A stretch of DNA of 64,000 bases from Hydrurus foetidus. Taxonomy: Eukaryota. The notes below the pieces were generated by a model that saw only the letters and a list, made by a program, of their open reading frames with translations, was not told where the DNA came from and did not search any database. Shown here one piece after another: positions 1 through 64,000 of this stretch. Where the stretch lies: the NCBI GenBank assembly GCA_900617105.1, contig UYFQ01000001.1:1984001-2048000 (forward strand), given 5' to 3'. Position numbers and translations under genes: made by a program. How positions within the stretch are numbered: position 1 is the stretch's first letter; every line of letters begins with the position of its first letter.

Positions 1-223
1 GCGAGATGCTTGGCGATTTGGACAGCCTGTAGATTGGGAGCGCTTCAGAGGTTAATGAACGCGCCGTCAGCCCCTATTCAGACAAAAACTTTAAGCTATT
101 GCCTTGCAAATGAAAGCAGATGCTGCGTTGCAATAGAATTTGAGGGTTTACCAGAATCCACGACACCCACCACCAGTTACGCAGCGGTTACTGAAACTTT
201 TAAAACAATATTGAAAGCCACGC

Positions 224-667
224 ATGTCTGAATCTGCAACCACTGCCAAGAAGCGGCCCGAGTTCCGCAATATCAACGCGTTTACCGACCTGCCCAGCTA
301 TCGCTTGCCGGTGGCGGGCATCGTGTCCATCCTGCATCGCATCAGCGGCGCGATCATGTTCATTTTGCTGCCGTTTATTTTGTGGATGTTTGACAAGTCG
401 GTGTCGTCTGAGATTTCGTTTTCAACTTTTAAAGCTGCTTTTAATGTCGGCATGTTGGGCTTGCCCGGCTTTATGTGGAAGCTGGTTGCGCTGGCGCTCA
501 TTTGGGCTTATTTGCACCACGCGGTTGCAGGCTTGCGCCATTTGTGGTCTGACACACACCATTCGGCGGTGACCAAAGAATTCGGCAAAATCTCGGCCAT
601 TGCCACGCTGGCGATCAGCGTCACGCTCACTGTTGTACTGGGTGCCAAGCTGTTTGGCCTGTACTAA
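224..667 (+). CDS. sdhC: Succinate dehydrogenase cytochrome b556 subunit
   Basis: SILHRISG and HHAVAGLRHL heme-ligand motifs, 3 TM segments, first gene of the sdh operon. Confidence 0.97.
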   Translation: MSESATTAKKRPEFRNINAFTDLPSYRLPVAGIVSILHRISGAIMFILLPFILWMFDKSVSSEISFSTFKAAFNVGMLGLPGFMWKLVALALIWAYLHHAVAGLRHLWSDTHHSAVTKEFGKISAIATLAISVTLTVVLGAKLFGLY

Positions 668-726
668 TTTAAATTTTTGCGGGTTAGATCTTCAGCTCTG
701 ACCCCTACTGATCAGGAATCATATTT

Positions 727-1092
727 ATGGCAATCAATCACGGTACAAAACGCATTGTTGTAGGCGCACATTACGGCTTGCGCGACTGGCTGGCCCAGCG
801 CATTACTGCGGGCCTGATGGCGCTTTTCACCACCACCGTGGTAGCGCAGGTTTTGTTCAGCAAGGGCCCCATTGGTTACGATAAATGGGCAGGTATTTTT
901 TCATCGCAGTGGATGAAAGTGCTGACCTTCACGATCATCATTGCCCTCACGTATCACGTGTGGGTCGGCATGCGCGACATCTGGATGGACTACATCAAAC
1001 CCGTTGGCGTGCGCCTCGGTTTGCAAGTGTTCACCATTGTTTGGCTCACGGCTTGCGCGGCCTGGGGCGCGCAAGTATTAATGCGTCTGTAG
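727..1092 (+). CDS. sdhD: Succinate dehydrogenase membrane anchor subunit
   Basis: GLRDWLAQRITA and HVWVGMRDIWMDY motifs; operon position. Confidence 0.97.
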   Translation: MAINHGTKRIVVGAHYGLRDWLAQRITAGLMALFTTTVVAQVLFSKGPIGYDKWAGIFSSQWMKVLTFTIIIALTYHVWVGMRDIWMDYIKPVGVRLGLQVFTIVWLTACAAWGAQVLMRL

Positions 1093-1154
1093 ACATAGAT
1101 TTGACGAGTTTTTTGCTATTTTGCGTTGACCCCTCATTGAGTTCGAAAAAATAA

Positions 1155-2972
1155 ATGACTTCTCTCACCCCAACACCGGCCGCAGCATCCTCCAAGCTTC
1201 CTTCGCGTAAATTTGATGTAGTCATCGTCGGCGCTGGCGGCTCCGGAATGCGCGCCTCACTGCAGTTGGCACGCGCTGGCCTGAACGTTGCCGTGCTGAC
1301 CAAAGTGTTTCCGACTCGCTCGCACACAGTGGCTGCGCAGGGCGGCATCGGCGCGTCGCTCGGCAACATGAATGAAGACAACTGGCACTACCATTTTTTC
1401 GACACCGTCAAGGGCTCAGACTATTTGGGCGACCAGGACGCCATTGAATACATGTGCCGCGAAGCCCCCAAAGTGGTTTACGACCTGGAACACATGGGCA
1501 TGCCGTTTGACCGCAACCCGGACGGCACTATTTACCAGCGCCCTTTTGGTGGCCACACCGCCAACTACGGTGAAAAATCAGTCGAGCGAGCCTGCGCTGC
1601 CGCTGACCGTACCGGCCATGCCATGCTGCACACGCTGTACCAGCAAAATGTGAAAGAAAAAACCAACTTCTTCGTTGAATGGCTGGCGATGGACTTGATC
1701 CGCGACGCCGCCGGCGACGTCGTCGGTGTGACCGCACTCGAGATGGAAACCGGCGACGTGCATATTTTTGAAGCTAAAACCACGCTGCTGGCCACGGGCG
1801 GCGCGGGCCGTATTTTTGCAGCGTCAACCAACGCATTTATTAACACCGGCGACGGCCTAGGCATGGCCGCGCGCGCAGGCATTCCGCTTGAAGACATGGA
1901 GTTTTGGCAGTTTCACCCCACCGGCGTGGCCGGTGCAGGCGTGCTGCTGACTGAAGGCTGCCGCGGCGAAGGCGCAATTTTGCGCAACAGCGATGGCGAG
2001 CGTTTTATGGAGCGCTATGCGCCTGCCTACAAAGACTTGGCCCCGCGTGACTACGTGTCGCGTTGCATGGACCAAGAGATCAAAGAAGGCCGTGGCTGCG
2101 GCCCGAACAAGGACTACATCAACCTGGACATGACGCACTTGGGCGCAGACACCATCATGAAGCGCCTGCCGTCGGTGTTTGAGATTGGCCACAACTTTGC
2201 CAACGTCGACATCACCAAAGAGCCGATTCCGGTGGTGCCCACCATCCACTACCAAATGGGCGGCATACCGACCAATATTCACGGCCAAGTTGTCACGCAA
2301 AACGCTGATAACAAGAGCGAAGTGGTGACCGGCTTGTACGCGGTGGGCGAATGCTCTTGCGTCAGCGTACACGGCGCGAATCGTTTGGGCACCAATTCGC
2401 TGCTTGACTTGCTGGTGTTTGGCCGCGCTGCTGGCAACCACATTGTTGAGCACAACAAAACGACAGTTCACAAAGCCTTGCCTGCTGGTGCGGCGGACGC
2501 GACCCTGGCCCGCATTGCACGGCTAGACAGCGCCACTGACGGGGAATATGCACAAGACGTGGCCAACGACATTCGCAGCACCATGCAACTGCACGCAGGC
2601 GTTTTTCGCACGCAGGCCAGCATGGACGAAGGCGTTGCCGCCATCGCCAAGCTGCGCGAGCGCGTAAAAAAGATTGGCTTGAAAGACAAATCAAAAATCT
2701 TCAACACCGCGCGCATTGAAGCGCTTGAAGTTGAAAACCTGATTGAGTCCGCCGAGGCCACCATGGTCTCAGCCGCTGCCCGGCATGAAAGCCGAGGCGC
2801 GCATTCAGTCAACGACTACGGCGACACGCCTGCAAACCCTAACGGCCGCAACGACACCGATTGGCACAAGCACACGCTGTGGCACAGCAAAGGCAATCAA
2901 CTGACGTACAAGCCTGTGCAAATGACTCCGCTCACAGCCGAGTCCTTGCCACTTAAAGTCCGCACGTTCTAA
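1155..2972 (+). CDS. sdhA: Succinate dehydrogenase flavoprotein subunit
   Basis: GAGGSG Rossmann motif, RSHTVAAQGG FAD-attachment His, HGANRLG. Confidence 0.99.
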   Translation: MTSLTPTPAAASSKLPSRKFDVVIVGAGGSGMRASLQLARAGLNVAVLTKVFPTRSHTVAAQGGIGASLGNMNEDNWHYHFFDTVKGSDYLGDQDAIEYMCREAPKVVYDLEHMGMPFDRNPDGTIYQRPFGGHTANYGEKSVERACAAADRTGHAMLHTLYQQNVKEKTNFFVEWLAMDLIRDAAGDVVGVTALEMETGDVHIFEAKTTLLATGGAGRIFAASTNAFINTGDGLGMAARAGIPLEDMEFWQFHPTGVAGAGVLLTEGCRGEGAILRNSDGERFMERYAPAYKDLAPRDYVSRCMDQEIKEGRGCGPNKDYINLDMTHLGADTIMKRLPSVFEIGHNFANVDITKEPIPVVPTIHYQMGGIPTNIHGQVVTQNADNKSEVVTGLYAVGECSCVSVHGANRLGTNSLLDLLVFGRAAGNHIVEHNKTTVHKALPAGAADATLARIARLDSATDGEYAQDVANDIRSTMQLHAGVFRTQASMDEGVAAIAKLRERVKKIGLKDKSKIFNTARIEALEVENLIESAEATMVSAAARHESRGAHSVNDYGDTPANPNGRNDTDWHKHTLWHSKGNQLTYKPVQMTPLTAESLPLKVRTF

Positions 2973-3004
2973 ACCGTCTTCACTTTTTTACCTGAGTAAA
3001 CACC

Positions 3005-3709
3005 ATGGCAAAACGCACTTTCAACATCTACCGCTACGACCCCGATACGGATGCCAAGCCGTACATGCAAAAAATCGAAGTCGAGCTGGACGGCAGCGAG
3101 CGCATGCTGCTGGACGCCATCATGAAGCTCAAAGCACAAGATCCCACGATCAGCTTCAGACGTTCATGCCGTGAAGGCGTTTGCGGGTCTGACGCGATGA
3201 ACATCAACGGCAAAAACGGCCTGGCCTGCCTGACCAATATGCGCATGCTGCCAGACGTCATTACCCTCAAGCCGCTGCCCGGCCTGCCTGTGGTGCGCGA
3301 CCTGATCGTCGACATGACGCAGTTTTTTAAGCAATACAACTCGATCAAACCGTATTTGATCAACGACAACGTGCCGCCTGAAAAAGAACGCCTGCAAAGC
3401 CCTGAAGAGCGTGATGAGCTGAACGGCCTTTATGAGTGCATTTTGTGCGCTAGCTGCTCCACCGCATGCCCGAGTTTTTGGTGGAACCCGGATAAGTTTG
3501 TGGGCCCTGCGGGCTTACTGCAAGCGTATCGATTCATCGCCGACAGTCGCGACCAAGGCACTGCCGAGCGGCTGGACAATTTAGAAGATCCGTACCGTTT
3601 GTTCCGCTGCCACACCATCATGAACTGCGTTGATGTTTGCCCCAAGGGCTTGAACCCGACCAAGGCCATTGGCAAAATCAAAGAGATGATGGTTTTGCGG
3701 TCCGTCTGA
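3005..3709 (+). CDS. sdhB: Succinate dehydrogenase iron-sulfur subunit
   Basis: SCREGVCGSD, CILCASCSTACP and CHTIMNCVDVCP Fe-S motifs. Confidence 0.99.
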   Translation: MAKRTFNIYRYDPDTDAKPYMQKIEVELDGSERMLLDAIMKLKAQDPTISFRRSCREGVCGSDAMNINGKNGLACLTNMRMLPDVITLKPLPGLPVVRDLIVDMTQFFKQYNSIKPYLINDNVPPEKERLQSPEERDELNGLYECILCASCSTACPSFWWNPDKFVGPAGLLQAYRFIADSRDQGTAERLDNLEDPYRLFRCHTIMNCVDVCPKGLNPTKAIGKIKEMMVLRSV

Positions 3710-3711
3710 AA

Positions 3712-4017
3712 ATGACTGCCAGCGCTGAACTTTTAGACGAAAGGGCCTTCAGCAAGCTGCGCTGGCGCAGCAGGCGCGGGCTGCTTGAAAATGACTTGCT
3801 GATTGAGAAGTTTTTCAACCGCTTTGAGTCGTCATTGACAGTAGGGCAAGCCAAAGGCATGACAGACCTCATGGAGCTGTCTGATAACGATCTGCTCGAC
3901 CTGTTGCTACGCCGCAAAGAGCCCCATCAACTTAAAGACCCGCAATGTCAGGCATCTGCCTCTACTTTTGAAGCGCTCGGCGTTTTAGACTTGCTCCGGC
4001 CTTCGACTCTTCAGTAA
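3712..4017 (+). CDS. sdhE: FAD assembly factor SdhE
   Basis: [15 protein letters not shown] (RGxxE motif); start re-called to ATG 3712 just after the sdhB stop. Confidence 0.93.
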
Positions 4018-4066
4018 TCTGCATCCGCATTCCTGCCTATTCCCATTCAATCGAAAGAAGCACTCC

Positions 4067-5377
4067 ATGAAGCTCGCTGATAACAAAGCAACCCTGTCGT
4101 TCAGTAACGGTAGTCCCAGTATTGAAATGCCGATTTATCACGGCAGCGTGGGCCCAGACGTGGTCGACATTCGCAAGTTGTACGCTCAAACCGGCATGTT
4201 TACATATGACCCGGGGTTTTTGTCGACTGCAGCCTGCCAATCGGCCATCACTTATATTGACGGCGACAAAGGTGAGTTGCTGTACCGTGGCTACCCCATT
4301 GAGCAACTGGCCACCAACTGCGACTATTTAGAGACCTGCCATTTGCTGCTGCACGGCGAGCTGCCCAACGCAACGCAAAAAAAGGACTTCACCAGCTTGG
4401 TGACCAACCACACGATGGTTAACGAGCAGATGCAGTTTTTTCTGCGCGGCTTCAGGCGCGATGCGCATCCGATGGCCATCATGACCGGGCTGGTTGGCGC
4501 ACTGTCGGCGTTTTATCACGACAGCACAGACATCACCAACCCCGAGCATCGTGAAATTTCAGCCATTCGGTTGATTGCCAAAATGCCCACCCTGGTCGCC
4601 ATGGCCTACAAGTACACGATGGGCCAGCCCTACATGTACCCGAAAAATTCACTGAGTTATGCAGGCAACTTTTTGCACATGATGTTCGCCACGCCGTGCG
4701 AAGAATACAAAGTTAACCCAGTGCTTGAACGCGCGCTTGACCGCATCTTCATCCTGCACGCAGACCACGAACAAAACGCATCGACCTCGACCGTGCGCCT
4801 TTGCGGCTCGTCAGGCACCAACCCGTTTGCAGCCATTGCAGCCGGTGTCGCCTGCCTGTGGGGCCCAGCTCACGGCGGCGCGAATGAAGCCGCACTGAAC
4901 ATGTTGGGCGACATTCAAAAAAACGGCGGCATTGAAAAAATCGGCGACTTTATCAAACAAGTCAAAGACAAAAACTCCGGCGTCAAACTGATGGGATTCG
5001 GCCACCGCGTGTACAAAAACTACGACCCACGCGCCAAGCTGATGCAAGAAACCTGCAAAGAAGTGCTGATGGAAATGGGTCTGCAAAACGACCCGCTCTT
5101 CAAGTTGGCCATGGCGCTTGAGAAAATTGCACTGGAAGACGACTACTTTGTTAGCCGCAAGTTGTACCCCAACGTCGATTTCTACTCTGGTATTGTGCAA
5201 AAAGCGATTGGCATCCCCGTGCCGCTGTTTACAGCTGTTTTTGCACTGGCCCGCACGGTTGGCTGGATTGCCCAGCTAAACGAAATGATCGGCGACCCTG
5301 AATACAAAATTGGCCGCCCTCGCCAGTTGTTTACCGGCTCAGTAGCTCGGGACGTCAAACCAATCGCCCAGCGTTAA
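4067..5377 (+). CDS. gltA: Citrate synthase (type II)
   Basis: [42 protein letters not shown]. Confidence 0.99.
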
Positions 5378-5407
5378 AACGAAAGTAGAAGAACGAATCT
5401 AACTGTT

Positions 5408-5444
5408 AAAAAGCTCCCGGCGCCTAGCCGCCGGGAGCTTTTTT
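5408..5444. terminator. Bidirectional intrinsic terminator between convergent gltA and the pseudouridine synthase gene
   Basis: AAAAA-GCTCCCGGCG-cctagc-CGCCGGGAGC-TTTTTT: perfect 10-bp stem flanked by A and T tracts. Confidence 0.9.
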
Positions 5445-5455
5445 AACGCCAGCTC

Positions 5456-5503
5456 GCTATGTATTTAATAGCTGCTAGCGCCCGTATTTATTGATCAAAA
5501 GCC
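5456..5503 (+). repeat. Dispersed ~48-bp repeat (family A), copy 1 of 10
   Basis: GCTATGTATTTAATAGCTGCTAGCGCCCGTATTTATTG matches the consensus GCTAN8ATAGCTGCTNGCGCCCGTATTTATTGGGCT seen elsewhere in the window. Confidence 0.85.
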
Positions 5504-5532
5504 TCAAACTATGCCTAAAAATGGCATTAAAA

Positions 5533-6282
5533 TCACTTTTTTTCAGCATTTGAAATAGACTGCAGATCCTGCGCGCTCAGCCAGCGCCACTGGCCGGGCA
5601 GCAGGTCAATCGGCAAGGTTAAGTCGCCGATTCGTGAGCGATGCAAGCCGCCTGCTTCTTCGACGCGATTTCCCACCGCAGCGAGCATTCTTTTGACTTG
5701 GTGATACTTGCCTTCAGTGAGCGTCAAACTGAGTTTGTTCGTGCCGGTTTGCACGCAGGCAGCTGCTTTGACGGGCTTGGGGTCGTCATCAAGCACCACG
5801 CCGGCCAACAGTTTTTGAATTTGCACATGGGTCACCTCATGCTTGGCGGTGACTTCATACACCTTGGCAACATGGTGTTTGGGTGAGCTCATGCGGTGTA
5901 TGAATTTGCCATCGTCGCTCAGCAGCAGCAAGCCTGTGGTGTCTTGGTCCAGTCGGCCAACAGCCTGCACCCCGGCTGCGGCGCCGCCACCCCGCTGGCG
6001 TATTGGCGAAGGCAAAAGCGTGTAAATGCTGGGGTGGGTGCTAGGTTTTTGCGAGCATTCATAGCCTGCGGGCTTGTGCAGCATCAGGTACGCTTTTTCG
6101 TAATACTGCCAACTTACGCCTTGCACCCTGAACTGCAAGCTATCTGCTATGAATTCTGTAGCTGGTTGCGCCTGTACTTCATGGGCTACAGCCACTAAAC
6201 CTTGCTGTATCAGGCCCGCGCACACGCGCCGCGTGCCGAAACCCTGGCTAAAAAGAATATCTTGCAGTTGCATTGTTTTCAT
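5533..6282 (-). CDS. rsuA: RsuA-family rRNA pseudouridine synthase
   Basis: N-terminal S4-like domain, GRLDQDTTGLLL catalytic Asp motif, EGKYHQVKRM; start 6282 or 6273. Confidence 0.88.
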   Translation of the reverse strand: MKTMQLQDILFSQGFGTRRVCAGLIQQGLVAVAHEVQAQPATEFIADSLQFRVQGVSWQYYEKAYLMLHKPAGYECSQKPSTHPSIYTLLPSPIRQRGGGAAAGVQAVGRLDQDTTGLLLLSDDGKFIHRMSSPKHHVAKVYEVTAKHEVTHVQIQKLLAGVVLDDDPKPVKAAACVQTGTNKLSLTLTEGKYHQVKRMLAAVGNRVEEAGGLHRSRIGDLTLPIDLLPGQWRWLSAQDLQSISNAEKK

Positions 6283-6409
6283 CTGGATATTGTCGCTTCG
6301 CCGGAAGTTTGGCAAAACCTCGTCTAATCGGGCCGGTAGCTTGCACGCTGAACTCGGTCGGCTTTCCCGGCTTGGTACACTGAGCCGCGTAAGTTACCGT
6401 AGTTCACAA

Positions 6410-7171
6410 ATGCAAACTTTTTACCTCGCCTACTGGCCAGTTTTGGGAACCGTTGGGTTGATTGCTGCTTTTGCCGCTGGTGCTTTCGTGGCTGCCTGGT
6501 TAGCTAGGCGAGCAGCGCACCTGCGAAGAAAGGCGCCCAAGCAGTGGCCGCTTAGCCCTCGAGCCATCATCAATTCTGAAGAGCGAAAGATATGGCGCTG
6601 GTTGGAGCTGGCCTTTGTCGACTACTCCGTGATGGTGAAGCTGCCGGTCACCAGGTTTTCCATTCCAAATTCAGCCGAGCAAGGCCTTCGCTGGTATGAG
6701 CTGCTCAGCAGCCTGTATTGCACGTTTACAGTGGTGCGGGCCGACGGCCGCGTCATGGGCTGCGTAGATTTGCCCTCGCGCGCTGGACGGCCAAGCAAGG
6801 CGCAGCGCATGAAAGCTTCCATGCTGGCGCAATGCGGCATTGCCTACCTCGTGTTGCAGCAGGGAACCGAGCCAACGGTTGCCCAAATCCGCTTCAAGTT
6901 CTTGGGCGAATTGGCGTCTGCAATGCCGCAAGGCAACTATCAGGCGGCGGCTATTCAGGCAGCCAGCTCCAGCCTGCGCAGCTCAATCACGCGCAGCCGA
7001 CAAATCAGACAAGGCGACAGCGGCCCAGCGCCTCTGTCGCCCTCTTCACCCGCGCCGTTGATGCGCACCGACTCAGAGTACGCGGGCTTGGCCTCAAGCG
7101 GTTTTAATGCGCAATGGCAAGACGACTCCTTCATCATGCCGCTGGACAGCCGCAAAGGTGGCCTGAAATGA
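6410..7171 (+). CDS. Membrane-anchored DUF2726-like protein
   Basis: N-terminal TM helix followed by PRAIINSEE...VMVKLPVTRF...CTFTV...GCVDL...K..ML.QCGI pattern; start re-called to ATG 6410. Confidence 0.65.
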   Translation: MQTFYLAYWPVLGTVGLIAAFAAGAFVAAWLARRAAHLRRKAPKQWPLSPRAIINSEERKIWRWLELAFVDYSVMVKLPVTRFSIPNSAEQGLRWYELLSSLYCTFTVVRADGRVMGCVDLPSRAGRPSKAQRMKASMLAQCGIAYLVLQQGTEPTVAQIRFKFLGELASAMPQGNYQAAAIQAASSSLRSSITRSRQIRQGDSGPAPLSPSSPAPLMRTDSEYAGLASSGFNAQWQDDSFIMPLDSRKGGLK

Positions 7172-7178
7172 GCCCGCA

Positions 7179-7236
7179 AAAGAAAAAAGGCCGCTAACTG
7201 GTTGGTGTTAGCGGCCCTTAAACGGTCGTATGGTGG
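7179..7236. repeat. att site, ssrA-distal copy
   Basis: 56/58 identical to 12919-12976 (mismatches at 7200 and 7205); contains the ssrA terminator hairpin and TGGTGG (CCACCA 3' end). Confidence 0.93.
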
Positions 7237-7304
7237 GCTGGGGTCAATTGAATGATGAATTGAAACCCGCATAAACATTGGGTTTCACTGTTCTGTAAGT
7301 CGGT

Positions 7305-7326
7305 TTGTTCCCCCGTTTGCTCCCCC
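7305..7326. repeat. Putative integrase arm-type sites (2 copies)
   Basis: TTGTTCCCCC and TTGCTCCCCC in tandem with 12-bp period; the same motif occurs 6 times at the other island end. Confidence 0.75.
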
Positions 7327-7365
7327 GTTTTGGGTCTGGTACAGCCTCTTTCCAAGTCCCAAAAT

Positions 7366-7764
7366 TTAAAGACTCTTTCCTCTAGCCTGTGCAATCTGTC
7401 CTAAGTAGATGCTGCAAAGCATTTCTGCCCTATACGACCCTACACTTCCCACCCCAAAGATAAAGTCATAGTCATACCGAAAATCACCATCCATATTTAC
7501 TACGACGGCCTTGCCTTGTTTTTTTATGCAATCCGAAGTTTTAACGTACAGTTTTTGAACAGTGATTTGGCGGGTAATTTTGTTATCTTCCTTCTCTGTC
7601 CATACGACTACCTCTTCAGCGCTCTTGTTTAAACGCAGCTCGTATGAGTTTTTAAGACCCTGCCACGCTGTTGAGTTGTCACTATTTGCTGTGAGGTCAA
7701 CCCAGTCACTGGCGTACGTTGTCAATGCTGACATCAATGCCAAAGACACCAATAACCGTTTCAT
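7366..7764 (-). CDS. Exported hypothetical protein (island cargo)
   Basis: MKRLLVSLALMSALTTYA signal peptide, two Cys, AT-rich DNA; start re-called to ATG 7764. Confidence 0.7.
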   Translation of the reverse strand: MKRLLVSLALMSALTTYASDWVDLTANSDNSTAWQGLKNSYELRLNKSAEEVVVWTEKEDNKITRQITVQKLYVKTSDCIKKQGKAVVVNMDGDFRYDYDFIFGVGSVGSYRAEMLCSIYLGQIAQARGKSL

Positions 7765-7890
7765 ATTCCACGCCATTGCGATTCCACTTGCAGCGATTTC
7801 ACCCACTGTCCTTACACAAATAATACTATGTCACAACTTGCTGTTTCCGTCTGAAGCAAATACTTAAGGCTTTCCGGGGTTTAACAGTAA

Positions 7891-8112
7891 TTATTCGCAC
7901 CACTTCTTTTGCTTCCGCAGGGCCTGACTCAATGCGTTAACGGCTTGCCGTAGTTGAAGCCAGTTCCCGCCGCTCCAAGCGTTGCGCGCCACCACAGCCT
8001 TACCCTCGGGGCTTTTTGGCCTGGTGGACTGATTCCACGGTTTCCACTGCCTGATGGCTTCGCTTTGCCGTTTGCGCCGCTGTGGTGTCCATCCATTTGT
8101 ATGCTTGCCCAT
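7891..8112 (-). CDS. Small basic island protein (WKPW..ST.PKSPEGK...RNA, HGGxSTG-domain-like tail)
   Basis: GGAGG RBS before ATG 8112; STRPKSPEGKAVVARNA resembles the STGP(K/R)T.EG motif of small mobile-element proteins. Confidence 0.65.
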   Translation of the reverse strand: MGKHTNGWTPQRRKRQSEAIRQWKPWNQSTRPKSPEGKAVVARNAWSGGNWLQLRQAVNALSQALRKQKKWCE

Positions 8113-8677
8113 GATCAGCCTCCAATAGTTTGTTTTGCTGAAGTTTGGATTTTCCCGCGCGCGGGCGCGCCTGTGCGGAACGTTCAGCATCAACACGAGC
8201 CGCCGCGCCGTTGTTGACTTGTTGCGGCCCGTTGGCAATGTTGGCCTGCTTTACAAACGTGGCCTGCTTGGGGAATTTCAAGTCAAACAGCGCCGTAATG
8301 GTTGCCCGGCTCTGTGCCTGCGCTTTTAAAGCAAGCCCCAAAAAAGATTCGAAGTGCTTTTGGTATTCCTGCAAATTCGCCCGCCGTGCCAGGCTGGTGA
8401 ATATGGTCTGCAGCGCCGTGGCTTGACTGATCAGCATGGCTTCTAGGTTGTGCAGATCACCTCCCTTCACCTCAGCAAATGTGCTGCGCAGCTCATCGAT
8501 CAAAACGCTTAAATCAGCGTCCTTGCCCATGATGTTGCCCTGATAGGCCTGAACCACCACAGCGCCATTCACAGACGGTTCTAACGCCATACGCGCCTTG
8601 GCTGCCGTGGTCAACTCGACCGCCGGGGCTGCTTTGGGTTTTGCCAATTGTTTAATTGATTGCTTGGTCGCGGCCAT
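8000..8677 (-). CDS. Hypothetical island protein, alpha-helical
   Basis: 225-aa ORF containing LEAMLISQATAL...LALKAQAQSRAT...KQANIANGPQQVNN, a pattern I recall from small proteobacterial integrative elements. Confidence 0.75.
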   Translation of the reverse strand: MAATKQSIKQLAKPKAAPAVELTTAAKARMALEPSVNGAVVVQAYQGNIMGKDADLSVLIDELRSTFAEVKGGDLHNLEAMLISQATALQTIFTSLARRANLQEYQKHFESFLGLALKAQAQSRATITALFDLKFPKQATFVKQANIANGPQQVNNGAAARVDAERSAQARPRAGKSKLQQNKLLEADHGQAYKWMDTTAAQTAKRSHQAVETVESVHQAKKPRG

Positions 8678-8783
8678 GTTGCCCCTTGATGTTGGAATCG
8701 TTGAATTGACTGGTTATTGCAGTCGGCTGAAAGGCAATGCAAAGCCCGATAAACAAAGCAGCAGATGGCTTATCTATAAAGGT

Positions 8784-8915
8784 GTCCACGGCTGAAACAT
8801 TGAAACCACCTGAAAAGCCGCCTGCAAGTCCACGGCTGAAACCATAGCCCCCCGTTTTGCTGGTGCATGGTTTCGCTAGCGGACTTATAGCTTGCTGCAT
8901 GTTTCAGCCCTGGAC
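8784..8915. repeat. Iteron-like cluster, putative replication origin
   Basis: GTCCACGGCTGAAAC at 8784-8798 and 8828-8842; inverted GTCC-N6-GAAAC copies at 8870-8884 and 8901-8915. Confidence 0.65.
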
Positions 8916-9391
8916 AAAGGTTTGTGTTTTGCAAGCGATGGCAGGCCGCCGTTGGGCACTGCCCAGTCTCGCTTAACTTTGATGGCAGGCATAGCCAGTG
9001 GCGTGCTGGCCCGGTAGGCTTTGGGCTTGAAGTTGGCCAGCGCTTCATCATCAAACTTGTTTGACATGTCAAGCGCGAACCACGTCAACGCCAGCAGCTC
9101 GCAAGTGCTGGGCATATGACCCTTGCGGGTTACGTACACAAAGCCTGCATTGATCAATTCAGCCTTGCAGCGCCACAGCGTAGTGCGTGACTTCCAGCCC
9201 CGCTTGCTGACCACCGACCAGGCCACCGTTAAATTGCCGTTGTTGTTGCCCCGGTATTGCCCGGCCAGCTCGAGCAGCAACTTGCAGGCGTGTGGGCTAA
9301 GGGCAGTAAACGCGGGGCATTCAAACACGCTGTGAACAATGCCCGTAAAGCCCTCGGTGTATTTGCTGCCCTTGTATTTACTGCCCGCCAT
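8885..9391 (-). CDS. Winged-HTH protein, putative replication initiator
   Basis: F.ALSPHACKLLLEL...NNG.L......KRGWKS.TT.....EL...GF...TR.G pattern of phage-type HTH Rep proteins; iteron-like repeats at its 3' end. Confidence 0.6.
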   Translation of the reverse strand: MAGSKYKGSKYTEGFTGIVHSVFECPAFTALSPHACKLLLELAGQYRGNNNGNLTVAWSVVSKRGWKSRTTLWRCKAELINAGFVYVTRKGHMPSTCELLALTWFALDMSNKFDDEALANFKPKAYRASTPLAMPAIKVKRDWAVPNGGLPSLAKHKPLSRAETCSKL

Positions 9392-9725
9392 GGTGGCCAG
9401 CCCCACTATTCAGCACGTACAAGCCCACACGGTGGCGCTCGTTCGCTTCAGTCACCACCGTCTGCCAGTGCGTAATGATGTTGTGCCCCTGCTTGCGCAG
9501 CTGCAACACCCGCGCAGGGCAGTGGTACACGTCCAGGTAGCGCATGGCCTCAAACGTGGTGACTGGGTAGCGTGACAACGCCTCCAGTAGCCTTGCAGCT
9601 TGCGAACGGCTGGCAGTGCCTTTAAACTGGTTTCTAATAGCTTCAAGGGCTGCCTTCTTTTCAAAAGAGGCAGCCTTCTTTTTTTCTGGCTCTGTCGGCT
9701 CGACGGGGTGTTGATCAATGCTCAT
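9378..9725 (-). CDS. HTH domain protein (HTH_39-like)
   Basis: SQAARLLEAL...VTTFEAMRYLDVYHCPARVLQLRKQGHNI; ATGA overlap with the upstream ORF; start re-called to 9725. Confidence 0.75.
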   Translation of the reverse strand: MSIDQHPVEPTEPEKKKAASFEKKAALEAIRNQFKGTASRSQAARLLEALSRYPVTTFEAMRYLDVYHCPARVLQLRKQGHNIITHWQTVVTEANERHRVGLYVLNSGAGHHGGQ

Positions 9726-9991
9726 GGTGTGGCCTCCAGACGTGCCGGCAGGCGTTCTGCACCACACAGCGTGGGCAAGCAAATCACCTGCCCATATCTC
9801 GCCGCGTGGTAGTTGACTGGCCCATCATCCGGGTCAGTGCGGGTCAGTGTGTAGCCAGCCAGGGCAAACCGTGCTGCCAGCGTGGCAAACGCTTTGCCGC
9901 CGCGCTGCCCGGTCGGGTAGTCCAAGTCGTTGATAGTGTGCAAGGTACGCAAAGTTCGCACGGTTGCCACCGTGTCTGGGGCTTGATTCAT
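9722..9991 (-). CDS. Hypothetical island protein
   Basis: KAFATLAARFALAGYTL.RT..DDG; ATGA overlaps on both sides; start re-called to 9991. Confidence 0.6.
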   Translation of the reverse strand: MNQAPDTVATVRTLRTLHTINDLDYPTGQRGGKAFATLAARFALAGYTLTRTDPDDGPVNYHAARYGQVICLPTLCGAERLPARLEATP

Positions 9992-10110
9992 ACCAGCCCC
10001 CTTACCATAACGGCAAAAACCAGTGCTAATTTGTGCATAAATCGGGCTGTAGCCCAACAAATACGGGCGCAAGCAGCTATTGATTTAGAAGCGTTTGATG
10101 TTGTGTGCAT
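9988..10110 (-). CDS. 40-aa small ORF, not in the ORF track
   Basis: MHTTSNASKSIAACARICWATARFMHKLALVFAVMVRGLV*; AAGGGG RBS; its TGA overlaps the next ATG (ATGA). Confidence 0.5.
   Translation of the reverse strand: MHTTSNASKSIAACARICWATARFMHKLALVFAVMVRGLV
10045..10092 (-). repeat. Family A repeat, copy 2 (inside the island and the 40-aa ORF)
   Basis: Reverse complement GCTTCTAAATCAATAGCTGCTTGCGCCCGTATTTGTTGGGCTACAGCC. Confidence 0.85.
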
Positions 10111-10121
10111 GGCCAGCCCCT

Positions 10122-10379
10122 TCAAACCGTGACCAGCGCATTGGCTGGGTCGGTACGCTTGGCATGTAGGGCTTTGACCAGCTCGCGTATTTCAGCGTCT
10201 GACTTGCCCGCAATGCGGGCTGAAATTAAGGCATTGACCTCGTAATCTGGCCAGCCTTTTGCCCGCTGGCCTATGGCAACCCCCGTCGTAAATAAACCAG
10301 CTCTGATGGCGTTGTAAACGCTCGCATCACTACGATGTCCGGCTTTGCCCTTAACCGATGGAAGTCTGAGAATCTGCAT
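10122..10379 (-). CDS. alpA: AlpA-family regulator / recombination directionality factor
   Basis: ILRLPSV.......ASVYNAIRAGLFTTGVAIGQRAKGWPDYEV AlpA signature. Confidence 0.9.
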   Translation of the reverse strand: MQILRLPSVKGKAGHRSDASVYNAIRAGLFTTGVAIGQRAKGWPDYEVNALISARIAGKSDAEIRELVKALHAKRTDPANALVTV

Positions 10380-10494
10380 AGTTGTAGCCCCTTATCGCCA
10401 TATGGCTGTTTTTGCTGCGAAGTGCAGCAAGTGGGGGAAACGATAATTTTTTACAGAACCTAAGTCACTGGCGATAAAGCTAAGGGATTTAATG

Positions 10495-11082
10495 TCAGCT
10501 GGGTGTTGCTGCACTTGCAGCAGCCGATATTTGCTTGCTTAGCCGCGCAGTAAGCTTTCGATCACTTTCAAGATCGAACTGTGGGTCGATCATTTTTTTT
10601 TGATGTATTTTGTAATCATCCATCAGTCGAACCATGTGAATCGTCAGTTTGTTTAACTCTTTCGCCACTTCATTATTTGGAAAGTGTTCGGATAGGTTCC
10701 GCAAGTATTTTTTTGCCGCCACGATTTCTTTGTTTGCGGAAACGACACGCATGATGGTCCGCTCATCTTTGTGGAAATCCGAACCCAATTCTGACACCGC
10801 TTGTTCGTACGAAAGACCGCTGTCCTTCAACTCAGCGTACGTTGCGGCAACAAGCTCGCCATCAATACCATTACGGACCTTGGGTCGGCCCCTCCTTTTT
10901 ATGGGAAATTTATCTTCCACCATTAATTTTGCGATGATTAGATTCGCAACTTTTTGAAACTTGGGACTAGGGTCAATGCCGTCCAAGACAAATTTCGCAA
11001 GCGTGTCGAGTACGCTGTATTCAGCGCCTTTTGTTCCATTTTCAAGCTCTGCAAGAACACTTGATTCAATGCTTTCGTACAT
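10495..11082 (-). CDS. Hypothetical DNA-binding protein (AT-hook-like KRRGRPK plus HTH-like segment)
   Basis: 195-aa AT-rich ORF; KRRGRPK followed by SYEQAVSELGSDFHKDERTIMR. Confidence 0.6.
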   Translation of the reverse strand: MYESIESSVLAELENGTKGAEYSVLDTLAKFVLDGIDPSPKFQKVANLIIAKLMVEDKFPIKRRGRPKVRNGIDGELVAATYAELKDSGLSYEQAVSELGSDFHKDERTIMRVVSANKEIVAAKKYLRNLSEHFPNNEVAKELNKLTIHMVRLMDDYKIHQKKMIDPQFDLESDRKLTARLSKQISAAASAATPS

Positions 11083-11088
11083 GCTGTG

Positions 11089-11181
11089 CCCTGCTACACG
11101 CCTGACAAGAGAACCACCATCGCCGGGTCAGGGTGTCCCGGTTTTCACCATGGGCAATTACTCCATGGCTAGGCGTGGCTT
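11089..11181 (-). ncRNA. Candidate structured cis-regulatory RNA between int and alpA
   Basis: Closing stem AGCCAC/GUGGUU, two internal hairpins (CCAUGG/CCAUGG and CCGGG/CCCGG), loop CCUGAC complementary to downstream GUCAGG. Confidence 0.5.
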
Positions 11182-11188
11182 AAAGAAT

Positions 11189-11479
11189 TTACTTGCTTTG
11201 CGGCCTATCTACACTGCTGGTTGCTGCAATATAAATGTAAATTACCAACCACACCAATGCTGAAAAAACCACACCGCCGCCACCTTCGCCAGTCATACAG
11301 TCCATCTCAAAAAACGCTGCTAACCGTGGGGAAGCTGCAAGTAGTTCCACAATTCCTTTTGCGGGAATCAGAAAGCAATTTTTAAAAAGAAGCCCGAGGT
11401 CGCTGATAGTTGTAATTCCGTCGCGGTTGAAGTCGAGAGCAAAGTAAAACCGTCCGCACGAATCATTGTTGAAGTCCAT
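11189..11479 (-). CDS. Small membrane protein with a DxNxDG (EF-hand/dockerin-like) loop
   Basis: DFNRDGITTISD motif and C-terminal TM segment; ATG begins 1 nt after the integrase stop. Confidence 0.6.
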   Translation of the reverse strand: MDFNNDSCGRFYFALDFNRDGITTISDLGLLFKNCFLIPAKGIVELLAASPRLAAFFEMDCMTGEGGGGVVFSALVWLVIYIYIAATSSVDRPQSK

Positions 11480-11480
11480 A

Positions 11481-12761
11481 TTAAGCCACCTTGAATTGAA
11501 TCACGTCCCCGCCCGCCGCCAGCTTGTCCAGGTAGTCAGCCCAAAGCTGAATCTGTTCAAAGCGTTGTTTCAGGTACTGGGTGCGGTTGTAGCTTCGCCC
11601 GTTCGCGTCTTTGACGGCATGGGCCAAATTCGCCTCAATGGCCAGCGGGTCAAGGTTTAACTGGTCGACCAGCATGGTGCGGGCACTGGCCCTGAAGCCG
11701 TGCCAAGTTTGTTCTTTGCCAAAACCCAGCGCGTACAGCGCGGTGCGTACCGAGTTATCAGACACGGACCGGTCATGGCTGCGTTCACCGGGGAACACAT
11801 AGCGCCCGTGGCTTGTGAGGGGCCGCAAGCCCTTGATTAACGCAATGGCTTGGGTGGGTAGCGGTACGGTGTGCGCTTCGCCCTGCTCCTTTTCCAGCTT
11901 GGTGCGCTTCATTTTCATGCTGGGTATCGTCCACAGCGCCGCGTCCAAGTCCAGCTCTGCCCATTCCATGCTGGCCAGGTTGCCAGGGCGCTGGTACAGC
12001 AGCGGGGCCAACTGCAAGGCGGTGCGCACAATCGGCCCGCCTTTGTAGTGCTTGATGGCTCTGAGCAATTCGCCCATGCGAAGCGGGTCAACAATGGCTG
12101 CAAACGACTTGCCCCGGTACGGGGTTAGCCGTCCTTTTAGCCCCTCGGTGATGTTGCGTTGCTGTACGTCTGCCGTGGGTAGCCAGTAGTCCCACACCTG
12201 CCGGGCTAGCATCAACACGCGGTCAGCGGTTTCAATTGCGCCGCGTTGTTCAACTTTTTGCAGCGCTGCCAGCAGCTCCATAGGGTGTATGTCGGGCATG
12301 TGGCGCGCCCCAATCCACGGGAACAGGTCGCGCTCCAATTGGCGCAATGAACGCTCTGCGTGGCTGGCGCTCCATTGCGGGGCTTGTTTGGCGTACCACT
12401 CCAGCGCCACAGCCTGAAAGGTATCACCACCAGGCCGGGCGGTTTTGAGCTTGTCGACCTTGCGGGCTTGCACCGGGTCACTGCCATCGGCTTTTTGCAG
12501 CTTGGCGGTGTCACGCGCCTTGCGGGCTGCTTTCAAAGCCACAGCGGGGTAACTGCCCAACGCCATGCGGCCTTCTTTGCCGTCTTTGCGGTACTTCCAA
12601 AACCAGCGTTTTGACCCGGCGGGGCTGACTTCCAGGTAAAGCCCGCCCGCATCAGTCAGGCGGTCACGCTTTGCACCGGGCGTACACACGGCGTTTTTGC
12701 AATCAGCATCAGTCAGTATGGGGGAACAACCTTTAAAAGTGGGGGAACAACTTTTAGCCAA
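11481..12761 (-). CDS. int: P4-like tyrosine integrase with N-terminal arm-binding domain
   Basis: DAGGLYLEV...GSK.W...YR..GKE....LG.YP arm domain; catalytic R (YQRPG), K, HGFR, H (LAH), Y (RSYNR); start codon uncertain. Confidence 0.95.
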   Translation of the reverse strand: MAKSCSPTFKGCSPILTDADCKNAVCTPGAKRDRLTDAGGLYLEVSPAGSKRWFWKYRKDGKEGRMALGSYPAVALKAARKARDTAKLQKADGSDPVQARKVDKLKTARPGGDTFQAVALEWYAKQAPQWSASHAERSLRQLERDLFPWIGARHMPDIHPMELLAALQKVEQRGAIETADRVLMLARQVWDYWLPTADVQQRNITEGLKGRLTPYRGKSFAAIVDPLRMGELLRAIKHYKGGPIVRTALQLAPLLYQRPGNLASMEWAELDLDAALWTIPSMKMKRTKLEKEQGEAHTVPLPTQAIALIKGLRPLTSHGRYVFPGERSHDRSVSDNSVRTALYALGFGKEQTWHGFRASARTMLVDQLNLDPLAIEANLAHAVKDANGRSYNRTQYLKQRFEQIQLWADYLDKLAAGGDVIQFKVA

Positions 12762-12856
12762 AACGGGGGAACAAAAACACGATATACAGAGAGAAACGGG
12801 GGAACAACTTGCCTAAAATCCCAGTTTTTCCGCTTTGTTCCCCCGTTTGTTCCCCC
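12720..12856. repeat. Putative integrase arm-type sites (6 copies)
   Basis: GGGGGAACAA at 12720, 12741, 12765 and 12798; inverted TTGTTCCCCC at 12835 and 12847. Confidence 0.8.
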
Positions 12857-12902
12857 GCTTTGCATTATCAGTCATTAGCAGCCAGTGTAGGCCACTACAG
12901 CG

Positions 12903-12915
12903 TAAGTGCTTGATT
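12903..12915 (-). promoter_or_regulatory. IHF-binding site next to att
   Basis: Reverse complement AATCAAGCACTTA matches WATCAANNNNTTR; lies between the arm sites and the att repeat. Confidence 0.65.
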
Positions 12916-12918
12916 TAC

Positions 12919-12976
12919 AAAGAAAAAAGGCCGCTAACTTGTTGTTGTTAGCGGCCCTTAAACGGTCGTATGGTGG
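12919..12976. repeat. att site, ssrA-proximal copy, including the ssrA terminator
   Basis: Direct repeat of 7179-7236; GGCCGCTAAC..GTTAGCGGCC hairpin followed by a U tract on the minus strand. Confidence 0.93.
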
Positions 12977-13357
12977 AGCTGGGGGGATTTGAACCCCCGT
13001 CCGCAAGCCTTTTTCGGGCAGATCTACATGTTTAGCGGTCTGATTTAAGTCTCGCCACCTGTGTCGCGCAGTCGCACGCTACACAGGACGCCAGCATCCT
13101 ATTTTCTCGCCCGTAGCTAAGGTACCCAGCTACGAGCCAGCCGATGAAATTATCTTTACAGCCTGGAATCGTTAACTTGCGTTAAAAACCCCTTGCCCAG
13201 CCCATCGGCCTGCTGTTGTAAAGCTCACAAGCAATTAAGCTGCGAGTGCGAAACGTTCGTCGTTTGCAGTTAGTTTGTTTGAATCAGTTTTACGAGCACA
13301 CTCAGCTCGACATGCACCACACCGCGTCCGAACCCACGTCGAAACCAATGCAGCCCC
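12971..13357 (-). ncRNA. ssrA: tmRNA
   Basis: 5' GGGGCUG, 3' T-arm GGUUCAAAUCC...CAGCUCCACCA, tag ORF ANDERFALAA* at 13267-13235. Confidence 0.98.
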
Positions 13358-13368
13358 AGCGATGTATT

Positions 13369-14052
13369 TTAGGCCATTCCCAACAATTGCAATAGGGCCG
13401 ATGGGCTTTCAATGACCGCGTCGGCGCCCCATGCAGCGGTGTCTGCGCTGGCGCCGAGGTAACCGTAGGCTGCCGCTACCGTCAACATGCCAGCTGCCCG
13501 GCCCGCAACAATGTCTCGCTCGTCGTCGCCCACGTAGATGCACCGCTCGGGAGCCATCCCCAACTGGCGCGCCGCTTCAATAACCGGCGCGGGGTGCGGC
13601 TTGGCGTGAGGCGTGGTGTCACCGCTAACAATGGTTAAGGCGGTTTTAAATAGCGGCATGGCCTGAGTTAGCGGCAGCGTAAATCTCTGGGACTTGTTGG
13701 TGACTACGCCCCATTTCAGATTTGCGCGGCTGATGTGATCAATCATTTCAGCAACGCCCTCGAACGCGTAAGTTCGGCCAGTTAGGTCGAGCTCGTAGTT
13801 CTTGAAAAACTCTTCTTTCATGACTTCAAAGTCTTGATGAAGCGGTGTCATACCGAAAGCCACGCTCAGCATGCCCCGTGCTCCTGCACCTGCCATAAAG
13901 CGGTAACCGTCGAGTGGAAGTGACGGCAAGCCTCGATCTGTTCTCATCTTGTCGGCGGCAGCGCCTAGATCAGGTGCACTGTCGATGAGTGTGCCGTCCA
14001 AATCAAACAACACGGCAGTAATATTTTTAAACATAACAGGTGGACGATTCAA
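13369..14052 (-). CDS. gph: Phosphoglycolate phosphatase (HAD family)
   Basis: FDLDGTLIDS, KPHP, YVGDDERD; downstream of ubiG; start may be 14034. Confidence 0.88.
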   Translation of the reverse strand: MNRPPVMFKNITAVLFDLDGTLIDSAPDLGAAADKMRTDRGLPSLPLDGYRFMAGAGARGMLSVAFGMTPLHQDFEVMKEEFFKNYELDLTGRTYAFEGVAEMIDHISRANLKWGVVTNKSQRFTLPLTQAMPLFKTALTIVSGDTTPHAKPHPAPVIEAARQLGMAPERCIYVGDDERDIVAGRAAGMLTVAAAYGYLGASADTAAWGADAVIESPSALLQLLGMA

Positions 14053-14061
14053 GCTGGAAAA

Positions 14062-14769
14062 TCAGACTTTTGACGTGGCAAACATATAGTTGACGCTGGT
14101 GTTGTCGTCGAGCCAATAGTTCTTGGTGATGGGGTTGTACTGCAAGCCTTTGGTATGAAGCAAGTCGAGCTCACTTTGGCGGCAAAACCCAGCCAGCTCG
14201 CTTGGTTTGATTAACTTCGCGTAGTCGTGCGTTCCGCGAGGTAGCAAGTTCAGCACGTATTCAGCGCCCACAATTGCAAACAGATAGGCTTTTGCATTTC
14301 TGTTGACGGTGGAAAAAAACACGTGTCCGCCCGGCTTGACTAGCGTTGCGCAAGCTTTGACGACGAGCGATGGATCCGGTACATGCTCTAGCATTTCCAT
14401 ACACGTAACGACATCGAAGCTCTGGGGTTGTTCGGCCGCTAGCGATTCGGCACTGATTTCGCGGTAGTTGACACCCTGCGTCTGCGCCTCCATTGCGTGG
14501 AGTTGAGCGACCTTCAGGGCTTTTGTTGATAAATCGATTCCCACAACCTCTGCGCCAGATCTGGCCATGGCGTCAGCCAAAATACCGCCACCGCAACCTA
14601 CGTCAAGTACTCGCTTACCCTTTAGCGAAACGATATCTTCAATCCATGCCAAACGCAAAGGGTTGATTTGATGAAGGGGTCGAAACTCACTTTCTTTGTC
14701 CCACCACCGGTGGGCCAAGTCTGAAAATTTCGCAAGCTCTGCGGGATCAAAGTTGTTGTTAGATTGCAT
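14062..14769 (-). CDS. ubiG: Ubiquinone biosynthesis O-methyltransferase
   Basis: [36 protein letters not shown]; start re-called to ATG 14769. Confidence 0.96.
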
Positions 14770-14790
14770 AAGTAGATTATCGATCAGGCA

Positions 14791-14819
14791 TAAAAAAACC
14801 GCGCTGGTGCGCGGTTTTT
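14791..14819 (-). terminator. Intrinsic terminator after ompA
   Basis: AAAAAAACCGCGC-tggt-GCGCGGTTTTT. Confidence 0.85.
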
Positions 14820-14836
14820 CCGGCAATCCAAAAGGA

Positions 14837-15484
14837 TTACTTGTTGTTCATCGTACCAACGACTTCGATCTCTACGCGGCGGTTCTTGGCACGGCCTTCA
14901 GCAGTCTTGTTGTCTGCAACTGGCTGCTTCTCGCCTTTACCTTCGGTGTAGACGCGATTTTTCTCAATGCCCTTAGACACCAAGTAAGCCTTGACTGCTT
15001 CGGAACGGCTGACTGACAACTTTTGGTTGTAAGCGTCACCGCCAACAGAGTCGGTGTGGCCAACAGCGATGATGACTTCGAGGTTGATGCCCTTCATCTT
15101 GCCGACCAGGTCGTCAAGCTTTGCCTTACCTTCTGGCTTGACAACTGACTTGTTGAAGTCAAAGAATGCATCGGCTGCGAAAGTAACTTTCGAAGCAACG
15201 GCTGGTGCAGGAGCTGGCGCTGGCGCAGGAGCGGCGGCCTTCGGAGCTACCGGAGCTGCCGGAACTGCAGCAGAAGTTGGCGCAGGAGCAACGATGGCAC
15301 CATCGCAACCAGCAAATGCAGTTGCAGGAGTCCAGAAGGCATCACGCCAGCACAGTTCGTTGGTTCCGTTTTTCCAAACGAGTTCGTTGGAACCGTTCTT
15401 CCAGTTGTCGACGGTTTGCGCACCAGCTGCTGTTACGAGCGCTGCTGAAGCAAACAACATTGCCACTTTGTTGAGTTTCTTCAT
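14837..15484 (-). CDS. ompA: OmpA-family protein
   Basis: Signal peptide, Pro/Ala linker, GHTDSVG..YNQKLS..R and NRRVEIEV peptidoglycan-binding domain. Confidence 0.95.
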
Positions 15485-15746
15485 GGTTCTCCTCTAGAGA
15501 AAAGCCGCAGACTGGCTGCGTTGGGTAAGTTATACGCCGTAAGTGACCATCACTCACAGCGTTAACATTATTGTGCCACAGCAGTTTGCAGTTACAACCC
15601 AGCCCGGGGCGTTGTCTTACGCGTAAATCCAATATCTTTGGTGTTTGTTGCTGCACAGCCACATCACTGTGCAGCGCGCGCTTGGCCTTAAAATAGCCGA
15701 TTGGCCTAAATGCGGCTGACAAACATCACTATCAGGCCTTTACTCA

Positions 15747-18395
15747 ATGACTCAGTTCGCTAAAGAAACCCTTCCCATCAGTCTTGAGGAGGAGATGCGG
15801 CGTAGCTACCTGGATTACGCCATGAGCGTAATTGTGGGCCGTGCGCTTCCTGATGCCAGAGACGGACTGAAACCTGTGCACAGGCGAGTCTTGTTTGCGA
15901 TGCATGAGCTGAACAACGACTGGAACAAGCCGTATAAAAAGTCTGCCCGTATCGTCGGCGACGTGATCGGTAAGTACCATCCACACGGCGATCAATCCGT
16001 CTACGACACGATTGTGCGAATGGCGCAAGATTTCTCCATGCGCCACCTGCTAGTCGATGGCCAGGGAAACTTCGGCTCGGTCGATGGTGACAATGCTGCC
16101 GCCATGCGATACACCGAAATCCGGCTGGCCAAAATTGCGCATGAACTGTTGGCTGACCTAGACAAAGAGACCGTTGACTTTGGCCCCAATTACGATGGCA
16201 GCGAGCAAGAGCCACTGGTTATGCCAACCCGGCTTCCCAATCTGCTGGTCAATGGCTCCGGCGGTATCGCAGTGGGTATGGCAACGAATATTCCACCGCA
16301 CAACCTCAATGAGGTGGTGGACGCCTGTTTGCATTTACTGGCCAATCCAGAGTCGTCAATTGACGAGTTAATGGAAATCATCCCGGCCCCCGACTTCCCG
16401 ACCGCCGGCATCATCTACGGTATCAATGGCGTTAAAGATGGTTACCGCACCGGGCGCGGAAAAGTAGTGATGCGGGCCAAGTGCCATTTTGAAGACATCG
16501 ACAAAGGACAGCGCCAGTCGATCATCGTTGACGAGCTGCCCTACCAAGTTAACAAGAAGACACTTCAAGAACGCATTGCCGAGCTGGTTCACGAAAAGAA
16601 AATAGAAGGCATCAGCCACATTCAGGACGAGAGCGACAAGTCCGGCATGCGCCTTGTGATTGAGCTGAAACGAGGAGAAGTGCCTGAGGTTGTGCTTAAC
16701 AACCTGTACAAACAGACCCAGCTGCAAGACACCTTTGGTATCAACATGGTTGCCCTGATAAACGGCCAACCAAAGTTGTGTAATTTGAAAGACCTTATTG
16801 TGGTGTTTTTATCGCATCGCCGAGAGGTTGTAACGCGCCGCACGGTGTACACGCTGCGAAAAGCGCGGGAGCGGGGGCACGTGCTTGAGGGCTTGGCGGT
16901 TGCGCTGGCCAATATTGATGACTTTATTGCCATCATTCGCAATGCGCCAACGCCGCCAGTCGCCAAAGCAGAGCTGATGCACCTGCCTTGGGACAGCAAA
17001 CTGGTTCGAGAAATGCTAACGCGTGCGCGAGCCGATGGCGGCGTTGTCAATGCCGACGACTACCGGCCCGACGGGCTAGAAAAACTTTACGGAATGGGTT
17101 CGGACGGCTTGTATCGCCTGTCAGAAACGCAGGCACAGGAAATTTTGCAGATGCGTCTGCAGCGATTGACCGGGCTTGAGCAGGACAAAATTGTTTCCGA
17201 ATACAAGGAAGTGATGGCGGAAATTGATGACCTGCTTGACATTTTGAGTCGGCCTGAGCGGGTCTCGATCATCATTTCCGAAGAACTAGCTTCTATCAAG
17301 CAAGAATTCGGGCAAACCAAACTTGGCGCACGCCGCAGCCAAATCGAACACAGCTCGTTCGACCTGAGCACCGAAGACCTGATTACGCCCACCGACATGG
17401 TCGTGACCTTGTCTCACACGGGCTATATCAAAAGTCAGCCCCTTTCAGAATACCGGGCCCAAAAGCGCGGTGGGCGCGGCAAACAGGCAACAGCTACCCG
17501 AGAAGACGATTGGGTCGATCAGCTTTTCATTGCCAACACGCACGACTATATTTTGTGTTTTTCAAATCGTGGGCGTCTTTACTGGCTCAAAGTATGGGAA
17601 GTGCCTGCAGGCTCACGCGGTTCGCGCGGGCGCCCTATCGTGAATATGTTTCCGCTGCAAGAAGGCGAAAAAATCAATGTCGTGCTGGCCTTGACGGGAG
17701 ACAAGCGCAGCTTCCCCACAAATCAGTTTGTTTTTATGGCCACCAGCATGGGCACAGTCAAGAAAACAGCGCTGGATGAATTCAATAACCCGCGCAAGGG
17801 CGGCATCATTGCAGTCAACCTCGACGATGGCGATTACCTGATCGGCGCTGCACTGACGGACGGCAAGCATGACGTGATGCTGTTCAGTGACGGCGGAAAA
17901 GCAGTACGCTTTGACGAAGACGACGTACGGCCGCTGGGCCGCAACGCTCGCGGTGTTCGTGGCATGGCGTTAGACGTTGGCCAGAGCGTCATTGCGATGC
18001 TGGTAGCGGAAGATGAACAACAAAGCGTTTTGTGCGCTACCACCAACGGTTACGGCAAGAGAACCTCAATTACCGAATACACCCGCCACGGTAGGGGCAC
18101 AAAGGGCATGATTGCCATTCAGCAAAGCGAGAGGAACGGCAAGGTTGTTGCTGCTACTCTGGTACGAGCTGAAGATGAAATCATGCTGATCACCGACACT
18201 GGAGTGCTGGTGCGCACCCGGGTCAGCGAAATTCGCGAAATGGGTCGTGCCACACAAGGCGTCACGCTCATCGGGCTCGACGACGGCTCGCAGCTCAGCG
18301 GCTTGCAGCGAATTGTAGAAAACGACGCGGCGCTAGATGATGTTGCTAGCGACACTGCCTCCCCTGATGAACCCAATCAAGAAAGCAAAGAATGA
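15747..18395 (+). CDS. gyrA: DNA gyrase subunit A
   Basis: [15 protein letters not shown] catalytic Tyr, GyrA box QKRGGRG. Confidence 0.99.
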
Positions 18396-18976
18396 AAAAA
18401 ATACTCTGTGCACTGGTACTGACTGGCCTTGCCATTTCAAGCCTTACCCACGCGCAAACGGCTGATCCAAAACTGGAGTGGGCAACCAAAGCGGTAGCGC
18501 TGCAGCAGGGCCCCGAGCTTGAGCGCCTTGTCAATCAGCTTGCAGACTCTGCATCGCAAGAAATTTTGCAGGCTTGGGGGCCAAAACTTCAGGCGAATGT
18601 ATCCAAAGACAAAATGGAAGCAGCTCGCAAAAGTCTGAATGTGGAATTGGTCAGCTACTTTGATGATGTTTCAAAGGTAATCAGCGGCAAGACTGCAAAA
18701 GTCAGCGCCGATGCACTGATACCCACATATATGCAGCGGTTTACCCTCGAAGAACTTAAACAGTTAGTTGCTTTTTTTGAGTCTCCCGCCGTGAAAAAAT
18801 ACCAACAGGCGGCGCCGGAGTTGGGCAATGTTTTTGTTCAGCAGCTTATAGAAGCGACTCGTGCAGACGTTACGGCGCGCGGAAAGCGGTTTGATGACGC
18901 GGCCATAAAAATTGTCGGCAACGCGCCAGCCGGAGCTGGTACAACCGAGAAAAGCAAGCCTCCCGCCAAGAAATGA
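18392..18976 (+). CDS. Exported DUF2059-like protein
   Basis: Signal peptide; [22 protein letters not shown] motif. Confidence 0.8.
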
Positions 18977-20061
18977 GCCGCTCTCTAGCCGATCTGCGAG
19001 TCGATATTGATGCTCTCGATATTGAATTATTGGCGCTGCTGAATCGGCGTGCAGTCGTCGCCGAGGAAGTCGGTGAAGTCAAAAAGCGAGAGGGTACGCC
19101 CTTTTTCAGGCCCGACCGAGTCGCCAATGTCATCGCAGAAATTCAGCGCATCAATCAAGGGCCGCTGAAAAACAAGCACATTGCCGCGATATGGGGCGAA
19201 ATCATGTCTGCTTGCTTGTCCCTTGAATCACCGATTCGGGTGGCCTACCTCGGGCCTGCTGGCACATTCAGCGAGCAAGCAGCGCTGCAATTTTTCGGCA
19301 GCAGCATTGAGCACATTTCCTGCGCCAGTATTGATGAAGTTTTCCGCGCCACCGCTTCGGGCGGTGCGAGCTTTGGTGTGGTGCCTGTCGAAAATTCGTC
19401 GGAAGGCGTAGTGTCCCGATCGTTAGATCTGTTTTTAAATTCGCCGCTGCATATTGTGGGCGAGACCAGCCTGATGGTTAAGCACAACCTGCTACGTCTT
19501 GAAAACAGTACGGACGACATTCAAGCGGTGTACGCGCATCCGCAGGCTTTGGCTCAGTGCCAAAACTGGCTAACTTCCCGTTTGCCACACGCCGAGCGGC
19601 ATGCGGCCTCCAGCAATGCCGAGGGCGCTCGTCTGGCATCTACAAATCCGCAATGGGCTGCAATTGCCAGCGAGCGTGCAGGAACGCAATTTGGCCTGCA
19701 CAACATAGCTCACGGCATCCAAGACGACGCATTTAATCGAACCCGCTTTGCGGTAGTTTGCCTGCCGCAAACCCTCGCAGCCCCTGCTGCATCGGTGCAA
19801 GGTAAAGACTGCATAAGTCTGGTGGTGTCAGTCGCTAATCGGCCAGGGGCTGTTCATGACATTTTGGTGCCGCTAAAAGAATTTGGCGTGTCAATGACGC
19901 GTTTTGAATCTCGCCCAGCTCGGTCGGGCCAGTGGGAATATTATTTTTACATTGATCTGCAAGGTCATCCATCTCAAGCGCACGTTCAATTGGCATTGGC
20001 GGCGCTGCAGCAACTTTGCGCGTTTTACAAAGTTCTTGGTACTTATCCGGTCAACGATTGA
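18973..20061 (+). CDS. pheA: Chorismate mutase / prephenate dehydratase
   Basis: N-terminal CM domain, YLGPAGTFS, PVENS, N.TRF, ACT domain with ESRP. Confidence 0.97.
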   Translation: MSRSLADLRVDIDALDIELLALLNRRAVVAEEVGEVKKREGTPFFRPDRVANVIAEIQRINQGPLKNKHIAAIWGEIMSACLSLESPIRVAYLGPAGTFSEQAALQFFGSSIEHISCASIDEVFRATASGGASFGVVPVENSSEGVVSRSLDLFLNSPLHIVGETSLMVKHNLLRLENSTDDIQAVYAHPQALAQCQNWLTSRLPHAERHAASSNAEGARLASTNPQWAAIASERAGTQFGLHNIAHGIQDDAFNRTRFAVVCLPQTLAAPAASVQGKDCISLVVSVANRPGAVHDILVPLKEFGVSMTRFESRPARSGQWEYYFYIDLQGHPSQAHVQLALAALQQLCAFYKVLGTYPVND

Positions 20062-20107
20062 GCCATGAATTTGCAGCGCACGAATTTAACAACAACAGGT
20101 TATCGCC

Positions 20108-20992
20108 ATGTTTGAGCAGTTAGGTCTTATTGGTTGCGGTCTCATGGGTGGCTCGTTTGCTTTGGCGCTTAAAAGAGCCGGGCTAGTCAAGCGCGTGGTG
20201 GGTTACAGCAAGTCTCCGTCCACCACTGAGCGCGCGCGCCAGATGGGCGTGATTGATATTGAAGCACCTTCTGCGCTGCTGGCAGTTTCTGGGGCCGATA
20301 TCGTGCTGCTTGCGGTACCGGTTTCGGCAACGGAAGCAACTTTTAAAGCCATCAGGCATTTGATTACTCCCAACACGCTGGTGATGGACGTCGGCTCTAC
20401 CAAGAGAGATGTCGTGGACGCCGCGCGCCGAGTGCTGCGCGATAACGTTGGCTGTTTCGTTCCCGCGCACCCTATTACCGGCAAGGAAGTATCGGGCGTC
20501 GAGCATGCCGATGGCGACTTGTACGCTGGCAAACAAGTGATCTTGACGCCGATTGAACGCACCTACACGACCCAACTCAATTTGGCCGCCAAAGTGTGGA
20601 CAGCCATTGGCTGCCATGTTGTGCAAATGTCGCCGCAAGCGCACGATGCAGCCTACGCAGCGGTCAGCCACTTACCGCATTTGATTGCGTTTTCACTGAT
20701 CAACAGCATTGCCCACCAAGCGCACGGCGCCGACTATATGTCGCTCGCTGGCCCGGGGTTTCGTGACTTCTCTCGTATCGCTGCAAGTGATCCCAAAATG
20801 TGGCGTGACGTGTTGATTGCTAATCGGGAGGAGCTGCTGGCCCAATCAAAGCTGTTTCAACAAACCCTGCAAGCGTTCGAAAAGTTGATTCTTAACAGCG
20901 AGGGCGACGCTTTAGAGCAGCTGATAGAGCAAGCCAGCCTGAAGCGCGCTACTTGGCGCATGTCCACACCCAAATCGCACAAGTCATCCTGA
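20108..20992 (+). CDS. tyrA: Prephenate/arogenate dehydrogenase
   Basis: GCGLMGGS, DVGSTK, HD...AAVSHLPH, GFRDFSRIA. Confidence 0.93.
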   Translation: MFEQLGLIGCGLMGGSFALALKRAGLVKRVVGYSKSPSTTERARQMGVIDIEAPSALLAVSGADIVLLAVPVSATEATFKAIRHLITPNTLVMDVGSTKRDVVDAARRVLRDNVGCFVPAHPITGKEVSGVEHADGDLYAGKQVILTPIERTYTTQLNLAAKVWTAIGCHVVQMSPQAHDAAYAAVSHLPHLIAFSLINSIAHQAHGADYMSLAGPGFRDFSRIAASDPKMWRDVLIANREELLAQSKLFQQTLQAFEKLILNSEGDALEQLIEQASLKRATWRMSTPKSHKSS

Positions 20993-20995
20993 GCG

Positions 20996-23017
20996 ATGTT
21001 TAACGTTGAGTTTTTGGATGTGCCGCCGCTAGACGCTGCTTACGGCACAGTTCAACTGCCCGGTTCAAAAAGCATTTCCAATCGGGTCTTGTTGCTGGCT
21101 GCGCTGAGCCACGGCACAACGACCGTCCATGACCTGCTGGCCTCTGATGACACGACGGTGATGCTCACCGCTTTGAAGCAGCTCGGTTGCGGCATAAGCA
21201 GGGTTGGCTCAGGGGTTAAAGTTAAAGGCCTCGGCGGAAAGCTGTCGGTCGACAAAGTTTCGCTGCACATGGGCAATGCTGGCACAGCCATGCGGCCACT
21301 GACCGCAGCGCTGGCCATGCTGGGCGGCGAGTTTGAATTGTCTGGTGTTGCGCGCATGCATGAAAGGCCCATCGGCGACTTGGTGGACGCGCTTCGGCAG
21401 TTGGGCTGCAGCATTGATTACCTGGAAAACGACGGCTTTCCGCCATTGAGGTTGCATGCAAGAGCCGTGGGGCAACTAGCGCTGGACGATGCCATTCGCG
21501 TGCGTGGCGATGTGTCCAGCCAGTTTTTAACGGCCTTGCTGATGGCGCTTCCGTTGGTTTCTACGCGCGATATTCACATTGATGTAATTGGCGAGTTGAT
21601 CTCAACGCCCTACATTGAAATCACACTTAATTTGTTGGCTCGGTTTGGCATTCATATTCAGCGCGAAGGTTGGCAACGCTTTACCATTCCCGCAGGCAGC
21701 CAGTACCAGTCTCCCGGGGACATTTACGTCGAAGGCGATGCTTCATCTGCTAGCTATTTCATAGCTGCTGGCGCTCTATTTAATTGGGCTACAGACCAAA
21801 AATACCTTGACATTCAGGGTTTAGGTACCGATTCCATTCAGGGTGATATCCGCTTTGTCGAAGCCGCTCGCCTGATGGGTGCGCAAATCGAAAGTAAGCC
21901 AAATTCGCTGCGTATTTCACCTTGCAAGAGTGGCAACGTGGCCAATCCGCGGCCACTCAACGCCATCGACCTGGACTGTAACCATATTCCGGATGCTGCC
22001 ATGACGCTGGCCGTGATGGCGTTGTATGCAGAAGGCACTACCGTGCTGCGTAATATCGCCAGCTGGCGCGTCAAAGAAACTGACCGCCTTTCGGCTATGG
22101 CGTGCGAGTTACGCAAACTGGGCGCCACGGTTGAAGAGGGTCACGACTATCTCAAAATCACCCCGCCCGCCAACCCGACAGCGTGGACAACCGCACCCAT
22201 TCACACCTATGACGATCACCGCATAGCCATGTGTTTTTCGCTGGCCGCCTTTAACCCCGCAAAGCTGCCGATTCGCATACTTGATCCCAAATGCGTAGCA
22301 AAAACCTTTCCCGACTACTTTGAAACGCTGTTTTCAGTCGCCCAAACAGACACAGCCAACATTCCGGTGATTTGCATTGATGGCCCTACCGCATCGGGCA
22401 AAGGCACGCTGGCATCAACCGTGGCGCATCGCTTGGGCTACCACTACCTCGACTCAGGAGCCCTGTACCGGCTTGCAGCCTTTGCGGCAAGCGCTCAAGC
22501 CATTGACCTCGATGACGGGCCTGGGGTTGCGGGCGTCGCACGCCATTTGCCCGTGAGGTTTGTAGGCGAAAAAGTTTTGCTGGACGGCAAGGACGTGTCC
22601 AACGCTATCCGTACCGAAGAAGCGGGCATGGCGGCATCCAAAGTGTCCGTGCACCCTGAAGTTCGCACCGCTTTACTGGCGCTGCAGCACAGTTTTCGCA
22701 CCCTCCCCGGCTTGGTGACCGACGGGCGCGACATGGGTACTGTGATTTTTCCGGACGCCGAGCTCAAAATTTACCTGACCGCCAGCAGCCGACACAGAGC
22801 CGAACGGCGTCATAAGCAGTTGATTTCAAAGGGAAATCCGGCTATAATCCAAGATATTCTGCAAGATTTAGAGGCGCGCGATAAACGCGATTCATCACGC
22901 CAAACAGCGCCTTTAAAACCTGCTGAAAACGCCAAACCACTAGACAACTCTGATGTGTCGATTGAAAAATCGGTCACTCAGGTACTCGACTGGTGGCAAA
23001 GCACCCGGCCTTTTTGA
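20996..23017 (+). CDS. aroA: EPSP synthase fused to cytidylate kinase
   Basis: [24 protein letters not shown] and DDHR, then [12 protein letters not shown]-loop and DGRDMGT of Cmk in one ORF. Confidence 0.96.
21749..21797 (+). repeat. Family A repeat, copy 3 (in frame within aroA)
   Basis: GCTAGCTATTTCATAGCTGCTGGCGCTCTATTTAATTGGGCTACAGACC encodes [16 protein letters not shown]. Confidence 0.6.
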
Positions 23018-23188
23018 TCCCAGCACTTCGGTGGATGCGCCTCATCGCGTATTGGTCAAACGGAAAATTAACTTAACCCGCAGCCTGAAAATAATCAATT
23101 TAGGGCAGCAACAACATTCCCCAAGCAGATTTAAAAACCTTTCAGCAATTGTGCTGACTGAACCCTGCGTTGTGGACAAGGAAACTAA

Positions 23189-24877
23189 ATGTCTGAATCT
23201 TTTGCCGACCTATTTAACGAATCGCTCAAGCGCTCTGAAATGCGCACCGGTGAAGTCATCACCGCTGAAGTCGTTCGCATCGACCACAACCACGTCGTTG
23301 TCAACGCCGGACTGAAGTCCGAGGCCTATGTGCCGCTCGAAGAATTCAAAAACGACCAAGGCGAGCTTGAAGTTCAAGTTGGCGACTTTGTGTCTGTTGC
23401 CATCGACTCGGTCGAAAACGGCTACGGCGACACCCTGCTGTCGCGCGATAAAGCCAAGCGCCTGGCCTCATGGATGAGCCTGGAAAAAGCATTAGAGTCC
23501 GGCGAATTTGTCACTGGCCAGACCAGCGGCAAAGTCAAGGGCGGCCTGACCGTTCTGGTCAACGGCATCCGCGCTTTCTTGCCTGGTTCGCTCATCGACA
23601 CCCGCCCCATCAAAGACTTGTCTCCGTACGAGAACAAGACCATGGAATTCAAGGTCATCAAGCTCGACCGCAAGCGCAACAACGTCGTGCTGTCACGCCG
23701 TGCAGTGGTTGAAGCGTCGATGGGCGAAGAGCGCGCCAAGCTGATGGAAACCCTCAAAGAAGGTTCATCCGTTAAGGGCGTGGTCAAGAACATCACCGAA
23801 TACGGTGCCTTCGTTGACCTGGGCGGCATTGACGGCTTGCTGCACATTACCGACATGGCATGGCGCCGTGTGCGTCACCCAAGCGAAGTGGTGACAGCTG
23901 GCCAAGAAATTGTGGCAAAGATTCTCAAGTTCGATACCGAGAAAAACCGCGTGTCACTGGGCTTGAAACAAATGGGCGACGACCCATGGATGGGCGTGAA
24001 CCGCCGCTACCCACAAAGCACCCGCCTGTTTGGCAAGATCACCAACATCGCCGACTACGGCGCATTTGTTGAACTCGAGCCAGGCATTGAAGGCCTCGTG
24101 CACGTGTCCGAGATGGACTGGACCAACAAGAACGTCGCCCCTAACAAGCTCGTGGCACTCGGCGATGAAGTCGAAGTCATGGTCCTGGAAATCGACGAAG
24201 ACAAGCGCCGTATCTCCTTAGGCATGAAGCAGTGCAAGGCCAACCCATGGCAAGAATTTGCAGTCGACACCAAGCGCGGCGACCGCGTGAAGGGCCCGAT
24301 CAAATCCATCACCGATTTCGGCGTGTTCGTCGGCTTGGCTGCTGGTATTGACGGTCTGGTGCATTTGTCTGACCTGTCATGGAACGAGCCAGGCGAAACC
24401 GCTGTGCGCAACTACAAAAAGGGCCAGGAAGTCGAAGCGATTGTGTTGGCTGTTGACGTCGACCGCGAGCGTATTTCCCTCGGTATCAAGCAGCTTGATT
24501 CTGACCCGTTCACCACGTTTGTGTCGATCAACGACAAGGGCGCGATTGTGACGGGAAAGGTCAAAACTGTAGATGCCAAAGGCGCTGAGATTGACCTCGG
24601 TGAAGACATCATTGGCTACCTGCGCGCCAGCGAAATCAGCCGTGACCGCGTTGAAGACGCGCGCAACGTGCTCAAAGAAGGCGACGAAGTGTCCGCAGTG
24701 GTAGTGAACGTGGATCGCAAGACACGCAACATCCAGCTGTCAGTCAAAGCCAAGGACAACGCTGACCAGCAAGAAGCCATGGCATCCCTGAGCCAGCAGT
24801 CGGCCAAAGAAAGCTCTGGCTTGACCAACTTGGGCGCCCTGTTGCGTGCCAAGATGGACAGCTCTGAAAACAAATAA
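23189..24877 (+). CDS. rpsA: 30S ribosomal protein S1
   Basis: Six S1 repeats ([15 protein letters not shown] etc.); downstream of cmk. Confidence 0.99.
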
Positions 24878-24926
24878 GAAACACCGTCATTGCAGGCTAG
24901 CCCTGCAATGACGATTTCTTATCCCT

Positions 24927-25298
24927 ATGACCCGAAGCGACCTAGTAGAAGAACTGGCCAATAGGTTTGGCCAGCTCACGCACCGCGATGCCGAGTTCGC
25001 TGTCAAAGCCATTCTTGACGCCGTTGGCGACGCCCTTGTGCGTGGCCACAGAATTGAAGTCCGTGGGTTTGGAAGTTTTTCTATTAATCGTCGCCCCCCG
25101 CGCATGGGCCGCAATCCACGCTCAGGCGAAAGTGTGGCCATCCCCGAAAAGCGCGTTCCCCATTTCAAACCCGGCAAGGCGCTGCGCGAAGCAGTAGATG
25201 CGCGTACCGAGGCGTTGCTAAACGCCAAAACATTCACTGCGCCTACAGCCGCAAATTCCCACACAAATTCAAATACAACTGCCGCCAAAAATGGCTAA
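24927..25298 (+). CDS. ihfB: Integration host factor beta subunit
   Basis: [10 protein letters not shown]...GRNPRSGE...PHFKPGK; downstream of rpsA. Confidence 0.97.
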
Positions 25299-25369
25299 GT
25301 TTGTGCCTACTTATCCAAATTGATTGGCAAAACACGCCGCCACCTTTAGACCCTCAGGAGTTGGGCCAA

Positions 25370-25690
25370 ATGAAGTACTTGTTGTGGTTATTAAAAGCGG
25401 CTATTTTCTTTACGCTGTTCGCGTTTGCTTTAAACAACCGGCAGGTAGTTTCGGTTAATTTCTTTTTTGGTACCGTCTGGCAGGCTCCATTGGTCATTGT
25501 GGTGCTTTGCACCTTTGCCTGCGGCCTGGCACTCGGCGTGTTGATGATGATTCCCCGTTGGTGGAAAAATCGATCTGCAAAGCAAAGTCAGCCCGTAGCG
25601 GCAAGCACTTTTAATGACGCTGGGCAGGTTGCCAGCGCGCCTCAGCCAACAAGTGCACAACTTTCAGGCTCACCCACTCATGGACTTTGA
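25370..25690 (+). CDS. lapA: LPS assembly protein LapA
   Basis: Two TM segments with FALNN; lies between ihfB and lapB; start re-called to 25370. Confidence 0.85.
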   Translation: MKYLLWLLKAAIFFTLFAFALNNRQVVSVNFFFGTVWQAPLVIVVLCTFACGLALGVLMMIPRWWKNRSAKQSQPVAASTFNDAGQVASAPQPTSAQLSGSPTHGL

Positions 25691-26825
25691 TTTCACCTGG
25701 CTCCTGTTAGGCTTACCCGTTGCGTTTGCGCTCGGCTGGTTGGCCTCCCGCATTGATTTGCGCCAGTTGCGGATTGAAAACCGGCAAGCGCCAAAGGCTT
25801 ACTTTCGAGGTTTGAATTTTTTGCTCAACGAGCAGCAAGATCAAGCGATTGACGCCTTCATTGAAGCTGTTCAAAACGACCCGGACACCTCTGAGCTTCA
25901 CTTTGCTTTGGGTAACCTGTTTCGGCGGCGCGGCGAATACGAACGCGCTGTGCGTGTCCATGAACACTTGCTGCAACGAGGCGATTTGCCACAGCTGGAG
26001 CGCGACCGCGCCCAACATGCGTTGGCCCTTGATTACCTCAAAGCAGGTCTGCTCGACCGGGCAGAAGCGGCTCTTCACAAGCTGGAATCAACGAGTTACC
26101 AGGAAGAAGCGCGGCTAGCCTTGCTTTCCATCTACGAACGGTCACGGGACTGGCAACACAGCGCGGACATCGCCAGCAAGCTTGACAGCGCTGGGCAGGC
26201 AAGCTTTACCAGCCGGCAGGCACACTACCTTTGTGAGCAGGCCACCGCACTTATGGCTACCGGCAACCGCGACGGCGCACTGCAATTGCTGGACCAAGCC
26301 TGCCAGATCGCACCCGCCTCTAGCAGGCCCTGGCTTGAAATCGCCACACTGCAGCAGCAGCGCGGGCAAACTCAAGCTGCATTCGTCGCACTACAACAAT
26401 TAGACGCCGCTGCCCCGCAAGCGCTGCCGTTGGCGGCGAACTTACTTGTCAGTATTGCTCAGCAAGCGGATTTTCGAGAGCCAGCGCTGCAGCTGCTCAA
26501 GGCCCACTATTTGCAAACACCCTCTATAGACGTGATGGACGCCATTGCCAAGCTGGAGCCCACCGCCGAGCTAGCCCAGCAGTGGTTCGTGAAACACCTG
26601 GAAGGTGAGGGGTCGCTGGTAGCTGCATCCCGCTGGATTGACGGCGAAAGCGCGGCACCCGATCACAATCGCCAACTGGTCCAGCGCGCGTTAAGCAAAG
26701 CGACCAAGCCGCTGATGCGCTACCGCTGCGCCGCCTGCGGCTTTGAGGCAACCCAGCACTTCTGGCACTGCCCCGGGTGCCAGGCTTGGGACAGCTACCC
26801 GGCTCGACGGATCGAAGAGTTATGA
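25680..26825 (+). CDS. lapB: LPS assembly protein LapB
   Basis: N-terminal TM, TPR repeats, C-terminal rubredoxin CAACGF..CPGC; start re-called to 25680. Confidence 0.95.
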   Translation: MDFDFTWLLLGLPVAFALGWLASRIDLRQLRIENRQAPKAYFRGLNFLLNEQQDQAIDAFIEAVQNDPDTSELHFALGNLFRRRGEYERAVRVHEHLLQRGDLPQLERDRAQHALALDYLKAGLLDRAEAALHKLESTSYQEEARLALLSIYERSRDWQHSADIASKLDSAGQASFTSRQAHYLCEQATALMATGNRDGALQLLDQACQIAPASSRPWLEIATLQQQRGQTQAAFVALQQLDAAAPQALPLAANLLVSIAQQADFREPALQLLKAHYLQTPSIDVMDAIAKLEPTAELAQQWFVKHLEGEGSLVAASRWIDGESAAPDHNRQLVQRALSKATKPLMRYRCAACGFEATQHFWHCPGCQAWDSYPARRIEEL

Positions 26826-26827
26826 CG

Positions 26828-27017
26828 CACACCCCCGTGGAGAATTTTTTACACACCCCCGGGGAGGCTTTGCCTCCCCCCCCTTGCAGGGGGCGACACC
26901 TGCGGCCTGGCAAAGCCAAAGGCACTTGGCATACCCCCGGGAAAGCTGCGCTTGCCTCCCCCTTGCAGGTCGCAGACACCTACGGACTGGCAGAGCCAGA
27001 TCCGTGGCGGCTGCTTG
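26828..27017. repeat. Tandem degenerate GC-rich repeat (family C)
   Basis: Two ~70-bp copies (26852-26918, 26930-26998) sharing CAYACCCCCGGG..TTGCCTCCCCC..TTGCAGG..GACACCTRCGGMCTGGCARAGCCA, plus a partial copy at 26828. Confidence 0.75.
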
Positions 27018-27033
27018 AATAAGAACCGCAAAC

Positions 27034-27984
27034 ATGACAACTTCTTCGAAGCTCTCTCAAGACAAATTAGCCGCAGCCCGCGTATTGGTCGTCGGCGATG
27101 CCATGCTTGACCGCTATTGGTACGGCGCGGTAGACCGCATCTCGCCTGAAGCGCCTGTGCCTGTGGTGCGTGTCACGCGCACTGAAGAGCGGGTTGGCGG
27201 GGCGGCCAATGTGGCCAATAATATTGTGGCGCTGGGCGCCAAGGCATCGCTGCTGAGCGTAGTGGGCGACGACGAGGCCAGTCACCAGCTGGAAGCACTG
27301 GTGGCCAACACCGGCATTACACCGTATTTTGGCCGGGACCCTCAACTCAAGACCACCGTCAAGCTGCGTGTGATTGGTCGCCAGCAACAGTTGCTGCGCC
27401 TGGATTTTGAAAACACCCCTGAAAATGAAGTACTCGCGTCGCAGTCTGCCGCATTCGACCGGCTCTGCCCCGCGCATGATGCGGTTCTGTTTTCAGACTA
27501 CGGCAAGGGCGGCCTCGCGCACATCGCCCGCATGATTGACCAAGCCAAAGAACTCGGTAAAACCGTCTTGGTTGACCCCAAAGGCGCGGACTATAGCCGC
27601 TATAAAAACGCAACGGTGATCACGCCGAATCGGGTCGAGCTGGAGCATGTGATTGGCAACTGGAGCAGTGAAGCGGACTTGAGCGTAAAGGCACACCAGC
27701 TTCGCCAATCGCTAAATCTGCAAGCCCTGCTGCTTACCCGCAGTGAAGCAGGTATGACGCTTTTTGACGAGCACGGCGAACTGCATGTGCCAGCAGTGGC
27801 ACGCGAAGTATTTGATGTCACAGGGGCGGGCGACACCGTTATCGCGACTTTGGCAGCGCTGGCCGCTGCAGGCATGAGCCTGCGCGACGCAGTGCCCATT
27901 GCCAACCGCGCCGGCGGCATTGCGGTCGGTAAATTTGGCACAGCTACGGTCACATTTACTGAGCTTTTTAGCGCCACTGTCTAA
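27034..27984 (+). CDS. rfaE1: D-glycero-beta-D-manno-heptose-7-phosphate kinase
   Basis: [23 protein letters not shown] (PfkB family); kinase domain only. Confidence 0.95.
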
Positions 27985-27997
27985 AGGAATTCGAACG

Positions 27998-29029
27998 ATG
28001 AAAATAGTTGTCACCGGCGCTGCGGGTTTTATCGGCAGCAACATCATCCAGGGCCTGAACCAGCGAGGCATCACGGACATTACGGCTGTCGATGACATGA
28101 CCGAAGGCGACAAGTTTAAAAATTTGGCTGATCTTCAAATAGCCGACTACGTAGACGCTGATGATTTTTACGACCTGTTTGCCGAAGGTGCGTTTGGCGA
28201 CGTCGACGCCGTGTTTCACGAAGGCGCCTGCAGCGACACCATGGAGCCAGATGGCAAGTACATGATGGACAACAACTACACCTTGTCGTGTGAGTTGTTC
28301 CAGTCATGTCAAGAACAGGGAACACGTCTGCTGTATGCCTCATCAGCAGCAACCTACGGGCATGCTAGGCCTGACGCCAGCGCGCCCGACGGCACCGCCG
28401 CCTTCAGTGAATCGCCAGAGTATGAAAAGCCATTGAATGTTTATGGCTACTCCAAGCTTCTTTTTGACCAGCGTTTGCGGCGCGAGCTAGGCACGCGCTT
28501 TGAAAACGCGACCGCCCAGGTCGTCGGTTTCAGGTATTTCAATGTGTACGGCCCGCGTGAGCAGCACAAAGGCCGAATGGGCAGTGTTGCCTTTCACCAG
28601 TTCAACCAGTACCGGGCTGAAGGCAAAGTCAAACTGTTTGGCCCCTACGGCGGCTACGGTGCAGGCGAGCACATGCGCGACTTTGTATTTATCGACGATG
28701 TAGTTGCAGTCAACCTTTGGTTTTTAGACCACCCTGAACAGTCTGGATTATTTAACCTGGGCACAGGCACGGCACAGCCCTTTAACGACCTTGCAATTTC
28801 GGTAGTCAACAGCCTTAGGCAAAGCGAAAATCAAGCCCCTTTAAGTATCGAAGAAGCTGCTCGCGGAGGCTTGATTGATTACATCGATTTTCCGAGCGCG
28901 CTGGTCGGCAAATACCAAAGCTACACCCGCGCCAGCCTGAGCGCGCTGCGCGCTGCAGGTTGCGACCACGTGTTTGCCGATGTCCAAACTGGCGTGGCGC
29001 GTTACACAAAGTGGTTAAACGCGCAATAA
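27998..29029 (+). CDS. rfaD: ADP-L-glycero-D-manno-heptose-6-epimerase
   Basis: [30 protein letters not shown]; start re-called to 27998. Confidence 0.96.
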
Positions 29030-29164
29030 CGGTGGTTTGTGCCTATAAAATCACAACCTGGCGGTCAACGAACCAATACCTTGCTCGTTGTTAGCTGTGA
29101 TGCCTCGGACGACAACGAGGTTGCCGAAGTTTTCTAACCACACCCTACTTTGAGGAGTTTTCTC

Positions 29165-29866
29165 ATGTTCAAGAAATTGCTGGCGTTTTTCGCCGCCATG
29201 ACTGTTGCGATCGCTTTCGCCGCAGTTGACGTCAACAAAGCCACCCCTGCTGAGCTCGATGGCATCAAAGGCATTGGTCCTGCTATCTCGGGCAAGATTG
29301 TTGACGAGCGCAAAAAAGGTAACTTTAAAAGCTGGGAAGACTTCATTGAGCGCGTCAAAGGCATCGGCGAAGGCAACGCAGCCAAGTTCTCCGCAGAAGG
29401 CCTGACGGTCGGCGGCGCTGGCTACAAAGGAGCAGCCGCTGCTCCTGCAGCCCCAGCCAAAAAAGACGACAAGCCAGCTGCTGCCGCGCCAGCCAAAGCT
29501 GATGCCAAGCCTGCTACGCCGGCTGCTCCTGCAAAAGCCGATGCCAAGCCAATGGCTCCAGCCGCTGCGGCTGCTGCACCTGCCATGGCTAAAGACGAAA
29601 AGAAAGACCCAAAAGCTGAAGCCAAGGCCAAAAAAGAAGCTGACGCCAAAGCAAAAGCCGACGAGAAAAAAGCCAAAGCTGACGCTGCCAAAATGAAAAA
29701 AGACGAAGCTGCAAAAGCCAAGGCAGATGCCAAAGGCGGTAAAGACGCCAAGCCAGCAGCTAAAGCCGACACAAAAACCGACGCAAAAACCGACGCTAAG
29801 GCTGATGCCAAGCCAGACGCTAAAGCTGATGCAGCCAAGCCAGCCGCAAGCGCTGCCAAGAAGTAA
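29165..29866 (+). CDS. ComEA-like exported helix-hairpin-helix protein with a long Ala/Lys/Asp/Pro tail
   Basis: Signal peptide, VDVNKAT.AELDGIKGIG...RVKGIG HhH pair, then about 145 aa of AKAD-type repeats. Confidence 0.88.
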   Translation: MFKKLLAFFAAMTVAIAFAAVDVNKATPAELDGIKGIGPAISGKIVDERKKGNFKSWEDFIERVKGIGEGNAAKFSAEGLTVGGAGYKGAAAAPAAPAKKDDKPAAAAPAKADAKPATPAAPAKADAKPMAPAAAAAAPAMAKDEKKDPKAEAKAKKEADAKAKADEKKAKADAAKMKKDEAAKAKADAKGGKDAKPAAKADTKTDAKTDAKADAKPDAKADAAKPAASAAKK

Positions 29867-29892
29867 TCTCTTCAAAGCACTTCTGCACAATG

Positions 29893-29919
29893 AAAAACCC
29901 GCCTGAGGCGGGTTTTTTT
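29893..29919. terminator. Bidirectional intrinsic terminator
   Basis: AAAAACCCGCC-tga-GGCGGGTTTTTTT. Confidence 0.9.
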
Positions 29920-29930
29920 ACGTCATTCAT

Positions 29931-29978
29931 AGCCGTAGCCCAATTAATACGGGCGCGAGCAGCTTCTGAATATATAGC
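29931..29978 (-). repeat. Family A repeat, copy 4
   Basis: Reverse complement GCTATATATTCAGAAGCTGCTCGCGCCCGTATTAATTGGGCTACGGCT. Confidence 0.85.
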
Positions 29979-30006
29979 AGTGAATTCTCGTATAAACCAT
30001 TTGACG

Positions 30007-30540
30007 TTAAACCAATGCGATCAAATCAGTCACGCCAACGTCAATACCCATTTGTGACAGCAGCGTTGTCACCTGCCCTCGGTGATGTGTTTGGTGGTTA
30101 AAAAAATGCGTCAACGCTTGCCATGCCGGATGCGCTCGCTCAACGCCTTTGGTATTGGCATAGCGCATAGTGCTAGCCAAAAATTCAAACGGCATGTCGT
30201 TCAACCACTGCTCAATGGCTGCGTCCAGCAGATCGCGGTTGTGCTTCAAGTTGGCCCACTCGGGATGCAAGTCACTTGTGTAGTCCGAACCAAGCGGCAC
30301 CGCCAGCAGCTCAGGCGGCAGAGCTGCAAATTCAACTCCCTGCTTTGTAAAACGCGCCATCCACATTTTGTCGGCCAGCACCAGGTGCGTCAGGGTGTGA
30401 TGAATAGACTTGAAGAACGCACCCTTATCGGCTTTACGCTCTTGGTCCGTCAGCGCCTCACAAGCGTCGAAAAGGCGCTGGTTTATCCAGCGGTTATAGC
30501 ACGCCAGCAGCCGATAACTGTCGATAAGTGAAGTGGTCAT
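30007..30540 (-). CDS. DinB/YfiT-family protein
   Basis: YNRWIN, FFKSIHHTLTH, HFFNHQTHHRGQ His triad; start re-called to 30540. Confidence 0.9.
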   Translation of the reverse strand: MTTSLIDSYRLLACYNRWINQRLFDACEALTDQERKADKGAFFKSIHHTLTHLVLADKMWMARFTKQGVEFAALPPELLAVPLGSDYTSDLHPEWANLKHNRDLLDAAIEQWLNDMPFEFLASTMRYANTKGVERAHPAWQALTHFFNHQTHHRGQVTTLLSQMGIDVGVTDLIALV

Positions 30541-30575
30541 GGTCTCAGGCTCCCGGCTGAAATCAACATCAAACT

Positions 30576-32021
30576 GTGTCGCATGGTGGTCTGGGCAACC
30601 AGCCCCGCACCGATACACTTCGAAGCATGAACGCAAAGCAATTTGGCGGCCCTCTGCCCTGCATACCCACCCAAAGCCTGCATTTAAAGTTCCTTACTTT
30701 AACAAGCATTGCCTACCTGCTTGGCAGTTTGTCGGCCAGTGCCCAGGTTGCCCCGAGCCAAACAGCGTCGCCAACAGCTCAGCCCTGCCCAGCTGAGGTG
30801 GCCGCAGGTAGCCAATGCAAAACGGGGCGCGACAGCGCTGGTGCCTACTACTGGCTGGTGATGCCACCGACCTGGAACGGCACGCTGGTCGTGCACGCGC
30901 ATGGCGGGCCCGAACTGGGCACACCCAAACGCGAACGCGCGGCTGAAGACGCCACTCGCTGGGCCATCTGGTCGCGCGCGGGCTATGCCTATGCCGGCTC
31001 AGGCTTTCGTCAGGGCGGTGTGGCCGTTCGAAGTGCGGCCGAAGACACTGATCGCGTTCGAGAGCTGTTTGTATCAAACTGGGGCCAGCCCAAAGTAACC
31101 GTGCTGCACGGGCAATCTTGGGGTGCAGGTGTGGCAGCCCGAGCCGCTGAAATTTTTGCAACTGCTAACAACGGCAAGTCCAACTACGACGCGGTGCTGC
31201 TGACGAGCGGCGTGCTGGGCGGCGGCTCGCAGTCGTATAACTTTCGGCTGGACTTGCGAGTGATCTACCAAGCAGTTTGCAACAACCACCCAAGGCTGGA
31301 CGAGCCCGCTTACCCGTTGTGGCAAGGCTTGCCACTTGATAGCGGCTTGACTCGCGCCGAGCTGGCCACACGAGTCGATGCCTGCACCGGCGTGCGCCAA
31401 AAACCTGCAGACCGCAGCTCTGCCCAACAGCGCAACCTGAAAACAATCGTTGATGTGATTCGTATCCCTGAAAGCGCCCTTATTGGCCATTTGAACTGGG
31501 CCACTTGGCATTTCCAGGACATCGTGTTCAACCGACTGAACGGTCGCAATCCGTTTGGTAATGCCAAAGTACGTTACAAAGGCTCATCAGACGACGAAGC
31601 ACTGAACGCAAAGGTAGCACGCTATACCGCTGACCAAACGGCATTAAACGATTTCAGTGCCGACACCGACCCGCAAGGTCGCATCAATGTGCCTGTGCTT
31701 ACCCTGCACGGCATCAACGACGCAGTAGCGTTTGTAGAACTTGAATCCACCTTTCGGGACACCATGGCCAATGGCGGCAGCTTGCAGCAACTGGTGCAAG
31801 TCTTTACCCGCGACGACAGCCACAGCTATACAAGCGACGCGCAATACGTGACCGCCATGCGCGCCCTGCTTGACTGGGTAGCCAGCGGCAACCAGCCCAC
31901 ACCAGCCAGTATTGCCAGCCAATGTACTGGTGTAGCGGCCAGTTTTGAGCCGCAGACTGGTTGCCGTTTTTTGCCAGACTTTCAACCGCAACCGCTGGCC
32001 AGTCGAGTACCTGTCCGTTGA
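30576..32021 (+). CDS. Exported alpha/beta-hydrolase-fold protein
   Basis: WNGTLVVHAHGGP, GQSWG nucleophile elbow, LHGIND, H in SHSY; signal-like segment ending ASA; start uncertain. Confidence 0.75.
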   Translation: MSHGGLGNQPRTDTLRSMNAKQFGGPLPCIPTQSLHLKFLTLTSIAYLLGSLSASAQVAPSQTASPTAQPCPAEVAAGSQCKTGRDSAGAYYWLVMPPTWNGTLVVHAHGGPELGTPKRERAAEDATRWAIWSRAGYAYAGSGFRQGGVAVRSAAEDTDRVRELFVSNWGQPKVTVLHGQSWGAGVAARAAEIFATANNGKSNYDAVLLTSGVLGGGSQSYNFRLDLRVIYQAVCNNHPRLDEPAYPLWQGLPLDSGLTRAELATRVDACTGVRQKPADRSSAQQRNLKTIVDVIRIPESALIGHLNWATWHFQDIVFNRLNGRNPFGNAKVRYKGSSDDEALNAKVARYTADQTALNDFSADTDPQGRINVPVLTLHGINDAVAFVELESTFRDTMANGGSLQQLVQVFTRDDSHSYTSDAQYVTAMRALLDWVASGNQPTPASIASQCTGVAASFEPQTGCRFLPDFQPQPLASRVPVR

Positions 32022-32074
32022 GCACGCTGCATGCATCAACCAACAGAAGATTCACTAGCCAACACAGTTTTAAT

Positions 32075-32122
32075 GCTATTTATTTTATAGCTGCTTGCGC
32101 CCGTATTTATTGGGTAAAAGTC
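32075..32122 (+). repeat. Family A repeat, copy 5
   Basis: GCTATTTATTTTATAGCTGCTTGCGCCCGTATTTATTGGG. Confidence 0.85.
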
Positions 32123-32153
32123 GAATTAGACCCTCAAAATAGAGCAAAACACG

Positions 32154-35100
32154 TCAAATTTTCCCAAACCCACCCCCACCCGGCGTGTGAATCTCAAACA
32201 CATCACCGGGCAGCATATCGGCCTGCCCGATGTGGCCTAGCGTTTCGACACGACCGCCTGCGCGCACCACCACGTTTTGCCCAACCTGCCCAGGCTGGCC
32301 GCCTGCCATGCCGAAGGCGCCGTATTTGCGGCCATTTGACAAAATGCTGGCGGTCATCGCTTCTAAAAACCGCACACGCCGCACGCCGCCATTGCCGCCA
32401 TGCCACTTGCCTGCACCACCTGAATTCGCGCGAATCTCGTAGCTTTCTAACCGCACCGGAAAGCGAAACTCCAAAATCTCAGGGTCGGTCAAGCGTGAAT
32501 TGGTCATGTGCGCTTGCACGACGGACGTGCCGTTGAAGCCGCCGACGAGTTTGCCTTCGGCATCCGTCACGCCGCCTGCGCCGCTGCCGCCTGAAATGGT
32601 TTCGTAGTACTGATACTTTTCATTGCCAAAGGTAAAGTTGTTCATCGTGCATTGCCCTGCCGCCATCACGCCCAGCGCACCATACAGCGCGTTGGTGATG
32701 CAGGTCGAGGTTTCAACGTTGCCTGCCACCACCGATGCAGGCGGGTTGGGGTTGAGCATGCTGCCGGGCGGGATGATGACTTTGAGCGGTTTCAGGCAAC
32801 CAGCGTTGAGCGGAATGTCGTCATCCACCAGCGTTCTGAAAACATACAACACCGCAGCCATGCACACCGCTGTGGGCGCGTTGAAGTTGTTGGTTTGCTG
32901 AGGGGATGTACCGGTAAAGTCAATCTCTGCGCTGCGGTTTTTTGTGTCGACGCGGATGGCGACTTTTATTTGCGCACCGTTGTCTAGTGGCAGCGTGAAG
33001 TCTCCGTTTTTTAACTTGGTGATGACCCTGCGCACTGATTCTTCAGCGTTGTCTTGCACGTGGTTCATGTAGGCGAGCACGGTGGGCAGGCTGAATTGCT
33101 CAACCATCTTGCGCAGCTCTTGCACGCCTTTCTCGTTCGCTGCTATTTGCGCCTTCAGGTCGGCCATATTTTGCTGCGGATTTCTTGACGGGTATTTGCC
33201 GCTCTTGAGCAACGCGACCATTTCATTCTCACGCAGCACACCGCGCTCAACCAGCAGCACGTTGTTGATCTGCACGCCCTCTTCTTCAATGCGGGTTGAA
33301 AACGGCGGCATCGAGCCAGGTGTGGTGCCGCCGATGTCGGCGTGGTGACCACGGCTGCCCACGTAGAAAATAGGGCGCGGGGAGCCCTCACCCCCGCCCT
33401 CTCCCGTGCTCGGGAGAGGGAGTGATTCGGACGCATTCTTACCCCCTCTCCCGCACGCTAAGCCGAAGGCCTTGCCTTCAGGTGCGGGAGAGGGTTGGGG
33501 TGAGGGATGGTTAGTTAAATAAACAGGCGTGATGACGGTAATGTCCGGCAAGTGCGTACCGCCGTGGTACGGGTCGTTCAGCACATACACATTGCCGGGT
33601 TCCATCTTGCCTGCGTTCTCACGAATCACGGTTTTGATGCTCTCGCCCATTGATCCGAGATGCACCGGCATATGCGGCGCGTTGGCAATCAGGTTGCCTG
33701 CGGTGTCAAACAGCGCGCAGCTGAAGTCCAGCCGCTCTTTGATGTTGACCGAGTACGCCGTGTTTTGCAGTTGCAAGCCCATCTGCTCGGCAATGTTCAT
33801 GAACAGGTTGTTGAAGACTTCCAGTAGCACCGGGTCAACCGTTGTACCCGCTGCAAATTCAATAGCGCGCTCCGATCGTCTGTCAAGCACCAGGTGGTCA
33901 AGCGCCGTCAATATCGCTTCCCAACCAGGCTCAACCACGGTGGTGGCGTTCTTCTCGGCAATGATGGCCGGGCCACGGATGATGTCGCCGGGTTGCAGGT
34001 CTTCACGCACCACCAGCGCAGCATCGTGCCACTGCCCGCCCGAGTACATGCGCACCGTCTCGCGGCGTGGCACCTCACGCGGCTCGTGTATTGCATGGCG
34101 CGGCTCGGCGGGGGCGTCGCCTGCAATCACTGACTCCACCGACACGGCTTCAACCACCAGGCCCTTGCCTTGCATCAAGAATGCAAAGCGCTGACGGTAC
34201 GCGGATTCAAAGCCTGATTCGATAGCGGCCAGCGCTTGCCCCCACCCTAGCCCTCCGCCGGAAGGGGAGGGAATGGGGAAAGGCACGATAAGCGCTGCAT
34301 CGCTGCCCTCATAGCGCACATGCACCCGGTAGTGGGTGGTGATGTTGCCCGTGTTGACTTGCTGTCGTTGCAATTCAGCCTCTGCCGTGGCCGCCAAGCC
34401 GTTGAGTGCTTGTGCAATTTCAGGCAAAGCGTTGGTCGTCAGCTTCAATTCAATGGCTTGTTCTTTGATGACGTTCTGATCCGCCAGGCCCATGCCGTAA
34501 GCGCTTAAAACGCCTGCCATCGGGTGAACAAACACCCGCGTCATACCCAATGCATCGGCTACCAGGCAAGCATGCTGGCCGCCCGCACCGCCAAAGCATT
34601 GCAGCGTGTAGCGCGTCACATCGTAGCCGCGTGCGACAGATATTTTTTTAATGGCATTGGCCATCTGCTGCACGGCGATGTTGATAAAACCCTCCGCAAC
34701 AACTTCTGCGCTGCGGCCAGTCTGCCCAGCAAGGTCGTTGAACTGAGCCGCAGCGGCTTCATAACTCAGCGGCTCATCGGCATTGGGCCCAAACACTTTG
34801 GGAAAGTAGCGCGGCTGCACTTTACCCACCATCACGTTCGCATCTGTTACGGCGAGTCTGCCGCCGCGCCGGTAGCTGGCCGGGCCTGGGTTGGCACCTG
34901 CGCTTTGCGGGCCCACGCGAAAGCGCTCGCCGTCGAACTTCAAAATTGATCCGCCACCCGCCGCCACAGTGTGGATGCTCATCATGGGCGCACGCATGCG
35001 CACGCCAGCGACTTGGGTTTCAAACTCTCGTTCAAACTCACCTGCATGGTGCGACACATCGGTCGACGTGCCGCCCATGTCAAAGCCAATCACCTTGGCG

Positions 35101-35936
35101 TGACCTGCGATGGCAGCCGTGCGCGCCATGCCCACAATACCGCCAGCCGGTCCGCTCAAAATCGCGTCTTTGCCCTGAAACACATGCGCATCAGTCAAGC
35201 CGCCAGAGGACTGCATAAAGAACAACTTCACGCCCGGCATTTCACCGGCCACCTGGTTCACGTAGCGGCGCAAAATGGGTGACAGATACGCATCGACCAC
35301 AGTGGTGTCACCCCGGCTGACAAACTTCATCATCGGGCTGGTTTCATGCGAGGTGCTGATTTGCGTGAAGCCGATCTCAAGCGCAATGCGTTTGGCAGTT
35401 TTTTCATGTTCGGTATAGCGGTAGCCATGCATAAACACAATCGCCAGGCTGCGTAGCCCATTCGAATATTGCGCAAGCAGCTCTGCTTTAAATAGCATTT
35501 CGTCCAACACTTGCAATACCTCACCCTGCGCCCCCACGCGCTCGTGGGCTTCAATCACGGCGTTGTACAGCAGCTCGGGCAGCACCACGTTGCGGTCAAA
35601 CAGGCGCGGGCGATTTTGGTAAGCAATGCGCAATGCGTCTCTGAAGCCCTTGGTGGTCACCAGCAATGTCGGCTCGCCCTTTCGCTCCAGCAGCGCATTG
35701 GTAGCAACGGTTGTGCCCATCTTCACGCAGTCGACCACATCAGCGCTTATGGCTTCACCCGCCTTCAAACCCAGCAGGTGGCGAATGCCTGCAACAGCAG
35801 CGTCGCGGTACTGCTCGGGGTTCTCGCTCAGCAGCTTGTGCGTGACCAGCGAGCCATCAGGCTTTTTGCCAACGACGTCTGTGAATGTGCCGCCCCGGTC
35901 AATCCAGAATTGCCATCGTTTGTCGTTGTTGTTCAT
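32154..35936 (-). CDS. 5-oxoprolinase (fused hydantoinase A/B type)
   Basis: [45 protein letters not shown]. Confidence 0.93.
33385..33506. repeat. Inverted pair of BoxC-like palindromes (family B), in frame within the oxoprolinase gene
   Basis: CCCTCACCCCCG-CCCTCTCCCG-tgct-CGGGAGAGGG and an opposite-orientation CCCTCTCCCGCAC...GTGCGGGAGAGGGTTGGGGTGAGGG. Confidence 0.85.
34239..34272. repeat. Single BoxC-like palindrome (family B), in frame within the oxoprolinase gene
   Basis: CCCCCACCCTAGCCCTCCGCCGGAAGGGGAGGGA; encodes [11 protein letters not shown] on the minus strand. Confidence 0.7.
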
Positions 35937-35971
35937 AGAGTCTGCGCTTTGAATGAATGCAAGAATGACAT

Positions 35972-36550
35972 CTATAAGCTGGCAGCAGAGCGTGCAGCCT
36001 GGTCGTAGATGCCCGACAGCAGTCGCAGCAGCCGAGCCAGCTCACCGATGTCCCGGTTCAGACCATCATCCGCGTTTAGCGCGTTGATCAGACACGACTC
36101 CCGGATTTCGCGGTAGCGGAGCACGTAGTCCCGCCCGCTTTCGGTCGATGCATAGGTCACGTCCTTTCCACTTTTGCTGGACGCTACCACCCCCAGGTTC
36201 TGCAGCTTTTTAAGCGAATAGTTAATCAGATGCGTGTCTTCGATGTTCATGATGAAGCAGATATCAGCCAGGCGCTTGTTGCGGGCGCGATGCGTGACGT
36301 GATGCAGAACCAAAACATCAAGCGGCATCAGGTCTTTGAGCCCTGCTGCACTCATGCAATGCACCACCCAGCGGTGAAATGCGTTGCCCGCCACAATCAA
36401 CCCGAACTCAAACTCGCTCATTTCCGCGCTTTTGGGTGACACCAAGTGAGCTGACGACACTATCGACATAGGCAATCGCAAACCGTCGGCGGCAGATGTG
36501 CTGGTGTTGTCTGCATCAGCAGACGCAGTGGCAGTTTTTTGTTTGCTCAT
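35972..36550 (-). CDS. MarR-like winged-helix regulator
   Basis: [23 protein letters not shown] wHTH; co-oriented with the oxoprolinase gene and divergent from the TRAP operon. Confidence 0.85.
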
Positions 36551-36602
36551 GAGCAGCTTTCAGATTGGCATCGTTGTTGCATGGTCGGATTATAGGTATT
36601 TC

Positions 36603-36630
36603 GTCAATAATTTATCAACGATTTGTTGAC
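36603..36630. promoter_or_regulatory. Candidate operator palindrome
   Basis: GTCAATAAT...ATTTGTTGAC with nested TCAAC-N5-GTTGA in the divergent promoter region. Confidence 0.45.
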
Positions 36631-36724
36631 ATTTAGGGAAAACACTGAAGCGCTCGCGTGGAATGCGCCTTACATTCAATTCACCGTATTTTTCAACTTT
36701 TTTCACTTACACCATCGGAGCTTT

Positions 36725-37708
36725 ATGAAACGACGCCTCTTCACATTGACTGCCACCGCCGCTGCTCTGGGTTTGGCGCTGACCACTTCGCTAGCGACGG
36801 CACAAACCAAATGGGACTTGCCTTCAGCTTACCCCGCCACCAACTTTCACACTGAAAACCTGGTTCAGTTTGCCAATGATGTCGACAAGGCCACCGCTGG
36901 CAAATTGAAAATCACAGTACACCCCGGCGCATCGCTTTTCAAAGCGCCCGAGATCAAACGTGCGGTACAAGCCAACCAAGCGCAAGCGGGTGAAATTTTG
37001 CTGGCCAACTTCCAAAACGAGTGGCAAATTTTTGGTGCCGATGGCCTGCCGTTTTTGGCGGACAGCTACGACGAAGCCGCCAAGCTGTGGAAATTTCAAA
37101 AGCCCCTGCTAGATAAAAAGCTCGGCGAGCAAGGCATGTCAGTTCTGTACGCCGTGCCATGGCCACCACAGGGCCTGTATTCTAAAAAGCCGATTGCGAC
37201 TGGCGCTGATTTGAAGGGCTACAAGTGGCGTGCTTACAGCCCCGCCACATCACGTATGGCTGAATTGCTAGGCGCGCAGCCGGTTACCGTGCAAGCCGCG
37301 GAAGTAAGCCAGGCGTTTGCCACCGGCGTGACCGACAGCATGATGAGCTCAGGCTCTACCGGCTGGGACGCCAAGCTGCACGAGAACGTCAAGCAGTGGT
37401 ATGACCTGCAAGCCTCGCTGCCCAAAAATGCGGTGATTGTGAATAAGTCCGCCTTCGACGCGCTCGACGCGCCAAGCAAGGCCGCCGTGATGAAGGCGGC
37501 AGCAGATGCTGAAGTGCGCGGTTTTGCTGCTAGTAAAAAAGCCAACGGCGAAACGCTGGACAAGCTTAAAACCGCAGGCATGCAAATTTTGCCGCCTAGC
37601 CCTGCGCTGAAGGCCGACATGAAGAAAGTCGGCGACGCGATGCTGAAAGAATGGCTGGAAAAAGCCGGCCCTGAAGGCAAGCAACTGGTTGATGCTTTCT
37701 TGAAATGA
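36725..37708 (+). CDS. dctP: TRAP solute-binding protein, likely pyroglutamate-binding
   Basis: Signal peptide, then QTKWDLPSAYP..N.H.ENL...APEIKRAVQ...WPPQG...KWRAYSP; resembles Bordetella DctP6 from memory; adjacent to oxoprolinase. Confidence 0.9.
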   Translation: MKRRLFTLTATAAALGLALTTSLATAQTKWDLPSAYPATNFHTENLVQFANDVDKATAGKLKITVHPGASLFKAPEIKRAVQANQAQAGEILLANFQNEWQIFGADGLPFLADSYDEAAKLWKFQKPLLDKKLGEQGMSVLYAVPWPPQGLYSKKPIATGADLKGYKWRAYSPATSRMAELLGAQPVTVQAAEVSQAFATGVTDSMMSSGSTGWDAKLHENVKQWYDLQASLPKNAVIVNKSAFDALDAPSKAAVMKAAADAEVRGFAASKKANGETLDKLKTAGMQILPPSPALKADMKKVGDAMLKEWLEKAGPEGKQLVDAFLK

Positions 37709-37721
37709 TTGGGACATTCTT

Positions 37722-37864
37722 GGGCACTTCGAGAAATTCAGATTTCCGGGATGAAGTGCTAGGCGAACGGAGCGCAGCACACCGGAATGCACTTGTGTGC
37801 ATGAGGATTGCGAGCACCGCCCAACGACGCAATTCGCCCGGAAAATGAATTTATGGAAGTGCCC
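37722..37864. mobile_element. 143-bp MITE-like element (family D, RPE1-like)
   Basis: ~28-bp imperfect terminal inverted repeats GGGCACTTCGAGAAATTCAGATTTCCGGG / CCCGGAAAATGAATTTATGGAAGTGCCC; no transposase. Confidence 0.8.
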
Positions 37865-37865
37865 T

Positions 37866-38375
37866 ATGCGCAAATTTCTGAATGCAATGTATGACGGAGC
37901 GGCCGCTTTGGCTGCACTTTTCATGGTGCTGCTACTCATCATGGTCTTGCTCTCAGTCGTTGGGCGTGAGCTGGGTTTTTACATACGCGGCACAGACGCT
38001 TATGCGGGCTACTTCATGGCGGCGGCAGGCTTTCTCGCGCTGGCACACACACTTAAAAAGGGTGAACACATCCGTGTGACGCTGCTGATCAATGCCGTCA
38101 AAGGGCCGTACAAAAAGGCCATTGAAATTTGGGCGCTGGTAGCTGCCGTAGCGCTCAGTGCGCTGTTTGCTTACTACAGCGTCAAGCTGTCGGTTAATTC
38201 TTTCCAGTTCAATGACGTGTCAACCGGCAACGATGCCACGCCGCTGTGGATTCCGCAAATATCTATGGGCCTGGGTGCCGTGGTGCTGTTGATTGCGTTT
38301 ATTGATGAGTTGGTGCTGGAGATTTTGGGCAAGCGCACCGAAGTCGTCAGCGACGAAATGCTTCACAACGAATAA
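37866..38375 (+). CDS. dctQ: TRAP small permease
   Basis: 4 TM segments, GEHIRV motif; start re-called to ATG 37866. Confidence 0.9.
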   Translation: MRKFLNAMYDGAAALAALFMVLLLIMVLLSVVGRELGFYIRGTDAYAGYFMAAAGFLALAHTLKKGEHIRVTLLINAVKGPYKKAIEIWALVAAVALSALFAYYSVKLSVNSFQFNDVSTGNDATPLWIPQISMGLGAVVLLIAFIDELVLEILGKRTEVVSDEMLHNE

Positions 38376-38402
38376 AAACTAAAAAAGCCGGACCCCAGAA
38401 AA

Positions 38403-39698
38403 ATGTCTGACCTTCTCATCACGTCCATCCTGATTTTTTCTCTCTTTGCAATTCTTGCCTCGGGGGTGTGGATTGGCCTCACGCTGTCGGGTGTGGCATG
38501 GATTGCAATGCAGCTTTTCTCGTCACGCGCGGCGGGCGATGCGATGGCTGTGACGACCTGGGGCTCATCATCGAGCTGGACGCTCACTGCCCTGCCGCTG
38601 TTTGTGTGGATGGGCGAGATATTGTTTCGAACCAAGCTGAGCGAAAGCATGTTCAAAGGCCTTGCGCCTTGGGTTAGCCGCTTGCCAGGCGGGTTGCTGC
38701 ACACCAATGTGATTGGCTGCACTATTTTTGCAGCGGTGTCTGGCTCGTCGGCCGCCACCTGCGCCACCATCGGCAAAATGACGCTGCCCGAGCTGAAGCG
38801 GCGCGGCTATCCCGAAGACATCACGATTGGCTCGCTGGCCGGCGCGGGCACGCTGGGGCTGCTCATTCCGCCGTCCATCATCATGATCGTGTACGGCGTT
38901 ACCGCCGACGTGTCGATTGCCAAGCTGTTTATAGCGGGCGTGTTCCCCGGCCTGTTGTTGGCATCGCTTTTTTCGGGCTACCTGGTGGTGTGGGCGCTGA
39001 TGAACCCCGGCAAAATACCGCCGCCCGATGCCGCGATGAGCTTTGGCGCCAAGGTCTACGAGTCGAGGCATTTGATACCCGTTGTGCTGCTGATTGGTGC
39101 GGTGCTCGGATCGATTTACGTCGGCATCGCCACCGCAACTGAGGCGGCGGCGATTGGTGTGGTCGGCTCGCTGGTGTTGTCAGTCGCGCAGCGCTCAATG
39201 AGCTGGACGGTGTTTAAAGAATCGCTGTTGGGCGCAACGCGGCTGTACTGCATGATCGCCTTGATATTGGCGGGCGCTGCATTTTTAACGCTGAGCATGG
39301 GCTACATCGGCCTGCCGCGTCACCTGGCAGAGTTCGTGTCCAGCATGGGCTTGACGCCTTTCATGTTGATACTAGCGTTGACGCTTTTTTATGTGCTGCT
39401 GGGCTGCTTTTTAGACGGCATCAGCATGGTGGTGCTGACCATGGGCGTGATTTTACCGATGGTGCAAGCGGCCAAGCTTGACTTAATCTGGTTCGGTATT
39501 TTTATCGTCATCGTGGTCGAGATGGCTCAAATCACGCCACCCGTCGGCTTTAATTTGTTTGTGCTGCAAGGCATGACGAAAAAAGAAATCACCTACATCG
39601 CCAAAGTCACGCTGCCGTTTTTTTTGCTGATGTGCGTGATGGTGTTGCTGCTCTGGTTTTTTCCGCAGATTGCAACCTGGCTGCCAAGCAAGATGTAA
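38403..39698 (+). CDS. dctM: TRAP large permease
   Basis: ALPLFVWMG, SGSSAAT, LIPPS, ITPPVGFNL. Confidence 0.95.
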   Translation: MSDLLITSILIFSLFAILASGVWIGLTLSGVAWIAMQLFSSRAAGDAMAVTTWGSSSSWTLTALPLFVWMGEILFRTKLSESMFKGLAPWVSRLPGGLLHTNVIGCTIFAAVSGSSAATCATIGKMTLPELKRRGYPEDITIGSLAGAGTLGLLIPPSIIMIVYGVTADVSIAKLFIAGVFPGLLLASLFSGYLVVWALMNPGKIPPPDAAMSFGAKVYESRHLIPVVLLIGAVLGSIYVGIATATEAAAIGVVGSLVLSVAQRSMSWTVFKESLLGATRLYCMIALILAGAAFLTLSMGYIGLPRHLAEFVSSMGLTPFMLILALTLFYVLLGCFLDGISMVVLTMGVILPMVQAAKLDLIWFGIFIVIVVEMAQITPPVGFNLFVLQGMTKKEITYIAKVTLPFFLLMCVMVLLLWFFPQIATWLPSKM

Positions 39699-39701
39699 GA
39701 G

Positions 39702-40490
39702 TTAATTGGCTGGTGCGGCTAAGGGCCGCCACGGTCGAGTTAAGCGCTCATCGTCAGTCAGCGCCCTAGTCTTCATGCCGGTTGCCGCTTCAATGGCCAC
39801 CCGGTAAGGCGGCATGTTTGTGCATTCAAGCACCACGCAGGTCAACGATGGCTCACGCTGCTTGAGGGCAACGGCAGCAGCCACCACATCGGATGCTGCC
39901 TTGCTTGCATCCATGGTTGCGCGGTTGCCCAAAATCGCGCTGGCAAATTCACTTTTTGCGTCCACGCCCTGCACCACCACATTACCCAAGCGCTCTCGCG
40001 GCACACCCGCCGCGCGCAAGTGCTCAGCGCCCAGCGCACTTGCACTGATCGTCAGCACACCAACTTTGGGGTGCAAACTGAGCAAAGCTGGTAACTGCAG
40101 CAAGCTCGACGTGACCACCGGCACCTTAACGGCGGCTTGCAACTCCTTTTGCAGCAACACCAAAAAACCGCAGCTGGTGGTGATGGCTTTGGCGCCGTCT
40201 TGCTCCAGCCTGCGCACCAGTTGCACGATCGGCGTGACGACCCGGCCCGCTCGCAGGCCAGCAGCAGACTGCACCACTTTTTCTGGCCACGCCCCTTTAA
40301 CAATGCAGCGCTGGGTAGGCACACCAAACGCGTCAACATGGCCCACATCCCCCGGCAAGCGCGGAAAGCGTGTGTCAAGCATCACCACACCCAAAAACCC
40401 GTTCGGAAACAGCACCGCCGGGCTGGCCGCAGCGTTTGGTGCGGCTGGCGTAAACGATTCGGGTTCGGCCAAGGGTACGGTTACAGTCAT
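39702..40490 (-). CDS. Asp/Glu/hydantoin racemase-family protein
   Basis: Two catalytic-type Cys (TTSCGF, LECTNMPP); DTRFPRLPGD. Confidence 0.85.
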   Translation of the reverse strand: MTVTVPLAEPESFTPAAPNAAASPAVLFPNGFLGVVMLDTRFPRLPGDVGHVDAFGVPTQRCIVKGAWPEKVVQSAAGLRAGRVVTPIVQLVRRLEQDGAKAITTSCGFLVLLQKELQAAVKVPVVTSSLLQLPALLSLHPKVGVLTISASALGAEHLRAAGVPRERLGNVVVQGVDAKSEFASAILGNRATMDASKAASDVVAAAVALKQREPSLTCVVLECTNMPPYRVAIEAATGMKTRALTDDERLTRPWRPLAAPAN

Positions 40491-40523
40491 AGGAAGATTG
40501 TCCCCACTTTTTAAGTCACCAAC

Positions 40524-40913
40524 ATGTTGCCAGTCATTGCTATTTGCGTTGGAGCGTCAGTCGGCGCGCTGTGCCGATGGGGCTTGGGTCTGTGGCTCAC
40601 GCCCGGCGGCGTGATTCCGTGGGGCACCCTGGCGGCCAACCTGATTGGTGGGTATTTGATTGGCGTGTGTATTGCTGCTTTTCAGGCCATGCCGCAGTTA
40701 GACCCGGTATGGCGGCTGCTGTTGATTACCGGCTTTTTAGGCGGGCTGACAACCTTCTCATCTTTCTCAGCCGAAGTGGTTGGTTTTTTAATGGCTGAGC
40801 GTTACGCCGCAGCCGTCGGCACGGCCACGGCGCACGTGGCAGGCTCGTTGTTGATGACAGTTTTAGGCATCAAAAGCGCTACTCTTTTTATAGCTGCTAG
40901 CGCCCATATTTAA
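40524..40913 (+). CDS. crcB: Fluoride efflux channel Fluc
   Basis: [29 protein letters not shown]. Confidence 0.96.
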
Positions 40914-40926
40914 TGGGCTAAAGGCC
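40878..40926 (+). repeat. Family A repeat, copy 6 (overlaps the crcB C-terminus and stop)
   Basis: GCTACTCTTTTTATAGCTGCTAGCGCCCATATTTAATGGGCTAAAGGCC. Confidence 0.85.
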
Positions 40927-41071
40927 TATTTTTCATAAAATTTGGGCTATTTAAGCTCTGGCTCGGCACTTTTTCCGACTTGTCTGAAGAGCGTCGCCTG
41001 CAGAAAAACCAGTCAATATTGACGGGTTGTCATGCCAGCATGGCGATGGTTTAATTTAACGGACGAACCCT

Positions 41072-41683
41072 TTGCAAATCTTGCTGATTGATGACCACGC
41101 GCTGTTTCGTTCTGGCATGCGGCTGGTACTGCTGGCTGGCCTGCCCGAGGCACAGGTAATTGAAGCTGAATCGCTTGAACAGGCGGTGCGCACCAACAGC
41201 CAGAGCCCATCTATCGTGCTGCTTGACATTCAACTGCAAGGGGTCAGCGGGCTGGAGGACCTGGGGCTTTTGCAGCAGCGCTGACCAAGTGTGCCGGTGG
41301 TAATGCTGTCGCCTGTGATCGCCCCCGAAACCGTGCGGCTGGCGTTGGCACGAGGCGTGGCGGCGTTTGTGTCGAAAGCAGACACCGCAGAAAAAATTAT
41401 CGCGGTGGTGCAACAAACGCTTGGGGGTGGACCTGCAAGCGCATTTAACGCTAACGCTGCACCAGATGCAGGCAGCCGCTTAGGCAAATCTCGCCTGACC
41501 CCGCGCCAGTGCGAAGTGCTTGATTTGCTGTGTGAGGGCTTGTCAAACAAGATGATTGCCAAGCGCATGGAGCTGTCTGAGTTCACGGTACGCGGGCATG
41601 TGCAGGCGGTGCTGATTTTGCTCCGGGTTCAAAGCCGATCGCAGGTGACGTTCGCCGCGCGCCGAGCGGGCTTGATAGGCTGA
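41072..41683 (+). pseudogene. NarL/LuxR-family response regulator interrupted by an in-frame TGA
   Basis: REC N-half (IDDH, LLDI) and C-half plus LuxR HTH (LTPRQ.EVL..GLSNK) are in one frame, split by TGA at 41282-41284 where Trp is expected (QRWP). Confidence 0.85.
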
Positions 41684-43497
41684 TGGCGTTGGCCTTTCCC
41701 ACACGCGGCAAGAGCCTGACGGCCGCCGAAGGCCGGATTTTGATCGAACGCCTGCGCCTGCTGCACGGCAGCATGGGCGTGTCGGTCACAGCAATGTTTC
41801 CGGTCGCATTTTTGTTGGTGTGGACACTCATCAACGACAACAACCGCTGGGCGATTTTGCTGTGGTGTTTTGCCATATTGGCATCGAACGTGTACACCGC
41901 GCTGGACTCTCGCCGCCAATTGAAAACACCGCCGGCAGTCGAGCGTGTCACTTATGTGGTGCGCAAACTCATGGCGATCACCGCGTTTGACGGGCTGATT
42001 TGGGGCTTGCTCGCGTGGGGCACGCTGAGCGGTACCAATGTGGCGGGCAGTGTGTTTGTGATTGCGGTGATCGCTGGTATCTTGGGCGGTGCGGTGTCAT
42101 TGCTCAGCCCGGTGATGCCGATTTTTTTGGCGTTCGCGGTGCCCATGATGACCCTGCTGGTGGCCAAACTGCTGAGCCTGGACGACCCGATTTACCAGTC
42201 AGTAGCCGTCGCTGCCGTGCTCTACACGCTGACCATGTACAGCCACGCCTTGAAGAGCAGCCGGTCTGCGCTGGCTGCAATTGAGTTGCGCTTTGAAAAC
42301 GTTGACTTGGTGGAGCAAGCGCAGGCCGCGCGGCTTGATGCGGAAGAAGCCAACCTGACCAAGTGTAAATTTTTGGCAGCCGCCAGCCACGACTTGCGCC
42401 AGCCGATTCATGCGCAAGGCTTGTTTTTGGAAGTGCTCAGCCAAACGCCGCTGACTCCGCATCAAAGCCACGTACTGGCCAGCGCCCGGTCTGCATCAAC
42501 CGCGTCGAGCGACATGCTGAACACGCTGCTGGATTTTTCGCGCATTGAGGCGGGCGTGGTGATGCCGCACAACGCGCCGTTTGACTTGCAAACCCTGCTC
42601 AACAAAATCGAAAATGATTTAGCGCCGCAGGCCGATGCAAAAGGACTGGTTTACCGCACGCGTGAAACCCCGGTGACCATTGACTCTGATGCAGGCTTGG
42701 TCGAAATGATTTTGCGCAACCTGGCGAGCAACGCGATTCGGTACACCGAGCCAGGCAGCGGCCGGGGCGGTGTGCTGGTGGCTTGCCGGGCGCGTGCGGG
42801 CAGCGCAAGCGTTGAAGTGTGGGACACCGGCATCGGCATTGCCCCAAAAGATCTTTTAAGCATCTTCAAAGAGTTTCACCAGTTGGGCAACCCAGAGCGT
42901 GACCGGCGCAAAGGCTTGGGGCTGGGCTTGGCGATAGCCGATGGTTTGAGCAAAACCCTAGGCCACTCGCTGAGCCTCGCGTCAACACCCGGGCTTGGGA
43001 GCGTGTTCAAACTCGCGCTGCCGGTGGTCAAGGCCGATCAAATAGTTGCTGAACACGACCCAGCCAACAAGCAGATTGCACCGGGTCTTTTGCAAGGTGT
43101 GCGGGTGCTGGTCATTGACAATGACGAGTCGGTGTTGGCAGGCATGGCGCAGTTGCTGCAAAGCTGGGGCTGTGTGGTAAGCAGCGCGGGCTCGGTTAGC
43201 CAGGCGATGGAGCACGCTCAAACCCAGCCGCCAGACTTGCTGATCAGCGACTACCGTTTGCGCGGCCAACGCACGGGCGCTCAAGCTGTGGCGGCGCTGC
43301 GCACCTTGCTGGGCGCAGGCAAGCCCGCGCTGATGATTACCGGCGACACCGCGCCGGAACGCCTGCGAGAAGCAATGAGCAGCGGCGTGCCCCTGCTACA
43401 CAAACCAGTGGCGCCTGAACAGTTGTACCGCGCCGTGGTGACGCTGCTTGAAGAAGCGCACCAACAAAATGCACGTGAATTGGATGCTGTCCGTTAA
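41683..43497 (+). CDS. Hybrid sensor histidine kinase (membrane domain, HisKA, HATPase, REC)
   Basis: AASHDLRQP H-box, NLASNAIRYT, DTGIG, GLGLGLAI, C-terminal REC (ISDYRL, HKP). Confidence 0.93.
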   Translation: MALAFPTRGKSLTAAEGRILIERLRLLHGSMGVSVTAMFPVAFLLVWTLINDNNRWAILLWCFAILASNVYTALDSRRQLKTPPAVERVTYVVRKLMAITAFDGLIWGLLAWGTLSGTNVAGSVFVIAVIAGILGGAVSLLSPVMPIFLAFAVPMMTLLVAKLLSLDDPIYQSVAVAAVLYTLTMYSHALKSSRSALAAIELRFENVDLVEQAQAARLDAEEANLTKCKFLAAASHDLRQPIHAQGLFLEVLSQTPLTPHQSHVLASARSASTASSDMLNTLLDFSRIEAGVVMPHNAPFDLQTLLNKIENDLAPQADAKGLVYRTRETPVTIDSDAGLVEMILRNLASNAIRYTEPGSGRGGVLVACRARAGSASVEVWDTGIGIAPKDLLSIFKEFHQLGNPERDRRKGLGLGLAIADGLSKTLGHSLSLASTPGLGSVFKLALPVVKADQIVAEHDPANKQIAPGLLQGVRVLVIDNDESVLAGMAQLLQSWGCVVSSAGSVSQAMEHAQTQPPDLLISDYRLRGQRTGAQAVAALRTLLGAGKPALMITGDTAPERLREAMSSGVPLLHKPVAPEQLYRAVVTLLEEAHQQNARELDAVR

Positions 43498-43504
43498 TTA
43501 TTTA

Positions 43505-43552
43505 GCTATATATTTAAGAGCTGCTCGCGCCCGTATTTATTCGGCTATAGCC
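43505..43552 (+). repeat. Family A repeat, copy 7
   Basis: GCTATATATTTAAGAGCTGCTCGCGCCCGTATTTATTCGGCTATAGCC. Confidence 0.85.
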
Positions 43553-43614
43553 GCTTTTTATGCCTGAAAACGGCTAAATTAAGGGCCGCACGGCCTTTTA
43601 GGGGCCACCCTCGC

Positions 43615-44727
43615 TCAAGCGCGCAGACGAGCCGGATTTAAACCGCACACCAAATCGCCCGGATCGTTTTCAGGCACAGCACGTTCATTTTTTGCCTGCG
43701 CAACTTCCATGTCGCGCGGCAGCACCACGCCGTTTTTAACCGCCAGTACTTCCGCCATGACGCTGACTGCAATTTCTGGCGGGGTTTTGCTGCCGATATA
43801 AATACCAATCGGGCCGCGCAGCCTTGCCAATACGGATTGGCTGACACTGAAATGCTCTGCCATGCGTTGATGCCGCGCGTCGTTGTTGCGGCGCGAGCCA
43901 ATAGCGCCGACATAAAACGCGTCGGTATTGAGCGCTTCAAGCAAGGCCAAATCGTCAAGTTTTGGGTCGTGCGTGAGTGCAATCACGCAGCTGCGGCGGT
44001 CGGGTTTGAAGGCGATTACTACGTCGTCGGGCATGCTGCTCAGCACGGTAACGCCCGGCACCGACCACGCGGTTCGGTATTCTTCACGCGGGTCGCAGAC
44101 GGTGACTGCAAAGCCGCTAAAAATTGCCATCGTGGCCAGGTACTCGGTCAACTGCCCGGCGCCAATCAGCAGCATGCGGTACTCCGGGCCAAAGGTGTTG
44201 ACCAGCTCGGCAGCAGACAAGCTCAGCTCGGCGGGCGCTGAACTGGGCAGCAGCTTTACTTCGCCGTCGGCTACGCGCACGCTGCGCTGCATCAGCTGAC
44301 CAGCTTCCAGCGCGGTGACCAGCGCACTCAACGCCGCAGCGTCGGGGTCGTATTCCAACAATAGTTCAAGCGTGCCGCCACAAGGCAGGCCAAAGCGATG
44401 CGCCTCGTCAGCGGTGACGCCATATTTAACAAACCCTGGCGGGCCTGACGGAATGACTTTGCCCGCATCCAGACTGGCCGCGCCGCCCCCCGCTCCACCA
44501 TTAGCTGTGCTGGAGTAAGCCTGCGTAAATTGGTAAATCAAATCGTCTTCAATACAGCCGCCAGACACCGACCCGACGACTGCTCCGGTTTCACACAGCG
44601 CCATGATGGAGCCCACCGGCCGAGGCGATGACCCCCATGTGCGCACGACAGTCGCCAGCAACGCGCGCTTGCCCGCCAGGCGCCAACCGGCCAGCGTACG
44701 CAGCACCATGACATCAATATTTTCCAT
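43615..44727 (-). CDS. xdhC: XdhC/CoxF-family Moco-insertion chaperone
   Basis: TWGSSPRP, GSVSGGCIE, GLPCGG, THDPKLDD, KTPPEIAVS; start re-called to 44727. Confidence 0.9.
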   Translation of the reverse strand: MENIDVMVLRTLAGWRLAGKRALLATVVRTWGSSPRPVGSIMALCETGAVVGSVSGGCIEDDLIYQFTQAYSSTANGGAGGGAASLDAGKVIPSGPPGFVKYGVTADEAHRFGLPCGGTLELLLEYDPDAAALSALVTALEAGQLMQRSVRVADGEVKLLPSSAPAELSLSAAELVNTFGPEYRMLLIGAGQLTEYLATMAIFSGFAVTVCDPREEYRTAWSVPGVTVLSSMPDDVVIAFKPDRRSCVIALTHDPKLDDLALLEALNTDAFYVGAIGSRRNNDARHQRMAEHFSVSQSVLARLRGPIGIYIGSKTPPEIAVSVMAEVLAVKNGVVLPRDMEVAQAKNERAVPENDPGDLVCGLNPARLRA

Positions 44728-44731
44728 CTCG

Positions 44732-45319
44732 CTACCGGGTTGCCCACCAAATTGCCAAGCCCAAAGCAACCGCACCTGCGGCCCACACCCAAGTGGGCAC
44801 ACCTTGCTTGCCTTCAAGCCCGCTAGGGTGCGTGTTGACATCGCCCATCACAATTTTGGCGGCGTAGGCGTCGGGGTGCTGGCGCTGCATTTCGTTGTCG
44901 AACCGTTTAAAAAAGTCTTCCGCCATGACCTTGGCAGCACCGTCAACCAAGCGTTGGCCGAGCTGGGCAATTTTGCCACCCACGGATGCGTGAACCGTGT
45001 AAGCCAGCTCGCAGCCGCCGTCGTTGGGGGTCAGCGTCACAGCGGAGTCGCCCTTGCCAAAACCAGCCGGGCCGCCCTGCCCCTCAAAATTAAGTTTGTA
45101 GCTGGCGGGCGGATTCATATCGCTTAGCGTGATCTTGCCGGTGAATTTGGCCGATACAGGCCCGATTTTTATCGACATGCCAATGGCGTACTGGCCCTCG
45201 CCGGCGGGCTCTACTTTGTCGCAACCCGGTATGCAGGTTTTGAGCACTGCCGGGTCGTTAAGCGCGTCCCACGCCTGCTGCTGGGTAATAGCGAGTTGGC
45301 GGCTGCCTTGCATGTCCAT
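44732..45319 (-). CDS. coxG: CoxG (SRPBCC) with C-terminal TM anchor
   Basis: WDALNDP.VL..CIPGC, VGGKIAQLGQRL. Confidence 0.92.
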   Translation of the reverse strand: MDMQGSRQLAITQQQAWDALNDPAVLKTCIPGCDKVEPAGEGQYAIGMSIKIGPVSAKFTGKITLSDMNPPASYKLNFEGQGGPAGFGKGDSAVTLTPNDGGCELAYTVHASVGGKIAQLGQRLVDGAAKVMAEDFFKRFDNEMQRQHPDAYAAKIVMGDVNTHPSGLEGKQGVPTWVWAAGAVALGLAIWWATR

Positions 45320-45331
45320 GATGTGTTCCTC

Positions 45332-46525
45332 TTATTTTTTCATGATGGCTGCCAGGCTGGCCGCCAACTCTTCAAGTTTGCTTAGATTGTGTACCGCCAG
45401 CATGCCATGCGCATTGGCGTGCAGCGCCGCAGCACCTTGGGCTAACGGCGCGTAGCCGTCAAAGCGCATCAGGGGATTTAGCCACAACAATCGGCGGCTG
45501 CGTCTGCGCAGCCAGGCCAGTTCGGTGGCCAAAGCCTGCGGCTCGCCGGTGTCAAGCCCATCAGTGATTACCAGCACTACTGTACGCCTGCCGACCAAAC
45601 GCCGCCCATGCAGCGTGCGCAGGCTGCCAAGCGACGCGCCGAGTTGCGTGCCGCCCGCGAAGTCTTCAATCGCCTGGCTGGCCTGCTTGAGCATGGCGTC
45701 GGTATCGGCTTGCTTGAAAGCAGGGGTCAAGTCAGTCAACCCCATGCCAAAGGCGAACACGTCGCGCTGTTTGCATGCATTGCTATTTTTGGTAGCGGCA
45801 TGCAGAAAAGCCAACAACAAGCGGGAGTAGCGCTCCATCGAGCCTGACACATCAACCAACACCAGCAGCGGTAGCGGTTGCTGGCGGCGCGTCAAACGCG
45901 GCAGGTGAATCAGTTCACCGCCGGTTCGTGCAGCGCGCGCCATCACGCCGGGCCAGTGCATACGCGCGCCAGAACTTGCCGGTCTGCTTCGGCGCGATGC
46001 AAATTGCGGAAGCGGCAAATGGATGTTGCGCGCCAGGCTTTCTACCAAACGGTATTCGGTTGCCGACAGGGCATTGAAATCAGCGTGCTGCAAGCGCTGA
46101 ATGTCGCTGGCCGTCATCACGGCGTCGAATTCAAGCTTTTGATCTTCTTGGGTAGGCATGGCCTGCTGGCCAAACTTTTTTTGCGCCTGCAGCGCCTCTT
46201 GCACACGCGGGCGGCGCTTGCTTGGCTCGGCTTTACCGCCCGACGACGGCAGCAGCTGGGCAAGCAATTTGTTGGCGACTTTCGGGTCTTGAAAATACAC
46301 ATCAAACAGCTCGCGAAAAACCAGCCGGTCTTGCTCACGGCTGATCATGACGGCTTCAAAAGCGGCAGACAAATCTTCTCGCTCTGCGAGCCCTACTGCT
46401 AAAGCCGCCGTGTTGGCAAGTGCGATTTTTTGGCTGTCGACTTTGACGCCAGCACGGCGAAGTGCGCGGCCAAACCCGGTGATGTTGTCAGCGAGTTTGC
46501 CAACCCGTGCATCACCTAAAAGCAC
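45332..46525 (-). CDS. coxE: CoxE vWA-domain protein
   Basis: DVSGSM MIDAS motif, ITDGLD, WLNPL. Confidence 0.92.
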   Translation of the reverse strand: MLLGDARVGKLADNITGFGRALRRAGVKVDSQKIALANTAALAVGLAEREDLSAAFEAVMISREQDRLVFRELFDVYFQDPKVANKLLAQLLPSSGGKAEPSKRRPRVQEALQAQKKFGQQAMPTQEDQKLEFDAVMTASDIQRLQHADFNALSATEYRLVESLARNIHLPLPQFASRRSRPASSGARMHWPGVMARAARTGGELIHLPRLTRRQQPLPLLVLVDVSGSMERYSRLLLAFLHAATKNSNACKQRDVFAFGMGLTDLTPAFKQADTDAMLKQASQAIEDFAGGTQLGASLGSLRTLHGRRLVGRRTVVLVITDGLDTGEPQALATELAWLRRRSRRLLWLNPLMRFDGYAPLAQGAAALHANAHGMLAVHNLSKLEELAASLAAIMKK

Positions 46526-46555
46526 TTTGAGTCCTTAGGCTCAAATCGCACTGCT

Positions 46556-47464
46556 TCACACTTCTTCAGGCGTAAGCAGCAGCTGAGCCATTTCATGAGT
46601 CATGGCAGTGACGTCTTCACGCTGCTTGAACAAAATACCTGCGGTGTCCATCACCACTTCAGGGTCAACGGTGAGCGTGTTCAGTGCAATCAGCGCCTTG
46701 GCCCATTCCACGCTTTCGGCAATGCCGGGGGCGCGTTGAAAGGCGTTGCCAAACGGGGCGCGCCGCAGCTTGTCAACAAACGCTGCCACCTGCGCAGACA
46801 ACTGCTCGCTGGCCTCGGGTACACGGGCCCGCACAATCGCCAGCTCGCGTTCGCGCTCTGGGTAGTCCAGCCAGTGGTACAGGCAGCGGCGCTTGACAGC
46901 GTCGTTCAAATCACGGGTGCGGTTGCTGGTCAAAATGGTCACTGGCGTGCTGATGGCTTTGACGGTACCAATCTCAGGAATGCTGACCTGGTATTCGCCC
47001 AGGTACTCCAGCAAGAAGGCTTCAAACGGTTCGTCTGCGCGGTCTACCTCGTCAATGAGCAAAACGGCGCCGGGCGCGGGCGCCTGCAAGGCTTGCAGCA
47101 GTGGGCGGCGAATCAAATAGCGGTCTTGGTACACCTCGCGCTCAACATCGGCCGTGTCGCCTTTGCCCTCAGCCGCTCTCATGTGCAGCAGCTGGGCGGC
47201 GTAATTCCACTCGTACAAGGCCTCGCGCTGCTCCAGTCCGTCGTAGCACTGCAGACGAATTAACTGACGCTGTAATGCAATGCTGAGGGCTTTGGCCAGC
47301 TCAGTTTTGCCGACACCGGGCTCACCTTCCAGCAGCAGCGGGCGCTGAAGTTTGAGCGCCAAAAATACAGCGGTGGCCAAGCGGCGATCCGCAAAATAAC
47401 CGGCGTCTTGCAGCGCATCGGTGAGGGCATCAATAGACGAAAAAAGCGCAGGGGTAGGTGTCAT
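46556..47464 (-). CDS. coxD: CoxD MoxR-type AAA+ ATPase
   Basis: GEPGVGKT, LQCYDG, LLIDEVDR. Confidence 0.92.
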   Translation of the reverse strand: MTPTPALFSSIDALTDALQDAGYFADRRLATAVFLALKLQRPLLLEGEPGVGKTELAKALSIALQRQLIRLQCYDGLEQREALYEWNYAAQLLHMRAAEGKGDTADVEREVYQDRYLIRRPLLQALQAPAPGAVLLIDEVDRADEPFEAFLLEYLGEYQVSIPEIGTVKAISTPVTILTSNRTRDLNDAVKRRCLYHWLDYPERERELAIVRARVPEASEQLSAQVAAFVDKLRRAPFGNAFQRAPGIAESVEWAKALIALNTLTVDPEVVMDTAGILFKQREDVTAMTHEMAQLLLTPEEV

Positions 47465-47466
47465 GT

Positions 47467-47514
47467 ACTATAAATTTAGTAGCTGCTCGCGCCCGTATTT
47501 ATTGGGCTAGGGCA
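47467..47514 (+). repeat. Family A repeat, copy 8 (abuts the coxD start codon)
   Basis: ACTATAAATTTAGTAGCTGCTCGCGCCCGTATTTATTGGGCTAGGGCA. Confidence 0.85.
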
Positions 47515-47690
47515 CTAAAACACATCGAAAAAAGGCATGAAATCAATGTTTCGCTGCCTTGGGCTTAGTTAGCCTCTTCGAACCGCTTAGGGCGTGCTCC
47601 CAAACCAAGATCCGAGGAGCACCCCTGTTGCTGCAAAACTGAACTCAGGAACCTGCATACAAGCTAAGGGCCAGTACTGCAGGTAACTAA

Positions 47691-48485
47691 TCAGGCCAGC
47701 GCCATGGTCACGCCGCGCTGTGTTTGCACACTGATCAAGTTGGCCCGGTACGCAGCGGTCGCATGAATATCGCTGTTCAGGCCGGCTGGGTCCACTTTGA
47801 CAGCGGCTGCAGATTCTGGCGTGAAGCTCTTGTTCAATGCCGCCTCCAGTCCAGCGTGTCGAAACACCCCGCCACTCGACGCGCCGGTCACGGCGACCCG
47901 CACATCGCCATCAAATTGCGCGACAAACACGCCGACCATCGCAAAGCGCGACGCCTGCTGCTTGAACTTCATGTAGGCCGCCCGCTTGGGAATAGGAAAG
48001 CTGATCGCGGTGATCAATTCGCCATCATTCAAAGCGGTGGTGAACATGCCTTGAAAGTAATCCTTGGCTTCAATTTTGCGCGCGGTTGTGTGAATGGTTG
48101 CGCCTAATGCCAGTACGGCGCTGGGGTAGCAAGCTGAAGGGTCGTTATTAGCAACTGACCCGCCCATGGTGCCCATCGCGCGCACTTGGCGGTCACCAAT
48201 ATTGCCTGCCAAATGCGCCAGCCCGGGGATAGCTGCCAACACGTCAGCATTGACGGCAACGTCGGCATGCCGCGCCATGGCGCCAATAACCAGGCTATTG
48301 CCCTCGCGCTTGATGCTGCTCATGTCTTTGATGCCGCTCAGATCAGCCAGTTGCTCGGGGTTAGACAAGCGCAGCTTCATCGAAGCGAGCAAAGTCTGCC
48401 CACCCGCGAGGGGCTTGGCGCCAGCAGCGGCCAGCTTGGCCGCCTCGGCGGTAGTTGTTGGGCGCTCTAATGTAAATGCGTACAT
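47691..48485 (-). CDS. coxM: Molybdo-flavoenzyme FAD subunit
   Basis: AGGQTL, IGDRQVR..GT.GGS. Confidence 0.9.
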   Translation of the reverse strand: MYAFTLERPTTTAEAAKLAAAGAKPLAGGQTLLASMKLRLSNPEQLADLSGIKDMSSIKREGNSLVIGAMARHADVAVNADVLAAIPGLAHLAGNIGDRQVRAMGTMGGSVANNDPSACYPSAVLALGATIHTTARKIEAKDYFQGMFTTALNDGELITAISFPIPKRAAYMKFKQQASRFAMVGVFVAQFDGDVRVAVTGASSGGVFRHAGLEAALNKSFTPESAAAVKVDPAGLNSDIHATAAYRANLISVQTQRGVTMALA

Positions 48486-48528
48486 GGTGATGCTCCGGTA
48501 TTTATCTTGAAAACAGTACTGATCAGAA

Positions 48529-50904
48529 TTAGTGCTTGGCCGACTGAATGGCTTCCCACACGCGTGCGGGCGTAGCCGGCATGTCCAAATCCATCACGCC
48601 TAGCGGTTTGAGTGCGTCAAGCACCGCGTTAATCACAGCGGGCGGTGAACCAATAGCCCCCGCTTCGCCGCAACCTTTGGCGCCCAGCGGGTTGTGGCTA
48701 CACGGTGTGCACAGCGTGTCCAGTGTGAAGTTGGGCATATCGTCAGCGCGCGGCATGGTGTAGTCCATCATCGAGCCGGTCAGCAGCTGGCCGGTTTCTT
48801 CGTCGTACACGCAGTTCTCAAGCAGCGCTTGGCCAATGCCTTGCACCAAGCCGCCGTGCACCTGGCCTTCAACAATCATCGGGTTGATGATGTTGCCAAA
48901 GTCGTCTACAGCAGTGAAGCGGTCAACCCGCACTGTGCCAGTGGCCGGGTCAATTTCGACCTCGCAAATATAGGTACCCGACGGAAAAGTGAAGTTAGTC
49001 GGGTCGTAAAACGCGGTTTCATTCAGGCCCGGCTCAAGCTTGTCGAGCGGGTAGTTGTGCGGCACGTACGCGGTTAACGCCACTTGACCAAAGGTCACTT
49101 TTTTGTCGGTGCCTTTGATGGTGAATTCACCGTTGGCAAATTCAACGTCAGCGTCGCTGGCCTCCATCAAATGCGCCGCAATCTTTTTGGCCTTGATCTC
49201 AATTTTGTCAAGCGCCTTCATGATGGCAGTGCCGCCAACTGACATGGAGCGCGAGCCGTACGTACCCATGCCGAAGGGCACGCGGCCGGTGTCGCCGTGC
49301 ACAACATCTACCGAATCAACTGAAATGCCCAAGCGCGCTGCCACTACCTGTGCAAAGGTAGTTTCATGCCCTTGGCCATGGCTGTGCGAGCCGGTGAACA
49401 CGGTGACGCTGCCTGTGGGGTGCACGCGCACTTCGCCGCACTCAAACAAACCCGCACGCGCGCCCAATGCACCTGCAATGTTGCTGGGTGCCAGGCCGCA
49501 GGCTTCGATGTAGCTGGAGTAACCAATGCCGCGCACCAGCCCTTTGGCTTTAGACGCTGCCTGGCGTGCAGGCAAGCCTTTGATGTCGGCAAGCTCATTG
49601 GCGCGCGACAGCAACGCGCCAAAGTCGCCCACGTCGTATTGCAGTGCTACTGGGGTTTGATACGGAAACTCGGTAATAAAGTTGCGGCGACGAATTTCGT
49701 CTTGCGACAAGCCCAGCTCCCAGCCCGCGCGGGTAACGATTCGCTCAAGCAAGTAAGTGGCTTCAGGGCGGCCAGCGCCGCGATACGCATCTACTGGCGC
49801 GGTGTTGGTAAACCAGGCATCAACTTCGGCGTACACCAGCGGCGTAGCGTACTGGCCAGCCAGCAACGTAGCGTACAAAATAGTCGGTACTGCAGGCGCA
49901 AACGTAGACAAATAGGCGCCCATGTTGGCGTCGGTGTGTACACGCAGCGCTAAAAATTTGCCGTCTTTGTCCATAGCCAGTTCGGCATGGCTGGAATGAT
50001 CCCGGCCGTGCGCGTCGCTGACAAATGCTTCGCTTCGGTCGGCTGTCCATTTAATGTTGCGATTGAGCTTTTTAGACGCCCACACCAAACACACATCTTC
50101 AGCGTACAGATAAATTTTGGAGCCGAAACCGCCGCCCACGTCTGGCGCAATCACGCGCACTTTGTGCTCGGGCAACCCCATCACAAACGCGGTCAGCAGC
50201 AAGCGCTCTACGTGCGGGTTTTGGTTAGACACATACAGCGTGTAGTCGTCGTTGGCGCGGCTGTAGCCACCAATAGCCGAGCGCGGCTCCATGGCGTTTG
50301 GAATCAAACGGTTGTTGGTCAAATCAATTTTGGTGATGTGCGCAGCGGTAGTAAAAGCTGCGTCAACCACGGCTTTGTCGCCAATGGCCCACTTGTAGCA
50401 ATGGTTGTCTGGCGCAGCTTCGTGCAGGGCGGCGGCAGATTTTGCTTTGGTGACATTGACCACAGCAGTCAAAACGTCGTAGTCCACCTCAACCAGCTCA
50501 GCTGCATTTTTGGCCTGCTCAATCGTCTCGGCAACAACCATGGCCACGTGGTCGCCTACATAGCGCACCTTGCCTTGCGCAAGGATGGGGTGCGGTGGCT
50601 CTTTCATGGGGCTGCCGTCGGTGCTGGTGATGCCCCAACCACACGGCAGGCCGTTAATTTTGTCGGCAGCAACGTCGGCGCCAACGAATACGTCGAGCAC
50701 ACCAGGTGCGGCTTTGGCTGCATCAATATTGATGCTTTTGATGTTGGCGTGTGCATGCGGTGAGCGCACAAACACCGCGTAGCTTTGATTGGCCAGCGTG
50801 ATGTCGTCGGTGTACTGGCCGCCGCCGGTTAAAAAGCGGTAGTCTTCCTTGCGGCGGATAGATGCGCCAATATTGGGAAGTGTTGCGAAGTCTGGTGCGC
50901 CCAT
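48529..50904 (-). CDS. coxL: Molybdopterin subunit, form II CoxL-like
   Basis: VGGGFGSK, active-site loop AYRGAGR (form II, not AYXCSFR), GQGHET, KGCGE. Confidence 0.92.
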
Positions 50905-50957
50905 GAGAATGCTCCTGAAGTGGTTTAAATGAATGAATGCAAAAAGAAAATAATCGC

Positions 50958-51425
50958 CTAAGCGGCCATGGCGGCAGCGCCAGTCCGAACGGCTTTAACA
51001 ATGTTTTGATAACCCGTGCAGCGGCAAATGTTGCCTTCGAGGTTTTCGCGAATTTCGATTTCGCTGGCCTTTGGGAGCCGATTGCACAAGTCAACCGCGC
51101 TCATCACCATGCCAGTAGTGCAGAAACCGCATTGCAGGCCGTGGCACTCTTTGAAGGCCGCTTGCATGGGGTGCATGGTGCCATCTTTGGCAGCCAAGCC
51201 TTCAATGGTCGTGATGTCTGCGCCTTGTGCTTGGGCCGCCAACATGTTGCAGGACTTGACGGCTCGGCCGTTCATGATCACGGTGCACGCGCCGCACTGC
51301 GCGGTGTCGCAACCCACATGGGTACCCGTGAGCAGCAGCTTTTCTCTGAGAACTTGAACCAACAAAGTGTTGGCTGGCATGTCAACGTTGGAGGATTTGC
51401 CGTTGACGGTAAATTGAACTTGCAT
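50958..51425 (-). CDS. coxS: 2x[2Fe-2S] subunit
   Basis: [23 protein letters not shown]. Confidence 0.93.
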
Positions 51426-51675
51426 GTGTCTGTCTCCTGATGGCTATTGAGTGGCTACGGAATTTTCAGCGCCTGAAAAGCGCGAAACTTTTTAATTATT
51501 CGAGCAGACGCACCGGTCATAACTAGGCAAAACCCTTGTACTGGCGGCAAAGAAATACTTATTCTCAAAATGCAACACTCGGAGAAATTCGAGCGGCCCT
51601 ACCTTGCCCGCTTGACTCTGGTAAGGTGTTGCATCAGCTAAAGTTTGTTCTGTCAGCCGAGTTCGCCGTCAAGAA

Positions 51676-52851
51676 ATGCTACATATGTTGCAAGTCAATT
51701 CTCCGCCAGCTGATCAGCGCCTTGCGCAGATTGCGCGCTCCCGGGCGGCCGCGCTTTACGACAGCGACCCGGCAACACAGCGCGGCACGCAAGCATGGAT
51801 TCAGCGCTCTTGGCAGCGCTGCCTGGCCAGTGGGCACCGGCCAGATCACATCGCCACTTTTGAAGCCGTTTCGCCCCATGCGCCAGCCCACACGCGGGAC
51901 GCAAACCAAGCGCTGCTCAGCGTTGCAAAGCCGATGCTGGAGCAACTTGGCGCCACCATTTCCAGCACCCGCTATTTCGCTATATTGACAGACGCGCGTG
52001 GTGTAGTGGTCGGCAGCTACGGCAATATTGACCGCAGTGACCCGCGAGCCGACTTGATCACCCGCATCGGCTGCGACTTATCTGAAAGCCGCGTGGCCAC
52101 GACCGCCATTGGCGCAGCGCTGGCCGAGCTTGAGCCGATTTGGCTGCACCGGGGCGAGCATTTCTTTGAAAGTAACTCGGTGTACAGCTGCGCAGGCGCG
52201 CCGCTGTTCGGGCACCAAGGCCAGTGCATCGGCATGCTGGACTTAACCGGCATTGACGCGATTGAGCGGCCAGAACTCAAGCACCTGGTGGCGCAGTCTG
52301 CCCGCAGCATTGAAAACGCATTGACGATAGACCGCATAAAAGGCACGCGCGATATCTTGGTGCGGCTGAACTGGCCCGGACGAACACTGGGCGATGACAG
52401 TGACGGACTGGTGTGCTTGAATGCAGATGGGTTCATCACCGCCGCCAATCAAACCGCCAGGCAAATGTTGCCGCAGCTAGCCCCGGTTGCCCACACCGCG
52501 GCTGCAGAACCTACAGGCCAGCTGCATCACAGCAGCGACATGTTTGCGATAGGGTTTGAAGCTTTGTTTAATGCCGCACGCGCAAGTAACCAGCAATCGG
52601 TACTAGACGTGCCGCTATGGTCTGGCTTGCGCTTGAATGCCCGAGCACTTGGCGCAGCCGATGCGTTGAGCCAAGTCGTTCGCACCACCACAAAAGAGCA
52701 AGCGCACCAGCCGCTCAAAGAAATTGAAACCGCCTTGATACGCAAGGCGGTAGACGACGCACGCGGCAACGTATTGCAGGCTGCAAAAGAGTTGGGCGTA
52801 AGCCGCGCCACCGTTTACAGGCGCCTGGGCGCGCTGCTAAAACGCAAATAG
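51676..52851 (+). CDS. GAF-domain regulator with Fis-type HTH (AcoR-like, no AAA+ domain)
   Basis: SWQRC...GAF (GEHF, C.GAPLF) and C-terminal GNV..AAKELGVSRATVYRRL; no Walker A or GAFTGA motif. Confidence 0.85.
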   Translation: MLHMLQVNSPPADQRLAQIARSRAAALYDSDPATQRGTQAWIQRSWQRCLASGHRPDHIATFEAVSPHAPAHTRDANQALLSVAKPMLEQLGATISSTRYFAILTDARGVVVGSYGNIDRSDPRADLITRIGCDLSESRVATTAIGAALAELEPIWLHRGEHFFESNSVYSCAGAPLFGHQGQCIGMLDLTGIDAIERPELKHLVAQSARSIENALTIDRIKGTRDILVRLNWPGRTLGDDSDGLVCLNADGFITAANQTARQMLPQLAPVAHTAAAEPTGQLHHSSDMFAIGFEALFNAARASNQQSVLDVPLWSGLRLNARALGAADALSQVVRTTTKEQAHQPLKEIETALIRKAVDDARGNVLQAAKELGVSRATVYRRLGALLKRK

Positions 52852-52894
52852 ATTACTTGCGTTAACGGCGGGACAACAGTTAGCACATGGTCTG

Positions 52895-53386
52895 TCAATG
52901 CTTGTGCCCAGTGGCGTGGCTGGCAGCTTTGTCGCCCATTGGCAAGGGCGCTGCTGTTCGCACTTCCAGATTCAACTCCAGTTGACTATCTAGTCCTTTA
53001 GAGTCTTTAAAGCGCAACGTCACTGGCACTTTAGTTCCCGGCAGCACCGCGCTCTTTAAGTCCAGCAGCATGACGTGATAACCACCCGGCTTGAGTTCAA
53101 CCGCGGTGCCGGCGGGTAAGTTCAGATTTGGCATGGCGCGCATTTTCATTACGCCGCCCTCCATTTTCATTTCATGAACTTCACCGAGGCCAGCGATTGG
53201 CGACGAAATGCCGACCAATGTCGCGCCGTTTTTAGCCGTAATGCTCATGAACGCTCCGGTGCCCTTTTGGCCTGGCACGGTGCTGCGCACCCAAGCGTTT
53301 TTGACGTCAATGGTGCCGGCGTGGGCCGATGCAGCGATCACAAAAAAAGCAGACAACAAAAAGGATGAAACGACATTTGATTTCAT
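52895..53386 (-). CDS. Periplasmic copper chaperone PCu(A)C
   Basis: Signal peptide; HEM...M.MR...LKPGGYHVML (H-X10-M-X21-HxM pattern). Confidence 0.93.
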   Translation of the reverse strand: MKSNVVSSFLLSAFFVIAASAHAGTIDVKNAWVRSTVPGQKGTGAFMSITAKNGATLVGISSPIAGLGEVHEMKMEGGVMKMRAMPNLNLPAGTAVELKPGGYHVMLLDLKSAVLPGTKVPVTLRFKDSKGLDSQLELNLEVRTAAPLPMGDKAASHATGHKH

Positions 53387-53417
53387 AGATTTCTTTCAAA
53401 ATTTAGATTTACAAGAA

Positions 53418-53717
53418 TTACTTAGCCGAAACGACAGCGCGTGATGCCGAAGCTAATGTCATGCCCGCCCTGTCAAACTTCAAAGCTTGGCAATGTGCAC
53501 GCGCTTTAGCCACCTGAGCTTGTGCAGTCGCCGCTGTCAACGATTTCCCAGCGGCTTTTTGATAGCCTGCGACCATTTCGTTGCACGCGGTTCGCATTTG
53601 CGCGATCATTTCATCAGAATCACAGGCTTGGCTGGACGCCGAGAGCAACAAGATACCTGCGGCAACGGCCGCGTAGCGATTTTTAGCGCAGCGTCGCGCA
53701 ATGGTAAAAAAGTTCAT
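53418..53717 (-). CDS. Small exported Cys/Met-containing hypothetical protein
   Basis: Signal-like segment ending SQA, then CDSDEMIAQMRTACNEM...HC; inside the copper operon. Confidence 0.65.
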   Translation of the reverse strand: MNFFTIARRCAKNRYAAVAAGILLLSASSQACDSDEMIAQMRTACNEMVAGYQKAAGKSLTAATAQAQVAKARAHCQALKFDRAGMTLASASRAVVSAK

Positions 53718-53748
53718 GATGCAATCTTTCAATAATGTGGAATCAAGC

Positions 53749-54282
53749 TTACTTCGCCGGGAGCACTTCGAGCAAGGCTGCCGGTGCTTTCAATCCCTTG
53801 GTGGACGTTCCGCTTGCGGGAATTTCTGACCAATCGATGTTGCCGGTCTCACATCCTTGAAACACCTTAAACCACAGCGGTCCGGTATCTTTCGGTAGTC
53901 TCCCCCTCAGCACAAACTCATCGTAATGAACGTCAGCTAGAGATGATTCCTTGGTGTTGGCAACCCAGCTTACCTGCGTCACCCCTTCAGTCACCATGCC
54001 GCCGTGACCGTTGTCGTACGGCACAGCCAGCTTTCCCAGTTGGGTGGATATCGTCCAGCCTGGTTTGGGCATCGGTTTGACGCCTTGCATTCCTGCAGGC
54101 AGCGACACTCTGATTTGGTTAGTAGCTGCGCCCTCACAACCATGGCCGACCTGAAAGACGGCTCTATACGTACTGAGGGCTGTAGCAGTACGTTCATGCA
54201 GGACTACGTGAGAAAAAGAGGCTAAAGGCCAATAAATCAGGGCGCAAGCAGCTATTAATTTAGCAGTAAAAAAGGTTTTCAT
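53749..54282 (-). CDS. YcnI (DUF1775) copper-binding protein
   Basis: Mature N-terminal His (SHV), VGHGCEG, KPMPKPGW, Q.C..G..DW, PA..L.V; start re-called to ATG 54282. Confidence 0.9.
   Translation of the reverse strand: MKTFFTAKLIAACALIYWPLASFSHVVLHERTATALSTYRAVFQVGHGCEGAATNQIRVSLPAGMQGVKPMPKPGWTISTQLGKLAVPYDNGHGGMVTEGVTQVSWVANTKESSLADVHYDEFVLRGRLPKDTGPLWFKVFQGCETGNIDWSEIPASGTSTKGLKAPAALLEVLPAK
54220..54267 (-). repeat. Family A repeat, copy 9 (in frame in the YcnI signal peptide)
   Basis: Reverse complement ACTGCTAAATTAATAGCTGCTTGCGCCCTGATTTATTGGCCTTTAGCC encodes TAKLIAACALIYWPLA. Confidence 0.8.
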
Positions 54283-54300
54283 GGTACTTTCCAAACAGGG

Positions 54301-56640
54301 TTACAAGGCAAACTTCAGCTCAGTTATGAATGTGCGCTGGGGATAGGGGTGAAATGCGTAGTACTTGTAATTATTGAAGTTGTCGACACCCACTGCCAGA
54401 CTGATTTGTTTACTGGCTTGGTATTTGACCCGCGTATCAGCAGTGAAATATTTGCTAAATCCTGTGTAAGCAAAGCCGTTTACGTCTGAGTTGTTTAAAT
54501 TCCCAAACTGCGAGCCGCTGTAGCGCACACCGAGACTTGCCGTCCACTGCGGGTCGAACCGATAGCTGACCAAAGCGGTGGCTCGCCACACTGGCACGCG
54601 GGGTTGCTGCTTGCCGATCGTGTCGCCAGGCGTGGTTACAAACCCAGCGTTTTCTTTGATGCGCGAGTCCGCATAAGTCACGCTACCTCCCAGGTCCAAA
54701 CCTTTTTTGAACACATCGTTGCCATTGAAGGCGGCTTCTACGCCTTTAGTCTGAATCAGCCCCACGTTTTGCACTCGGGTGATGTTTACATTGGTCAAGC
54801 TGGACGAGACTTGCGAGTAGAGCGCGTCTCGCGTGGTTTCAGTAAACAAAGTAACCCTAAGCAGGGCAGATCCCAAGTCTTTTTCTGCAGACAGCTCAGT
54901 AGTCCAGGACTTCTCCGGTCGCAGGTTGGGGTCGTTTAAAAACTGCGAGTTGGTAGTGGCAGTTGCCCCGTACAGCTCGTTAACAGTAGGAAAACGCAGC
55001 GCACGCCCAGCTGACGCTTTCAGCACCAGGTCGTTAGACCACTGGTAAGACAGCGCTGCTTTGGGTGACAGAAAGTTTTCGCTTCGGTTTGTATAAGCTT
55101 TGTTAGCCGGGTTGCCTGCGCCAAACGTCGTAAAGCCGCTGTCGGCGCGCCAATTTTCAACACGCATCCCCAGCACGGTCTTCCAGCTCGGGGCAAAAGC
55201 CCAGGTGTCCTGCGCATAAACACCTCTGTTCTGCGTGGTACCCCCTACCTCGTTGACTACAGCGCCGGGGCCGTCGTTCAAATAGTTGCCTGCAATGGCA
55301 GAGCGCAAAATCCGCAGTTTGTAGCTGTCTTGCTGAAAGCCAAAATCCACGATGTGCGGGCCTGCGGTGCCGTTAGGTCGCCAGGTTCCTTTTAGCGCCA
55401 CCGTGTTCCAGCCCGTTCCGCCCAAATCAGTCAATGTGCCCGCCCCGCCCAGCAGTGATGCGGGTTGTGCAATTGTTGAGGCACGGTTCTGATCTTTGCT
55501 GTAGTCGTACAAGCTAGCGGCGACTTCCCAGTCAAAGACGCCCTGGGTGTTCGACTTGACGGACAGCCCGTGCATGATGTGCGAAAGCGACTCGTCGGCA
55601 ACCCCGAAATCGTTTGCGGCCAGCGTGTAGCGTTTGCCATCTATAAGCACATTTCCGCTGTACACCGGGTCGCCAGCCGCATTGCGCAGGTAGCTTTGCG
55701 AGCGATTCTCACTTGTGTTTTGCCAGTAGCCCAGCGTGTAACTGGCCCGCACAGTGGGAGAAAAATCGTATGCAAGCTTAACCTTGACCTGGTCTTGAGT
55801 GGTCTTGTATTGAGTCGAGCCGCCCAGAACCAACCATGGCAAATTAGCCGGGTTAAGCCCTGCCACAGCCCCCGTTACGGCTTGCGCGCCAGGAGCCGGC
55901 GCTGCGCCTTGGCTTGCCAGGCGAGCAGCAAAAACCAGTGGCTGACTGTTGCTTACGGATCGGTTGGCGCTCACAAACCAAGACCAGTCGCCATTTTTGT
56001 TGCCAAGCGACGCGCTAGCCGCGCCGCCTCCGAAGCGGCTGTCGGTTCCGTACAACTGGTACTTTTGCGTAAAGCCGGTGAGTTTTACCTGCCCCTCAAA
56101 TTGCTTGGGCATGCGGGTCACGTAGTCAACTACCGCACCAACAGAATTTCCGGCATAAGCAGCAGAAAACGGTCCATATAAAACGTCGACTCGCTCAATT
56201 TCTTCAGGCGTTACCAATCCCCAGCGCGGCGTAAAGTTGGCCCCGTTGCCAAGAAGGTTCGACAGCAAGATGCCATCGGCATAGACCATCGACCGGGCAG
56301 AGTTGCCTGTTCCGGATGCACGACTGGAAAGCACAGCGTGGTTGTAGTCACCTATGTAACGTTTGCGCACCACCAAGCTCGGAAAATACTTCAGTGCATC
56401 CTGGCTGTCCGTCGCGTTGATGGTTTGCTCAATTTGCTCTTTGGTCACCCCCTCAATCGTTGTGGGAATTTGCGTAGGCAGTGATGTGGGTCGCCCACCG
56501 GTGACGGTGACGACGCCTAGTGCTTTGACGGGCGAATCAGAAGGCGCCGGGCTGACCGGCTGCGCAAAAGCGCCAAAGCTGGCCAACATGGCGACTGTGA
56601 CGCCGCTTAATCGAAAACAAAATTGATGACGGTTATTCAT
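54301..56640 (-). CDS. TonB-dependent receptor, probably copper-related
   Basis: Signal peptide, VVTVTG TonB-box-like segment, IERVDVLYGPFSA.Y plug motif, terminal beta-strand; upstream of ycnI and PCuAC. Confidence 0.92.
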   Translation of the reverse strand: MNNRHQFCFRLSGVTVAMLASFGAFAQPVSPAPSDSPVKALGVVTVTGGRPTSLPTQIPTTIEGVTKEQIEQTINATDSQDALKYFPSLVVRKRYIGDYNHAVLSSRASGTGNSARSMVYADGILLSNLLGNGANFTPRWGLVTPEEIERVDVLYGPFSAAYAGNSVGAVVDYVTRMPKQFEGQVKLTGFTQKYQLYGTDSRFGGGAASASLGNKNGDWSWFVSANRSVSNSQPLVFAARLASQGAAPAPGAQAVTGAVAGLNPANLPWLVLGGSTQYKTTQDQVKVKLAYDFSPTVRASYTLGYWQNTSENRSQSYLRNAAGDPVYSGNVLIDGKRYTLAANDFGVADESLSHIMHGLSVKSNTQGVFDWEVAASLYDYSKDQNRASTIAQPASLLGGAGTLTDLGGTGWNTVALKGTWRPNGTAGPHIVDFGFQQDSYKLRILRSAIAGNYLNDGPGAVVNEVGGTTQNRGVYAQDTWAFAPSWKTVLGMRVENWRADSGFTTFGAGNPANKAYTNRSENFLSPKAALSYQWSNDLVLKASAGRALRFPTVNELYGATATTNSQFLNDPNLRPEKSWTTELSAEKDLGSALLRVTLFTETTRDALYSQVSSSLTNVNITRVQNVGLIQTKGVEAAFNGNDVFKKGLDLGGSVTYADSRIKENAGFVTTPGDTIGKQQPRVPVWRATALVSYRFDPQWTASLGVRYSGSQFGNLNNSDVNGFAYTGFSKYFTADTRVKYQASKQISLAVGVDNFNNYKYYAFHPYPQRTFITELKFAL

Positions 56641-56740
56641 GGAATTCTCACTTTTGAACAAAACAACGAAAACGCTGACCAGTCAGGACAACGCGTCATT
56701 AGCCCCCACCCAGCTTTAAGCAGGCAAGAGCAGCTTTAGT

Positions 56741-57112
56741 TCAAAGTACAGGCGGCCCGCGATTGGGCGGCAGGCCTGCAACGCGTGCGGCCAGATCAAA
56801 CGGCACATTGGCAGCCACGGCCTGCCCGGCAGGTTGGCAGGGCTGGGTGCGTGCAACAACCGGTGAAAGGGCAATTCCCGGCGAGCCACACAAGTCGCAA
56901 TGCGGGCCAGCGCCCGTTGCATCCGCTTCACCGCCATTGCTACCAAGAGATGAACTCAACGAACACAGCCCGCCCAACTTTCCGGTACGCACCTCTTCGG
57001 CCAAGGCCGACGCAGGCACGACCAGCGCCGACAACAATGCCAAAAAGCTCAGAAACGCAGCAAAGCGCTGCCAAAGAGGCAATTGACAAGAGCGATTCAA
57101 CAGTGACGTCAC
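56741..57112 (-). CDS. DUF2946-family leader protein (CruR/CutF-like)
   Basis: Signal/TM segment, HCDLC CxxC motif, C-terminal PPNRGPP; directly upstream of the TonB receptor. Confidence 0.8.
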   Translation of the reverse strand: MTSLLNRSCQLPLWQRFAAFLSFLALLSALVVPASALAEEVRTGKLGGLCSLSSSLGSNGGEADATGAGPHCDLCGSPGIALSPVVARTQPCQPAGQAVAANVPFDLAARVAGLPPNRGPPVL

Positions 57113-57216
57113 GCAGGGAGTATAGAAAAGAATGCGGCGGGCGAAAAAAACGCGGCAGTACGCGCCCTGCTCTCGCAGGTGAAATTTGCGCCATCGCGCT
57201 GAAGTAAACTAAAACG

Positions 57217-60039
57217 TTGACGACTTCACTCACAGGCCCCATGGGCGACCTTACCAACGCAGACAGCGGCGCACTGGCTGGAGAAAAACCAGACCTAAAC
57301 GCAGCATTGGCGTCTGCAAGCACGACGGCTCAAGCGCTTGCCCCTTCGGCAAAAGCGGGGCACTTTGACGAACTGCGCGGCGCAGTTGCACCGCACTCAT
57401 CGGCGGTAAATGCATTTCAATTCCAGTCCCAGTCTCAATCACCTCTCGGTTCAAGTTCGAGTCAATCTTCTCAAGGCTCCGGAATCGTTAGCGACAACAA
57501 ACCTGCAAGCCTTCATCCGCATTGGGATTCGTTTTTTGAGTTTTTGGGCGCCAGCGGCTTTGCTGACTTAAACCAGCGCACGGTTAATTTAAAAAGGCAG
57601 ATTCGCGATAACGGCGTCACGTACAACGTTTACGCCGACGCTAACGGCCCGCAGCGCCCGTGGTCGCTGGACCTTTTGCCCCTGATTATTTCCCCGAGCG
57701 ACTGGGCGCACATTGAGGCGGGTATTCAACAACGCACGCGGCTTTTAAACAGCATCATGGCCGATGTGTACGGCCCACAATCGTTGCTGTCGCGCGGACT
57801 TTTACCAGCTGCACTGGTGCAGGGGCACCCGGGCTACCTGCGAGCCATGCAGGGCGTGCAGCCTGCGGGCGGCATGTTTTTGCACATTGCAGCGTTCGAC
57901 CTCGCACACGGGCCGGACGGTAAATGGTCAGTCGTGTCGCAGCGTACGCAGGCGCCGTCTGGCTTGGGGTATTTGCTTGAAAATCGCCTGAGCATATCCA
58001 TGCTTTTTCCTGAGGCATTTCGCGGAATGCGCGTGCAGCGCCTGGCCGATTCGTACAAAGCGCTGGTCGACAGCATGAAGGCACTTAGCCAGCAAGCCGA
58101 CAGCCGCATCGTGCTGCTGACCTCTGGGCCTTACAACGAGACCTACTTTGAGCACGCTTACCTGGCACGCTACTTGGGCCTGACGCTGGTTGAAGGCAAA
58201 GACTTGCTCGTCCGCGATGAGCGATTATTTTTGAAAACACTGCAGGGCTTGGAGCCAGTGCACGGCGTTTTAAAGCGGCTCGATGACGAGTTTTTAGACC
58301 CACTAGAGCTGCGCGCTGACTCGACGCTTGGCGTGCCAGGTTTGCTGCAAGTGATTCGGGCTGGCAATGTGCAGGTGGCCAACGCGCCCGGCTCGGCGTT
58401 TTTGGAGTCGAGTGCCCTGCTCGGCTTTTTGCCTGCATTGTCTGAAGAACTGCTGGGCGAAACGCTCAGCTTGAGCTCGCTTAGCACTTGGTGGTGCGGG
58501 GAACAAGCCGTGATGCAAAGCATGTTGGCACAGCTTAAAAACTGCGTCATCAAACCCACTTACCCGGCCACCGGCATGGCTTCTGTGCTGGGCCACACGC
58601 TTAACCAGCGCGGGCTTGACGAGTGGGCGGGCAGAATTGTGCGGGGCGGCAACGACTACACCGTTCAAGCCTATGTGCCACTTTCGCAAACGCCGACTTG
58701 GCAAAGCAATCTCATCGCGCCGCGTTCCGCCATGCTTCGGGTGTTTGCACTGCCCGATCGGCATGGCTCGTGGCGGGTGCTGCCGGGCGGTTTGGCTCGC
58801 CTGGCTGGCAAGGACGACAACATTGCCTCCATGCAATATGGCGGCAGCAGCGCTGACGTTTGGGTAATGGCTGCCGCTACACACAACGCAGGTCGCCCAG
58901 CAGATGACGCATTCGCCCCGGTCGAGCCGCTGCCATTAACCGTTGCGCCAAATGCAAATGCAGCAGGGCCAGAGCTTGCCGCCTCGTCAGTGGTGGCCCA
59001 GCCGGTGGGCACGAGTCGCAAGCAGCCCGTGACAAGCCGTGCGGCTGAAAATCTTTTTTGGTTGGGCCGCTACAGCGAACGCGCAGAAAACTCGCTTCGA
59101 CTGGCGCAGCTAACGCTGCACAGTTTGGCAGGCGACGAGCAGTCGTCGCCACCACTTTTGAATTGGGTCAGTGCCCTGGCAGTCAGCAATTCGCTGGTGC
59201 TTGACAGCGTACCCACCGCAACGCAGGCCAGGCGCGTTTTTGAACGCGCCTTGATTGCTGCGCTGCCTAACATCGATGAAAACGCCAGCGTTGGCTTTAA
59301 CCTGTGCGCCTTAAAAAGCGCGGCGTCTGCGGTGCGCGAGCGGCTTTCGCAGGAGCAGTGGCACGTGATTGTGCAAATGGAGCGTGATTTTTTTAAGCAC
59401 TGCAGTGCGGTCGTAAAACCTGAGCCGGACTACAGCCTGGCAGCCGCCCTAAGCGCACTGGACGCCACCAGCAGCTATTTGGCAGCCATTACCGGCGCGC
59501 AAACCGACCGCATGATGCGCGACGACGGCTGGCGCCTGCTCAGCATTGGCCGGCACATTGAGCGCTTGGGCACGTTGTCAAGCGCGCTCGCCAAAGGGTT
59601 CACCACCCGAGCAGTGCTTGACGACAGTGGGTTCAGCGCCATCGTGGCGCTGTTTGACAGCACCATCACCTTTCATGCGCAATACCAGCAGCGCCGAGAC
59701 TTGTCTGCGCTGCTTGAATTGCTGGTGCTTGACCAAGACAACCCCCGTTCACTGAGCTGGGTGCTGAAGTCGCTCAAGAACCGGCTAACCAAACTGATTG
59801 GCAATACCGCCAGAGAAGGCGAGTCGGCAAATGCGGCGCTGCAGCATTTCGCCTTGCACGAACTGCCAGACCTCGCCAATATGTTGCAAGAGGCCGCCCA
59901 AAGCGGCGACACGTCACCGCTGATACAGGCCTTTGAGCGTTGCCGGATATGCGCGTTTGAACTGTCCGACGAATTGGGTCAGCGTTACTTTAGCCACGCC
60001 AACGCCCGCGATTTCAACGCGGTCAGCGTTGGCGCATGA
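57217..60039 (+). CDS. Circularly permuted ATP-grasp (type 2) fused to an alpha-E (DUF403) domain
   Basis: DNGVTYNVY, RPWSLD, RTQAPSGLGY.LENR, GPYNETYFEH, PGGLAR, then SRAAENLFWLGRYSERAE and GRHIER alpha-E motifs; start uncertain. Confidence 0.9.
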   Translation: MTTSLTGPMGDLTNADSGALAGEKPDLNAALASASTTAQALAPSAKAGHFDELRGAVAPHSSAVNAFQFQSQSQSPLGSSSSQSSQGSGIVSDNKPASLHPHWDSFFEFLGASGFADLNQRTVNLKRQIRDNGVTYNVYADANGPQRPWSLDLLPLIISPSDWAHIEAGIQQRTRLLNSIMADVYGPQSLLSRGLLPAALVQGHPGYLRAMQGVQPAGGMFLHIAAFDLAHGPDGKWSVVSQRTQAPSGLGYLLENRLSISMLFPEAFRGMRVQRLADSYKALVDSMKALSQQADSRIVLLTSGPYNETYFEHAYLARYLGLTLVEGKDLLVRDERLFLKTLQGLEPVHGVLKRLDDEFLDPLELRADSTLGVPGLLQVIRAGNVQVANAPGSAFLESSALLGFLPALSEELLGETLSLSSLSTWWCGEQAVMQSMLAQLKNCVIKPTYPATGMASVLGHTLNQRGLDEWAGRIVRGGNDYTVQAYVPLSQTPTWQSNLIAPRSAMLRVFALPDRHGSWRVLPGGLARLAGKDDNIASMQYGGSSADVWVMAAATHNAGRPADDAFAPVEPLPLTVAPNANAAGPELAASSVVAQPVGTSRKQPVTSRAAENLFWLGRYSERAENSLRLAQLTLHSLAGDEQSSPPLLNWVSALAVSNSLVLDSVPTATQARRVFERALIAALPNIDENASVGFNLCALKSAASAVRERLSQEQWHVIVQMERDFFKHCSAVVKPEPDYSLAAALSALDATSSYLAAITGAQTDRMMRDDGWRLLSIGRHIERLGTLSSALAKGFTTRAVLDDSGFSAIVALFDSTITFHAQYQQRRDLSALLELLVLDQDNPRSLSWVLKSLKNRLTKLIGNTAREGESANAALQHFALHELPDLANMLQEAAQSGDTSPLIQAFERCRICAFELSDELGQRYFSHANARDFNAVSVGA

Positions 60040-60094
60040 GCTGCTGCGCAAGAAAACGACGCACGCCACACCACACGACTGATTTGATGCACCC

Positions 60095-61015
60095 ATGCTG
60101 TTAAACCTTCATCACGAGACGCATTACTGCTACAGCCCTGCAGTTGAAAATGCACACCACATCGTGCATTTACAGCCTGCCAGCGGCTTGGCACAAACGG
60201 TACTGAGCCACCAGCTGCACATCAGCCCGCTGCCGGACCACCAACGCGACGCGCAAGACGTTTTTGGCAATTACCGGACGTTTTTTTCAGTCCACCGCAG
60301 CCATCTTGAGCTGAGTGTCAGCGCCAGCAGCGTTGTTAACACCCACCGAGCACAAAGCCATCACAACTGCGGCAATGCGCCATGGGAAAGCACACGAGAA
60401 CGCTATGTTTACCGCGCGGGGAGCTCGCACGACGCAGCCTGGCAGTTTGTTTTTGCATCACCCTTCGCGCCTGACAGCCGCGAATTCCCCGAGTTTGCTG
60501 AATTCGCAGCGCCAAGCTTTTTACCCAGCAGGCCGTTAGCCGAGGCTGCTCACGACTTGATGAGTCGCGTGCACAGCATCATGAGCTATGACGGCGACGC
60601 AACTGACGTGAACACGCCGCCCCTGTTGGCGCTGCGCCAGGGCAAGGGTGTTTGCCAAGACTTTGCGCACATCATGGTGGCCTGCTGCCGCGCGCTTGGC
60701 CTGCCCGCACGCTACGTAAGCGGCTACATGTTGACGCAACCATTGGCGGGGCAAAGCAGGCTGATTGGCTGCGACGCAACACATGCCTGGGTGCAGGTGT
60801 ACTGCGCAGACCCGCAAGACCCAGAGCGCGGCGAGTGGCTTGACTTCGACCCAACGAATAACCGCGTTCCACTAGACGAATACATCGTGCTGGCAACCGG
60901 TCGTGATTATTTGGACGTGTCGCCGGTTCGCGGCGTGATTCATGGCGGCGCGCAGCACACGTTGAGCGTCGCTGTCACCGTCACGCCGGTAGACTCGGTT
61001 TTTGCAACTGCCTGA
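60095..61015 (+). CDS. Transglutaminase-like protein
   Basis: H.T.Y.Y N-terminal domain; GVCQDFAH, HAW and DFDPTN Cys-His-Asp triad; GRDY.DV.P. Confidence 0.93.
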   Translation: MLLNLHHETHYCYSPAVENAHHIVHLQPASGLAQTVLSHQLHISPLPDHQRDAQDVFGNYRTFFSVHRSHLELSVSASSVVNTHRAQSHHNCGNAPWESTRERYVYRAGSSHDAAWQFVFASPFAPDSREFPEFAEFAAPSFLPSRPLAEAAHDLMSRVHSIMSYDGDATDVNTPPLLALRQGKGVCQDFAHIMVACCRALGLPARYVSGYMLTQPLAGQSRLIGCDATHAWVQVYCADPQDPERGEWLDFDPTNNRVPLDEYIVLATGRDYLDVSPVRGVIHGGAQHTLSVAVTVTPVDSVFATA

Positions 61016-61085
61016 TGTACGGCGCCGCAAGCAACAAGCAAGCGCGCAAGCCGATTTTCAATTCACCCTCAAAAAGGAAAACGCA

Positions 61086-61568
61086 ATGACCACCCAACCA
61101 GACATCTACCAAACCTTAACTGCACTGGGCATTGCCTTGCCACCGTTGTCCATTCCAGCGGCAGCCTACGTGCCGTATGTACAAACCGGTAACCTGATTT
61201 TTATCAGCGGCCACATTGCCAAAGCCAACGGCCAGCCGTGGGCCGGGCAGCTCGGCAAAAACATCACGCTAGACGAAGGCAAAGCCGCTGCCCGCGCCAT
61301 TGCCATCGACCTGATGGGCACGCTACACGCAGCTTTGGTGGCTGTCGGCAAGGACTTGAATCACGTTAGCCGCATTGTCAAACTGATGAGCCTGGTGAAT
61401 TCCACCGGCGACTTTACCGACCAGCACTTGGTAACCAACGGTGCCAGCCAGTTGATTGCCGAGGTGTTTGGGCCCGTCGTTGGCGCCCATGCTCGCAGTG
61501 CGTTTGGCGTGGCCCAAATTCCGATGGGTGCCTGCGTTGAGATTGAAATGATTGCTCAAATCGCCTAG
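61086..61568 (+). CDS. RidA/YjgF-family protein
   Basis: AAYVP...GN.IFISGH, HARSAFGVAQIP.GACVEIE; start re-called to ATG 61086. Confidence 0.92.
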   Translation: MTTQPDIYQTLTALGIALPPLSIPAAAYVPYVQTGNLIFISGHIAKANGQPWAGQLGKNITLDEGKAAARAIAIDLMGTLHAALVAVGKDLNHVSRIVKLMSLVNSTGDFTDQHLVTNGASQLIAEVFGPVVGAHARSAFGVAQIPMGACVEIEMIAQIA

Positions 61569-61595
61569 CTCCAGCATCTTTTTACGGCAGCAAAC

Positions 61596-61643
61596 GCTAT
61601 TTTATTAATAGCTGCTCGCGCCTGATTTTATTGGGCTGTATGG
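61596..61643 (+). repeat. Family A repeat, copy 10
   Basis: GCTATTTTATTAATAGCTGCTCGCGCCTGATTTTATTGGGCTG. Confidence 0.85.
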
Positions 61644-61673
61644 GTATTTAATATCAAAAAAGCGCCTCAAAGG

Positions 61674-62744
61674 CTACACCAGCTCAACGCTGCTGGCCGC
61701 TGTTGAAGCTGATTGGGTTTCACCGCGGCGGCGGTTCACACTGCTCCGAAGGGGGGTAGCCACCTTCTCAAACCGCGATGGCACGCTGAACATTCGCTCC
61801 AGCGCAAGCCGCACCTGCGTCAGGCGCGGGTCGTGCTCGTGTGCGTCGTCGGTGGTGTCGTTGATGCAGAAAAAATCAAGCTCACCGATTTCTGATTCCA
61901 GGCTCAGCAGTTGCTCACCCGTCTGCGCGTCACCTGTAGACACATAACAGTGCGGATAGTTTTTGAGTTGGGCCACGCCGTGGGCAAGCGCCCAGCGCAA
62001 AACAAAGTCGGACACGATGCTGGGCTTGTCCCACACCCTGAAGCGCGTGCTGCGCACAGCGGCAAACATATCGGGCGCGCAAGTTTCAACAGCCAGCAAC
62101 AGCGACTTGAGCATGGGCCGCGGTGCGTGCGCAAAGGTACGTGGCGTGTGGTGGTAGCTTTCCTCGCGGCCCGGCGCACTGGCGTGGTCAGCCAGCCATT
62201 GCCGGGATAAGCGGCAGCCGTTTTCAAGCGAAGTTGCCTCTGCCAGCAGCGGTTCGCCGACCACGGGCGCGTCGTCAGACCACGCAGTAAACACACCGCC
62301 CGGCCAAAACCAGTCGTCAACGTCTACCGGCGCGCTAAAAAACACGTCGTCGTTAAAGTAAAAGTAACGCTCAGACAGGCCCGCAATTCTGTGAATGTAC
62401 GACTCGATGTTGCCCGAATCAAAGGTCGGCAACGACCCTGCCGGTATCAAGTCGCGGTGGTCAACAACGGTTATGCCACTGGTTGTTGCCAGCCAGGCCG
62501 GCGTTTGATTGTCTGTAACGATGTACACATGACCATGGTCAGGAAAGTACTTTTCAAGGGCGCGCAAGCTGTAGCGCAACTCGTCGTTGTCACGAAACCG
62601 GCCTTCCACATTTCCGTAAACCGCCATGCTGCTCAGGGAACACGCGGTAAGCGTTTGCGCGGCGCGCTGCCTTTTGACTCGCCATTGCGGATCATTGCCG
62701 TCTACCCAAAGGTAAACAATATCAATTTTATTTTGTGCTGACAT
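61674..62744 (-). CDS. Stealth-family hexose-1-phosphate transferase
   Basis: CR1 IDIVYLWVDGND, CR2 RFRDNDELRYSLR...PTFDS..IE...YFNDD, CR3 HAPRP, CR4 FFCIND. Confidence 0.92.
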   Translation of the reverse strand: MSAQNKIDIVYLWVDGNDPQWRVKRQRAAQTLTACSLSSMAVYGNVEGRFRDNDELRYSLRALEKYFPDHGHVYIVTDNQTPAWLATTSGITVVDHRDLIPAGSLPTFDSGNIESYIHRIAGLSERYFYFNDDVFFSAPVDVDDWFWPGGVFTAWSDDAPVVGEPLLAEATSLENGCRLSRQWLADHASAPGREESYHHTPRTFAHAPRPMLKSLLLAVETCAPDMFAAVRSTRFRVWDKPSIVSDFVLRWALAHGVAQLKNYPHCYVSTGDAQTGEQLLSLESEIGELDFFCINDTTDDAHEHDPRLTQVRLALERMFSVPSRFEKVATPLRSSVNRRRGETQSASTAASSVELV

Positions 62745-62941
62745 GAAAAATGACTACGCTTTCGGTAGGGTGCGTCCGAACCGGTGACAAAGCGAATTAA
62801 ATAGTGTTAATTGAATCGAAAACCCACTATTTTATCGTGACGGCGTTATTACCGCTGAGTGAGCAAAAGCGGCTACCCCGGTAGCATCACCCGTCTACGG
62901 TTCAAGATAAGCCTGCTTAGCCTGAAAAGGGCTGACTTAAC

Positions 62942-63265
62942 ATGGCAGGCGAGAGTAGTCGCCCACATCCGCCTAATTCATCGGACATGTTGAACCCACC
63001 GCCCACCGTACCTCCGCCATCTGATCAGCAAATTGAGTCCGCGCTGCTGGCATTCGTTGCCGAGCGCGGCCACAGTGCCAGCGCCTGCCCATCGGAGGTG
63101 GCGCGCCAGCTGCGGCCTGAAAGCTGGCGTGAATTAATGCCGAGCATCAGGCGGGTTGCGTCGGAACTTGCTAAACACCGACGCCTGGAAATTACCCAGC
63201 GCGGCTTGAAAATATTGCCAAACGAACCCTTTAAAGGCCCGATTCGAATCCGCATGGCGAAATGA
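62942..63265 (+). CDS. DUF3253-like winged-helix protein
   Basis: SACPSEVARQL....WRELM..IR.......LEITQRG......KGPIRIR; start may be downstream (MLNPP). Confidence 0.8.
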   Translation: MAGESSRPHPPNSSDMLNPPPTVPPPSDQQIESALLAFVAERGHSASACPSEVARQLRPESWRELMPSIRRVASELAKHRRLEITQRGLKILPNEPFKGPIRIRMAK

Positions 63266-63467
63266 AGTCGAGACAATTGATTACAAAGTATTAGTCAATT
63301 TGGGGGATATACGAGCGGCGTACTTTGCAATACACTTTTTTAGCAATTAACCGGGTTGCATTCATGAACGTTTACGCCGTGAAGGCCCCTTAAACGTCAC
63401 TTAATCGCTCCTCAAACGTCCAGTTAACGTGCTGTAGGCCAAAAGCCCCCGCTTTCACGCCACATTC

Positions 63468-64000
63468 ATGCCTCGACTGTTTGATTTACCTACTGACTTA
63501 GCTTCAGAAGTGCCTGCGCTCCGCTTGGGGCTGGCTGGTTTTAATGAAATGCAATGCAAAGCGATCACTTGCATGCTGGCCAAGCCCGTAGTCGGCCTTT
63601 GCGCTTGGCAGATCAGTCCGCTGCAACTCGCTGATGGTTGGCTGCTGTGCGGCGAGAAAAGTGCGCCCACCACTGATACGCATCAAGACGCGCTGCGCGT
63701 CGCAGCCGGTTTGCCGGGCGATGACTCCCTGATACTTAATTTGAGTGAGGTTACCCGGCCGCTGGCTTTTTCGCTGCCACTGGCAAGCACGGACATTGAA
63801 GCGCGCCTTACCTTTAGCACCCAGTCGGAGTCCAGCCTTTATGAGGTGCTGTCTGCTTTTGAGCAGTGGCTGACCCCGCTGCGTTCAAAGTTTGTGCTGG
63901 GCTCGCAGTTGATGGAGCGCGAATCACAACTCAAGTGCATCGTCTATCACGTGTCGTGCAGAGGGCAGTTGCTGGCCATTCTCGATTTTTCCGAGTGGCG
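63468..64000 (+). CDS. Hypothetical protein, truncated by the window end
   Basis: Open frame from ATG 63468 (MPRLFDLPTDLASEVPALRLGLAGF...) with no stop found before the window end. Confidence 0.6.
   Translation, partial: MPRLFDLPTDLASEVPALRLGLAGFNEMQCKAITCMLAKPVVGLCAWQISPLQLADGWLLCGEKSAPTTDTHQDALRVAAGLPGDDSLILNLSEVTRPLAFSLPLASTDIEARLTFSTQSESSLYEVLSAFEQWLTPLRSKFVLGSQLMERESQLKCIVYHVSCRGQLLAILDFSEW

Follow-up and report, generated by a model that had tools for sequence, protein, structure and literature searches.

A 5.7-kb mobile island lies at the end of the tmRNA gene in the window, i.e. the whole 64-kb stretch of DNA that was analyzed. The tmRNA gene is located at positions 12971-13357 on the minus strand. 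As claimed in the first-pass annotation, the island is framed by att repeats. These are direct repeats of 58 nt each (7179-7236 and 12919-12976), 97% identical and spaced 5,740 bp apart. The likeness extends into the tmRNA 3' end (to 7243 and 12984); the distal copy lacks one base. The att site on the tmRNA side (12919-12984, minus strand) comprises the tmRNA 3' end and a terminator hairpin, and the distal att site (7179-7243, minus strand) a displaced tmRNA 3' fragment plus a terminator. The motif GGGGGAACAA was present in eight copies, all near the island ends, with no others in the 64-kb window: six at 12720-12860 (four in one orientation, two inverted) and two at 7304-7330, adjoining the distal att site. 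Because the copies are placed at both ends of the island, they are likely to be arm-type binding sites of the integrase. All ten genes of the island are on the minus strand, as had been noted before, in the order int, int-alpA RNA, alpA, HTH, rep, origin, an overlapping gene pair, and cargo. Among 10-13 island ORFs searched against Pfam, PHROGs, and NCBIfam, none matched a family of primases, capsid proteins, large terminase subunits, or conjugation functions, in agreement with the earlier claim on primase, capsid, and conjugation genes. PADLOC gave no significant match to a defense system for eight island ORFs, and a search for the sigma-70 promoter consensus found none.

The tyrosine integrase (11481-12719, minus strand; 412 aa from the homologous start) was confirmed by its domains PF13356, PF22022, and PF00589, and the R, H-x-x-R, H, and Y motifs are present. 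Its start codon is ATA in this copy and ATG in eight close homologs; an in-frame TTG is found at 12761. It is followed by a 96-aa ORF that includes a single strongly hydrophobic segment (11189-11479, minus strand; 46% GC), for which a single homolog was seen, in the same slot of locus L002, and by the int-alpA RNA motif RF02996 (11100-11179, minus strand). The RNA motif matched over its full length with 30.8 bits (E 0.002), which is under the gathering score of 35.8, and was above threshold in nine of the 16 relatives scanned. A 195-aa ORF matching no family (10495-11082, minus strand; 45% GC) occupies the variable slot behind it. Together with an ORF of 146 aa near the distal end (7366-7806, minus strand; 44% GC), which has a signal-peptide-like N terminus and no homolog among 93 loci, the 96- and 195-aa ORFs had been described as three AT-rich cargo genes. 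Their low GC content was verified (44-46% versus 55-62% for core genes). The cargo assignment is probably wrong for the 195-aa ORF because the slot right after the int-alpA RNA motif is filled in relatives; it is likely to encode a regulator. AlpA, the regulator or excisionase (10122-10379, minus strand; PF05930), and an HTH protein with an HTH_39 winged helix (9378-9725, minus strand; PF14090, E 2e-21) were both correctly recognized at the outset. Between them lie one copy of a host-wide palindromic repeat (10026-10103), found at the same place in loci L001, L004, and L006, and a conserved 89-aa ORF that matches no known family (9722-9991, minus strand).

The next gene encodes a 168-aa winged-helix Rep (8885-9391, minus strand), the predicted initiator of the RepA_N or O-like type. 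A weak match to the PHROG family "replication initiation O-like" was obtained (E 0.003), and the structure model is a winged helix. Its best matches are RepA_N initiators: 4pql with Z 8.0 and an rmsd of 4.1 over 99 residues, 4pt7 with Z 7.4, and 5kbj with Z 7.2. These scores are middling, with a Foldseek E of 0.035 and unrelated winged helices tying at Z 7.5 versus 8.0 for 4pql; the RepA of PLE (4ro3) ranked 14th in Foldseek, and Pfam RepA_N did not match Rep. The predicted origin (8770-8916) contains GTCC-N6-GAAAC repeats (8784 and 8828; inverted at 8901) and, after them, a conserved AT-rich block. An exact 15-nt direct repeat with an inverted copy at the rep 3' end was longer than in 100 out of 100 shuffles. 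The repeats at this place vary among Rep variants, and several are spaced 32-33 bp. The earlier proposal of a Rep-like protein with iterons agrees with the winged-helix model, the weak PHROG match, and the repeats at the rep 3' end; the GGGGGAACAA repeats at the island ends are a separate set and not iterons. From the model, the initiator of the island is predicted to be a plasmid-type Rep where a primase is usual.

The overlapping pair, left unexplained in the first-pass annotation, is the distinctive and constant part of the island. It consists of a 225-aa protein with five helices followed by an invariant Q/N-rich segment (8000-8677, minus strand), for which Pfam, PHROGs, and NCBIfam contain no family, and a basic 73-aa protein (7891-8112, minus strand). 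The two genes co-occurred in 80 of 80 genome loci, in all ten loci from an order-wide search, and in 27 of 28 further viral loci. At 50% identity, this branch of the pair comprises 5,869 clusters, the HGGxSTG branch (see below) not included. Fold searches with the 225-aa model (Foldseek against PDB and viral structures) returned generic helical hairpins only, none at E <= 0.001; the best hit of a wide search with VIA, again a generic helical hairpin, had Z 9.9 over about 62 residues. Sequence searches among solved structures gave no match, the ESM Atlas returned only clusters without a name, and literature searches found no published work on the pair.

Three point changes distinguish the copy in the window: the ATA start of the integrase, an early stop of rep (three codons earlier than in four close relatives), and an arginine in place of Gly31 of the 73-aa protein, which is conserved in 81 of the 84 instances of the motif. 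This copy may be immobilized. Neither an attP circle nor an empty-site joint was present over 6000-14500 in contigs of four public runs, and in X1 the depth of the island (1,092-1,120) was near that of the flank (1,034). Because contigs drop rare forms, and X1 and X2 may be the source sample, the run data give no evidence on excision either way. No empty site was detected; in G001, the nearest genome (81% complete), contigs break inside the tmRNA gene. The distal end of the island in G001 carries different cargo.

The core genes of the family are under purifying selection. For six core genes dN/dS was 0.08-0.36, with 0.08-0.20 for AlpA and 0.31-0.36 for the 89-aa ORF; the integrase had 0.23-0.25. 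The C-terminal conservation of the 225-aa protein partly reflects the overlapping gene with its ribosome-binding site and reading frame, so its dN/dS was computed on residues 24-156 only. Among 48 loci with long flanks, an integrase was found in 43 and an AlpA/Xis-like gene in 39. Repeats of at least 14 nt at a tRNA or tmRNA gene enclosed 4.4-17.4 kb in 23 loci (27 at >= 12 nt; repeats of 11-13 nt were discarded as possible chance). The same compact plan was seen at tRNA-Pro, -Arg, -Lys, -Met, -Ser, -Thr, and -Val as well as at tmRNA. The relatives are small, repeat-bounded islands, and the initial reading as a compact stand-alone element with an initiator and iteron replicon and no known transfer genes, rather than a piece of a larger prophage or ICE, was upheld. 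The suggestion that the absence of a primase defines a new class was not supported: in the slot before the pair, 37 of 80 genome loci carry a primase-helicase (35 found by script, two by Pfam) and 19 this Rep, none having both; 12 have neither, and the contig was too short in the remaining 12. Nor could the idea of a possibly undescribed class be maintained, since the gene order matches the published layout of Gram-negative PICIs (PMC10111431) and a satellite with RepA_N and iterons is known in PLE (PMC7145576). Relatives also carry Rha/Ant genes. Recognizable virion genes were present in three of the 80 genome loci among the ORFs scanned; adjoining the pair were a P22-type ejection protein (L014), a tape measure (L051), a baseplate hub (L039), and such genes in many IMG/VR loci, a set that had been selected for them.

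A function of the pair is suggested by its smaller partner. The 73-aa family is marked by the motif STGP...EGK...N and a following helix, both common to the HGGxSTG proteins (NF041373) and to the TerS families phrog_1889 and phrog_9231. The zinc-binding Cys/His half of the HGGxSTG proteins is replaced in the 73-aa family. Kinship was visible by profile only: the curated cut-off of NF041373 is not reached by the 73-aa family, and one of its 48 members gave E 0.065, none being significant. The gene that accompanies HGGxSTG genes in sister islands encodes a homolog of the 225-aa protein. When the 73-aa profile was compared with four phage proteins, a probability of 95% was obtained over 23 columns, with a score of 53.5 versus <= 29.9 in 40 block shuffles. 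These four proteins match PHROG TerS families. Their genes lie immediately ahead of TerL, ahead of HNH-TerL, or 95 nt downstream of an annotated pac site. The link to TerS spans 23-26 columns, runs via the HGGxSTG sister family, and involves phage proteins chosen by that motif; it concerns the 73-aa family only, and TerS profiles did not match the pair proteins of the window. For the 225-aa protein, identity with a T4 gp16-like TerS (0.5% probability) and with the C-terminal half of an HGGxSTG-type TerS (0.1%) was rejected. In locus L082, the 225-aa gene lacks its partner and immediately precedes a true Nu1-type TerS and TerL, implying that the protein is not simply a TerS. In nearly all loci, the pair occupies the terS position of PICIs. 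Judged from these sequence relationships, it is likely to be an unrecognized packaging module in a PICI/PICMI-like satellite.

In the account we favor, with a probability slightly better than even, the island spreads as a small integrative phage satellite with the layout of Gram-negative PICIs and PICMI, and the pair serves to redirect packaging. Integrase and AlpA would excise the island from the tmRNA 3' end, and the winged-helix Rep, aided by enzymes of the host or helper, would fire the iteron origin located at the rep 3' end. The pair would then load island DNA into the heads of a helper phage, on which the island would depend, with the 73-aa protein as the DNA-recognition part and the 225-aa protein as an oligomeric scaffold; packaging would proceed from concatemers as in PICMI. 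A far-reaching extension is possible but rather doubtful: the pair may be a reordered two-gene TerS system, with a stand-alone TerS-type DNA-recognition peptide and a new family of oligomeric scaffolds. It would then mark a vast superfamily, as yet undescribed and missed by current finders, that comprises satellites as well as satellite-like plasmids. These would swap replicons and capture tape-measure, baseplate, or ejection genes, and so exploit helpers among myo-, sipho-, and podoviruses.

A somewhat unlikely alternative, which nonetheless carries appreciable weight, is that the island hitch-hikes like PICMI, reported to be packaged without any packaging gene (PMC10803314), and that the pair acts otherwise, by activation or block of helper late genes, by terminase inhibition (Ppi/Rpp-like), or by stabilizing the element. 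The lack of a TerS match for the 225-aa protein and its place before a real TerS in L082 speak for it, as does the occurrence of the pair on small RepA/ParA plasmids. It is countered by the persistent terS position and by the 73-aa partner, for which no relatives other than TerS-slot proteins could be detected outside these islands. The plasmids, one of which (pH8NP1) has a MOBV relaxase, and the Mob_Pre relaxase preceding the pair in L009 argue against a packaging role, and so does a tblastn search in which neither pair protein matched any of 50,697 phage records. These observations, and the 77 of 80 genome loci without a recognizable virion gene, would fit a non-phage integrative replicon moved by conjugative mobilization in trans, by vesicles, or by rare generalized transduction, in which the pair would serve maintenance or DNA processing. 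We consider this improbable: no relaxase or T4SS family was found in the island or the other repeat-bounded relatives scanned, AlpA has been reported as a good PICI signature (PMC10111431), and ejection, tape-measure, and baseplate genes adjoin the pair in relatives. Decay from a larger prophage or ICE is very improbable and, for the family, largely refuted. The three point changes and some IMG/VR matches in contigs of 56-83 kb point that way, but both att sites and all eight arm-type motifs are intact here, the compact plan recurs at many tRNA/tmRNA sites under strong purifying selection, and no capsid, portal, or TerL family occurred among the ORFs of the repeat-bounded relatives scanned.

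The pair is carried by 24 of 301 genomes sampled from the order of the nearest genome (~8%), yet families for it are lacking in Pfam, PHROGs, and NCBIfam. Thousands of int-alpA-primase islands have been classed apart, as "type C" PICI-like elements, for want of a recognized packaging gene (PMC10085698). If the pair supplied this function, many of them could be reclassified with a single profile, and the pair would offer a direct test of how minimal satellites, PICMI included, select DNA for packaging. New here, by sequence comparison, are the motif common to the 73-aa protein and phage TerS N termini and the homology of the 225-aa protein to the HGGxSTG partners.

Among known systems, P4-like satellites differ by their alpha primase-helicase, Sid, Psu, and Delta families, which are absent from the island, and cf-PICIs by capsid, portal, TerL, and head-tail genes of their own, none of which it has. 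The PLE of Vibrio cholerae is larger than this island. It has a large serine recombinase instead of a tyrosine integrase, and its marker set was not found here. PLE uses a RepA_N winged-helix initiator that binds iterons, without a primase or helicase of its own (PMC7145576); the island may be alike in this, with a Rep of only 168 aa and a middling fold match. The tmRNA islands I23, I44, and I55, transduced by jumbo phage (PMC12595487), share the tyrosine integrase at the tmRNA 3' end, AlpA, and the lack of known transfer genes; they measure 20-70 kb, with alpA at the opposite end from the integrase, and carry YqaJ, inovirus Gp2, and RadC genes, none found in the island. PICMI, described by Barcia-Cruz et al. 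(2024; PMC10803314) as elements of ~6 kb with int, alpA, and a replication gene and no capsid remodeling, agree with the island in all these respects and in a variable gene after int. The PICMI model requires a primase and a fis site and has no packaging-like gene, whereas the island sits at tmRNA and has Rep and the pair. PICMI DNA is packaged as concatemers by a virulent helper. In the SatelliteFinder PICI model, the island has the integrase and the AlpA regulator and lacks the capsid-morphogenesis and primase-replicase modules, so that it would fall below type C; Rep and its repeats are the likely functional analog of the primase-replicase. Gram-negative PICIs differ by a primase, a capsid-morphogenesis gene, and a profile-recognizable TerS, where the island has HTH_39, the winged-helix Rep, and the unnamed pair. 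As described by Tommasini et al. (2023; PMC10111431), they share with it the tyrosine integrase, AlpA, one-way gene order, and a replication gene with a downstream origin, and the island follows their succession of four zones (integration, Bro, replication, and late). Like the family of the island, they have a late zone that captures phage late genes, with cargo after the terS position (PMC10085698).

The island (7179–12976) was found to lie at the 3' end of a tmRNA gene (12971–13357, minus strand) between two 58-nt direct repeats (12919–12976 and 7179–7236), which are spaced 5,740 bp apart, differ by two mismatches and comprise the last bases of the tmRNA gene together with its terminator. 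These att copies stay alike for 7 bases further into the gene, with one base lacking in the distal copy. The anatomy proposed in the first-pass annotation (att repeats, integrase, AlpA, an HTH protein and a Rep-like protein, all on one strand) was borne out: the ten minus-strand genes between the att sites encode integrase, 96 aa, 195 aa, AlpA, 89 aa, HTH_39, a 168-aa predicted initiator (Rep), 225 aa, 73 aa and 146 aa, and the 73-aa gene overlaps the 225-aa gene. A Pfam scan of the island named the integrase, AlpA and HTH_39 only, and NCBIfam and PADLOC scans of its ORFs added nothing significant. The GGGGGAACAA-type motif occurs eight times in the 64-kb window; six copies adjoin one att site and two the other, a position suggesting integrase arm-type sites rather than iterons. 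Both flanks of the island were matched at 93–97% in the nearest genome examined (G001). Because other genes follow the same distal att there, the tmRNA site is a hotspot and the island is variable between close relatives. The island end that occupies this tmRNA site in G001 (L092, G001:C238:1-4240) is another one, encoding an HTH protein along with several proteins that are secreted or membrane-bound.

A motif of the int-alpA RNA type (11100–11179) scored under the Rfam gathering score in the island and above it in 9/16 relatives scanned. One copy of a host-wide palindromic repeat, which G001 has in dozens of copies, separates alpA from the 89-aa gene in the island (10026–10103); others lie at 5467–5493, at 6159–6193 and at eight more places in the window. 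The island copy has the same position in three Polaromonas elements at tRNA-Pro and is thus an old part of the element lineage. Pairwise dN/dS against close relatives was 0.08–0.36 for alpA, the 89-aa gene, HTH_39, rep and both genes of the 225-aa/73-aa pair. The integrase start codon is ATA, where eight close homologues have ATG, with an in-frame TTG 14 codons further upstream; a premature stop leaves rep 3 codons short; and the 73-aa protein has R where G stands in 81/84 motif instances. Contigs of two public sequencing runs (X1, X2), which may be the source of the window, agree with it at all three places. This copy may be immobilised.

Searching genomes with the 225-aa protein gave 147 loci, the best 80 of which were kept. 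The 73-aa partner was encoded in 80/80 of these and in 10/10 loci from an order-wide search. Conversely, the partner led to 28 further viral loci, 27 of which carried the 225-aa gene; the exception lies at a contig end. A 225-aa profile search returned 5,869 clusters at 50% identity, and the profile matched 24/301 genomes of the order of G001, one of them (G206) unpublished. Among 48 loci with long flanks, an integrase was present in 43 and an AlpA/Xis-like gene in 39. A repeat of at least 12 nt from a tRNA or tmRNA end spanned the pair in 27 loci; in the 23 with a repeat of at least 14 nt, the enclosed length was 4.4–17.4 kb. Pfam scans of 120 + 113 selected ORFs from pair loci detected one Mob_Pre relaxase (L009), varied cargo and no capsid, portal, TerL (large terminase subunit) or T4SS families. 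Given this and the short repeat-bounded spans, the block does not represent a piece of some larger prophage or ICE, an outcome that would have spoken against an independent element. The cargo of one 13-kb relative (L049:2830-6733 and 10969-12804) includes genes for a methyltransferase of the MmeI type, an Mrr nuclease and a reverse transcriptase, and in L011-L013, L046 and L058 Asp/Asn beta-hydroxylase-like or SET-domain genes are inserted directly beside the pair.

Absence of a primase had been read as the possible mark of an undescribed class; it proved to be a swappable trait. A primase-helicase (DUF3987, DUF927, AAA_25, DUF3631 or D5) lay upstream of the pair in 35/80 loci by clustering and in a further two (L068, L075) that only Pfam recognised, the winged-helix Rep in 19/80, both together in 0/80 and neither in 12/80; 12/80 were too short. 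The nearest cores, with Rep 82–85% identical, reside at tRNA-Pro and have integrases 60–61% identical, and an 81% identical integrase accompanies a DUF927 primase; the integrase is swapped between pair-bearing elements, as the replication gene is. A primase-free plan has precedent in PLE, a satellite described in PMC7145576 as lacking primase and helicase and relying on its helper.

Rep matched PHROGs weakly, as an O-like initiator (E 0.003). Its predicted structure is a winged helix (pLDDT 80), whose best matches were the RepA_N initiators 4pql, 5kbj and 4pt7 (Foldseek E 0.035–0.05; Z 8.0, 7.2 and 7.4, respectively); because unrelated winged helices scored close, the modelled likeness is suggestive only. 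PMC7145576 also assigns 4PT7 and 5KBJ to the RepA_N initiators and names 4RO3, which ranked 14 in the Foldseek search, as the RepA of PLE. At the 3' end of rep lie facing GTCC-N6-GAAAC repeats and then an AT-rich block, conserved in five close relatives. The longest repeat was matched by at most 3/100 shuffles in 14/20 rep-adjacent regions tested; the repeats have their own sequence for each Rep variant, several at 32–33-bp spacing. Rep is likely an initiator with co-varying putative iterons.

The model of the 225-aa protein comprises five helices (24–134) and an unmodelled tail, and invariant residues concentrate in helices four and five and in a Q/N-rich segment; fold, ESM Atlas and family searches yielded no named match. 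Because the 73-aa family gave one weak match to NF041373 (HGGxSTG) among 48 members, HGGxSTG loci were examined, which were found in 13/251 genomes. Four had an overlapping gene of similar build directly upstream. A search with these four genes gave matches in 16/401 genomes, and a small HGG-type partner accompanied 18/19 of the genes recovered in this way (the sister family). Profile comparison of the sister and 225-aa families gave 91% probability over 78–80 columns (score 47.8; 40 block shuffles, at most 33.0). Ten sister loci widened to 18 kb showed an integrase in six, a primase/helicase in three, the same Rep in two and none of these in four. One sister small protein matched eight phage records, of which five were examined: two directly precede TerL, one precedes HNH-TerL, one follows an annotated pac site at a distance of 95 nt, and the fifth (HTVC028P) is a different TerS (small terminase subunit) without the motif. 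The first four matched the 73-aa profile with 95% probability over 23 columns. In the reverse direction, phrog_1889, a TerS family, retrieved sister small genes from genomes.

The 225-aa protein matched neither the C-terminal halves of the four phage TerS-slot proteins nor T4 gp16, direct searches of phage records with the 225-aa and 73-aa proteins gave no match for either, and in a ParA plasmid-prophage (L082:115-8522) the 225-aa gene, without the 73-aa partner, directly precedes a Nu1-type TerS, TerL, portal and capsid; a plain TerS reading is therefore disfavoured. The pair is a candidate packaging module, a role suggested by position and one short motif. Single-ORF 225-aa/73-aa fusions, each a singleton cluster, occur in metagenome records (P0395-P0398, P0403, P0406, P0409, P0410, P0415, P0433; L042) and are either natural fusions or frameshift errors.

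Virion genes stood beside the pair in 3/80 genome loci (a P22 gp7-like ejection gene in L014, a tape measure in L051, a baseplate hub in L039). Many virion-type genes also did so in 32 loci from IMG/VR, where the choice of loci favours viral genes. A group of 20–30-kb IMG/VR contigs (L138-L140, L147, L151-L158) share the same Rep family, an Ant-like gene and HNH, with two or three large genes right before the pair, two families of which match phage ejection proteins; these contigs are candidates for satellites that encode ejection proteins themselves. L130, L131, L133-L137 and L143-L146, where the pair adjoins genes for tape measure, tail and baseplate and the scanned ORFs include neither capsid nor TerL, are candidate tail-modifying satellites. 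Two small Polaromonas plasmids, one of them encoding MOBV, likewise carry the pair; the small RepA/ParA plasmids L095 and L096 (pW9NP1, pH8NP1) and L132 combine it with a common 500–540-aa gene that belongs to no known family. The names Ppi, Rpp, Sid, Psu and Delta denote satellite functions.

No description of the pair was found in the literature, and the supplementary gene-family tables of PMC10111431, PMC10085698 and PMC9618062 could hold it unnamed. The pair is of interest chiefly because it marks a large family that has been overlooked and is a candidate packaging module. PICMI is defined by a primase and by integration at fis, and the island has neither (PMC10803314). It has 2/5 components of the SatelliteFinder PICI (PMC10085698) and is unlike the tmRNA islands in PMC12595487. 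Natural packaging of small int/AlpA elements as concatemers is shown in PMC9618062. Gram-negative PICIs, as outlined in PMC10111431, have integration, Bro, replication and late zones, an ori that follows the replication gene, and late genes acquired by capture, and the pair-bearing family fits this four-zone plan. The island is a real element, one that varies a plan already known.
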